A stretch of DNA of 64,000 bases from contig NW_024704743.1 in NCBI RefSeq assembly GCF_018977255.1, forward strand, positions 26,600,001-26,664,000, read 5' to 3'. Every line of letters starts with the position of its first letter. The stretch's first letter is position 1. Below the pieces are notes generated by a model. It made no database searches. It was given only the letters and a program-made list of their open reading frames with translations, and had not been told where the DNA came from. Shown here one piece after another: positions 1-64,000 of this stretch. Source of the stretch: Callorhinchus milii. Taxonomy: Eukaryota. The translations under genes were made by a program, and so were the position numbers.

Positions 1-314
1 TTTTGTAATGAATGTTTTTTCCTCCTTCGAGGTGCATGTATTTTTTATTGAGCCAGCTATCTTTTATATACTTTTGGCTGCAGGTGAATTGCAGAGCAGA
101 CATTCCCACAATGAGTTTGGCAGATGTGATTATGCATTGCTGGATCAGTACAGTCAAGTGATCTGCTTGACTCCAAGCATTACGTGTGCTGGAAGCCTGC
201 ATTCCTTGAACTAGCCTGGTAGATGAGAAGCCAAACCAGGAGAGTTGTGGAAAGATCACAATTGTTTATTGTTTGCTTTTGTTCTACCCATTAACGTGTT
301 TGCAATGAATGTTT

Positions 315-378
315 CAGCACTCTGAGATGCTATCCCATATGAAGGGTGCTATATAAATACAAGTTGTTGATGTTGTTG
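315..378 (+). mobile_element. Solo L2-type 3' tail (stem-loop plus TTG tail)
   Basis: gcactctgagatgctatcccatatgaagggtgctatataaatacaagttgttgatgttgttg matches the 3' terminus of longer L2 copies in the window (e.g. 60595-60660). Confidence 0.75.
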
Positions 379-679
379 CATTTTCACTGATCTCTTTATT
401 TCTATGAGCTCTCTTCCATCATGGAACCTGAACCACTATCCTTCATTCAGTGTTAGACACTCTGCCAATTCTATATATCATATTCAGCAGATACTAAAAG
501 AAACAATGGACAACTTTAACCAAGTGACTCTTTTGTGACTGTACTCAATACTATTTTGGTATATGGAAACCTATTTTATCAATCAAGGTTTGTGGCAAAT
601 TAAAGATTCTTATGTCTTTTGATTGAATTTCTCGTGCAATGCTTATTGCATTTTCTTGAAATTGCTCTTTGCTGCCCAT

Positions 680-900
680 TTTCCTCACTTCTTCTCCTGA
701 AAGCCCAGCAGTTTGGCTCTGCCAGACATCTTCCGGTACCTCACCCAAATGATCATTCATCATAGGCGAGCTGACCATGTGTGGTTAGACTTCATTACAT
801 GGGATGGATAGACACATCCTAAGTCTGCCCTCAGCTGAGATCCTTGCATGCATATCTTCCACCAAAGGTCATTGGTCAGTGACCATGAATGGGAATCCTT
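680..900 (-). mobile_element. Ancient tRNA-SINE relic, AmnSINE2-like 3' part
   Basis: Reverse strand has gatcatttgggtgaggtaccgg and ctttcaggagaagaag. It is collinear with copies at 3325, 17030 and 29490. Family name is from recalled consensus. Confidence 0.5.
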
Positions 901-1364
901 ACAATCTCTGGTGATGGTTAATCCATGTCTCTGAAAGCTGATAGAAAAGATTTTCTAACACAAGTGTTTTCTTACCTGTATCACTGTTATCCATGCGTTC
1001 TATTTCCCTAAATATTGCGCTGCTGGGGTTAATCAAGTGCCAATTGCACTTGTTTATAATAGGATTTCCTCTGCACTGTCCTTAATGTCCATCCTTGGTA
1101 TAATTATGGAATCCAAGTCAGCATTCCTTCCTGTAACCCATGAATGTCGTGGTATCTTACAGGAATTCTCCCTAAAAATGTAAATTGTGCTAGATTGAGT
1201 TCCCCTGATTTGATGTGATTTATTTCTGGATTTCTTCACTCAGGAATGTCAGTTGAAATGTCAGTTGAGCTTTAGACCCCCAGTTGATTAATTTTCTCGT
1301 TTTTTGACTCCTCTTGCTGATAAAGCAGGCACGAAACAGTTTTTTCGGCGGTTTCCAGTGCTAT

Positions 1365-1520
1365 CACCATCTTTTCCGGGGGTAATAATTGCTTCAAAAA
1401 ATAATAATAATAAATTGGTCACTCAATCCACAACTGTTTGTGGGACGCTGCTGTGCGCAATTGCCTTCCGTGTTTCATCCAAAAACGTAAAGTTAATTCA
1501 CTTTACAGTATATTCTGTAT
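1365..1520 (+). mobile_element. SINE fragment (Deu-like domain)
   Basis: ttggtcactcaatccacaactgtttgtgggacgctgctgtgcgcaattg...cactttacagtatattctgt is shared with the full SINE at 27089-27430. Confidence 0.85.
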
Positions 1521-2524
1521 ATTTATTTAAAATCCCTTCTTCCTGTTGCATGATATTACTGGAATATCACCAACTCACTCCAGGGCGAATCAGCAGGGTA
1601 TCTTTCAAGCCGTCTTTGAAACTAATTTATACTTTATGCTTCAATGACCTTCCCAGCATCTTGTTTTATGTATATATATATGTAATAATAATCATTTTTC
1701 TCAACATATTTCTGCTTGAATTCCTGATATACTCACATTTCTAAAAATTATGCCTCCGAGTTTTCGAACCCTTTGTCAATGTGAACAATTTGTATGGATC
1801 AATTTAAATCAATCCCCTTTATAATAGAAACAATTCTGTTGGGTTATCTTAAAAGTTTCTCCTTCCCTAATAGAGCAAGATCACAAGAAAGATTTGAATG
1901 GAGAGGCCCTTTGGCCCAGTTAATCCTTTCCTTGAAGACTACACACCCTGCTGTCCACTTATCAAAGTTTCAAGGATAGATGATCAAGTAGAGTATAAAC
2001 TCTCACCCACACTAGTTAGGCCAAATCGCCTGTTTCTGTGGTATAATATCCTTTGTAGTTCTGTGTAAGCTGATCTCAACCACATTTCTTGGAAACCCAC
2101 CCCAGTTATTGACTACTCTCTGCAAATCTAACTTAATGCCTTTTCTGCATAAAATCAATACCTGAGATTTGTTACCCTTTTTGCTACTCTATACTTGTAA
2201 GAGGCAATATACAAATTAGTCACTCCACTTTACAGTATGTCCTGGGAAGCACTTTGAGATTTCCTGCTGACGTGAAAGACGCTATATCAAAGTAAGGATC
2301 ATTATTTATTTAATATTTAATTTCCTTGTTATAGTACAGTGACCATAAACAAGTTGAGCACAATTAATATCACATCAAATTGATCCTAGTATGGCGGAGT
2401 AAATGGGGAAGACTAACCTCCTTGCAGAAATTATCGAGTACTACCGATATTCAACAAATTTCCTATACTTAAGTGATCTTAATTCATCCCCTGGTCAGGC
2501 ACCAATTTTTAGCACCACAGTATT

Positions 2525-2762
2525 TCATAGAATCATAGAAACCTACAGCACAGAAGGAGGCCTTTCGGCTCATTGTATATCAAATGCAAGGATTATTATT
2601 ATTATTGTGCGCCTGCTGTCTCTTTGAAAGAGCTACCAATTAGATCCACTCCACCAATCTTTCCCCATAGTCTTGCAACATTTTTCTTTTCAAGTAAATA
2701 TCCAATTCTGGTTTGAAAGTTATTATTGAATCTGCTTCCACCATCCTTTCAGGCAGTGCATA
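2525..2762 (-). mobile_element. CR1 LINE 3' end, with a short SINE tail inserted at about 2575-2606
   Basis: atagaatcatagaaacctacagcacagaaggaggcctttcggc is the reverse complement of a CR1 3' hairpin and octamer tail (compare 26580-26640). Confidence 0.75.
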
Positions 2763-2852
2763 CAATTTAATGATTTAATGTTTAAAAATATACTGCCACA
2801 GCCAGTGATTTATATTGCCGGTAAGATGGAGGTGTATCTGAGCATGGTTATC

Positions 2853-3110
2853 TGAGCTCTGGAACTCCATCCCCCAGTGCCTTCACCTTGCTTTCTCCCT
2901 TTTCTCCTTCAAGGCCGGTCTCAAGACCTTTCTCTTTGACCGTGCCTTCAGCTCCCCTCTCGACTCTTTACCCCCTCCTCGCTCCCTCCCTTCCCTCCCC
3001 TCACCCTGACCATTTCCCCCCGGCTCGGGTCCCGACCCAACTGTCCAGCGCCTTGGGACGTCCTCCCGACGTGAAAGGCGCTCTATAAATGAAATCTTGT
3101 TGTTGTTGTT
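2853..3110 (+). mobile_element. L2 LINE 3' fragment, young subfamily
   Basis: Highly similar to the 3' end of the L2 at 43165-43430 (opposite strand). Ends in the stem-loop and (TTG)n. Confidence 0.9.
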
Positions 3111-3324
3111 ATGGTGTTCTAGATTCACATGACATACATAGGCATTCACATGGGAATACGTAAAGGTCTCAGAAGTAATTTTCTCGTTCGATCAGTCGAA
3201 ATAGTGCTTAGAGAGATGTCATTCTCTCATTACATATGGTACATGAGTTGTCTTCATATGAGGTCATTGGAGCTTCAGTATAAGTGTAATTGGAACTTGG
3301 TGTGTAATTGAAGAATGCAACCAA

Positions 3325-3600
3325 TTCACCAAGTCCACGTGTATTTAATGAGCTCAGTCAGCTCAGTGAAGATCAAAAACTGAGACCATGATAGTTTATA
3401 TGGATTAGTTTCCTGCTGGCTAGTGTGTATACAAACTAAGGGATCCGGGAAACTATTCTTGCCGGAAAGCATGCACCCAAGTGAATGTCGGAAAAGGACA
3501 GGATTGGACTTGGCCGAACTCTCCTTATATTTACCTTTTAAGATCACACTTGTGGAATAAGTATTTGGAAAAGGTACGGGAAGTTGGACATGGAATTAGA
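3325..3600 (+). mobile_element. Ancient tRNA-SINE relic, AmnSINE2-like
   Basis: tgccggaaagcatgc...gtgaatgtcggaaaaggacaggattggacttggc is collinear with the other copies in the window. Confidence 0.45.
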
Positions 3601-3689
3601 ATTGGCTGAAGGGAAGGAAGTTCAGGGTCTTTTTTTTTGGTGGGGGGTGCAACTAGGTCAAAATGGGAGAAGGTTTTAAGTGGAATGTC

Positions 3690-4350
3690 TCAGTGGATTG
3701 TACTTCCTTGTATATATTAATGACCAGTGTAAGATAGTTAATTTTGCAGGTGACACCAAGTTGGGGTGAACTGACAGAGGTAGCAGCAAAGGCCCTATAA
3801 AGAGACCTTAATAGGGTATGCACATGAGCTGACAACTGGCATCTGAAGTTCAATAGAGATAAATTCAAGGTACTACCTACTACAAGGTAAGAATACTCCA
3901 TGGATAGAAAGAACTTGCCAAGGGGGAAACTGAAAGAGATCTAAGGATGTTATTTAATTAATCACCATGTCAACAGTGTAATGCAGCAATGAAATAAACA
4001 AGGCAAACAACATGCTGAGCTATATTGCTGAATTCAATTGATTTTAGATTCCCAGATGTCGTACTCAAGCTATACAGAGCTCTGTCAGGCTGCACCTAGA
4101 ACACAGCAGAAGTTCTGATCAGAATGAGCTTTGAGCAACGATTAGACAGCTTGTGATCTTCTGTCACCTTATGTAGGCATATAAAATGTTAGATGGGGTT
4201 GAAGAAGTAAACCCAGAACAATAGTATGCTCTAAGGCAGTAGAACAAGTGGACATAGGGTTACTGATGGAAAAGGTGATTTAGGAATAGATACTAGGAAG
4301 TTTTTCTTTACCCAGAGAGTAATCGATAGGTTCTCAGGCAGGCCAGGACA
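3690..4350 (+). mobile_element. Degenerate CR1 LINE, RT to 3' region
   Basis: ttgcaggtgacaccaagttggg (FADDTKLG-like), ggctgcacctagaa (RPHLE-like) and tttttctttacccagagagt (FFTQRV) are collinear with the CR1 at 25061. Confidence 0.7.
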
Positions 4351-5084
4351 TGAGAATCATTTTTTAAGAAAGCAGCTTGATGTTGTGATGAGAGGATGAT
4401 TCTGGAATGATGAGATGAAATACTTAAAGGTTGAAAGGCCTGCTTTACTTTAAGCAAATCTTGCGTAATCTTGGATCCAAACTTGAACATGAATGATCAC
4501 TTTCAGGAAAGGGAAAACAAAGGAACTTAATCCTCAATAATAAAGCAAATTCACTTATGAAAGTTATCCAAATGGAGCAGCTGAGTTGCAGCAAAGAATG
4601 ATTGATGGCTCAGAAGGTTTAACATCCAAGTATTTCCTAAATGAAATACTTTTTATTTTATTCCCTTAATAAAATATTTCTACTAAATTAATTTCTGGGA
4701 TCTAAAATCCTTGACAATAAAGAAATCTGCTGGCATTGGATCAGACAGATGGATTTGGTTGCAGTCAAAGTGTGATTATTTGGTTCCAGGCTTCTCCAAG
4801 CCTTGTATGGAATATCTGATTGTACGTACATTAGCCATAATCCTGTGAAGCTGTGACCTAACCAACCAAGAAAAAAAAGGAGGCAATGTCCAGATGGAAA
4901 TGGCAAACCAGCTCTTCTCTCCAACAGACTCTCAGAAAGCTAATATATATGTCACCTGTATTCATTTTTATGTGCCTGCCTGACCAATAATTGAATGGCT
5001 AAATTGAAAACCTGCCTGCATCACAAATGAAGCCTCCTGAAACATGGTATTTGCAAATAATAATCAGGTTATACTTATCAAGGT

Positions 5085-5260
5085 CTGGGTGGTGTAATGA
5101 ATCAGAACCTTTCTTCACTGGAACCTGTGTTCAAATTCAGACTGGATTGATTGGAAGTCTGTCTCTCTGCTAGTTAGTTAGATAGTGTGAGGGACTCATT
5201 TTATTCAGGAGATTGTTGGCTAGAACACTGGTATAAACTCTCAGCTCTTTTCAAATACAG
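5085..5260 (+). mobile_element. LF-SINE-like head relic
   Basis: Degenerate tRNA-like head (cctttcttcactggaacctgtgttcaaattcagac), similar to 9290-9420. Confidence 0.35.
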
Positions 5261-7129
5261 AGAGAGAGAGAGAGACGCAGACACACACAGAAGGAAGTGT
5301 CCAATCCAAAGCCTGTTGGTCTACTCCATGGTAAGGTCGACGAACACTGAGTTCTGGTTTTGGCTTCTTCCCTTTACACAGGCACAAAAGGAAATTTTAG
5401 TAAGGTTTTCAGATGGTCTCGGTGTTGGGTGGGTGGGGTCTCGGAGATGTCAGTTCTCCAGGGGGATCATATGATCTGGAATATGTTCTAAGTTTTACAA
5501 TCAGTTGACTCAAGAGATGAAAGTGCCCAAAACTGAACGTGGTTCTCCATTTGCGGTGTAACCAATGATGTGTACAAAGCCGGCATTTTGCTTTGCTTTT
5601 GTATTCTATGCTTCTATATATAAAACCTTTTTTAACAGGCTTTTCCTCTTGTCCTATCATTTTTGTAGGATGGTGGTGGGGGAGGGGGTTGTTGGGGATT
5701 GTCACACAAAGAAGCTGATACCATAAACTGAATAGTCAGCAAGTGTTGCAAAAAAGCAATTTTAAGTAGAAAACCTGTCCTCCGTTTTGTAAAACCAGGG
5801 CCAATGTTACCAATTTTGCATTAGAATCAATTCATAGATAATACACCCCCACATATTGCTGTGCTCTGAAGGGATTAAATCTAGTTGTTGAGCAGCAGCT
5901 GATGCTGTTTAACTACAGCTAAAAATCACTAGACACTTCAAACAGTGGGCTGGAATTGTTGTACACACCACCAGCTTCAGTCAACTGAGGAATAATGAAG
6001 ATCTTAAAGTTTCTGAGTGCCCGGGCCTTGGTATCAGATGCCCAGATTGCTCAGAGAAGTTTAGTTCATGTCGCACAAAACTTGTATCCACTGTTTTTTA
6101 AACCCAGTTATTTCCTGGAGCAGCCAACTGTGCTTCATGACTTGGTGGAGTCATGGCCATCGGCAGAGTTTGGCATCGCAAAGCTGTTAGGAAAGACAAC
6201 TGACTGTGAGGATGATCTCTCTGACAGGACCCGTAGAGCTTGTCTATGAGCCTGCCTTAGAGACCTGAAGAACTATGTTTTGAACAGCTCCAGGATCTAC
6301 TCGAAGCAGCTAAAACTGGTTGATCTAACTCTGTGACGTTCAACCTCAACAGTGCCCCTGCAAACTAGGCTTGGGGAGATGGGGAAGAACCATGCTTCTG
6401 TTACAGACCTGTTTAGATTTACTGGTGAAAATGGACACCGGTCAACTTGACATTCAGGCGTTCGACAACTTAATTGATGTCTTGGTGAGCTCATTTATGA
6501 AGTGATGGTTCAGGTCCTGCACCCAAGAAGCTGGTGCCCGATCAAGATCAGGATCCTTAAATTCCAGGCACGCAACGTGGTTGTGCCTAAATTATTTTAC
6601 ATGATTAAGCTGATCCAGCCCGAGTCCCTGCAAAAGCTGAAACTGGTTCACAACATCTAATTCTGGTTCAAAACTGGTTCAAAACTCTATTGTGCTGCTG
6701 AACTTGGTACCTTTGCTCAGATCTTTGACACTCCCAGCAACACCTTTTAATATACGTGGGATGACTCCAGGGGTCAAATTCCTGCTGGTGATGATAGGTG
6801 AAAGGCTGAGCATAATGAAGCATCTCACAGAACTGAACCTGCACTTTTCCATTCTCACCGGATGAATTTGCCAGCTACTCAGGTAGAGTGCAGGATGACT
6901 GATGAGAGTTGGTTTAAATGAGGTAGTTTTGAAGGTTTTCTGCTAGGTGCATATATATCTGGAACTCTCATTCTGGTCTGGATACTCTTAAACATAGAGA
7001 TGAGTTTCTGTATGTGTTGGACACCTGGCTGATCGAAATCAAAAATCTGATCACTGTGGAGATGGTTCTTTTCAATGTGGAGTAGGATCTCCTCTAGGTG
7101 AAGGCATCAAAAAGAACCTTTGTCCCACC

Positions 7130-7357
7130 ATCAGCTATGATGTGAATAATCAATTTCATCTGGGCGATTATTCACCAGGATGAACTTCCTTCTTGCTTCA
7201 AATAATACCATGGATATTTAACATCCACCTGGACAGGTATGACTTTGGATTAATGACTCATCTGAAGGTTGTCATTTCTGACAACCAGTACTCACCAGCA
7301 TTGTAATATAGCTCAACGTGGCAAACTTCTGGCAAGAGTGCTACCAATTTAGCCAAA
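7130..7357 (-). mobile_element. Old Deu-type SINE (SacSINE1/AmnSINE1-like)
   Basis: ccatggatatttaacatccacctg...ctcatctgaagg...agagtgctaccaatttagcca, i.e. reverse of the head plus Deu domain. Confidence 0.6.
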
Positions 7358-9289
7358 CATTGAAGGAAGCAAGGATTGCATTATTCATTTAGGACATTAG
7401 CATTATATCAGTTATTGAGTGGTCTGAAAGAGTCTGACAATTTTGTATTGAGTTCGTTTTGTTCAAAATGCTGTTTTCTTCAGACTGAATGGGTCAGTAC
7501 TGGAAAATGGAATGGTTTTCACTTTGAATCGTCTCGACCTAGTGGGGTCCCTTTGGAGCTAAACTGGAGGTTCTCAGTACTCTGGGTCCAGAGTTAGGCG
7601 GGTCCGCAGTACTTCAGGGCACAGACCAGTACTCTGAGATGCTATATAAATGCCAGTTGTTGTTGTTAACATCAGGTCATTGCTGTCAATGTATAAGTGA
7701 TATCACCGATGACCTATGACCCGAAGTCGGCCATTTTTAGTATGGGAACTGACGAGTGGGCAGGAAGCTCTGTGTATATATACAGTGAATGCAGAAGCAT
7801 TGACCTGTGATTCTATCCTATTATATTGCTGGTTGGGATTTATGGTTAGAAACTACCCTGTTTAATTGAGGTTCAACTGTATATTAGTTTGGATGTGAGA
7901 CTTAATCAGGATTCAACAAAAGGTATTTTTTTGGCTGACAGTATCATAATCCTTGTATTTGATATGACATGTCCTGCCTGGAGGATGTTTCAAAGCATTG
8001 CACAGGATTCACTGTAAAATGCAATCACTGTGTATACACCTTGCCTCTGGATCAAGGTTTTTGTAAATGTTTTTTTTTAAAAGATTAAACCAAATGCAAT
8101 CATTTTTAAAAAAAACTTCTTAAGATATTAGTTTTTTTTATCACACTTATTGTTCAGAATTTCAAAACGTTTCTTAAATATACATCTGCTATTTTTGGAT
8201 GTCTTGGTTTCTTTTTCACTTTAAGAATTTTTCTTTCCTGTATTTGATCTTTTTACCTTTGTCTCTCTGTCTCAGTCAGATATCTCACCCTCTTTGTTTG
8301 TTTGATTCCACCCCCCCCCCACCCAATGCTGGTATTTTCTGTGCCATATTTTCTGAGCCTCTGTTTCTCATTCCCACTTGCAGTGTGAATTTTGACAAGT
8401 TACCACCCTCAATAGAACTTTTTTTTTACTGGGATCCTGGTCTTTGAATTGTACTCAGTTGGAATAAGTTGACCTAACCTGTGACAGATAGTGTGTGTTA
8501 TGATTGAATGCTATGAATGAGCTTGAGTTACTGTTGGCATTCAGTTTAAATTCTATAGCAAGATCCATGCAGTCATGGTATTGTGCGGGAATGGGTTTCA
8601 GAGAGATGACAGACAATTTCTACTCTCTTGGAGAATGTTTTATCAATGAGCAAAAATAACAACTTATTTTTACTGATTGTCAGCACTGATGGTTGGCAAC
8701 ACTGGATTGAATTATTCAGACCAGAACCAGGCCTTGAGGGTCTTTACTGATCAATCTGTGCATATTTCATCCTGAACACAAGATCAGGGTCTTTAGGAAA
8801 ATGGCTCATCTGCATTCAACCTCTTTAAATCATTCTATTAGTTAATATCACATGCATTTCAACAATCTGTGATTCAGAGATTTGAACCCCTCGAAGCTGC
8901 TTGATCTAAACTCTGTGAGGCAACTAGAAGCATGATTGGCTTTTGAAGTGAATCCATTTCTTCTTTGCTGATGTACTTGTCAGGCCTATTCAACGGGAAA
9001 ACTGGCTTTGCTCTCATTAGCTGAGGCTGAGCTATTGGATCAAACAAAGAAACCTACAGGATGAAATGGAACACCAGAACACATGCAGTCTATATACAGG
9101 ATAAATCCAATGATAGCACCAAAAAGACTCAAGCTATCAGCATTCCTGAATTAATATTTTAAAATGATCCATGATGAAGAGTGCTCAGTAGGATATTAAT
9201 AATGCATTGTGAAAGGTGTGGATTTTAGAAGTGTATTAGTTTGATTTTAAGAAATCAAGATATGCAGGTAATGATTTAATGTCAGGAGG

Positions 9290-9595
9290 ATTTGGTGACA
9301 CATTGGATTAGAACACTATCCTTTCATCTCTCGATCCTGGGTTTGAATTCAGTTTAGACTGATGAATAGGATGAAAGTCTCCGCTGACTGTAATTCTCCA
9401 AAGTGATACAAGATTGAAGTTGTTCTCGCCTAGAGTTTAACCTTTAGACTGCTGGCAGCTTGTGCAAATTGGCTGCTGCGTTTGCTACAAATACATAGCA
9501 GGCACACTTCACAGTAAAATCCTGTGAAGCGCTTTGAAACATCTCAACGATGTAAAATGTTTTCAAATGTAAGGATTATTGTTTATTGTTATTAT
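9290..9595 (+). mobile_element. LF-SINE-like head followed by a Deu-SINE 3' fragment
   Basis: cctttcatctctcgatcctgggtttgaattcag...gaaagtctcc, then gtgcaaattggctgctgcgttt...gtgaagcgctttga...aaggattatt. Confidence 0.55.
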
Positions 9596-10944
9596 CTGTG
9601 GAGGTGATCACTATTATAAAGTGGGGAGGAGTTTGCAATGGGTAGGTCTTTTCTGTGGAAAGAGTGGGTTTAAATTCAGTTGAGTTGTCTTTTCTCATCC
9701 CATGCTCTCCTACATTTAGATGTTCCTACATTGAATCTAACCCAACATTTGTTGATGATGATATACAATTAATATACAGCTAAACGTAAAATGCATTCTA
9801 TTTCTTAGAGTGGCTAAAAACATTCTCTCCAAAATGATTTAATGCTTTAAAATAAAAAAAAACACTTGCATTTGATACAGCACCCTATTACATTGAAACA
9901 TGTAAAAAACACTTCACAAAGAGTATATTTTTGAAGCAAAGAAATGTGTTGCAATACAAAAAACGTGTTTTTGATAGTGCCTATAACATGGAAGTGTCTT
10001 GAAGTGTTTTACTGTTAATTGCTGTCAAATGTAGTGATAGGTTTTTATAAATAATCACAATGGATAATCTGTGCAGGAATGATTCACAAACATTAATTAA
10101 TTAATCCAGCTTTATTGAATACTGGATCAGGGAGAAATAATGGTTGGAGAATTTTTTCATGAGTGAGGTTTCTGTTATTTTCAGCCATGAGAGTTCTGTT
10201 TAAAATCAAGCCGGTATCTGGTGAAGCAGATAAATATGTTCAAAAATTGGCTGGCTCAGGGCAACTAAATTTCCCCAGACCCTAGCACTGCTCTATGGAT
10301 TAAGAGCCGGTGTCAGCAGTACTGATTGTGAATCGTGTGATATCTGTATGGTTGGATGTTAACCATATTAACAACCCTTAACTAACACTCATTTTCATAA
10401 TGGTAATTTCCCTAAAGCTCAATTATGTGTTCTCCCGAGCAAATATTCAATTAATATTGCTGATGGAAACTCCACTCTAACATCAGTAAAGTCCCCATAT
10501 TTTAATGATCACTACATTGTTGTAAAATGTAAAGTCAAAGTAAAGAATCTCTGAACTTGTTGAGGTATCTGATTTCAAGTTGAGTGGTTGAGGGATTTGG
10601 CCTTAATGCCCCATGCAGGAAAGAGGGAAGTCATCCAAGGGTTTTGTTTGGGTAAAATTTGAAAGAATGTTATAAAATAATAATAATCCGTGCATACAAC
10701 GCCTTATCACATCGTCGAGGACGACTGCTGGGTGTGGAACTGTCCAATAGCATGAATGAGAATCTGCAGCAGTATGTCTTTTTTTAGAAAATACAAATGG
10801 TTAAAATTTGAAATTATTTCTCATCTCAATGCAATTCCTAAATATTTCCTTATCCTGTTCATTTAGGCCATCTGAATTTTTCTGCCTTTTCTGATACCAG
10901 AAATGTGATTCCGATTCATTCCAGCATTCTACTGTTTGTTGTTT

Positions 10945-11068
10945 TCACGATCCTCTCCCCACCTGCTCGGCTCCCTGCCCAGCTCAGGTGCCCAGTGAGC
11001 AGTGTTAAGTGCTTTGAGACATTCCCCTGTTGTAAAAGGCACTATATAAATGCAGGTTATATTGTATT
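10945..11068 (+). mobile_element. L2 3' UTR fragment
   Basis: C-rich UTR followed by aagtgctttgagacattcccctgttgtaaaaggcactatataaatgc. Confidence 0.7.
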
Positions 11069-11385
11069 TCCTTCTTCGATATATGGCATTTTGAAATCTG
11101 AAGAGAAAGGCCAGGTTACAAAAGCTACAACAAATCCCTAACATTTACGTTTACCTAGCAAAGAGCCTATGTCAAACTGGTCTGGAAAAGACAGCAGTTA
11201 AACATTACCTCAGCATCCCAAGATCATTGCTGTGATTTTCTGCAACTGAGCTTATTATTCTCGATGGTGTCTTTTGCAGTTGAATGCTCATAAATGTGCA
11301 AAATTTTCTTCCAGCTGATGTTGTAGTGGGACTAGGATTACCTATCGTAAAATAACAGAGTACGATTGGTAGCACAAGTTTATTG

Positions 11386-11704
11386 ATAATAATAATGATC
11401 CTTGCATTTAATATAGTGCTTTTCACATCTTGTAGACATCTCAAAGCTCTTCACGCAATATACTGTAAAGTAAATTGACCGTATAATTTGTGGGCGAATT
11501 GCGGCAGCCAATTGCGCACAGCAATGTCCCACAAACGGTCATGACTTGAAGTGACCAATTTTATTATTGTTTATTTTTTTCAGGAGGGATTATTGTCAGG
11601 CGTGTGGGGTGAGGAAACTTGCCCAAGGTTTTGCGCTTCCAGGAATTGAACCTAGGTCTCTCGCTTGTGAGGCGAGTACTCTAACCACTGAGCTACAGGA
11701 CTCC
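11386..11704 (-). mobile_element. Full-length tRNA-derived SINE, short variant
   Basis: Head ggagtcctgtagctcagtggttagag (A box), anticodon-like arm ctcgc-ctcacaa-gcgag, B box ggttcaattcc, Deu-like 3' domain, L2-type stem-loop and (ATT)n. Confidence 0.92.
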
Positions 11705-11764
11705 TAGCTATGACTAAATGTAGAATAAAATCAATAACAGTATATAAAAAATACAGGATTCACC

Positions 11765-12000
11765 TGTGGGTATGGTAATGTAATGGTAACTTTAGTGGTA
11801 ATGTTAGTAAACTAGAGGTAACCAGCATGAATGTCGGCAGTTGGGGAATTTGAACTTTAAAAAATTGAGAATTTGGACTGGCAACAGAAAAACGCTCAAA
11901 CTGCTGGATCGTTGTAAAGAAAAGTGGCTGGTTCACTCCAGGAAATTTGCCATCATTCTGTGGCCTGGCCAACATGTGACTCCAGACCCACTCAGACCCA
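11765..12000 (+). mobile_element. Ancient SINE-like relic of a further family
   Basis: gggaatttgaac...ctggttcact...ggaaatttgccatc...catgtgactccagacccac resembles a repeat I recall from shark genomes. Single copy here. Confidence 0.4.
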
Positions 12001-12347
12001 CTCAGTCACAGATAACTGGCGGTATTGACCACATTCTGAGATGAGTAAAAGAATATCAGTGGATATACTTGATTTATTCCACGCTGGCTCAAGCCACTGT
12101 AAAACCTTTTCTGGATTCCCATCAGAGATCAGCAAATGTAGCAGAGAGCAGAGATCAACTCTGGGACCTCCTGGACTTTGCCAACAACTATTGGTGAACT
12201 TGATCCAGGCTCTGTTAGCCAATAGAGCATGACATGATGATGGGCTATGACTTACATTGAATGGCCACTAGAGGTCCCCATTCGCTGGTCACTGGATTCC
12301 TTCCACGCGGCTTTTACAAGCAAATGTTTTATCTTCTTCTCATCTAA

Positions 12348-12815
12348 TAAAAATAATTCTTGCATTTAAATCAGTGCCTAATTGTAGTACTCAACAAGAC
12401 GAGAGAGTTTCTCCCAGTGTCTAACTAATAATCCCACAGATAAAATTGGTCACTCACTTCGTGGCTGTTGGGGGGCATTGCTGTATGCAAATTGGTTAAC
12501 ATGTTCGCTAACAAATACAGAGACACTTTTAGATGTTTTGACGATGTAATAAGCACTACATCAAATGCAAGAATTAAGGATTATTAGTGCCTATAATGTC
12601 GATACATTTCAAAATGCTTCACTGAGAGTTGCTTTCAAGTTTAGTGGCTGCATTTGTAAGTGAACACAATAGTTGATTTGCACACAACAATGTCACAAAA
12701 TCAAACCTTGAAGTGAATGAACATTTTTTTCTGAAAGATTATTAACTAGGACACTGGGAGAAACTCCCTTCTCTTTTTGAGTAATGCTATGGGATCCACC
12801 TGAACAAATAGATGG
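12348..12815. mobile_element. Nested Deu-SINEs: a + copy (12381-12585) inside a - copy
   Basis: The - copy tail is interrupted, with direct repeat agtgccta at 12373-12380 and 12586-12593 flanking the + copy. Confidence 0.75.
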
Positions 12816-15519
12816 GTTTTAGGAACTGGAGTGACGGAGTAAAGAGAGCAGAGGGTTGAACTGATTGCTAAGGTTGTACTGGTTCAGTGAGATTGAGAGA
12901 GAGAGAGGCAGAGGAGGTTGAAAAAGTTGCACCCGGAAGCAAGGAGGAATTGGCAGGAGGTGAAGAGGAATGCTTCTGTCTAGTCCACATTAAGCCTCAT
13001 CCTGGCTTTGATGTCTGATGGTCAGGCAGTCAGAACGTCAGTGGACCTAGACTCATGGGTAGAAGTAGAGAGTTAGATTGGAGTGTGATGGCAACATGTC
13101 ATATACCCATACTCAATGGCACCAGTTTAGGTCCCAGAGACTGATCACGGCAGAACATAAAAACAGGAGGAAGCCATTCAGCCCCTTGAGCCTGTATCCA
13201 CCATTCTAGAAGATCATGACTGATCTGTAACTTACTGCAGACACAGTGGTTAAGAGCTTATGTAAAACCTTGCTGGTGGAAAGGCAGCAAATAAAACTGA
13301 GCACAAAAATAGCTTTCTGGCCAGAGCTGGTGCTTGAACCTGACACTGAGCCTCGAATAAACTACCAGTCAAACAGGTGCTAATGATTTTAATCCATTTG
13401 AAATGTTTTCATTCAAACAAGTTTCACAAAAAACAAACAAACAAGGGAGGGAGGAATAAAACATTTGAGAAATCAGCACTGCCATATCTGTTGCCTGAAA
13501 AAAACAGCAACAGGAGAGTAATTCGAATTTGATCATTAACTGGAGACAGTAATCTATTAAACTAACACTCATGGTGCCATGCGTGTCATAAACGACAAAT
13601 TCGACAAGGAGAACGCAAGCCAGGTTAACATGGTAAAGAAAACAGATGTCAGTGAATTTCATCAATCCTGCCTTTGGATTTCTGGTAAGATTGCCTGACA
13701 ATTTTGTAAGTGATGCACAGAAAACAATTTTGCCCGAACTGACAATTCTCTCCCCCTTGTTCTTCACAATGATTTGTTTTTATGAGGCCGTTGATTAACT
13801 TATTTAAATCTGAATGAATGGAACCGTACAGAGGCTTTAAGGAACTGGTGATTCCATATTCTGCTTGGAAGCTAGATGGCACAGTGGTCCTGTTCCTGTT
13901 TTCGCAAGAGCACTGGGCTGAGTGGGTGACAAGGAAATAATTTTACACGGAGGAGGGAGAAATTGCTCATAAATCTGTATCTAAGGTTGCTGTGCGAAAT
14001 GCAATGCCCAGTATTCCTATCAAAGATCACATGCCTGACAGTGTGCAATCCCCAGGTACTAAAAAAGGAGAGTGCATTATTGAAGTGTCTAGCCTTTCCT
14101 TACAGCTCAACAATAACATCAAGGAGACGTTTCATCTTCTTAAACACTATTCAATGAGTAAGTGCATTTTCTCCGGTTCTGATTCAAACAAGGCAAAAAA
14201 ACACCTTGTAAATGTTACAGACCCACTCAGTTCCTTTCCATGCCATTCATTTAATGGTCTAAACTACTGTTGTTCAGGATGCGCAATGCAAATTGTTTAT
14301 TTTTCCAGCAAACTATTTATACTGGTGAACCAGCTTCAATCATTTATTGTATTTATTGTAACATTTCTCTCTTCTATCCACCTCTCCTCTTGAAGACACT
14401 GACTGTTTGCTGGGGGAAATTTGTATGAGTCCCAGCCACCATAAGATGTGTGCAAATTGATTGGCGCATTCGTGGCAATCAATTTGCACACAAATTAAAC
14501 AGCCATACATTTTTACAAGGAATGATTTTTACTAAATTAAATTCTAATAAATTAAAAAAAAATTAAATAAACTTTGACGCTGCACTTTACAGTATATTGA
14601 TTGGAAGATACAATGGGCATCAGTCCCAATTGTTGATTCTTATTGATACCTCGGTGTTATGGTAGAGGCCAACTTCAGCCAGGACACTGCCCTGAAGAAG
14701 GAGTGAAGGGCACTCTGTTGCATAAACACAAACTGCATTTACATAGCGTCTTTTATGTCAGGAGGAGAGATGAAGTGGGATCACTCCAATACTACTACTG
14801 ATAATAATCCTTACATTTGATATAGCGCCTTATCACATCTTTGAGACATATCAAAGCGCCTCACAGAATATACTGTAAAGTGAATTGATTGCATATATGG
14901 CGAAACCAAAAAGAGGATAATAATAATATGCATGGCTCTCCAGATGTTTCAATTGTTAAATGACTTCTCGTTTCTTTCCAACTAAATTCAATATTGATGA
15001 GCGACGGGAAGCTCTGAGTGATTGACTGTCAAGCCTTAATCAATGGCAGAAGGGTACATCTGCCTTCCTGTTAGCACAGCCGGTACATTAAGGAGATTAT
15101 TTATTCAGACTTTTGTAAGAGACAGCAGGAGAAGCTTGACGAAAGACCACCTGACGCTGTTACTTATATAAGAAAAGTTGATGTGCAGCAGTAGGTTATT
15201 TGTATTATAAATTCAGGTTTTGAAGTACAAATCAAATAAAATATCAATACTGTATTTGAATTCTTAAGGATTTAATTATAGGCTTAAGACTGGAAACCAT
15301 GGAGAAATCTATAACTTTCCTCCAATTTTCCACAGGTTATGAATAACCAAGAATTGTCTAAGGTGACAAACAAGAATTATTAGTCAGTCAGAAGTCAGAC
15401 AGGTTTGTAAATTCCTTCCTGTACTTGGGTTCAGCTGCCACTCAGTTACAGACAAACTGTTTACTAGTTTTGGAGTGTGCAGTGTCTCAGGGAGGAGAAG
15501 GAGGAAGCATAGAGTGGGA

Positions 15520-15720
15520 ATTTGTTTTTGGATGAGCCGAGTGTCTGACACATGCGGAAACCCATCACCATGCTTATGAGTATCCAAACCAAACAGAGAT
15601 TTCCATACATCCCACCTACACATGGAAATCCCAGAGATAAATTGTTGCAATGGAATGTGCACTCTCTTCCTGGAGGGACACATCCTGCTTACCTAATCCC
15701 GGAAAGTACAGGGTGACCAA
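15520..15720 (+). repeat. Unclassified dispersed repeat, copy 1
   Basis: gtgtctgacacatgcggaaacccatcaccatgctta...ccaaaccaaa...tttccatacatcccacct is shared with 39165-39350 and 22850-22960. Confidence 0.85.
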
Positions 15721-16464
15721 AAAGTCGTGATACCATTACAATATCTAATAAGTCTTAAAGAAATTATGATTTTTTTTGGATAATAGTTCAGCTCCATACA
15801 GACCCTCCTTGACCCTCCAACCCCCACCCCCGCCCCCCCAGGAGGATAGTGACAAGTTGATTGTTTGACATCTGACAAGCACAGGTTTGAGCCCTCACTA
15901 GGTGGATGGTATGTACAAGGAACTCCCTGGAAGCTTCCTGGTGAGAGCAATGCCACCGTCTTCCTGTCCGCAGCTCGGGCACATGTCCCTTCCCGTTGAC
16001 CAATGGTTCCACCAATTGGAGGTGCGGAGTTTAAGCAGCAGCTGCTCCCTTCGAATTCTAGGTGCTGGACCTACGAACATATGTTCGCGAACTCTGACTT
16101 CAGGTAACACCTTCTGGCAGCTGTCAAGTATAGATGAATGTTGGCAGAACCTTAATCCCAATTGTCCTGTCTACCTCTCTAAATCCCCTTAATGTGCCAG
16201 GCAGCCGGAGCACAAAATCACGAAGGAGAGGATGAAGACTCTTTGGCCCATTTGATCTTTTTCTTCCAGAATACCTATCTTACTTCCCATTTTAACATTA
16301 AACTGCTCTCCCATCTTCCCATTAAGCTGTTTCTTAAATTAATCCAGCATTCAAACCTCTAATAACCCATTCTTGTTGTTAATTGAATTGTCTTAGTTTT
16401 ACTTTCTTAATTAAAATTAGCATCTTATCGTAATAATAATTATCTTAATAATTAATGCATTGAT

Positions 16465-16790
16465 AGTCTTGGCTAATACTCCAATGCAGTGCTGGAGGAG
16501 CGCTGTATCATTAGAAGTCCTGAGGTCCCATCTACTTTTGAGTTTTAAAAATCCCATGATACTATTTACAAAAATGAAGGAAGTTTGCCCTGGCTTGCAG
16601 TCCTCCAGAAAAAAATATTCCTTAACTTCAGGACTGTTTGTGAGATATTGCTGTGTGCAAATTGACTGCTACATTTGCATACAATTGTACAATCACTGCA
16701 CTTTATAAAAATGTTGTGAAGTGTTTTGAGATATTGTTGTTGATGATGTGGTTGCCTATATCAAATGCTAGAATTATTTTTATTTTATTA
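16465..16790 (+). mobile_element. Old Deu-type SINE
   Basis: ctccaatgcagtgctggaggagcgctg...aatcccatgatactattt...ttgctgtgtgcaaattgactgc, followed by the tail. Confidence 0.7.
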
Positions 16791-17029
16791 AACAGGAAAA
16801 CAATTTTATGACCTTAAAATTATGGTATTTTGTAACAGATTCCAGATTGTGACAATTGGACACAGGGGATACTTGGTTGTATCTTAATAAATATTATTCT
16901 TGTTACTTATACAATGGTAGGCTTTACTATCTTTACTACTGCATAATAGAGGATGCATTCTCTTTTCCATCAGTTTTTCCCCTGTTCCCTTTCCTAAAGG
17001 CATTTAACTCATTTTTCTTTCTATTGTGG

Positions 17030-17350
17030 TACAATAGAGAAGCTGGACTCTTCCCTGTACCTCACCATTAATAGCCATTATTTATGTGTGAGTGATAGTG
17101 AGTGTCAACAGGCTATTCTTTCACAGGTTGGGAAAGGGGGCAGGGGAAATGACAGCCAAATCCTATCCTATCTTTAACCACATTCACATATGCATACTTC
17201 CAACATGGTTCTCTGGATCATAATCAGGGGTAAGCACTCTATCTGATTTTCCCCTCCCTCAATCTGAGGCAAATTGTAACTTTCCAACTGGTGCGTAGCC
17301 TGAGATCAGCAATGTCAGCACAGACTTGGATTAAACCCGTGACCTTCTTA
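17030..17350 (-). mobile_element. Ancient tRNA-SINE relic, AmnSINE2-like
   Basis: Reverse strand reads ggtcacgggtttaatccaagtctgtgctgacattgctgatctcag...gagggaggggaaaatcag. Confidence 0.6.
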
Positions 17351-18039
17351 ATATGCTTTAAGTGCTCTGAGATGCTATCCTGCATAAAGAGCGTTATGTT
17401 AATTCAATGCCTTTGCCTATTTGGACATCTGGGTGCCCAAATTATGCATTACATGTCGTTAATCAAAGATTTAATCATTTTGACTCCATTACTCTTAGGA
17501 GTAAAATAACTGAGATTTGCACTTAATGCAAGAATTAACAGTAGTCAAGCCACCTGGATTTGGGTCCTATGAAATAAAGAATGAGTTGGCCACCAGCTTC
17601 AAACCCAGACTCAGACTTTCAAACTTGGCACTCGCACTAGCAGAAAAAACACTTGCTTCTCAGAAATACAATAAGATCCCAAAGAATTAAACACATGTGC
17701 AAGAATTATTTTTGCCGCCAGAATATGCTTGCATCTGTCTACGTGGCGGACACACGAAATGAGCATCTGACAGATAATATCTAAAATGCGATATTTGAAA
17801 GTTTGATTTGATGCACTCATTTCATGATTGCGATTTTTTTAATTGATTTTTAAATTCTGTAAAATTGTTTTCTGGCGTTGAATTCATTCAGTAAGTGGAT
17901 ACAGTCTGTCATTTTACACCGTCAAAACAGTGTAACCGACAAATATTCATTCCATTTAGACATCATTCACACAGATTTAGATTTATCAGCAGCAGTGTGT
18001 AACAACAGATATTGTGTATTTTAATCCCAAACTGCAATT

Positions 18040-18273
18040 TGTTTGAAACTCTTGTTCATGCCTTCATTACCTCCAGGCTCGACTATGCAAACACCCTGCT
18101 TGTCGGCCTTCCCAACTCTTCCCTCCACAGGCTGCAGATAATCCAGAACTCTGCAGCCCATGTCCTCTCCCTCACCAAACTCTGTGACCCAATGTCCCTT
18201 CTCCCTCCCTGAAATGCTGTACTCCGTTCAGGGCCTTGGGACGTCCTCCCGACGTGAAATATAATCTTGTTGT
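18040..18273 (+). mobile_element. L2 fragment, internally deleted
   Basis: Encodes [41 protein letters not shown] (L2 ORF2 C-terminal region), then the tail. Confidence 0.9.
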
Positions 18274-18674
18274 TAAACCAAGCCAATGCAGTTTCTCTTC
18301 TATTTTAACACTTATGCCTTAGACCTCTTTGAGATTCCTATTGGAGAGTATCTTAGATACAAAGTAATCATTAGAAAATAAATCAGTTAATTTCACATAT
18401 CGACCCTAGAGAGGAAGTTCTTTCTTCACCCTTGCTTATAGGACGATAAGGATATAAATTCTACAGGTCTACATTTTTTCTACTTTTATTACATGATAGA
18501 GAAACAGAATTTTGCCAAATTTATAAGTACAGACTTCTTTGTAATCCATTTTTTTGTCAATTCTTTTAAGAAAACAGATTCAAAATTAAGACTGAATTCG
18601 ATGTTTCAGAATTTTAAAATTTGCAATTTCCAATAATACTTTCTTAATTACTTCTATAATACTTTCTTAATTCT

Positions 18675-19062
18675 TAAGACCTTCACGACCTTGCTCCTTC
18701 CTACCTTTGTGAACTCCATATCGACCTGTCTGCACCCTTCACTAAGCAGACTCCGGGTTGCTCCACATCTCCCGCCCGGATCACCCCACCATTGGCGATT
18801 GGGCCTTCAGCCTCTCTGCCCCCATCCTTTGGAACTCCATCCCACAGTCCTTTTGTCTTGCTCCCTCCCTTGCCTCCTTTAAGACATGTCTCAAGACGCC
18901 CCCCACCTCTTTGACCACGCCTTTGGGTATCCTCCTACCCTTCTTGCTCTCCACCCATCCTGATTCCGACCCCCTGCTCGGGTCCAAATCCCTGACTCTC
19001 CAGCGCCTTGTGACCTTCTCCCGATGTGAACTGCGCTATACAAATATAATTTGCTGTTCGTG
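18675..19062 (+). mobile_element. L2 3' fragment
   Basis: AFSLSAPILWNSIPQS...SFKTCLKT, followed by UTR and tail. Confidence 0.9.
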
Positions 19063-19369
19063 TTAATTTAGAAAATTATCAGTTGCCAGACTTACAGAGC
19101 TATTCTTTCTGCATTTTTTTCATTTGGGCAGTCTAACTGATCTTCAGATTTTCAGTTTTCGCCCTCTCACTCCTCCAAGTGCACAAATTAAAATGATGAT
19201 GGCTTTCCCTTATCCATGTTCCCTTAATATAAGCAGAATTGCTCTACAAACTGTGCTGTGCTGTGTTACACTTAGAACCGAAAAGCATAGGTGCAAATTT
19301 CTGCTGTTAAGGGATAATAGGCAATATAAGGTGCAATGATAGGTGTAATGTCAGAAAATAGGAACCAAC

Positions 19370-20035
19370 AGCATGGATGAAAAAAGGAAGCAGTGAGGAG
19401 AGCAATGAGACTGATCCCAGTGTTAGGAGGATAGGTTGTGAAGAACAATTCAATAAACTAGGGCTCTTCGGTCTTGGAAACAGTCTTTTCATAGGGGACC
19501 TTATAGAGTTATATGAAATGATAAATGGGATTGAAAAACAACATTTTCAGATACGCCTGAGCAGCAGAAAAAGAGGTCATCTCTCTGCTCCCACCATTTG
19601 GAACTACATCCCACAGTCCCATCTCAAGACTCATCTCAAGAACCTCCTCTTCGACCGTGCCTTCGGTCACCCTCCTACCCCTACCCTCCCCGCTTCCCAC
19701 CCCCTCCTGATCCCAATCAGCAGCTCCCTGACTGTCCAGGGCCTTGGGACATCCTCCTGATGTGAAAGGCGCTAAACAAATGTAATTTGTTGATGTGATT
19801 TGTTGTTGTTGTACAGGACTGTGAAAAGCAAGTTTAGGACAGACAAAAGTATTTCTTTACACAGAGGGAAATCAACAGTGGAACAGGTTACCAGGAAGGG
19901 TAGTTGAGGCCAGGACACTGGACTTATTTAAGAAACAGCTTGGTGCTGTATTGGGAAGAAGATAGGGTTGGTATTCTAGAAAACTGAGACTAAAAAGGCC
20001 AAAGGTTTATTTTTCTTGCAAACTGCTCCTGCTAT
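19370..20035 (+). mobile_element. Old CR1 3' fragment interrupted by an L2 3' piece (about 19581-19811)
   Basis: Encodes LGLFGL...GDLIELYEMINGIEK...RGH, then an L2 tail. CR1 resumes with tttctttacacagagg...ggaacaggttacca. Confidence 0.8.
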
Positions 20036-21899
20036 CTTGATACAGAGGGGGAAAAGACAGCTCAGTTAGTAAACAGGTAAAATGTGGTTTGAAACCAATT
20101 CTATTTTTGGACAAAATAAAATTAATTTTCAGCTCTAGTTTGCAGTTATAATTGAGAATATGGCCACGAGCAAGGAAGGCAATTTCTATTGCTGTTAATC
20201 ATGCTGGTGATGTCTCACTGGTCTGGATTGTGTTTTGAGATTATTCTAGCTTGTGCTTTTGCCCCATTATTTTATTTTAGTTTGAGTTCCTGCAGAGTTC
20301 AGTGGAGCTTCACATCACTGCCTTCAACAAATAATAATGAGGTAAAAATGCATTATGTGACGTGATATTTATCCCTGATGCTAATTATCCTATACTGCAT
20401 TTCCCCTCTCCTCCCCACAGCTGACAGCATAACTTCTATTTCAACATCAAATCAATTGGTAAGTTCAGTGGGAAGACATTGAAATATATAAGAAAGTAAA
20501 ATATAAAAGCAAGGATAGATGGAGCTGTTACTTTCCTGATGATTCCTCCAGTATTTCCTATAAACAGACAAACGCACATTGGATTATCAGGTCTACAACT
20601 GCCAATGTAAGACCAATATCAAAATTCCACAGAGGGTCAGTGTTTCATTTTGATTTGCCCAATAATTTGAGAGAGAACGTGATGGAAAAGTAACATGGGG
20701 TTTAAATGCGATTGCTTTGTGCATGTTTTTAATGTTCTGGCTAGACTGAAATATCATGTGTCAGGTTCTCGTGTAAAGCTGACATTCTCACAGTCATGAA
20801 CAGCATTAGTTTATGGCTAAAACATCTCCTGACCTTTCCGAAAGGTTAGATTGGCCAGCAGAGCCAGGCTAATACATAAAACATTTTCCTTCACAGTTAT
20901 TCACATTGTCTATTGTAACTTAGTTTGCTGCCATGGATATAGGAACCCCTGTCTATATTTGCTGAACTCAACTGAATCATTTCAGCTCATGTGTTGAGAA
21001 GCTGAAAAAAATACTAATTCCTCAGATATCAGATACTACTTTAGTTTTAACCACAGACCATTAAAACAAATAAAAAGCATCATTTAAATGTAAACGAAAA
21101 ATAAATACTTAAGCAGCAATCACTCTGTTTTGTTCTTTTGCAGTTCTTTCCCATTTTCCCTCTTGTTTTTATTTATTTTGAAAAATTATCAAATTTGCTG
21201 TATAGTTTAATTGCTTTTCTAAGTTTTTGATTTTTGTCATTTCTATCTTCCACTTACCACTCTACTGTAGTTCAGTGTCCATTTTTATTTTGGATCACAA
21301 AATTAGTTTGGATGAAGAAAGCCCTTTGGTCCATTTGATCTCATCCTTCCAAAACACCTACACTACGATCCTCCCATTACAATGTCATGCTGTTTTTTAA
21401 ATGGTTCAATGTCCTAGCCACCTTCCTGGTAAACTGTTCTGTTTGTTAACCTCTGGGTAAATTAAAAAAACCTCTTTGTGTGTGACCAGAAATTGCTCTT
21501 ATCAACCCTAAACATGTGCCCTTAGTTCTAATGTTTTGGCACATTTGAAAGTAATAATAAAAATAATAATAATAATCCTTGCGTTTGATATGCTGCCTTA
21601 TCACATCACTGAGACATCCCAAAGCGCTCCACACAATACCCTGCAAAATGAATTGAGTTATTTTGTGGGAGAAAAACGCTAATTTATTTTATTTTTAGTC
21701 AATTTTATGACAAGTATTGGTCTGACTACTTTGTCAATCCATTTAAAATTTTATATACATTTATGAGGTTACCTCTGAGACATCTCCCTTGCTTTCATGA
21801 TTGCAGAACCTGAGGTTCCGTCTATTCGCTGTTCACAGCTCATTCCTCTCACAACGGGATCATCCTCGCTGCTCTCCATTGTACTGCTTTCAGGATCTG

Positions 21900-22060
21900 G
21901 ACAATGTCTCTTCTGAAGGATGGCACATCGACTCGAGCAATGCAAGCCTCCAGCATTGCATTTTAGTGTCAGCAGAGATGGTGAGTTCAAAGTCCCAATG
22001 TAGGTGCTTGAATCCACAAATTCTGACTCAGGCGAAAATGATAGCAGTTGAGCCAGAGAG
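21900..22060 (-). mobile_element. Deu-SINE head fragment
   Basis: aagtcccaatgtaggtgcttgaatccacaaattctgactcaggcgaaa...ttgagccag, similar to 54620-54760. Confidence 0.65.
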
Positions 22061-22644
22061 GAGACAGGCTGAATTTTAACCAAAGGCATTTACAGCCCTC
22101 CTTGCCGCTTTTAGCTTATTTCTGTATTTTATTTAGATTTCAAAAGCAGGTTTTATATTCCTTGATGTTCCTTTGGAGAGGAGATGAAGCAAAACACTTC
22201 AAGCCATTCCAATCTTTTTTCTCTATGTCCAGCTAAAAGATTAGGAACTAATCTTTTGAGACCCCTCCCCAAAACTCAGGGGAATTCGGTAGACTGGCAA
22301 ATTAGATGAATTTTTGATGGAATGCAATTAGGAATAATTAGTATTTGGAAGAATTTGAAGTCGGAAGAATTTATCAGCGAATATCAGGAAAAAAAGAAAA
22401 ATAATCTCAGACATAAAATTATTAAAAGTATTTCTGTACTGTATGTTGCAGTTAAGTAGACACAAACGAATTGTTCTTTTTGAAGCGACATGCTACCGAT
22501 TATTGATTTGCATGAATGTTTTTTCCAATTTGGGGGACGGGAGGAAGACTTCAACAGAGAAAGGTTGGAGTGAAATGAACTAGTGCCTCCTATTTCCAAA
22601 GATCGAGGTACTTCATAAAGATATCTTTCTGTACACCATAACAT

Positions 22645-22830
22645 TAACAATAATCCGTACATTTGATATAGCGCCTTATCATGTCTTCGAGACATCTCAA
22701 AGCGCTTTACAGAATATACTGTCAGGTGAATTGACCGTATATTTTGTGGGAGAAACTTGGCAGCGAATTGTGCACAACAGTGTCTCACAAACAACAAAGT
22801 TGTGGATTGAGTGACCAAATTATTATTATC
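22645..22830 (-). mobile_element. SINE 3' half
   Basis: Matches 11386-11560. Confidence 0.9.
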
Positions 22831-22849
22831 AATGTTTAAAAATCAAATT

Positions 22850-22960
22850 TTTTTAGGTCATCCATATGACTGACACATGGAGAAACTCACCCACTATGCT
22901 TAAGAGTATCCAAACCAGGCTGAGAGTTCCACACGTGTACCCCACCGGAGCATGGGAATT
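22850..22960 (+). repeat. Unclassified dispersed repeat, copy 2 (more diverged)
   Basis: ctgacacatggagaaactcacccactatgcttaagagtatccaaaccaggctgagagttccacac. Confidence 0.65.
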
Positions 22961-23939
22961 TCACTCTACAAAATGTAATGCAAAATTAATATTAAAGTTA
23001 CGCGTGGTGGAAGATGGTGCATCAATACAATTTGCATCACGTCTTTCACGTCGGGAGGATGCCTCAAAGTTCTTGGCACTGCTGTTTGGTCACCTGAGTT
23101 GAGTGTGAGGAGGGGAACGATAACAGAAAGCAGTCAAAGAGGTAGGTCTTGAGTTGGACTTTTAACGAGGGGAGTGAGGGAGCTAGTTGGAAGATCTCCA
23201 GGGAGTAGTCCTAGAGAAAGGTGGTACAATAGAACTAACTAAGTAAGCACAAGNTTTTTTTTCAACTTCAGAGATATATTTGACCTCGACCATTGAACCC
23301 AGGCTGTGGGGGTGGTGGGGGATGTGAGGGGAAGAATCAACTAGCGACATGATGCCCTTTTTTTAACAAGCCAGGATCACGGAGGCAATTATTCTCAGCC
23401 TCGGAGCAGCAATTTAATGTTTCTTCACTAGAAAAAAATTAGTTTGAAATTAATTTTCAAAGCTACAGTATAGCCGCAGTGGACAGGAGAACAGACTTCA
23501 GATTCTTTTGAACTTAAGATGAGGAATGTGAAAATGTTGATGGAGACACTATTGTCCACAAATCAAGGAGGGGGGGTCAGACCCAACCCTGTCATGAGGA
23601 ACCATTTCAAGGATACATTTTAATCGCATTTTCTATCCAGTTGATAAAATGTTCCTATTAATTAAAGCCATTGATAATAATAATTACTCTTACATTTCAT
23701 ATAACACCTTTTATATCAGTAGGAAGGACGTCTCAAAGCATTTCACAGAATTTTACTATAAAGTAGAGTGATTGTATTTTGTGAGTGAACAAAAGAGTAA
23801 ATGAAAGAATGCATTCAGGAATATTGCATTTTCTCCACTATATTGAAAAATATGGTGAAAAATTATTACTTAATATATCATTGAATATTCTACCTTGTCG
23901 ATAGCTAATGACCGCTAAACTGGTCCATACAGTTTTTTT

Positions 23940-24156
23940 TAATCCCTTAAAAAAGATGTGGTCACTCATTCCACAAATGATTGTGGGACACTGCTGTCTG
24001 CAATTGTCTGCTGCGTTTCACCCACAAAATATACAGCCAATTCACTTTACAGTATATTCTGTGATGTGCTCTGAGACATCTCGAAGATGTGATAAGGTAC
24101 TATATCAAGGCTATATCAAGGCGCTAACCAAATGCAAAGATTATTATTATTATTAT
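23940..24156 (+). mobile_element. SINE 3' half with a 10-nt tandem duplication (tatatcaagg)
   Basis: Deu-like domain and (ATT)n tail. Confidence 0.88.
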
Positions 24157-24604
24157 GTGATCCAGTGGAGAAGTTCATTGGAACCAGTGAAGCAAGTGAG
24201 TGTCACTAAAGCAAAATTAAATTACTGAAATATAAGCAGATGATTTCATTTGAGGAAGTGCGTAAACAGTTCTCAGAAGGTAAAACATGTGCTTGGGGAT
24301 TCAGCTAAAGTGCAGAGGAGGTGAAGAAGGAAAGAAGGTTCTCTATAGAGACGATAAAATTCAGGCAGTATTGAAGTCAAACCACAGAGGATAAGGAGCA
24401 GCTTCCATGACCTCCTTTGGCTTAGAAGTGATAACAACAGGTGTGACCACTGGAACAAATCTATGTGTAGAGGCGATTCAATAAAGCCCAGTTTAGACCG
24501 CAGTAATTGTGTAATTTCCCTTGGTATCGCCTTCTCCTGCACTGCGCCAATTGTTGTTAAGCATCTATACGTTAGGAGTTTTATAGGGCCGTAAGATATA
24601 ACAT

Positions 24605-26780
24605 ATTGCCTGTCAGACAACCTGGATGAGAGCCAGCGTTCTACAGCTGAACGTCAGCTAGACCGAAGCTCTCTTATTGGCTCGCGCCAGCGCCTCCGCA
24701 TCTCAGGCACTGGCAGCATCAGCATCCACGGATGCATACTCCACCTCACCAAGCCAGTCAGGAACCTGGGCGTCTTGTTTGACCCTCGACTGTCCTTTCT
24801 ACCCCATATCCATGGCACACTCTTGCTTCCCCCACCGCCGCAACATTACCCGACTCCGACACTGCCTCACCCCTCAAGCCGCCGAAACCCTCATACATGC
24901 CTTCATCATGGGCCTCTCCCACACCAGGCTCCGTGACCTCCTCACACCCACCCTGGCCCGGCTCCATTTGTTCCCCATCCCTCAGAGGATTGAGTTCAAA
25001 ATTCTCGTCTTCAGCTACAAAGCCCTCCATGGACTTGCCCACTCCTAACTCTCTGACTTGTAGTGTTCGGTAATGTTAGTGTTCAGAGTTTTAAAAGAGG
25101 TGGCTGCAGAGATAGTGGATGCTTTGTTTTTGATCTTCCAAAATCCCCTGGATTCTGGAATCGTTCCCATTGATTGGAAGGTCGCAAACGTAACACTGCT
25201 ATTTAAGAACGGTGGGAGACAAATAATGGGGATCTATAGACCAGTTAGTCTGACATCGATGGTAGGGAAAATTCTGCAGTCCTTAATTAGGGACATCGTT
25301 GTGGGGTACTTAGAAAATCATAACATGATTAGGCAGAGTCAACATGGCTTTACGAAAGGGAAATTATGTTTAACAAATCTTTTAGAGTTTTTTGAGAATG
25401 TAACTAATGGGTTAGATAGGGGGGAACTAGTAGATGTGGTGTACTTGGATTTCCAGAAGGCATTCGACAAGGTGACACATAAAAGACTGTTGCATAAAAT
25501 TAGAGCCCATGGAATTAACGGTAATATGTTAGCATGGATTGGAGAGTTGCTAACAGGAAGATAACAAAGAGTAGGGATAAACAGATCTTTCTCGGATTTG
25601 CAGGATGTGACTAGTGGAGTGCCACAAGGATCAATGCTTGGCCCTCAATTATTTACAGTCTATATCAATGATTTAGATGAGGAAATAGAATTTAACATAT
25701 CTAAATTTGTGGACGATATGAAGCTAGGTGGGAGAGTAAGCTGTGAGGATGACACAAGAAGAATACAAAAAGAAATAGACAGGCTAGGTGAGTGGACAAG
25801 AAGGTGGCAGATGGAGTATAATGTGGGAAAATGTGACGTTATTCACCTAGGTAGTAACAATAGAAAAGCAGATTATTTTCTAGAGGGGGAGAGACTAGTA
25901 GTGTTAGTGTTCAGAGAGATTTGGGTGCCTTGTACACCAGTCACAAAAAGTTAGTATGCAGGTACAGCAAGGAACTAGGAAGGCTAATGCCATTTTGGCG
26001 TTCATTGCAAAAGGCTTAGAATGCAAGTATGGGAATTCTTGCTGCAGTTGTACAAGGCCTTGGTGAGACCGCACCTAGAATATTGTGTGCAGTTTTGGTC
26101 TCCTTATTTAAGAAAGGACATACTTGCCTTAGAGGGTGTAGAGCATAGGTTCACTAGGTTGGTTCCTGGGATGAGGGGGTTGACCTATGAGGATAGGTTG
26201 AGTAGACTAGGCCTATAATTCTCTAGAATATAGAAGAATTAGAGGTGATCTTATAGAAACCTATAAGATTCTTAAGGGTCTTGACAGGGTAGATGCCGTG
26301 AGACTGTTTCCCCTGGTTGGAGAATCCAAAACTAGGGATCATAGTCTCAAGATTAAGGATCAGCCTTTTTGAACTGAGTTGAGGAAACGTTTCTTCACTC
26401 AGAGGGTAGTGAATTTGTGGAATTCTCTACCCCAGAAGGCTGTGGATGCTCAGTCCTTGAACATGAATATTCAAGACTGAGATTGATAGATTTCTAAAGT
26501 ATAGAAGGATTAATGGATATGGGGATAGGGGGGGTAAATGGAATTAGGTTAGAAGATCAGCCATGATTTTATGAAATGGCGGGGCAGGCTCGAAGGGCCG
26601 AATGGCCTACTCCTGCTCCTACATCTTATGATCTTATGGTTCTGCTAATTCCTTATCAACCTGTCCACTCCCTCCACTCAGCAGGTTCCAGCCTCTCTGT
26701 GTCCCCTGCCCAGCATGCCCCACCATTGGTGGTCTGCCCCAAAGGTGCTTTACAAATGTAATTTTGTATGGTATTGTATA
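24605..26780 (+). mobile_element. L2 3' fragment split by the CR1 insertion (24605-25060 and 26644-26780)
   Basis: AAETLIHAFI and [24 protein letters not shown] on the left. ctaattccttatcaacctgtccactccctccactcagcagg on the right continues the L2 sequence seen at 37420-37460. Confidence 0.9.
25061..26643 (+). mobile_element. 5'-truncated CR1 LINE, well-preserved RT pseudogene
   Basis: YRPVSLTS, QHGFTKGKLCLTNLLEFF, YLDFQKAFDKV, GVPQGSMLGPQLF, KFVDDMKLGG, LVRPHLEYCVQFWSP. Broken by stops and frameshifts. 3' hairpin and (atcttatg)2 tail. Confidence 0.97.
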
Positions 26781-27088
26781 TTAACAGTGGGAGATATGAA
26801 GGATCACTTGTCATTGTGTTCAGTTGAGTAATGGTGTTGCGAATGTACCCTGGCCATTTTCACCAATGTGTAACTTTATCTGAAAAAGACAGAAAGTTCC
26901 TATTTCTAACTGTCCCTTTTTAGTCAGATAATTAACTTTTAGTGATCGGGCAAGCTGGGCCCAATGCCTCTGGGACAGTCAATAAATGTTATACTTTTTG
27001 CTGTAAATGCATACTGAACAAGATACAAACCCGCAGAGTCTGATGTAGGGCTATAATTTAGAAAATGAAATATCTTCACCTCAGGGAT

Positions 27089-27430
27089 GGAGTCCTGTAG
27101 CTCAGTGGTTGGAGTACCTGGGTTTGATTCCTGGGCAGGGCAAAACCTTAAGCAAGTTTTCTTACTCCACACTCCTCTGTTTACCTAGCAGTAAGTAGGA
27201 ACCCGGTTGTTAGTAAATTTGTGGATCGCTTTTCTGGGGGTAACAGTCCCTTAAAAAAATTAATTGGTTCACTCAATCCACGGCCGTGGATTATGGTTCT
27301 TGGCTGCCGCGATTTGCCCACAAAATACACAGTCAATTAACTTTACAGTATATTCTGTGAAGTGCTTTGAGACGTCTCAAAGATGTGATAAGGCACTATA
27401 TCAAATGAAAGGATTATGATTATTATTATT
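27089..27430 (+). mobile_element. Full-length tRNA-derived SINE, long variant
   Basis: A/B-box head, extra module ctctgtttacctagcagtaagtaggaacccg, Deu-like domain, (ATT)n. Confidence 0.92.
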
Positions 27431-29489
27431 AAACTAAAAGGTGGCATTTGGACCCTGAAAGGAACAAGCCTGAGTGGGGTGCCGCCACCTTCTACCAGTT
27501 ATCAAACATTTCTTAACTTATTTCAGTACTCGAACAATAACCTGCTGAATGAGTCAAACTGACACTGACACTATTTTACATGGTAGTGATTTTGGGTGTG
27601 TTGACACAAACACAGAAAGCTTTCTATCTTTGAATATAGTCTGGAAATGGGATAAAATCCCATGAGGTAAAGTTTTCTCACTCTGTTGCCGATGAGGACC
27701 ATATTTGAAATCCATTTGGCCACCCTCAGCTCCATGGCCTGTTACATTCCCTCTCAATCCCCGGGCTTGTGAGGAGAAATAGTAGTCAGTATTTCTGTTC
27801 CTGATGACTATTTCCCTGTTGGAAAGTAAATATATGACCTTGGGGTGGGGGAACAGGTCAGATAAGATGCTGACGCTCACTGTCACGGTTCACAGATGAA
27901 TATTAAAAGCCAGGGAGATAAGGTATCGGAAAGTGATTAGCCCTTTTGTAGCTGTGTACTGCACCAACAAAAGTCAGTATTTTCAAAAGAGGAGGCGAAA
28001 AAATACAGAGCCCCAAAACATAAAGAAACAATAATTTGAACAAGAGGGAGCTTATGCATCAGTGGGAAGGGATTGTTCAAGTCATGTCATTGCCAGGATT
28101 TTATTCAGGTTTAAAATGAAATCTATTGGCTTGGAACACTGCTACAATTCAACAAATATAACAACTGAATATTATTCCTTGTAAGCTTGGCTGCTGCTGA
28201 GGTCACAATGTGACAGTCTGGTCTCCAGGCAGGCAAGATAGCAAGATCCTCATCTATTTCTTTTAAATTATTGTGAGTTTGTTTGCTTGAACAGGTGAGG
28301 TTGCACAGGGCAGTCTATGCTCCAGGGAGGGCTGTCATCACACACAACATTGGACTGCAATGCATGGAAAACACAATTACTCCAAGTACACACAGATGTC
28401 CTCTCTCAGTGAAGAACACCTGAAGGTTTTTACTGTTTATGAGTGGTGTTTCTGGATGTATGTCAAGTCAATCTAAAGGACTACCTTTTGAGAATGAAAC
28501 ACAGGCATGAATGTAATCCACCTTCTCAAGCACAAGTCTCAGATACATAACTCACAATATCTACACAACCAAATAGACACGGGAATGAGGGCAATAATTG
28601 AAATAAGGGCAACGCTAAAATTTATGGCAATACATCTTAGATTACAGCAGTTGGGCCCATTGCAGAGGATTAGCTAGATGATGAATGACTTTTCTTTACA
28701 CATATACAAAGGCTGAATAACTCACAGTGCTTCCAGCCTGCAATGAGTTATGCTATAATTTAGGAACCTATAGATTATTCTATGTAAATCGAGATTCTTA
28801 CATATTATTATAAGTAAATTTCAATTTTATTTAATTACTTTAATGGTGTCTAAAATGAGATTGCACGCATTTTAATGCTCCTTGTTAATTCAAGCCACTT
28901 CACCTGCTTGCTGGCAGTCCAAAGCTACCAGCCAGAAGTTCAATGCTGCAATCCTATTTTGTGAATGTGGCCATTGAGAACGCCCTCGGGGAATCCACCT
29001 CTCGCACATCCAAGTATGTTTGATATGATAAACAGTATGTATCACTAAATTGACACAAATAAATCTAGATGACGGATGTGTTACAAGTTTAAAAAATGCA
29101 TCAAAGATTGTTTGATGTGATGAAATGCTGCACTTCAACAAAATGTATTGTAACACCATCAATACCTATGGAGGGGAGATTTGTTTCCAGCAGTCATGTT
29201 TCCCAATAAAGTAAAGCAAAAGCTCCATAATTGGTGGCAATGACCTGGTTCACTACTATCAGATTTGCTGCCACTGAAGGCATTGGCTATGACAGGTGAT
29301 ATTATGACAAAGGGATGACATTTCCCTCTGGAGATACAATTCAACATTACTAAACAAGAATCACACTGTTAGGGCTATTTAGGTTCTAGAGTAGACTGTG
29401 GACACAATTTCACTAAATAAATTAAACAGGACTTAACAGAAAAGGACTGTGTAGAGAGGATGCACCTTCCTCCTCCTCCTCTTCCTCAT

Positions 29490-29840
29490 CTCCTCTGTAA
29501 TTTTCTTATCACTTACCCTCAAGGCAGTGGTTAATACTGAAGCAGGGTTCCATGAACACTGGAACCTTTCAGTGCTATCCCCAATTGACCATACTTCACT
29601 TGTGAGTCCGGATAATGAGTTTTGGCAGGATATTCAACTATGAGGACATCCCAGCTGAGTCCAGTCCTGTCCTTATTTGACTTTCCAAAGCACATTTTGC
29701 ATTATGAGTCACTGGATAGCAATCAGGAATGGAAAACCAAGTTGATTTTTGCCCCCCACAGCACATGCCAATTTTAACATTTACATTACTGTCACGAATG
29801 AGATGAACTAACTAACTCACCATAGGCTGAACATGAGACT
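29490..29840 (-). mobile_element. Ancient tRNA-SINE relic, AmnSINE2-like
   Basis: gtcactggatagcaatcagga, cagctgagtccagtcctgtcctta and gagatgaactaact are collinear with 17030-17350. Confidence 0.6.
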
Positions 29841-30229
29841 GTACTAAAGCTCAATATTTTTCCACGCATATCAAACGTACCTTTCCTTTATTAGGATGTG
29901 CATAATCATTCATTACTATTATTATAATTATAATAATAATTATTATTATTCATTCTTATAACATTGGTTCATGTATATATACTTCTCCCAAGTCAGGCAA
30001 GTCCTATGCATTGTTTAAGCAGAGCCTTTTATTTCTACCAAAAGGGGACAAGATGGATGCTTGAAATGCAGGGGAAAAAAAGTTATGAGGAACAAACAGA
30101 CAAATGAGATTAGATTAGATGTTCCACGTTATAATTTGCAAGGTAGGGAAAAAGCAGGCAAACTTTGCCCATTACCTGTTAACTTCAACTATATTGTTTG
30201 TCCCAAAGTCGTTGTCTCTCCTGCCATGG

Positions 30230-30593
30230 TAATAATAATAATAATCTTTGCATTTGATATAGTGCCTTATCACATCATTGAGCACTTCACAGAATACACT
30301 GTAAAGTGAATTGACTGTGTGTTTTGTGGGCGAAACACGGCAGCCAATTGCACACAGCAGTGTCCCACAAACATTTGTGGATTGAGTGACCAAATGTTTT
30401 TTTAAGGGATTATTACCACTGGAGAGTGATCCACCGATTAACAAGCGGGTTCCTACTTACTGCTAGGTAAACAGAGGAGTGTGTGGGCGGAGCAAAGAAA
30501 CTTGCCTATGGTTTCGCCCTGACCCACCCAGGAATCGAAACTGGGTCCTCTTGCATGCCGGTGAAGGCTCTAACCACAACGCTACAGGACTCC
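30230..30593 (-). mobile_element. Full-length tRNA-derived SINE, long variant
   Basis: Reverse complement of the 27089 type. Confidence 0.92.
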
Positions 30594-31072
30594 AATTGGG
30601 GTCTTGAGGTCATGACTTGATCTCAGGCACAGAGAAATCGTTTACAAAACCATTGTACCCCAGTGGTGGAGGGAAGCTGTCCCAGAGGTACATGGGAAGG
30701 GATGTTCTGCCTAACTCTCTCCCTCAAACCCTCTGCCTTGCCTTCTCCCGCCCCACCTTCAAATCCCGTCTAAAGACCTTCCTTTGTAATCGTGCTTAAG
30801 GTCACCTCCCACCTCCCTCTCCGCTGGCTCATTGTTTGTTTTCAGACTGTTTTCAGCTCACAACAAGGACATTTGGCCTGTTATATCTGTGCAGGTAGTA
30901 GTTTCCCCACTGGAATTATCTGTTTGAATCCCATTGACAAGCTCTTAATGTTTTTATCCACTATTTATACGAAATTTAAATCACGTAATGGTTGGAAACC
31001 AATGACCTCAAATAAATAGGCATTGATATTACAATATTACAAAATACTCCACAAAGTGTGAACCTACAAGCT

Positions 31073-31338
31073 TAATAATAATAATCATTGATAAAGCATC
31101 TTTCACATCTGAAGGATGCCTTACAGCAATTCACAAGATAGACAGTAAAGTGTAAGGACTGTGTATTTTGTAGGTGAACACACCAGTCAATTTGCACACA
31201 ATAGCACACATGAAGTGTGGCAATTTTATTTGGGAGATTATTGGTCAGGACACCGGGTGAAACACCTTTCTCTTTCTGAGTAGTGCCATCGGATATTTAT
31301 CATTCACCTGAACAGGAGGACAAGATCTTGGTTTAACA
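31073..31338 (-). mobile_element. Old Deu-type SINE 3' part
   Basis: Tail, caatttgcacaca, gtcaggacaccggg and gtgccatcggatattt...cacctgaacagg. Confidence 0.7.
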
Positions 31339-34294
31339 GCCAAGCTTCCTTTTAAATCAAATCAAAGAACGTCCACACTTGTGCTTCGAAACTCCTTCAT
31401 AACCTGTTCTTTGAGATGAATAAAACAATGTTTGATAAAAAAAAATGAGCAAACCAAATTGGTAATTCCTATGCCTTAGTGATGGTAGCTGAAAATGATA
31501 TTATATTACAAACTAAAGCATTATAACAGGCTTGGAAAAAAATCTCATAAGAAGAAACATTTAAAATAAATTATGGAAATAATGAAGCACTAATGGAGTG
31601 CACGGCCATTTAGTCTCAACCGAATACCTGTCCTGAATTTTCAGGCTTATGAAAATCATAAAAATGCATAAGAAATAAAACCGACAGAGCATTTCTCCAA
31701 TTTTCTCCTGTTCGCTTTGAAGGTATGACTCATGCTGGGCTACGCATCCAAGAGAAAGAATGAAGTCACGGGCGACAAGTAGCCCAGAGTTAAATTGTGT
31801 AAGAAATTGTGTAAGTGGAATAGAAATTTTGCAACATTTTTAAATTCAGTCTATAATTTGGAAGCCGGTTCTTTTCAAGGACTGCTGAAAGTGTACTTGC
31901 TAATTTAGACTGAATTTAAGAATTGTTCACAAATCTGTACTATCTAAAAATGTTAAGAAATAATCATCTTACAGGCTGTAAGAGATTTTTGCTCGATTTA
32001 TCTCTAGGGAACAGGAGGATTTAGGCAGAGTTTCCCCCAAGGAGATAAATGTGTGGAATGGAGTAGGTTTTGTTAGGTCTTGTTTCATGTTCTTGATGCT
32101 CTTAAAAGAGATGGAAAACTAACCCTTACCAACACTGACATTCAAACATCCATCGTTAATAGATAGGGAGGCAAACAAAATTCTTTTGGAAGTTTTCCTC
32201 TCCTCCTCCCAGTGTCTAGGCAGATTTCTCTACAGACAGCTGTGGAAGCAGTTGACTTTCATCATCCCATCTTAAACAGATAACAATTGCTTCAGACAGC
32301 TCAAGTGTCGCATAACAATTTCTTATTTGATTCAGCGTATTTTCCCTTGAATACCTGGATTATTGTAGAATAATTAACTACTATATTTCTTGTGGTTATT
32401 ATAATGTGTGAATTATAATAAAACGAACGAGGTTTTTAGCACAATGTTAGCAAAGAAGTTACATTAAATGATAAATTCTCCTGGGAGCAAAGTTGTCCTT
32501 TCTTGCTGTTTAGTTTCCTATGCTGAATTCACAATGGATATGTGGCAATGCTATTCCTGTCCTTGGACAGCTGTTCAGGGCTCCTATGGAGACCCTTGGG
32601 ATAGAAAGTTCCATCTGTTTGCTCCTGTTCTAAAAGCCCAATACAAATGGCATTTGGGATTTTTCCAAGCAATCTATTCGATCCTGGTCAACAGCAAAAT
32701 AGATATTGAACCATCTGTTATCCATTTCAAAACGTTAATTCATTCCTATTGAATTAATTATTTTGTGATCTTTGCACAGCGCTGGTACAGCACTATCAGA
32801 CGAACTGACCTGACCATTGTTGTGTTTATTTTTCTTCAGCATGATCTGGAGTATTTAGATTTCAATCGCATGGCTATGGTTCTTATTCTGATGTAATTCC
32901 TTCTGATGTATTCCCTTTGGTCAGAAACCTTTTTCCATCACCCTCAGTTTTTTATGTGTGTAAAAAAAAGGTTCATTGTACCGCTGTTGTGTTTATTCCC
33001 ACTTCACAGGATAGCATTTCCTGTCTGAAAAGGCAGGAAGATGTCTTGTTTCGAGACATTCACTCACACCAGTCTAAACCAGCTCCTAATTATCTGTTTA
33101 TTACACAATTGCTTCAAATAAAAATGACTAATACATATACAATACAAATTAACATTTATATAGCACCTTTCATGTTGGGAAGATGTCCCAAGGCACTTAA
33201 TGCATATGATAAAGAATAAGATCCATCCCACTAACCACTGAAGTTGCAATCTCTTCATCGTGTCTTTATAAAGAAGTGGTTCCATTGTAAAGACACAACA
33301 AAAAGATCGCTATTCATAGCAATCATACTAGCACAATGGATTACAATGTCTAACATTTGTTAGAACAGAACCATAAGGAGGAAGATTGCTAAGTATTTTG
33401 TTGTTTTCAGCAGGAAATCTGTTTAGTTCGGCCCTTTATCTTGCCTACAATCATTCAATAACTGGATTTCTGTTGGCAGAATTATGGTCAATGATGTTTT
33501 TTTCAAAACCCATTGCTAATTTGAATAATGGAAGATGGGTGAGAGAACTTTGCAGCTGATTCATCTAATTTCTAACCGACCTGATGTGTAAGGGTTAGAA
33601 AGTTGTTACTATCACCCAGATCAAATGAACCCACAACTGTTACCATAGAAGGTATCAGACATATCCAGTTTAACTTTGCATATCGACTTAGACTTGACTT
33701 TATCTAATTTCCTCTCTGACCGAAAAAGCCTGCCACTGCTTTTGGGATTGATGGCAAGAGTAATGTTGAATCCAAGATAAAAAGATGTTTATGTGACATT
33801 AGTGTTCTGTCAGACAAAGTTCACTGCAAGCTTCTATAGAAATGTACAAACCCTGGGGAGATCCTAATTGCCACAGTTCAACTAAAGGTGATTTCCAACC
33901 CATAAGATTCCTTTTAATTATAAAAATCTCTGCACTTCTACCCCATCTCTCCCACCACCCCATGAAAGCCATCATTACAATTAATTTCTGTGCCCTCATT
34001 TCCTCTCTTGTTTACCCTAATCTCCCAATTTCTTGTTCACCCGTACAAGCGCAAACTTTATTTTAATCATTGCACATCGCAATCTGGGTGAATAACATAT
34101 AATAGAAACTAGGTAACAGTTAAATTCTCTAATAACGTTATTAAATTTTAAATATGTTCTTTGAAATACTAAATAATGTGTTTCATGAGTGCAGCACGTT
34201 GACTGCTAATTTCATTTGAATGAGTTATACTAAATTCACTGAAGATGAACGATATATACACATACTGTAGTTGGCAGTGATATATTACACCAAA

Positions 34295-34410
34295 CGGCAA
34301 ATAATGGAAATCTAAAATAAAACCAGAAAGTACTGGTAGTAAAAGGCACATCGATCAACAACTGAATGAGAATGACAGGTTAATGTTGCAGGTGATTTTT
34401 CATCAGGATG
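34295..34410 (-). mobile_element. Degenerate Penelope-like 3' end, including a decayed hammerhead region
   Basis: ggaaatctaaaataaaaccagaaagtactgg...ttaatgttgcaggtgatttttcatcagga aligns with the reverse of 36218-36332. Confidence 0.5.
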
Positions 34411-35162
34411 GATACAGTCAAATTGGAGAAAACATTTTTACAGGAATGAGATGTGCAAGACATTGACAAGAAAGTGAGGACATTGTCAAGGAAGTACTTG
34501 CGTCAGGCAGAGGTCAAACGTTTAAATTTATTAAGTGCATTCACAACGAGGTATCTTATTCATGAATCAATAGGTGTCCTAATAGTTAAATTAGTAATCA
34601 TTCTAATGGTCGAGTTAAAATGTGCACTGGTTCCCTTAAAGAGAGAGTACTGTTGACATGAGAAGTGTACTTAGGGTTAATTTGAGAGGTGTACAGTACT
34701 TGCCGTTATCAGCTCCACCCTCAGGAAACCCTCAAGAATCTCTCACATGACTCCTCCATGTTCTACAACTGCTTACCCATGTACAACCTAGGTGTTGGAA
34801 TGAGTCAGTGTTTACTAGTTTCACTCGCTCCTTCCTCTTCTATCACTCCCTCTTTCAGACATGCCAATCTGATTTCCAGCTCACCCATGAAACCCAGTCT
34901 GTCCTGGTTAAAGTCGTCAACAATGTTCTCTACAACTGCAACCATGGCTCACTTTGCCTCTTTGTTCTCCATGAACTCTAAGACACTATCCTGCAAGAAA
35001 GGTACTATACAAATGCAAGTTTTTGTTGGTTAATTCTCTACCACTTTAAACACCATGAATTATTCTATTCTTCGCCACTGTCTCTACTCCTAACTCAAAC
35101 AAAAAGAGAGAGAGCTGGGAAAACGCAGCAGGTCAGGCATCATCTATGAAGAAAGGAAATTG

Positions 35163-35199
35163 AGTCAATGTTTTGGGTCCATGACCCTTCGTCAGAACT
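35163..35199 (-). ncRNA. Minimal type I hammerhead ribozyme motif, core-mutated (left arm)
   Basis: Reverse complement is agtt-ctgacga-a-gggtc-atg-gaccc-aaaacatt-gact, identical to the right-arm copy. Confidence 0.75.
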
Positions 35200-35565
35200 G
35201 GGGGCTGTTGGGAGGAAGAGGTTTTAAGGACAAGTTGAGAGGGGGAGGCAGAACAAGGAAAACAAAGATGACAAAAAAGAAGACAAAGGAGAGAATGTGT
35301 TAGTTGATGGGTTAAAGAGGTGATAGTGGTGTGAAACAAAAGGTGGGGGAAACAAAACTGGGGAGAAGAGGTGTTAATAATAATAATAATCCTTGCATTT
35401 GATATAGCGCTTCTCACGTCGGGAGGACGTCCCAAAGCGCTTCAAACAGTGCAGAACAGGCAACACATCAGAGAGAAGCACAGAGTGTCTGGGGTGATGA
35501 TTGTAATGATAATAGAAGGTAGCTCTTCTCATAACAGAAAGAGGGGGAGGGGGGAAGGTGAGCTG

Positions 35566-35859
35566 TTATAGTCTGAAGTGTCTGAAATCGATATTGAGGC
35601 CAGAGGGCTGTAAGGTTCCTAGCAGATAGACAAGATGCTGTTCCTCGAGCTTTCACTGTGAATCATTGGAACAGCGTAGGAGACTATGGATGGAGAGGTC
35701 AGGCTGTGAAAGGGAGTGTGAGTTAAAATGGCAGGAGACTGGATGATCAGGGTTGACCTTGCGTACAGAACAGATGTGTTCTTCAAATCGGTCACCCAAT
35801 CTGTGCTTAGTCTCCCCAATATAGAGGAGACCACACCGTGAGCAGTGGATACAGTATAT
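35566..35859 (-). pseudogene. PLE GIY-YIG endonuclease C-terminal fragment
   Basis: IYCIHCSRCGLLYIGETKHRLGDRFEEH...PVSCHFN...Q*KLEEQHLVYLLGTLQPSGLNIDF. The Cx2C between the GIY and YIG motifs plus downstream histidines is typical of PLE endonucleases. One in-frame TGA at 35653-35655. Confidence 0.92.
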
Positions 35860-36215
35860 ATAAATATAATTTTGTTGCAGCCACTTCAGACCACAACAGC
35901 TCACCGTTTCCCCCTCCCCCTCTTTCTGTAACCAGAAGAGCTATCTTCTGTTATCATTACAATCATCACCCCAGACACTTTTTGTCTCTCTCTGGTGTGT
36001 TGCCTGTTCTGTACTATTAACAGCTCTTCTCCCCAGTTTTGTTTCAACCCATCCCCTTTTTTGGTTTACAACCCCCCTTTTGTTTTATGTCACTATCTTT
36101 AACCCATCAACTAACACATTCTCTCCTTTGTATTCTGTTTTGTTGTCTTTGTTTTCCTTGTCCTGCCTCCCCCTCTCAACTTGTCCTTAAAAACCTCTCC
36201 CTCCCAACATGCCCC

Positions 36216-36252
36216 AGTTCTGACGAAGGGTCATGGACCCAAAACATTGACT
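36216..36252 (+). ncRNA. Minimal type I hammerhead ribozyme motif, core-mutated (right arm)
   Basis: Stem I agtt/gact, CUGACGA box at 36220-36226, stem II gggtc/gaccc. The expected GAAACGUU reads AAAACAUU. Confidence 0.75.
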
Positions 36253-36332
36253 CAATTTCCTTTCTTCATAGATGCTGCCTGACCTGCTGAGTTTTCCCAG
36301 CTCTCTCTTTTTGTTTCAGATTTCCAACATCT

Positions 36333-36647
36333 GGAGTCCTGTAGCTCAGTGGTTAGAGGACCCGCCTTGCAAGCGAGACACCTGGGTTCAATTCCAGGCA
36401 GGGTGAAACCTTGGGCAAGTTTCCTTACTCCACACGTCTAATAACAATCCCTCCAAAACAAAACAATAATAAATTGGGCATTTTCAATCTATGACTGTTT
36501 GTGGGACACTGCTGTGTGCAATTGGCTGTTATGTTTCGCCCACAAATATACAGTCAATTCACTTTACAGTATATTCTGTGAAGAGTTTTGAGACGTCTAG
36601 AAAACATGAAAAGCGCTATATCACATTCAAGGATTATTATTATTAAT
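36333..36647 (+). mobile_element. Full-length tRNA-derived SINE (short variant) inserted in the PLE tail
   Basis: A box at 36342-36352, B box at 36385-36395. It splits catctg|cagtatttt, with a short tct(g) repeat at both ends. Confidence 0.93.
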
Positions 36648-38569
36648 TCTGCAGTATTTTGTGTTTTGTTCTATTCCTAGCTCCACCTCCATAGCCCTGC
36701 TGATATATTTATATGGCACCTTTCATGTCGGGAGGACATCCCATTGACATTTCCTCCCACCCTGCACTATCACTTGCTGTGTTCCTTAGGGGTCTATTCC
36801 TGGTCCACTTCTTCTTAACATCTATATTCTCTCACTTGGTGACATCATCTGCAAATGAGTTTCACTTTAACATGCAGGCAGATGACACCCAACTCTCTTT
36901 CTGTCTCTGCCCTTGATTCCAGGACCGATATTGAGGCTCTGCTGATAGGCTTCCATCAGCACCTCCACAACTCAGGCACTGACCGCATCACCATCCAAGG
37001 TTGTACATTCCACCTCACCGAGCCAGTCTGGAAACTTGGCATCTTGTTGATCCTCAACTGTCCTTTCTACACCACATCAATGCCATAACAGCTCTGCTTT
37101 CCCCCATCTTCGCTACATCACCCGGCTCTGCTACTACCTCACCCCTCAGGCTGACGAAACCCTCATCCACACATTCATCACATCTGGGCTTGATTACGCC
37201 AACACCCTGCTTGTCGGCCTTACCAAGTCTTCCCTCCACAAGTTACAGATCATCCAGAATTCTGAAGTTCGTATCCTTTCTCGTACTAGGCTCCATGATC
37301 CCATCAACCCTACCATCGCCTGGCTCCATTGGCTACCCATCTCTCAGAGGATAGAGTTCAAAATCCTCGTCCTCACCTTCAAGGCCCTACTTGGCCTTGA
37401 CCCTCCCTACCTCTGTGACGTGCTAAACCGATACCAACCTGTCCACTCCCTCCGCTCAGCAGCCTGTTTCACGCCCCCCGCCCAGCCCGCTTGGCCATCC
37501 AGCGGCCGGCCTTTCTGCCCCTACCCTATGAAACATCCCACATTTCATTCTCTTCGCTCCCTCCCACGTTTCAAGACCCTCCTCTTCGACCGAGCCTTTG
37601 GCCACCTTCGTACCCTTCCTGCTCTCCACCTTCCCCAATCCCAATCCCCAGCTCAGGTCCAAATCCCTGACTATCCAGCTCCTTGGGACGTCCTCCCGAC
37701 ATGAAAGGCGTTATACAATTATTTGTATTTGTATTGTATATATATGTGGGTAAAATTAAAAGTTTAATTTAAAATAGGACTCATTTATGAAAATCATATT
37801 GATTGCAACATTAACCTGTCATTACCATAGTTTGGTTAGAACACAAATATAAAATGTTGAAACACAAAATTGTCAAGTAGCTATAAGGGCAATTATTATA
37901 TTCAGCTCCATTTATTGGAGCAAATGATGCCTGGTTATGTCAAGAATGTACTCTTAAAATATTGATAATAGAGTGACACTGTCCTCTTTAAAATTATATA
38001 TGATATATCCTTACATATCTAATAAAGTGTTTGTCTCTATATGCAAACTAAACAGGTACAAAAGTATTGTGCTGCCTCACATTGATGTGAAATACTTAAC
38101 GAAATAAATGGTGACAATAAACTTTATCTCAGTTTCCTGATAGAAATTGAAATCCCTTGATGATGGCATTAGCACTTCTATTCTCATTAAACAGTTTCAA
38201 AGGCTGTTCTGTGTTTTCCATTAGATGTTAATGAAGGACATTTACCACTTGTTAGAACAAACACGAAACTAATTCTATCACTGTATTTTGCAATGTATCA
38301 TTTGTATCCTTCACATCATTCATCTACTTGCTTTTGTTTTTCTAGTCAACTTTGCCAATAAGTTCCAGTCCAGTGATTACAGAATGACATTTCAAACAGA
38401 CTCTTTATTAAACATAAAATAGTTCTACTTAGGCCAAGCTTATTTAATTTATATCTGCTATGTTAATTACATTGGCAAACCCTGCAGAGTGCCCCAAAAC
38501 AGAAATAAGTAACAAAATCAAATGGGAGTCTATTGGCAATTCCAAATATCCAGAAACACAGTTAACACA

Positions 38570-39152
38570 TCAATATAACAATAAGAACAACAACCTGCAT
38601 TTATGTAGCACCCTGCATTGTAGTAGCATCTTGAGGCATTTGACAGTGGTGGTGTCTGACCCCGAGCCAGGTGGAGAGGGAGGGGGGAGGTGACCGTAAG
38701 CACGATCAAAAAGGGAGGACTTTATGCGGGATTTGAAGGTGGAGAAGGAGGGGGCAAAGTGGAGGGATTGAGGGAGAGAGTTCCAGAGTTTCAGGGCATA
38801 GTGGCAGAAGGCACGGCCACTGATGGTGAAGCGGAGGGGATGAGGGACAAACAGGAGGCTGGAGCCAGCCGAGTGAAAGCAGCGGGTGATGGAGTAGGGG
38901 GATAAGTAGGGAGATGCGAGGGCATGAAGGGATTTGAAAACAAATGAGAGGATCTTGAAATCGATCCTTTCGGTAATTGGGAGCAATTGGAGCCTGGTAA
39001 GGACAGGTGTGATGGGGGTACGGAGTTTTGTGTGAATGAGAATCTGGGCAGCAGAATTTTGAATTAATTTGATCTTTTGTATGGTGGAGCTGGGGAAACC
39101 AGTGAGGAGGGCATTGGAATAGTCCAGCCGGGAAGTGACGAAGGCATGGACT
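38570..39152 (-). mobile_element. L2 3' fragment
   Basis: [28 protein letters not shown]...GRAFCHYALKLWNSLPQS...FKSRIKSSLFDRAY. Confidence 0.93.
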
Positions 39153-39164
39153 GTATGTCAGTTT

Positions 39165-39350
39165 GTTGAATTTTGTTTGGTCAGCTGGGTGTCTGGCATA
39201 TGCGGAAACCCATCACCATGCTTAAGTGAATTCGAACCAAACTGAGCTTTCCATGCATCCCACCTTTACATAGTAATTCACAAAATATTTATTTGAATGT
39301 GCATTCAAGGAATGCATCCTTCTTATCTAATTCCAAAGAGTGTTAGGTGC
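39165..39350 (+). repeat. Unclassified dispersed repeat, copy 3
   Basis: gtgtctggcatatgcggaaacccatcaccatgcttaag...aaccaaactgagctttccatgcatcccacct. Confidence 0.85.
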
Positions 39351-40349
39351 CGGTTGGCAAGAGCCCAGAGTTTGCATTGGGGTCCTGCTGGAGTCTAACC
39401 AGCTAAAACCACATAGCTTGTCATTGAAAGCACTATCTAGCAAACTTTCCCACTATTGTTCAGTTAGGACTATCCTATCTATTAAGACTTTAGCTTGTAG
39501 GGTTAACAGGAGCTGAGTGGGAAACATCCTTGTCCAAAAAAGTATATTGAAACGCAAAGACATCTAGAAGATGTGATAAGGCCTATATCAAATTGAAGCA
39601 TTATTATTATATTGTTGAATATACTAATTGAATGTGTGACATGAAGCATTGCATACATTCCTCTGCTTATCTCTTCAAAACTCATATTTAATACAATCCA
39701 TTTACTCAACTTAGCTGGGAATTATTTCAATAAAGCAGAAAACCTTTGCTATAAAATGTGCAGTCAATTTAAATTTTTGCTTTTTCTTTTGTGATAATTT
39801 CCTCCGCACGTCACTTGCTGTGCCCCACACCCACCTATCCTCCTTACACGTTTGACACTTTCAACATTCTCCAATAGAATATTGTTTATTTTAGCATATA
39901 TAGTGTATTCAAACAGGAGGAATATTAAAGGATATAGGGGGGCAAGCAAAAGAGTGGGGTTAGATTGGGTGACAGGTGATCAGACGTGATGGGCTTGTGC
40001 CTGTGTTGGAATATTCTAGATAAATCTATGTCCTGTCATCATTCTGCACAATATGTACCTTTATTGTGGTGCTTTCTTTTGTGCAGTTTCTTCTGTTCCT
40101 TCTTCCAGGTACTTCCAGTGGCAATACACACACATACCCACAGTAGATCTACATTTCAGTCCTTTACAAGTGTTAGGACCTAACCTCTTTCTCAAAATGT
40201 TACAGTACTGCTTCTTGTCATGTTCATCATGCTGAATTGCATGGCCTGGACTGAGGTGAAGTGTTTGCACATTGCCATCTGACTATTTTCACTTCGAATA
40301 CCAAGAATTTCAAAAGTGTTGAATACTCATTCCTGCAGTTACATTTTAT

Positions 40350-40660
40350 GTTCATAGAACCATAGACCTTTATAGCAGAGGAAGGCCATTCAGCCTGTCA
40401 TGTCTGTGTTGGCTATTTTAAGATCAATTATTTTAGTCCCATTTATCTGCCCTTTCCCCACACCCTTGTAAATCATTCCTTTTTAGGTATTGATGTAATT
40501 CCCTTTCTGAGAGCTAATAAGAATTCTGCCTCAATCATCATTCCTGGCATTCTATTTCCTAACTACTCTGTGTGTGGAAATAATTCTCCTAATCTCTCCA
40601 TTTTCTCGTTTGTTGACGATCTTAGATTGATACCCTCTTGGCTCTTACTCACCAGCCAGT
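40350..40660 (-). mobile_element. CR1 3' fragment
   Basis: catagaaccatagacc...gaaggccattcagcc...aactactctgtgtgtggaaataatt. Confidence 0.7.
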
Positions 40661-41734
40661 CTTAACAAATAAACATTTCTGACCAAAGGCATTTCAAAAT
40701 ATATTTAAGACTGATGCTGTTCCATTTTTATTGCATTCAAAACTTTGATATATGTCTCCTATTACTCCTAGTTTTCTAGGGAAAAGTTGCAAGTACATTA
40801 CTACTAACCTGAGGAGTGCCTCTCAAACTTGTTATAACAAAAGTTTTCAAATCCTTCAATCTTCTTTGCCTCTTTTCTAAATCTCTCTGTCAATCCCTCC
40901 GCCTTGACCCCTGGCTTCTCATTTTTCTTTCACTCCTGAAGACCGTGCTCCACATTTAGCTCTGTTAGAGGTAAATGCATATATTAAATCCCAGTGGTTT
41001 ACTTATCAAAACATGTATGTAGTGTAATTCACAAGCAACAAGACAGCAGGTTAAAGGAATGTCCTGAAATGATGTGCCTGATTGCTATGTACCCTAAGTT
41101 TCCAGATTGCTAGGTTTGTTCAAAAATTAAACTCTCTGGATTGTTACGTAATCTGAATTACTGCATAATAGCATTCAAGCTAGGGTGTTTATACTGAATT
41201 TATCACTCTCTGGTTAACGTTTCAGAAATCACAGTTTAACATCTGAAATGTTTTCGACTAAAGGTAGCTTTTGAAAAATTTCGTATTGCAGCAGTATTAT
41301 TGCAGTTTGCAAGTTATGTAAATGTTGTTTAAGGATCAGCGTACGCAACATTATTTTGTGTAGTGATATAAAACGATTTAGTGAGCCACTGCTTATTAAG
41401 TTATTAGTATACCATTACCATGGAAAAAACTGGACAAGAGAAATGAATGATAATGAACTTCGCATTTGATTTAGCACTTATCACCTCAAAATGTCTTAAA
41501 ATGTTTCACAGTTTCCTATGAAGTGTGGATGATTGTATATTTTGCATGCAAATGTGCTAGCCAATTTGTCCAATGTCTCAAAGTTAAATGAATAGGCTAG
41601 ATGGACCATTGATCGTTTCCAGCCTAAACCTGTTAATGTGGGGGTCTAACATATAGTTTAAATTTAAAAATTCCTGAATTATTAAATAGTAATTAAGTGG
41701 TTGACACAGAAACTCTTCAGACTTTGTGCTGGCA

Positions 41735-41990
41735 TCACAAGATTACAAGAGAGGTTAGGACGAAGAAGGCCCTTCAGCCCATTTGATCTTGTTCTTCCAG
41801 AACATCTAAACCTCCACCTTCCGATCACAGCATCAAGTAATTTCTTTCAAATGAGTCTTGTTGTCCTAGCCTCAATCATCCCCTCCTTGGTAATTATCCT
41901 CTGTGAAGAAATACTTCCTAGTGTCTGTCCTGAGATTACCCTTTGTAACCCTAAACCTGTGACCTGTTTTTCTGCTGTCTCAGTGCATGT
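41735..41990 (-). mobile_element. CR1 3' fragment, second subfamily (also about 16210-16380, 21295-21790, 55620-55770 and 49590-49690 on +)
   Basis: cacaagattacaagag...gaagaaggcccttcagcccatttgatc motif recurs at these sites. Confidence 0.65.
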
Positions 41991-42304
41991 AAAAGGATTG
42001 TACTATGTTTATTTTCTCGATCTCTATTTAGCCAGGTCCCATATTTGACTTTTCAACATGTGTAGTTTGACTGCTGGTTGATGAGGTATGATCATTTGTT
42101 ACTGAACAAAAATGTCAGAGGCACAGTTATCTTGGAGTTGAATGCCACATTCTGTGAGCTGGAAGTCAGATGCATGATCCAGCTTCATTGGATATTAGCT
42201 TTGAGAACATTGTTGGGGTGGGAATTTTCTTCCTGTTCATCCAGGAAATTTCAGAAACAAACAACATTTGGATGAGATGTTACGTGATAATACTTGCAAT
42301 TGAT

Positions 42305-42975
42305 TAAAGCGCTCTGAGATGCTGTCCGGCGTGGAGGGCGCTATATAAATCCAAGTTGTTGTTGATATATTGTAAATCAAGGTCCTGACCACCACACCTT
42401 AATCCCACTCAACCTGCCCCCTCTTTACCCATTTTCAAATCGCATCTGTAGACTTTCCTCTTCGATTGTGCCGATGTTCCCTTTCTTTCTCGGCGACAAA
42501 CTACACCATTGTTCAGGTTTCCGACCAGCTACCCCGCGTGAAGGGCACTGAATTTGCAAGTTGTTGATTGATTTCAGGACATTGCTATGAATAAAATGTT
42601 TGGTGAACTCCCTGGCAACTCCCTACCTCTCCGACTTCCTCACGCTCCAATCCACCACACAGCATCTCCGCTCAACTGGTACTGGCTTCCTAATTTGTCC
42701 CTCGTATCCTCTGCTCCACCATTGGAGGTTGCGCATTCAGTCACTATGCCCCAAAACCCTGGAAACACTCTCCCTCAATCCCTCCGCTTTGCCCTCTCTC
42801 TCCCCCTTTTCAAGTCCCGCCTGTAAACCTTCCTTTTTGACCGAGCTTAGGATCACCTCCCCCGGTTCAGAATCAGGCTCCATCATTGTTAAGTGATCTG
42901 AGAAGCTACCCTGCATGGAGGGCGCTATATAAGTGCAAGTTGTTGTTGTATCAAATGCAACTATTATTATTATCA
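42305..42975 (+). mobile_element. Cluster of L2 3' fragments and tails
   Basis: Three successive tails at about 42360, 42565 and 42948. FKSRL..FLFDRA coding remnant. Confidence 0.8.
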
Positions 42976-43165
42976 AAGCTGGTCGAATTTAAAACTTTTA
43001 CATTATTGACCTTAACCACTTGACCTTAAGCAATCAGACTTATATTGCAGGTGGACATTTAATGCTGATCAATCACTGGGTGACAGTACAGTTTTGTTCC
43101 ACTAGATGTTAGTCTAAAGATATTGAGTAAGTGGGGAACCTATGTAGCTGAATATTAATGATCAT

Positions 43166-44992
43166 TACAACAAGATTGCATTTATAGAGCACCTTTCACG
43201 TCAGGAGGATGTCCCAAGGCGCTGGACAGTTGGGTCGGGACCTGAGCAGGGGGGAACTGGTCAGGGTGACGGGAGGGAAGGGAGGGAGCGAGGAGAAGGT
43301 AGAGAGTCGAGAGGGGAGCTGAAGGCACGGTTGAAGAGAAAAGTCTTGAGACCGGCCTTGAAGGAGGAAAGGGAGGAAGCAAGGCGAAGGCACTGGGGGA
43401 TGGAGTTCCAGAGCCTCGGGGCTGAGAGTCTGAAGGCCCGACCACTGATTGTAGAACGGTTAGGGCGGGGGATGTGGAGCAGACCGGAGCCAGAGGAATG
43501 GAGGGTACAGGCAGGTAAGTAGGGGGATAGTAGGTCGGAGAGGTAGGAGTGAGTAAGGCCGTGAATGGCCTTGGAGGTGACGATGAGAATCTTGAATTCG
43601 ATCCTCTGGGGGATGGGGAGCCAGTGGAGGCGAGCGAGGGTGGGAGTGATGTGGACCCGAAGCCTGGTGCGGGACCGTACACAAGCTGCAGAGTTCTGAA
43701 TGACCTGCAGCTTGTGGAGGGAGGTGCCGGGAAGGTCAACGAGGAGAGATTTCCCATAGTCCAGCCTTGAGGTGATAAAGGCGTGGACCAGAGTTTCAGC
43801 AGCGTGAGGGGTGAGGTAGTGCCGTAGTCTGGCGATGTTCCGGAGGTGATGGAAGGCGGTGTGGGGAAGAAATTACAGCTCAGGGTCAGACAGAACACCG
43901 AGGTTCCTGACTGGCTTTGAGAGGTGGAGAGTGCAGCCTTGGATGCTGATGCTGTCAGCGCCTGAGGTGCGGAGGCGCTGACGCGAGCCATCAGGTGGGC
44001 CTCAGTTTTGTGCACGTTGAGCTGAAGAAAGTTGTCTCTCGTCCAGGACTCGATGTCAGACAGGCAGGCTGTCAGGACATCGATGGTAGTGGAGTTGAGG
44101 GTAGAAGAGGAAAGGTAGAGTTGGGTTTCATCCGCATACATGTGGAAGTTAACCCCATGTCTGCGGATGATGTCACCAAGGGGGAGCATGTAGAGGGTGA
44201 AGAGGAGGGGACCGAGGACAGAGCCCTGAGGGACACCACACGAGACAGTGCGTGGCTGGAGGAAAAGCCGTTTGTGGAAACAAAATGAAGAGGTGGGAGA
44301 GGTAGGACCTAAACCACTCAAGGACAGGGCCTTGAAGGTTGAGGTGGGAGGACAAGCGGTGGAGGAGGATAGAGTGGTCGACTGTATCGAATGCGGCCGA
44401 TAGGTTGAGGAGGACGAGGAGGCAGAGGGAGCCCTGGTCGCAGATGGTCAAGATGTCATTAGTGACCTTGACCAGGGCGGTTTCCGTGTTATATGCAGCA
44501 CGGAAACCCAACTGGAGGGGTTCGAAAAGTGAGTGGGTGGAGAGGAAACAGCGCAGCTGGGAGCCGACGACTCTTTCGAGAACCTTGGATAGGAAGGGGA
44601 GGTTGGAGATGGGCCGGTAGCTTGATAGCTGCGACACATCAAGGGAGGGTTTTTTCAGTGTGGGAGTGATGGTGGCAGTTTTGAGGGGAATGGGAACAGA
44701 GCCAGAGGAGAGGGACAGGTTAATGGTGTCTGTGAGAAGTGGAGCAAGGAGATGGAGCTGGGAGATGAGGAGTGGAGTGGGGATGGGGTCCAGGGAGCAG
44801 GTGGTGGCTTTCAAGGATAGGATGAGTTTGGTGACAGAGGGTGGGGAAATGGGTTCGAAGTTGTGTAGGGGAGAATGGGTAGGAGTCGGAGTGTGGGAGG
44901 GAAGGGGTGAGGGGTGGGTGGACCTTGGAGGGGCAGTGACCACGGAGAGGATTCCCTTGATTTTGGATTCAAGGAAATCCAGCATCTCCTCG
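43166..44992 (-). mobile_element. 5'-truncated L2 LINE, ORF2 RT pseudogene
   Basis: [68 protein letters not shown]. Frameshifted, with catalytic aspartates altered (D to N, YADD to YADE). Confidence 0.97.
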
Positions 44993-47273
44993 TTTTAAAG
45001 GTTATCCACAAAATATGAATTATTTAAACTTCATATGCTTTCAACCAACGCCTACCCACTACTATACTCTGACTAGTTATGAACACAGGGATTATTCTTA
45101 AATGAATTGTCCAAAAGCAATCAAGCACCTGAACTCAGGGTAGGAAGATCTATGACAACCAGGATAAGTCATACTAAAAACATCAAACGCAATAGGTGAA
45201 AAGCAGCAGAAACAATATAAAATAGGCTGCTTTGACTAGTGCTTTTGGACATCTTTCCCTTTCCACTCCCTTCAGCTCCCACCCCCAGCTCGGGTGCTCA
45301 GCCAGCAGTGGACTTCCTCCCGATGGGAAAGACACAATCTAAATGTTAATCAATATTGCATTCTATTGAATCATCACATTTTGTTTTCCCACACCTTCAA
45401 AGAAAAGAATGTGCTTCTGCACACATTTGAAATTATTTCATGGCTTTGCAATAAGAAACAAACTTCAGGTCTCCTCTGTAATATATTGTAATTCCTTATC
45501 AAGGAATTTCATTAGAATTCACGTTAACCTGTGTCAACTCTGCTCTGTAAGTAGATTGTGTAGGAGCAAAATTCCCATTGGTCAATGTGATGCTCTTCGG
45601 GTTGTTGGAAGGAGTCCCATTTAAGAGATTTGGATTCATTAGTAAGGAATTTAGTTAATAATGAACACAGGTTACACCCTATGTTTTTCCAGCTGTGAGT
45701 TTGAGGAGCTTTGATAATGTAGATTGAAAGGAATCCAAACATTCGATTCTAACTCTGTGGGGGAAACATTGGAATACTAAGGGAGAACGACAAAAATGGC
45801 CTATTGATCATCTAAATACAAAGTTTTTTGAAAAACAGTGAATACATCTATCAGTTACAGAAAAGAGGCATTCCATTATCATGTGTCCATTCGAAATGAT
45901 CAAAGTAGGTTCTACAGTATAACCATGTCATTATTTCCATAGACCTGACAACCAAAAGAATCATGAAAACATTGGAATAAACCAGATGTATCGAGGAGGA
46001 GTTATTACAATAACTATAATAACTACAGCACCTTTTACGTTGGGAGAACATCTCTGAACACTTTAAACAACTGTCTGTGCACCTGAGCCTGGGATGAGGA
46101 GGGGAGCAGGGGAGAGAGAAAAAACACTGTCAAGGAAGTAACTCTTGAATTAACTTTGAATTGGAAGGACAGAGATGGAGTTTCAGAGAGTGGGGACAGA
46201 ATGTTTGAAAGCTTGTAAACCATTGACTGAAAGCTTCTTGTAAAGGCAGAATTCTTTGCACATATGTATCATCCATTTTAGGTCTGAAACTGAATCCAAC
46301 CCAATTGGATTCCATCCAAAGAGGTCTCATACTCTTGCTTCTAAAAGATTTTTGTTTTAATAAAATAGAAATTAGCATTAGTGGAGCAGACACACAAAAG
46401 TAATGAAAGTGAGCAAGGTCTTTTGTTTTCACACTAACATATCGACCATCCTTCCGATTCCACACAAAATGTTTGACACTTTTGTCTTTTGTTTGAAATT
46501 AAAAATAAGGAAGTTAGAGTACATGGAATAAAATCTGTGCTCCTGCAAATTAAACTACAATTTACAGTGTAGTTTCAATATCTCAGGTCCTAAAGACAGA
46601 TGGACTTTAAATGAGTTTGGCTGATAATATTGGCATAACTTACCATTTTTCCCCAGCCTTATGGTAACTCATCTGCCTCAGCTTCTGTTTAAACTTTGCT
46701 TTTATTATTCCTTTTGCTTCACCTCAAAATTGTCTTCATTCCTTTTATTCATTTTTTTAACTAGAGGTATGTCACACATCAACCTTGGGAGCAAATTGCA
46801 CCATTGAAGATAATTTAATATTGATTCTGGATACAAATGCGGCCAAAGAGTATTAAAGTATTAACCCTCCCCTTCCCAGTGATTTTGCAGTACAGTTTCA
46901 GGGGCTGAGGGAGCGTCACTGCCAGAGTCAAAGAAAAGAAACCCTCCTCTGCTGGCCTTTTTCACCATCACCTCTTTAAAGGTGAGCCTCAAGACCTTCC
47001 TCTTTGACTGCTCCTTCAATCATCGCTAGCTCCCACCTTCAGCCAAACCAGGACTTTCAAGCACCTTGGGATATTAAACACTCTGGGATGCTACCCTATG
47101 TGAGGGGCGCTATATAAATGCAAGTTGTTGTTGTCCTTCTGATGTGAAAAGCGTTCTATAAATGTAAATTTGTATTGGATTGTGTGTATCCAATTTTAAT
47201 GACTTGAAGTCCAATTTACAATATTAGCAAAAAGAAAAGAAGCACCAGTTACAATTTCTGAAAGTTGCCAATT

Positions 47274-47970
47274 TAATAATAATAACCCTTGCATTTGATA
47301 TAACACCTTATCATGTCATTGAGATGTCTCAAAGTGCTCCACAGAATATATTGTAAAGTGGAGTGACTGTGTATTTGTGGACAAAACGGGGCTGCGTTTT
47401 GACTTCATATGAGACATTAAGCTGAGGTCCTGTCTGATGTTCAGGTGGACTTTAAAGATCCCATGGCACTAGTTGAAAAGAGAAGGGAGTTTTTGCTGGT
47501 GTTCTGGCCAACAAAATATACAGTTAATTCACTTTACACTATATTCTGTGAAGCGCCTTCAGATGTCTCAAAGGCATGATAAGGTGCTACATCAAATGCA
47601 AGGATTATTATTATTAACAATTCTTAAAATAAAATTGGTCATTCACATTTTGGCTGGTTGTGGGACCTCCTACTGAGTGCAAAATTGCTGCCATGTCCAT
47701 CTACAAATATACAATCACTACAGTTTACAGAAAAAATCTTGCGAAGCACTTTGAGATGTTTCAACAAGGTAATAAGGTGCTACATGAAATACAAGAATTA
47801 ATATTATTAAGACATTTAGGTCAAGAAGGTTCACAAACAGCCATGAGGTAGGTGAATGAACAATTCACCTGGAGAATCATTGGCTGGGATCCAGGGAGGA
47901 ACTGTTTTTGAAAGTGCCATGGGAATCTTAAACATCTAACTGAACAGAAAGCTTAGTTTAAATTTAACAT
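47274..47970. mobile_element. Three-level SINE nest
   Basis: A - copy (47274-47390 and 47810-47970) contains a + Deu copy (47395-47808). That in turn contains a young 3' fragment (about 47514-47614) flanked by aacaa. Confidence 0.65.
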
Positions 47971-48289
47971 TTAATCACATTTTTTTAATATAAAATGGCA
48001 ATTTTATACCATCAGATTTGCTTGGCATCAAGTTTTGTTCAGGGCTCTGAAACTAGCCCTCGTGAAGGGTTTCATATAAATGCAAGTTGTTGTTGTTGGG
48101 TTACCATTACATTCAAAAGATGGCGCCGCTGACATTTCAGAGTTACCCTAAATTATGAGTTGAAGCCCCAGCATGGGCACTGGACCCATACGTATCTGAC
48201 CTGGAGGCAAGACTTCTACTAACTGAACATATTCTGTTCTTGACTTAAACACGGACTCTAGCTTTGATGCAAGCATTTCTTGTGATGTT

Positions 48290-48600
48290 GTTCTAGTCAG
48301 GATCAATCCTATGAACACTGGCAGCTCATCCATTTTTCTGAAATGTGGCAGAGGATGGACTCTGGCCAGAACAGGCCAACCTCATGCATTCCCATCATTC
48401 TCATGGCTTCCTTGAGTGAGACTGTGAAGACAACGTTAATTAAAGCCAAACTGTGGGCAATTTTATGTCATCAACTCATGTGTATTTAAAACTGAATAAG
48501 AACTGCTTAAAACTCATTTCACCAGCAAATCTTGAGAGATGTCAGAGGAGACTTCTCTCTCTCTCTCATTCAGGTGTAGATTTAAAATCAGTCCATAACT
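48290..48600 (-). mobile_element. LF-SINE-like relic
   Basis: tgagactg...aattaaagccaaa...aactcatttcac...agaggagactt resembles the recalled LF-SINE body in reverse. Confidence 0.4.
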
Positions 48601-48619
48601 TCATCTACTCTAACCTATA

Positions 48620-49435
48620 AGACTATCCTCGCTCGGCAGCACTGGTCCCCTGTCCTCAGTGTATCGAGTTCAAGATCTTCATTCCCATGTTCAAACTCCT
48701 TCATGGTCTCACACCAAACTAACTCTGTGACCTCCTTCAACCCTATCATCCTGTCCGCTTCCTACACTCAGTGGGCAAAAGCCTACTTCATGGCTTTCAC
48801 CTATTCTGCCCCTGCTCTGTTGAACTCTATCCTGGAGTTGCCCCAACTCACATCCTTCCTATGCTCGTTCAAAGCCCATCTCAAAACATTCCTCTTTGAC
48901 CATGCTTTTGGTCATCTTTCCCATCCTCACCCTCCCTAGCCTCCCATACCCAGCTTGGGTGTCCAGCTGGAAGAGTCAAGCACCCTGAGGTACTAGTAAT
49001 AGTAATTCTTGCATTTAATATTGCGCCTTATCACGTCTTTGAGACGTCTCAAAGCGCTTCACAGAATATATTGTAAAGTTTAATTGATTGTATATTTTGT
49101 GGGCGAAACATGGTAGCCAATTGCGCACAGCAGTGTCTCACAAACATTTGTGGATTGAGTGACCCAATTATTTTTATTTATTCTTCTTTTATTTTTGAAA
49201 GAGTTATTACCCCCAGAAAAGCGATCCGCCAATTAACTAACATCTGAGTTCCTACTTACTGCTAGGTATAAAGAGGTGTGTGGAGTAAGGAAACTTGCCC
49301 AGCGTTTCACCCTACCGGGAATCAAACCCAGGTTTCTAGCTTGTGAGGCAAGTGCTCACACAACTGAGCTACAAGACTCCAACGTCCTCCCTTTGTGAAA
49401 CGTGCTATATAAATGTATATTGTGTTGTATTGTGT
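48620..49435 (+). mobile_element. L2 3' fragment whose terminal stem-loop is split by a SINE
   Basis: aagcaccctgagg | SINE | acgtcctccctttgtgaaacgtgctatataaatg. Confidence 0.82.
48996..49380 (-). mobile_element. Full-length tRNA-derived SINE, long variant
   Basis: Head, extra module, Deu-like domain and tail as at 27089. Confidence 0.92.
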
Positions 49436-51552
49436 TCTGTTGGTAAATATAAACCCTGCTACAGTTGAATAAACAAAACAACAAGCTGCTCAAGGAAGGA
49501 TGGCCACAAATTGCCAATTAGAGTTTGAAAGGAAAGGTCATATTTTACACAGAATTCTTTCATTCAAATAAAAAATATTTTGGGAGGTGGGAGTGTTCTG
49601 GAGGGATAAGATAAGAACATAAGAACAGTTGAGCTGAAGAGCCTTCTTTATTGAAACAAATCCTGTGATCTAGTGATCTTGTGATGTTTCAGATTCCCAG
49701 CTGACCCAGATTGATTAATTCTGAATACACGTCAATACATGGGAATCAAAGTATTGCCCATGGAGCAAACCTGGCCTTCTCAGTTTTGCCTTCAACCCTT
49801 TTTGACGTGTTAAACACTTCCAAGAGGTATTCTTTGAGATGCCTTCTCTCAAGACTTAGGATCCTGGTCAGTCACCAACCAATTTATATTTGTAAAGCAA
49901 GTAGATCTTGTGAAACACTTTGAAATGCCCTCATGAAAAGCACTGTATCAAATGTAAGGATTATTGTTATAATTATCATAAAATAATGGTCAAGTATTGC
50001 CTCAATTAAGGGTGAATTTCATTAATTTAAAGCAATTTTTAAAATTATAAATCTGTACATTGTATCTTTCTATCTCTCTATCACTGTAGCTGCCATTACG
50101 CAGATGAGAATATTTAATATCTTGAAACTTTAAATAAGGGTGAAGGCTATCCATTTTATAGTCCTATTTGTAATTATTATTTTATGACAGCTGTCAGTGT
50201 GTACAGTACTTGCAGAAGCAGGAAGATTAAAGTTCACACAATGTGGAACCAAACTGTCTGTGATAAAGATCTGGCACTAAAATATTGATTGAGATATGTA
50301 AAAATTGTTACCTAGGTTCATGTCTTTGCCTTCCTGTGTGTCAAAACTCATCTGCTACTCCATAGCAGCAACTTATGAATTCTGACATTTTTAATATTGA
50401 TTTACATAGGGACCCGGTTTTATGTAGTGGTGGAGAAGATAGGCGGATAACATTTTCTAACCAAGGATATGCAACACTGGATGAGAAATTAGCTGGCATT
50501 CCAAGTTTGACAATGGTGGTAAGAAAGGATTCAGAGGAACATCTTATAGTTTGTGTGTTTGTATGTGGAAGGGGAGTTACCTGCTGTTTTCCAGTTTATC
50601 AGATATACATGATAATTATTTTTTCTTAAGTCTCCAATAATTAATAAGGATAATTCATGTGTATGTTTCAGTAGACAATACAATCTGATATCCACATTAC
50701 AGATGTATTGATCTGGTTTGCAAAAGCTGAGCTTTGACATCTTGAAATGATTGAGTTTGCAAGTAATAATCTATAAGGTCCTTGGGCAAACTTTTAGACA
50801 TTTGAATCAAGAATCAAATTTCCTTGGCAAGAGGCAAAAGAACTAAAAAAACCCAGAGGTCAATCTGTGCAAACTGCTAAGGAGGACAGCGAGAAAAGCT
50901 CAGATATTTTTAATGCCTGTCACTTTTCATTACAAGCAGCTTGTAGATGGCATCATCAGCCTTCTGTGGTGGCTGCAAGACTGGTGTGAGTCTCTGAAGC
51001 ACAGGGGACTATAGTGAGCCAGAGTAATAAGTCTGTGCAACAGGACTTCTGAGACAGGAAACATTATGTTGCAAGGGAAAGTTATTCATGTTGACTGCCA
51101 AACTAAAAAAGTCTTTGCTTATTAATAAGTGAGTGGCCTGAGTCCAACAAGCATAACACAATGCCATTTTGTTGTGTCCTGACATTTAATCACTTGTAAT
51201 GAGGCAGTTCGCTGTTTTGGTCTGCTGAAGCTATCAATTCAGATATCAAATTTATTTAATATACATTACAAAAACAGTTACTGCAAAACTAAAATTTGCA
51301 ATCATTGAGCTTATTGAACTATGGAAAAACTAGAAGCAAAAAAAATGGAGATTTGGAAATCTCATTCTTCAGATGAGGCAGTAATCCATGGTCCTGTCTG
51401 CCTGTCTAGGTGAACGAGAAGATTCCAATGGCACCCTTTAAAAAAAAATAGTGTCCTGATCAATAACTCCCCAGGTAAAATAGCTCATTCACTTTATGAT
51501 TGTTTGTGGGGATTGCTATGCGCAAATTAGTCGCTGCGCTCCCCTATAAAGA

Positions 51553-51889
51553 TAATAATAATAATAATTCTTGCCTTTGATATCGACATCTCAAAGCGTT
51601 TCACAGAATAAACTGTAACATGTATATTTTGTGGGCAAAATGCAGCAGCCAATTGCACACAGCAGTGTCCCACAAACAGTCATGGATTGGAGTGATCATT
51701 TTTTTTTAAGGAATTATTACCCTCGGAGAAGTGATCCACCAAATCGACTAACAAGTGGGTTCCTATTTACTGCTTGGTAAACAGGCATGTGGAGTAAGGA
51801 AACTTGCCCAATATTTTGCCCTGCCCGGACTCGAACCCAGGTGTCTCGCTTGCGAGGCAATTGTTCTAACCACTGAGCTACAGGATTCC
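51553..51889 (-). mobile_element. Full-length tRNA-derived SINE (long variant) inside an older + Deu-SINE (about 51375-52008)
   Basis: The host breaks at cccctataaagat and resumes acagtcagtagacttcacagtaaatcctgtgaag. Confidence 0.88.
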
Positions 51890-54061
51890 ACAGTCAGTAG
51901 ACTTCACAGTAAATCCTGTGAAGTTCTTACCTTTACATTGGATAGAGGGTCTTTCACTTCAGGAAGACATCTCAAAGACACTTTATCCAATGTAAGGATT
52001 ATTATTCTAATAAAAAAGGCTATAAATTTATTATTGTTCAAATCCTATTTGCAAACAGAAGACACCAGTTCAAATTATAACACATATGCACTGTTTTGGT
52101 CCATATTTGAATGATTTGAAGCCTGAATTGTCAAGGAAGGCTCTCATTCAGTGTGCATTGAAACAGTGCTGTTTTCACCAATTTCTTGGACCTGCATCTT
52201 TTAAATAGGCAGTCAGAACGCTGCTTTGCCCAGCTCTTTCTATCCATGTCCTGTAAAACTGGCTGCAATCGCTGTTGAGGGTTGCCACACATATGACTCA
52301 TGCTGTCACTGACAGTTGTTTGATTGCAAAAGCAAACCTCAACTTGCTCCTGACGTAATATTTCATTTGCGGGGGATTATTATTATTATTTTATTATTAT
52401 ATCCATCCACAAAGTATATAGACGTCCTATTTTAATAATGCCTTGATCAATATTGTGTTCACATCTGAATTCATTAATAAAGGAAATTGATTTGGTGTTC
52501 CATTACTTTTTTATGGCACTTTATTGAAGCAGATTAGTTTGGGTATTTGCCAAGCTTCAAATTCACACAGAGTAAAACATTGTAACACTGCATGAAGGGT
52601 TAAGGCACTAAAATCAAATGCTTGTATGAGCATGGATGAACATAAAGGGTTATCCATCCTAGATTACTATTCTTCATAGCTAAAAATGTAACAAGCACCT
52701 TTCTGCGGGCTCAAGAAAAGTCAAGGACAATATAAAGGTTCTCTATAGCATGGAAACAATTCCTTTATGTTCTGGGCTATACTGATCCATTCACTAAGTT
52801 TAACAAGTTTGAAAATCACTAATTCAGGTTTTAATTATGGATAAAATTTGCAGTTTAAAATTAAATTCCCATATACTCCAGTTATCTATAACTGTGTAAT
52901 TATAACTCGTGCTAGGGACAGAACACGTCAAAGATTTGCTGCATAAATTGAGTTGTGCAGAACAATCCTTCCCTCCAGTGCCTAATGAAAATTGAATAGC
53001 TAACAGGTTATATTAAAGGACAAATTGGAAAATAAAACAATCAAATGCACAAATATTATTGTTGAGAACTGACACCAATTGAAAAAAATAGCTATTGTCA
53101 ATCTGTGGCAGAAATCAGTCTATTAGCTTGTATAATTTTATGCCATTTAGCAAGCATTTCCTTCAACTCCAATTACCTCTCTTCCCTACAGTGACAATAT
53201 TGACCACTTGACCTTGCATTAAATGTTGATATTTTGATATTTGGCACAGAGTCTTCAATTTTGATGGCTTCCGCTGGGTTAGCTCTCAATGACAGCTTGA
53301 TGACTAATCTCTATTTGATTTAAATGCCAAAGGGCAGAGATGACAGTAGCTGCAATAACTTGAAGGCAAGCTCATCATCTGAACTGTGCTTTGAACAATA
53401 GGGCAGTAACTATATGAAGTGCTTTGGGGAAGTTTTATTCCAAAGATGAAGTAGTATCCTGTTAATTTATTAAAAAATCCTTTCCATTTTGGGAAAATAT
53501 CTAGGTTGCGCAATGCAAATGAAATTGAATGATTTCAATGCTGATGCATTTATACAAACTATTAAGATTGTGCACGCTCAGAGAACTTAATTTGCGTATT
53601 GATTTATTGAATTGATCCATCAATAATTTCCCCTAGGCTCTTTTGACTCTCATGAGTTCCTACATAAGACCTCTGTTCTGCTAATTTTCATCTTATTCTA
53701 TTATTTTCATTCAGAATTTATTACATTGAATGTGTTTTTATTAAAGGGGAAGTTAATCCTTGTTAGAAAATAATCCAGTTCTTTGCTGTTTTAAACTGGA
53801 TAATGAGATGCTGGAGGAAAAACAAGTGGGAAGCATAAAACTGAGCTAAGATTGCACTAACAAGCCTCCATAAAATTAGAGCTGCAAAGATTAGGAAGTC
53901 CTCATTTACCAAGGCAATCTTGCGCTGTGAGGAAAGTGTCTTATCCCTGAATATTTTGACACTTGATATAGCGCCTTATCAAGACATCTCAAAGTGCTTC
54001 ACAGGATGTACTGTAAAGTGGTGTGATCTGCGTATTTTGTATAGAAAATATCCCAGCTAAC

Positions 54062-54269
54062 CACAAAATAGCAGCATGGTGGATAGCCTAGCCTGAGCCA
54101 TTTGTGAAATTTGCTAAAATTGCAAAAAGATACATTTGGCTACCAGTGAACACAGCTGACGTTGAAAGGACATTTTCTGCTTATTCAGACTTAATTCAGA
54201 GTTAATAGACAAAGCCTAACAGAAGAAAATATAACAATTCTTTTCATGTTAAAATTTAACCAGCACTAA
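54062..54269 (+). pseudogene. hAT transposase C-terminal dimerisation-domain relic
   Basis: Hand translation: HKIAAWWIA*PEPFVKFAKIAKRYIWLPVNTADVERTFSAYSDLI, frameshift, RVNRQSLTEENITILFMLKFNQH*. Confidence 0.82.
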
Positions 54270-54804
54270 ACTTTTGGTTGAGAATATTTGTTTCTGTGAA
54301 ACTATGAAAATCTTAATTTTAATTAATTTCTCTGCAGACTGTGTTGAAACTGCACGTTTGCATCTTTTGAAAGGTGTTATGTTCTGTTTTTGTTAAAGAA
54401 AACATTAATACATTGTTTTTGTTCCCTATAATCTATGATGTGTTCTTTCTTCATGTTTAGTTTTTAAAAATGAGAAAAGAGAAAAACTGTAGGTCAGCAG
54501 CAAAATACATCTATCAATACCACCAATTAACAGCCACAATTTCCCACAAAAATTGTAAAATGCTCGGTAATATTTTTTGCAAATAGTTCCACACTTTTCA
54601 ATTTGCCCAGCTCATATTCCATCCATAGAAGGGCACCTCTAACAACAAGCACACACCTAGCACTACAATGGAGTATCAGCATGGACGGAACGGTTTCCAA
54701 GTCCCAATGTAGGGCTTCTGACTCCGAGGCGAGAGATCTAGCAATTGAGCCAGACTAACACACCTGCTTAAATGTTTAAACTACTCATTGTTTGAAGATG
54801 TCCA

Positions 54805-55345
54805 ACAATAGGGTTCACAAGATAGTATTTGGGCTGAAGGAACTTAGCTTTGATGAAAGGATCAGTAGACTGGGGCTAAGTCTATCACATTATAGGAGTT
54901 TAAGCAATGATTTAATTGAGGTGTTCAAAATGCTGAATGTAATTGACAATTTTGATAGTTAATAACTTAGTAGAGGGATCCATTACAAACAGGGCATAGT
55001 TTTAAAATCAGAACCAAAAGTTTTAGAAATGAGGACAGGAAACATTACAGTATAATCTGTGAAGCGCTTTGTGTTGTCTTGAAGACTTGATAAGGAGCTA
55101 TATCAAATGCTAGGATTATTATTGTTATTTCTTCACACAGAGAATGTGGAATGCTCTGCCCCAGAAAGCTACAGGGATGGAGTCAATTGGGAAGCTAAAA
55201 AAAAAGATAGACAGATACTTGAGAGGGTTGAAGAGGTTTGGCAAAAGGTGGGGCATTGGGAATAAAAGCTCTGCCAACATATAAAATTAGTGGAACATGC
55301 TTGATGGCTACAGAGTCTTCTCCTGTTCCTTTTTTGTATGTTAAC
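54805..55345 (+). mobile_element. Old CR1 3' fragment with a SINE tail at about 55046-55128
   Basis: ggttcacaagatag...tgatttaattgaggtgttcaaaat...aggaaacatt|SINE|tcttcacacagagaatgtggaatgctctgcccc. Confidence 0.8.
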
Positions 55346-56047
55346 ATGTTCCTATAATATATTGTAAAGCAATTGCAAAGTTGTAATCCAGTCTGGATGT
55401 TTAGATTCTTGAAGATTATGATATTCGGAAGGTCAAAATTGTTCATGACTTTTGACATAAGAGTTAAATGAACTGTTAAAATTTAAGATGCAAATTTTGG
55501 AAAACTCTTAATTTGGAAGCTGGTTTTCCACTGTTCTTTAAAAGTTAATTTTTTTCTGAATTATTTGGCCTTTTTTTATCTAGCCGATTTGTTTCACAGA
55601 TTAATGCTTTGTGTTTTATGAGATGAAAAGCAAGCTCATTTGATCTTATACTTACAGAATACAGAATACAAATTCCTCCAACTCTCTATTACAGCATCAA
55701 GCTGTTTCTTGAAATGCACTCAGTGTCCTAGCCTAAACAACGCGTCCTTGGTAACCTGTTCCAGTCATACCTGTTCAGCCTGTTGGGTTGCATAGTACCT
55801 CTGTAATACTACAAAGGTTTCAGATTGGAGATAAAATACTCTTAACAGGCTTTGTGAAAAAATTGGAAAGGATTACTTGGCCCTGTCCACAATGTTTGTT
55901 CCAAAGATAAAGAATTGCAGGCATAGACACAATGAGCCAATTTGCCTCCTTCTGTGTTCCAAATGTTCCATGATTCTTTAAGGCCCAGTAGCAATATGGA
56001 CTTTGTTTGATGAATACAGGATATAAACACAGATTTCAGCACAGATA

Positions 56048-56160
56048 TAAAAAAGACAGATGCTGAAAATCTGAAATGAAAACAGAAATTGCTGGAAATC
56101 GACAGGAAATCAGGAAGGGAAAGATACATTAATTCTTTGGGTATGATCTTTTATCAGAAC
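56048..56160 (-). mobile_element. Degenerate Penelope-like 3' end
   Basis: cagatgctgaaaatctgaaatgaaaacagaaattgctggaaa...tgatcttttatcagaac aligns with the reverse of 36218-36332. Confidence 0.6.
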
Positions 56161-57369
56161 AACATGCACCTTTCCATCTGCATTTCTGAGGTGTATAGTA
56201 TAAACTATTTGGAAGCCGTGCAGGTGAAGTAGCTTTAGATTGCCTTCTCTCATTTAACGGTGGATCCATTTTTTTTCTCTCCAAAAAGCCTCTTTCCTGG
56301 TGCACATTGTTAACTGCATTATATTTCCTGTCACTCAGTAAGATAGCTTTCCGTGGCTGGGCTCTACTCGCTCAACACAATGGAGGTCACTGCTACATTC
56401 CAATCCGTCAGTCAACGTAAACCCACACCAGTTGAATCTTCGGATGAGAGGAAAAGGTCAGCGATTTCTTGTTAACTTCTTTGGAAAGTTTCTTCCAGAA
56501 TCTTTAATCAAGATTTTCAATCTGTTGACCTGGTAATTCACGTAACCTACTCTTTCTAGCTATGGTTAGATGGAAGTTTGCTGAATAAAAGTTTGAAAAT
56601 AAGGTGTGCTATTAGCATTGCAATCACTAATAAAGAGAATGAAATAAAGATGTAACAGTCATATTTTGGAGAAATGTAGGTCAAGTTCAGTTATTCACAT
56701 TCAACCAAGCAGCAGTCCTTGTGATTGTATAGCAGAGACCACATACAGCAGCAAGTAAAATCCAATTAATTTTTAAAGACCGGTGTCCAACAGGAAATTA
56801 TGCACAGACATCCAGTGAGAAGATAAATGCACTCCTCTCCCATAGATACCACAAAGGTGCAGGAATTGAATCATGGCAAATTCAGTACAATCATTAAATT
56901 CACTGTTCCTGTTCAGGACAACAGGATGTTTCCTGTTCATAATAGATTTGAGACGACAATTAATACATTGGTCCTGAAACGACACAATTTTCTATCAATT
57001 CTTAATTTCCTGGCTCTAGACATCCTTAGGACTGATGCCCTCCTTCCCCACCCCTGCCCTCTGCACAATAGTTAGACTTGAAGATACGTCCCTTCTGCTG
57101 CTGTTCCTGTTCAAAAAAATTAGCATTTTAAATGCAGCTAAAAAGAGAATACCAGCTATACTCATTCAAAGTCCTATGAAGCAGCATTCAGTTACTGGTT
57201 CCTGATTCGAGAACAAAAGTCTGACCAGCTGTTAGCATGGGCTAAGGGAGGGAGGGGTGGAAAGGATATGTTCAACTTTCCCGATTGCTCATTCTCCAGC
57301 TCACGTTGCCAATATGAAATTCTATTTTTTTTCAACCCTTAGCTCTTCTTTAAGTCTTTCATTTGGTCC

Positions 57370-57800
57370 TTGAACAAGTCTGCTTTTTTCCATTTCTGCA
57401 ACATCACCCATCTTCACTTCTACCTTACTCCCAAGCAGCTGAAACCCTCATTCACATCTTTGTCGCTTCTAGAATTGACTTCTCTCTCGCCTGCTTGCTG
57501 GCCTCCCAAGCTATATCCTCCACATTGCAATAAATGGGTAGGATCCTGCTGTTAGACATGGTGCAATATTTGTAGTCGTTAGGATTATCCCTTCCCCTTG
57601 CTCCCTCTCTTGCCTCCTTCAAGGCATGACTCAAGACCTCCTTTTCGACTGTGCCTTCAGCCGCCCTCCTGCCTCGCTGGCCTCCCTCATCCCAAAACTG
57701 CCCCATTATGCTCGGGTCCTGATCCCCGACTGTTCAGCGCCTTGGGATGTCCTTCTGATATGAAAGGCGTTTTACAAATGTAATTTTGTTGTTGTTGTTA
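57370..57800 (+). mobile_element. L2 fragments
   Basis: SAFFHFCNITHLHFYLTP...gctgaaaccctcattcac, then a 3' UTR with a (TTG)n tail. Confidence 0.85.
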
Positions 57801-58419
57801 TAAAGTGGGAAGCGGTGGCCTTCTGGCAAACATTGTTTCTTTACATATGTTTATGAATGGAGTCATGCCAGACTATGCAGCACACTATATTATTGGATAC
57901 ATGAGCAGAGTTGTGAAGGATGTGGATAACCAGCACCTGGATTTGAGGTGGCCAGATAGACAAGAGAGCAAGATGGGGAGTCACATAAAAGATAAGGGGA
58001 TAGAATTCCATCTGTTCCCATCGGCACAGACTTTCAAAAGGAATAGTGGATTATGAATAAAACCTGCAAATGAGATACTAAGCAGTTTGTGGGCTGTTTT
58101 GCAGAAGGCACAATCCTGGCTGAATAAGGTTTAATTGTTGGAACAAGCTTGTTAAAATGAAAACAAGATTGCAAAATGCATTTCAGATGTATGGAGTTAA
58201 GCACCAAGTGCTTAGAAAGTGCCAGAATAGTTAGTGAACTTCACAATTTCAGTCAAACTGCATTACAAATTTTAGCATAGCACAACCACCTCAGATTTCT
58301 GAATGCCGGATTCTCAACCCCTGGAAAGATCCAGCTCATTGAGTAATAGTAGCTAGGATAATCTGAACAAGTTTTGTTTTCTTTATTAGGAACAAATGCT
58401 GAGATTATTACTGCATTAT

Positions 58420-59400
58420 CAACAACAACAACAACAAATTACATTTGTATAGCGCCTTTCACATTGGGGGGGCGTCCCAAGGTGCTGGAGGGCAGGGAAG
58501 GTAAGGGTAGGAGGGTGGCCGAAGGTGCCATCGAAGAGGAGGATCTTGAAATGTGCTTTGAAAGAGGCAAAGGAGGAACAAGACAAAGAGTTCCAAAGGA
58601 TAGGGCCTGAGATGCTGAAGGCCCACCTGCAGATGGTAGGGTGGGCCGGATGGGGAAGTGAAGAAGTCCAGGACCTGCTGAGCGAAGGGAGCGGACAGGT
58701 TGATATGGCTCAGCAGGTCACAGAGGTAAGAAGGAGCAAGGTCATGGAGGATCTTGAAAGCGAAGATGAGGATTTTGAACTCTATCCTCTGGGGGATGGG
58801 AAGCCAATGGAGCCAAGCAACATTGGGGGCGATAGGGTCATGGAGTTTGGTGCAGGAGAGGACATGAGCTGCAGAGCTCTGAATGATCTGTAGCTTGTGG
58901 AGGGAAGAGTTGGGAAGGCTAACAAGCAGGGAGTTGCCATAGTTGAACCAAGATGTGATAAATGCAAGGATGAGGGTTTCAGCGGCCTGAAGGGAGAGGC
59001 AGTGGCAGAGCCGGGCGATCTTACAGAGGTGGGGGAAGACAGAGCGGGTCATCACATGGATGTGGGGGAGAAAGGACAGTTGAGGGTCAAAAAGATGCCA
59101 AGGTTTTGGACTGGCTTAATAAGGTGGAGTGTGCATCCTTGGATGGTAATGCTGTCAGCGCCTGAGGCGCAGGAAAGCCTCGGTCTTGTTGACATTCAAC
59201 TATAGAAAGTTAGCTCTCATCCAGGACTTGATGTCAGGACAGAGGTGGTCCTGGAGTCAAGGGTGGAGGCAGAGAGAAAGAATTGGGTGTCATCCGCATA
59301 CATGTGAAAGTTGACACCATGTCTTTCGTTGATATCACCAAGAGGGAGCATATTCATGTTGAAGAGAAGAGGGCCAAGGACAGAGCTCTGAGGAACACCA
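58420..59400 (-). mobile_element. 5'-truncated L2 LINE
   Basis: [57 protein letters not shown]. Confidence 0.96.
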
Positions 59401-59639
59401 TCCTGGTATGTCAGTTGACACTTGGCTTGAACTATTTCCAATTATATTTTCTGTTGATAAAATACATTCTGCCAGTGAACTTGTGTTGAAACCATCTAAT
59501 TTCCAATGAGACTAAACATGAAAGGGAAATAGAAGAGCCATTAACACAATACAATTCACCAGCAGCTCACAATCCACAGCATTTATAAGTGGTGTATTTG
59601 GCTATAAGTATTGTCAGCTAATTTATACTTACAAGAACC

Positions 59640-59945
59640 TTCATAGAATTACATAGGATGTTACAGCATCAAAACAGGTCATTCAGCTCAATTAGTCGTT
59701 GGTGTTTATGACCCACATAAGTCTCCAACAGCCCGATCCTCTCTTTTGTCCCCTACAATTCCCTTCTCTTTCATCTATGCATTGTTTTCTCTTAAATATA
59801 TTGTTTTTTTTCACTTTAATCACAGCTTCCAGCAGTGATTTTCACATTCGCACCAACTACTACCTAAAGAAGCTCCTTCTAAACTTAATTTAGATCTTCT
59901 ACTGACCACCGTATATTTATGCCCCTTGTTTTTTTCTCACCAACT
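59640..59945 (-). mobile_element. CR1 3' fragment
   Basis: catagaattacataggatgttacagcatcaaaacaggtcattcagctcaa...tttcacattcgcacca. Confidence 0.65.
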
Positions 59946-60589
59946 AAGTGTGCCCTAACCAACCAACCCCTAATCCGTAAGTATCTCTTTCTATACAGTC
60001 TTGAATTCATCCCAATAGCTTACCCCTTTGATCTTCTTGTCTGTTTGCTTAGTCCTTCTATCTGCGATTTTCTGAGATTTTCCATTTTGATATTTCTCCT
60101 CTTCTCTGGTCTCTTCCACTTTCCTTTTTTTTATTCTTAACTTCAACATTCCTCATCTCTTGATGAACAAAAAGACTGAGGGTCTTCTCTAGTACATCTA
60201 CTAGCATCTCTCCTGCACTCTAGTTTAAATGAAACATAAGTGCGGCTTTTAGATTGTGTACCATTGATTTAGCTCCCCACTTTAATTAAGTTCAGTATAA
60301 ACCATTCTACCTAAAAAAAAGTTCCCCATTTATTTACCTAATCAACATCAACAATAACAACTTGTATTTATGTAGTCTTTCATGTTGGGTTACTCAATTT
60401 CTTCCTGCAAACACACAACGTTCCTATCTATTCATTGAAATTAATCATCCTGCTGCTGCTTTCCATACTCCCGATAATACATCAATAGCAACTTTCATTT
60501 ATAGAGCATCCTTCATGTGGGATGCTCCTTCATCCTTCAGTCAAATAACACCATCATTGCACCTTTTTCTTTAAACCTGTTCAACAACC

Positions 60590-61700
60590 CCATATACAAT
60601 ACCAACAACTTGGATTTATATAGCGCCCTCCATGCCGGACGGCATCTCAGTGTGCTTCACAGTAACGGATCCCGGGGCCGAGCCGGGGGGAGGGGGAGGA
60701 AGGTGACCAAAGGCGTGGTCGAAAAGAAAGGTCTTCAGCTGAGGCGTGAAAATAGGAAGAGAGGGGACGAGGCAAAGGGAGTGAGGAAGGGAATTCCAGA
60801 GCCTCGGGGCGTAATGGCTGTCGAGGGTGGAGCGGAGGACTTGGGGGACAAGTAGGAGGCCAGACCCGGTGGAACGAAGGCAACAGGCACTGTTTTGAGG
60901 AGAGAGGATGTCAGAGAGGTAGGGGGGGTGTAGAGGAGTGGAGGGATTTGAAGACAAATGTGAGGATCTTGAAGTCGATCCTCTCTAGGACAGATAGCCA
61001 GTGCAGTCTGGCAAGGATTAGGGTAATCGGGGAGCTGAGTTTAGTGCGGGTGAGAATGCTGGTGGCAGAGTTTCGCATGACCTGGATTCTATGGATGGTA
61101 GTGGAAAGGAAACCGGCGAGGAAGGTATTTGAATAGTCCAGCCGAGAGGTGGCAAAGGCATGGACCAGGGTTTCAGTGGCTTTCGGAATGAGGTATTGGC
61201 GGAGACGGGTGATGCGTCGGAGGTGGAAGAAGGCGGTGCTGGTGAGGGACCAGATGTGGGGGAAGAAGGATAATTGGGGATCGAACCTGATGCCTAGGTT
61301 GCGTACGGGTTCGGAGAGTTTTACAGGGAGGTCAGGTAGGTGGAGGAGGTGAGAACCGTGTGGTTTTAGACATTGACGAGAACCAAAGAGTATGGCTTCT
61401 GTCTTGTCAACGTTCAGCTGAAGGAAATTTGCGCTTATCCAGCTCCTGAGATCTGACAGGCAGGGTGACAGAACATCAGGGGACTGGGGGTCGAAAAGTG
61501 AGGTCGAAAAATAGAGTTGGGTGTTGTCCGCATACATGTGGAAATGTACCCCATGTCTGCGGATGACATCCCCAAGAGGGAGCATGTAGATCAGAAAGAG
61601 GAGGGGGGCCAAGGATCAATCCTTGGGGTAACCTGCAGGCAACTGGGTGAGAGCGGGAGGAGAAGCCTTTTGTGTAGATGTACCGCTGGCGGTTCGTGAG
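60590..61700 (-). mobile_element. 5'-truncated L2 LINE, distinct subfamily
   Basis: [72 protein letters not shown]. Tail (TTG)/(TTGTA). Confidence 0.96.
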
Positions 61701-62994
61701 GTTTTCGTTCTTTAGCTCCTTTCAGCCTCCACCCGTAAAATAATTGGATTTACTCTCTCTCCCTTCATTATCCCATCCATTCTAACTTTCATAACCCTGA
61801 TAGTATCGCTGTTTGTGAGGGTTCAAGTGTAGGTCTTACATGACTAAAGGAACAATCACAAACTTATTAAAGGCACCAGCATGCTTTATCTCATTTGTTT
61901 GTGTTTCATTATTGGCCAAGCCAAACTGAACACAAATGAATGAAATAAACCATTCTGGGGTGTTTTTATTAATAATGAGTTTGCGATCAATTGCCATAAT
62001 AGCCAGGGCTATTACACTCCACTGTGCACTTGCCATGCAAGCTGCATACACATTAGCTGTTGATATTATCTAACCCCCAAATGGCTTTATCCTCTATACA
62101 TGCAGGTTTGACACAATAGTGTAAAGGAATTGTCCTAGAAAAAGTTGCAATAAATTGGAATTCATTAAAATGCGTATCTACATATCTACATATTTGCAAT
62201 ATTTAATAACAGACTTTTTATTAAGCCATTTTTAATGAAGATTATTAAATATTCGTTTTTCAATTTTTGTAACATTGAATGTGCTGAAAGTGCATTCAGC
62301 ATTTCTGCATTTTCAATATTTTAGACTTTTGAATAATTACACATTTCCTGTTAAGAAATCCTTTAAGAATTCGCATAAATTAGACCCCATTTCAAATATA
62401 TAGGTATATCAACAGTAAAGGCAATCTGAAATGGAAGCGTTTTTTGTTGATCCTTGGTTAAACCAAAAAATAATGACTGATGTGCTGTGTTTACTCTCCT
62501 GTCAGGCTGAGGAAATGTAAGACTAAAGGTCAAGTCATTCAATCTCTGAGCCCATCTATAGTTTGAAGCAGAGTGCTCCCAAAGTCCACTATTAGCATTT
62601 GATCTTATTTAAAACTTATTTTTGTATTTTCTAGGACTTTTTAAAAAAAAACTTTTTAGGGTTAAAGCATTGAAACAAAAGACAGTTGACAGTAACACAA
62701 GGAAATTATTCTGTTTCAATCATTTACCTAATGGTACCCTGTATGTTAGGTTTTCTGTGATGACAGAAAGACGGATGATAAGAGGCACACTTCCAGTCCA
62801 ATACTTACTGAAGAATTAATGTAATTTAAAAATGAATCCAAAGGGAAAGTTTATTTTGTTGAGCAAGTGAACAGTTATAGAGATTATGAAGTGAGAAATA
62901 TAACTACGTCACATTGGTTTGATTGTCCTGCTGGTTTCACTTGAAGATGTAATTGTAAAGGCACCCTTATCTTGTTTGAAAACACATATATTTT

Positions 62995-63115
62995 TATGTA
63001 GAAGTATTTGTGCATGGTTGATCAGTGTAAAGTGACTTTACACTCTAATATATTCTGTGAAGCGCTTTGAGATGACTTGCTAATACAAGGATTATTATTA
63101 TCATTATTATTATTA
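62995..63115 (+). mobile_element. SINE 3' fragment
   Basis: atattctgtgaagcgctttgagatg...caaggattattattatcattattattatt. Confidence 0.75.
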
Positions 63116-63399
63116 CTGCTGTGTTACATATGTATGATTCACTGCATTGTTAGAAAAAAATGCAAGGTTTTAAAATCCATAAGTTAAACAAATCCTAAGG
63201 TTTTTTGTTAGGGAGCAGGAAAACAGATTCTCCTGTGGTCAAAAGAGAACAAAGCCTGGCCACAAGCCTCCAAGATTGGTATTTTTGAACCACTCGGAAG
63301 AACATTACGCAGTCTAGGATATCTCTCTTTCCAGTTTTCTTTCCCTATGTGGTAAGTGCAAGGCAACTTTCCCAGCTCAGTTATAACTATAGTCCATGA

Positions 63400-63690
63400 C
63401 AAACATTGAAATGTTGCAATTTCTTGAGGAGCAATAGCGCCAACTCAATGGCTCTCAGAAGTGGTCCAATCACAGGTTATCTTAGGCCAGTCATCATTCA
63501 CATATCACCATTCTGCCCTCACTCTTTGAACCTCTATTCCATAGTCCCTTCAGCTCATCTCCTCCCTCGTCTTGTTCAATGCCCATCTTAAAACATACCT
63601 CTTTGAATCCCATTCACTCCCACCCCCAGCTGGGGTGCCCAGGCAGCACTGTCAAGTGCTTTGGGAGGTCCTTCCAATGTGAAAGGCTTG
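63400..63690 (+). mobile_element. Old L2 3' fragment
   Basis: cccatcttaaaacatacctctttga...aagtgctttgggaggtccttccaatgtgaaaggc. Confidence 0.65.
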
Positions 63691-64000
63691 TCCAGCTAGA
63701 ACCACCCTACACCCTACACATAAGGGCCTTAGCTTGCAGGTTAACAGAAGCTGAGTGGGAAGAGTCCCTCTGCCCAGTGTCACCATTGTGATGACTAATG
63801 CACAGGACTTTGGGCTCTTTTTTCCTCAAGCAAAATGAGGTTTGCCAAACAATTGTTGATGATCACTGTGCCCCTTTAAATGTTTCACTTTCCCAGAAGT
63901 GCTAGTCGTGAGTAAGAAAGAGAAACGGAATAATGCTGGAAGCAGCGGTGAAGTTGAAGGTCACAGGGAAATGGCTGGTCCAAGCCACAAGAAAAGGTGA

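Follow-up and report, generated by a model that had tools for sequence, protein, structure and literature searches.

The segment at 35083-36683 of the window (the entire 64-kb stretch of DNA analysed here) is an old, 5'-truncated insertion of a Penelope-like retrotransposon (PLE) with inverted ends, now decayed, and both of its arms carry a hammerhead motif with the same two core changes, G12A and G16.2A (hammerhead positions are numbered by the standard scheme). These shared changes are genuine and not independent of one another, and the two candidate causes are both known processes. The one we prefer, to which we give slightly under an even chance, is that the arms share G12A and G16.2A since one uncut donor RNA already carrying both changes was copied into both arms. 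The other, quite possible though on balance improbable, is later conversion from one arm to the other. The two are indistinguishable here, and both could have acted.

The initial annotation had read this region as a PLE, which is borne out by the arms, the GIY-YIG endonuclease end, the tail and the target site duplication (TSD). An inverted-repeat search together with an alignment of the arms places the sense 3' pseudo-LTR (pLTR), i.e., the end of the ORF and the 3' UTR with the tail absent, at 35097-35582 on the minus strand, and the inverted pseudo-LTR at 35882-36316 on the plus strand. The 3' ends of the arms therefore point outward (left arm minus strand, right arm plus strand), just as first described, and the end of the left arm is now set at 35582. 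Inverted-repeat identities are 92% between 35092-35225 and 36190-36323, 95% between 35222-35318 and 36096-36192, and 86% between 35435-35556 and 35907-36028. When the arms are aligned in three segments, omitting the repeat inserted into the left arm as well as a short stretch of low complexity, 31 difference events are counted over 387 aligned columns (8.0%). The 14-bp TSD with two mismatches was likewise confirmed, its left copy at 35083-35096 matching the right copy at 36670-36683 at 12 of 14 positions; an equally good match arose in 2.6% of random trials. An AT-rich junction at 35860-35881 leads from the truncation point to the inverted arm, and no source of at least 12 nt for it was found elsewhere in the 64-kb window.

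The extra tail claimed for the right arm is present, but the PLE tail accounts for only 35 nt of it and the rest is a later SINE. With the SINE set aside, the right arm exceeds the left by these 35 nt only, which lie on the plus strand as the first 21 nt (36317-36337) and the last 14 nt (36656-36669) of the tail. The tRNA-headed SINE at 36338-36655 (plus strand), one of many copies of this SINE in the window, was inserted into the PLE tail and has its own 8-bp TSD, whose left copy (36330-36337) falls within the first part of the tail and whose right copy is at 36648-36655. Loose ends of contigs belonging to the PLE family continue into the tail sequence at 36317-36337. The alternative that the "tail" is merely the SINE and the TSD a chance match was rejected on account of the 14-bp TSD and the 35-nt tail split by the SINE. 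A second later insertion, a 71-nt repeat-tail (3') fragment found in the left arm only (35374-35444), is likely young because five of its CpGs are kept.

This layout is the textbook one for endonuclease-bearing PLEs, whose copies are described as typically inverted and 5'-truncated, with a tail of 30-40 bp at one end and with a TSD (PMC3846280, PMC8557442), and the locus itself is ordinary. No other clear copy of the PLE was found in the 64-kb window, where the sole candidate, at 56057-56160, is a weak 3' fragment (E=0.03). The family was also sought by pattern among metagenome, genome and viral contigs, with 0 matches. The family is abundant, with 5,580-13,101 contigs per run mapping to a 750-nt stretch in the four DNA-type contig runs that were used out of 24.

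What remains of the coding sequence is the GIY-YIG endonuclease end of the PLE ORF, 97 codons at 35569-35859 on the minus strand. The initial annotation had placed a GIY-YIG C-terminus on this strand between the arms, and the placement is confirmed by Pfam (PF01541, E=1.5e-4, 22.4 bits, just below the cut-off of 22.6) and by homology to 11 of 36 candidate proteins at 55-63% identity, with E down to 1e-32 and the four best matches from rays, which makes a cartilaginous fish the likely host. The ORF's own stop codon lies in the inner end of the left arm, i.e., the ORF ends within the pLTR. The frame is also interrupted by a stop at 35653-35655; the residue there in relatives is R, H, Q, C, W or L, which appears to fit the pattern of CpG decay. 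The copy is cut off at about 35860 and RT sequence is absent from it, and truncation has also removed the C-x4-C-x2-C linker that stands upstream of the endonuclease in homologues P0001-P0004. As the CX2-5CxxC linker is assigned to Neptune and Nematis (PMC8557442), the linker of these relatives tentatively suggests a Neptune-type placement, with which Nematis competes.

The degenerate minimal type I hammerheads lie at 35163-35199 on the minus strand in the left arm (C3 at 35195, G12A at 35174, G16.2A at 35169) and at 36216-36252 on the plus strand in the right arm (C3 at 36220, G12A at 36241, G16.2A at 36246). Their layout is identical in both arms, namely a 4-bp stem I, CUGACGA, a bulged A, a 5-bp stem II and AAAACAUU, in agreement with the stem I, CUGACGA, stem II and AAAACAUU first reported for each arm. 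The CUGANGA core, stems I and II and the bulge preceding stem II are features of the minimal type I class, and a hammerhead descriptor had only two matches in the 64-kb window, which are the two arm motifs. A model built from the motifs of relatives also ranked the arm motifs as the two best of six hits, weakly (E about 0.05). The match to an Rfam hammerhead model that the initial annotation had proposed as a check did not appear, as there was no hammerhead among the six hits up to E=10. In both arms, G12 of GAAA is replaced by A, and the 15.2-16.2 pair for a dimer stem III reads CA rather than the palindromic CG. G12 is the general base of the hammerhead (PMC6155905), and in dimers of PLE hammerheads it is the palindrome that is described as forming stem III (PMC4209133). 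The arm motifs are thus predicted to be catalytically dead, because the general base is lost and the palindrome for the dimer stem III is broken. A third shared change from CpG to CpA, in loop II (36233/35182), is probable when the arms are compared with the consensus of contig loose ends in runs X6 and X14.

That consensus, drawn from 175 contigs of run X6 and 155 of run X14, has GAAACGTT at the place of the motif. A family consensus without GAAA would, according to the initial annotation, have spoken against a hammerhead, and the core of the X6/X14 consensus is intact; together with 32 related motifs, it bears out GAAACGU as the family state here. To arrive at the related motifs, 52 loci with related endonucleases gave 42 motif hits, and 32 were aligned after 7 repeats of one locus, 1 deleted core, 1 truncated motif and 1 unparsed motif had been dropped. 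G12 is kept in 26 of the 32 and G16.2 in 28, while G12A occurs in four, G16.2A in four and both in one, the seed descriptor having permitted only G or A at position 12. We treat G12A and G16.2A as lesions because relatives keep GAAACGU. Stem I covaries among the relatives, with 18 two-sided changes that were matched in 0 of 500 shuffles, a figure that the kinship of the sequences can inflate. Locus L035 carries G12A, and L037, which is this locus again (93% identical, flanks included), carries G16.2A in addition to G12A, so that the two hits are seen to arrive stepwise. L018, another inverted-arm element that stems from an unrelated insertion and is bounded by a perfect 11-bp TSD, has G16.2A in both arms; all four of its sibling copies keep G, and the identical stretch around the change is only about 34 nt. 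The weight that the initial annotation gave to the shared lesions was overstated in so far as the same lesions recur in related elements.

The intact majority of the family also bears on whether AAAACAUU is damage at all, or the fixed and still functional core of a sub-lineage, for instance a protein-binding fold in place of a catalyst, kept identical between the arms by selection. Core variants can be fixed, as in the 6 of 32 related motifs, all of one subfamily, that read CAGAUGA, and nowhere are the arms better conserved than in the motif region. Both changes are nevertheless of the commonest neutral mutation type, one of them removes the general base itself (PMC6155905), the ORF fragment is broken, and the monomer fold is no better than that of shuffles (z 0.2-1.0). 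We consider a functional variant highly improbable.

The consensus puts CpGs across C11.1-G12 and C15.2-G16.2, which confirms that both substitutions are of the CpG type; such sites are mutational hot spots in this genome and in related elements alike. The observed/expected ratio of CpG in the window is 0.32. Twenty SINE copies in the window were scored at 13 CpG columns, and the 136 states were CG in 38, TG in 50, CA in 37 and other in 11, under a column rule that favours decayed sites. Editing of the cDNA by a deaminase was rejected as a needless explanation for the G-to-A changes, since all of them would be at CpG and the in-frame stop codon would represent C-to-T decay as well.

With about 72% of such sites changed, and with the same two sites hit stepwise in a relative (L035, then L037), it could be that the arms were born intact and that each lost the same CpGs independently. 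The initial annotation had named frequent CpG decay as a possible chance explanation. When this was tested, the chance of CA in both arms at both sites came to 0.005, and to 0.0004 with the third site in loop II included, although the chance of any shared state was 0.08. Two non-CpG departures at 36255 and 36266, where the X1 majority letter holds 92% and 97% of the depth, are moreover common to both arms within the same identical run. Independent loss is on these grounds very unlikely, and because decay of this kind in both arms is so improbable (about 0.005; 0.08), the sequences argue for a single origin of the shared lesion state.

Whether that origin lies in the donor or in a later exchange depends in part on the identical run around the core. 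About 60 identical nt had been reported, and the arm alignment confirms a run of 63 nt at 36212-36274 on the plus strand (mirror 35141-35203), but it is not robust evidence of conversion, with P between 0.02 and 0.45 by test. In the case of conversion, the donor would have been intact, one arm would have decayed after insertion, and at least 63 nt, perhaps most of the outer arm, would then have been copied across, either by non-allelic gene conversion or by repair in which the two nearby inverted arms formed a hairpin template. For plant LTR pairs, conversion is reported to affect up to 25% (PMC7251063), and it is also described for Alus that lie next to each other (PMC3670932). Counted singly, the differences between the arms fall into clusters (SSF P=0.022, breakpoint P=0.045), and they are denser in the inner arm (20/166, 12%) than in the outer (13/223, 5.8%; P=0.04). 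A run of at least 63 nt through the core has P=0.02-0.08, and at a pair divergence of 12%, in line with the 6% per lineage on the clock of the nested SINE, the 63-nt run has P=0.0015. All of the clustering tests use the same 31 differences, however, and merging differences within 3 columns leaves 20 events, with P of 0.39 for the longest run, 0.45 for SSF and 0.35 for inner versus outer arm; the run through the core then has P=0.08. Treated as a scan statistic, the 63-nt run has P=0.10-0.16.

The nested SINE, which is necessarily younger than the arms, differs from its majority at 9/145 positions (6%), a value that fits the inner arm better than the outer (P=0.067), though this clock is inflated by subfamily structure and its interval is 3-11%. 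Loss of three of four CpGs is near what one aged copy shows here, and a CpG outside the run, at 36144-5, seems to have decayed one way in the left arm or the right and the opposite way in its partner; both points favour conversion, and the latter counts against the donor. Conversion would need to have been late, when the arms were already several percent apart, and L018 has a shared lesion without a long identical tract, which we count for the donor although it is a single case. Also counted for the donor are joint departures of the arms from the family majority outside the run, at 3 of the 10 listed sites checked (35941, 36153 and 36307), but these could be plain subfamily differences. Against it, the donor would not have been broadly decayed, because the internal part keeps six CpGs and 36144-5 seems to have decayed oppositely.

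Under the preferred reading, inheritance from the donor, a methylated genomic donor copy or sub-lineage would have lost both CpGs of the core consensus. The donor would have been transcribed, and since its RNA stayed uncut, a Neptune-like RT-endonuclease could have carried reverse transcription across the motif. Both target strands would have been primed, with one start site giving the 35-nt tail and the other omitting it, or else one arm may have been made by fold-back; in either case the arms would have been identical at birth inside the 14-bp TSD. They would since have drifted about 8% apart and received two repeat insertions, leaving a copy that is presumably inert.

Several of these steps have precedents in the PAc element, whose hammerhead mutants insert normally in vitro, for which unprocessed RNA is the main substrate and both target strands are extended in vitro, and in which two RT start sites delimit the PLE tail (PMC11167929). 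An insert that reads through the motif would have to come from uncut or religated RNA. Mobilisation of an uncut, ribozyme-dead RNA is thus unsurprising and, by analogy, to be expected, because read-through inserts need such RNA and hammerhead mutants insert normally in vitro (PMC11167929). The initial annotation had offered mobilisation of a dead RNA or gene conversion as the two alternatives; this was the right pair, but the novelty of the former was overstated in view of PMC11167929. It is a different and rather doubtful matter whether Neptune-type PLEs routinely mobilise ribozyme-dead donor RNAs in vivo, perhaps preferentially because they are uncut.

A read-through transcript of 35097-36316 has a predicted fold with about 390 long-range pairs and a longest perfect stack of 63 bp. 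The dsRNA hairpin is a folding prediction, of the sort expected of any inverted pair. As for a host gene that might provide read-through, none was found in the 108 of 271 stop-to-stop frames that were scanned in Pfam (frames of at least 68 aa, mostly non-repeat), a scan that short exons would escape. The same scan gave three RT fragments, the GIY-YIG domain and two weak sub-threshold hits.

As a single locus, the element matters little, since the family is abundant and many of its copies are decayed like this one. Its inverted arms nevertheless record the state of the donor twice, and lesions common to both go back to the donor, barring conversion. Pairs such as this one and L018 would therefore allow a cheap test, across the genome, of whether the ribozyme is required in vivo or rides along, and the same data would gauge conversion between close inverted repeats. 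Thousands of such pairs in this genome would amount to a direct in vivo test of hammerhead need. The function of PLE hammerheads is called unclear in PMC8557442, and their dispensability is demonstrated only in vitro in PMC11167929. We found no count of shared lesions in PLE arm pairs in the literature, as covered by titles and abstract openings with few subscription papers. PLEs and retrozymes are described in sampled vertebrates, including one chondrichthyan (bioRxiv 10.64898/2026.07.22.740005), and a review (PMC6765202) covers Lunse et al. 2017.

Among known systems, the architecture is most readily set beside Pen2a_Av-like PLEs with an endonuclease (EN+; PMC3846280, with the scheme in PMC8557442), with which the window copy shares a truncated ORF ending in GIY-YIG, outward inverted pLTRs, a tail at one end and a TSD. 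In contrast to these, the window copy is much older and shorter, has no RT left, has taken two later repeat insertions, and shows at its junction only AT-rich filler, without a clear long palindrome. Neptune-type PLEs are described as having a CX2-5CxxC linker and a CCHH endonuclease (PMC8557442); the homologues of the window endonuclease carry a C-x4-C-x2-C linker, whereas the window fragment ends before the linker and the RT.

The motifs resemble the minimal type I hammerheads of PLEs (Cervera and de la Pena 2014, PMC4209133) in CUGANGA, the bulged nucleotide before stem II, the G10.1-C11.1 pair, the short stem I, the absence of stem III and the position in the pLTR. They differ in having A at G12 and G16.2, with the catalytic base and the palindrome lost. 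PAc, a Poseidon element of Anolis (PMC11167929), is likewise similar in that its tail lies downstream of the hammerhead and its insertion reads through the motif. PAc belongs to a different clade, however, and is an active element studied in vitro, with a ribozyme that is protein-dependent and dispensable for insertion (PMC11167929).

In one subfamily of the related Penelope-like elements (PLEs), all six aligned hammerhead motifs carry the core CAGAUGA in place of CUGAUGA, and in this same subfamily stem I is longer and covarying. These motifs lie at L001:2120-2159, L013:2455-2494, L022:722-761 and L030:360-399, with the remaining two in L018, one in each arm. Judged from the aligned sequences, CAGAUGA is a U4A core variant that became fixed and spread. 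At two separate loci, L015:1931-1970 and L034:307-346, GAAA is replaced by GAAC, which represents either a parallel change or a second lineage carrying a lesion.

The L018 motifs belong to a second PLE with inverted arms (L018:986-2549), which is bounded by a perfect 11-bp TSD, carries G16.2A in both arms, and has an inverted arm interrupted by approximately 360 nt of other sequence. At L034:256-2508, two PLE copies lie inverted to one another with a mutual likeness of only 75-86% and differing core states; the pair arose either in one event with two donors or by insertions made separately.

Contig depth over the hammerhead-to-tail segment of the main element (window 36188-36337) exceeds that of the rest of the arm by a factor of between roughly 10 and several hundred; therefore, most members of its family are likely either 3' copies of very short length or copies of a non-autonomous derivative. 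In run X1, a 1,514-nt contig with a depth of about 60 marks a younger subfamily that lies about 15% away. Window 56057-56160 (-) weakly matches the main element's family at its 3' end and tail (E=0.03) and is possibly, by this match, a short copy of great age.

Repeats that match elsewhere within the window make up about 23% of it, and LINE-type element fragments are located at 25064-25951 (+) and 44176-44994 (-), both with Pfam RVT_1 matches, and at 37051-37704 (+). The inversion junction of the main element (window 35860-35881) is filled by AT-rich sequence that includes a short run of TA, and for this filler no source of at least 12 nt was found elsewhere within the window. Microsatellite targets are reportedly favoured by Neptune elements.
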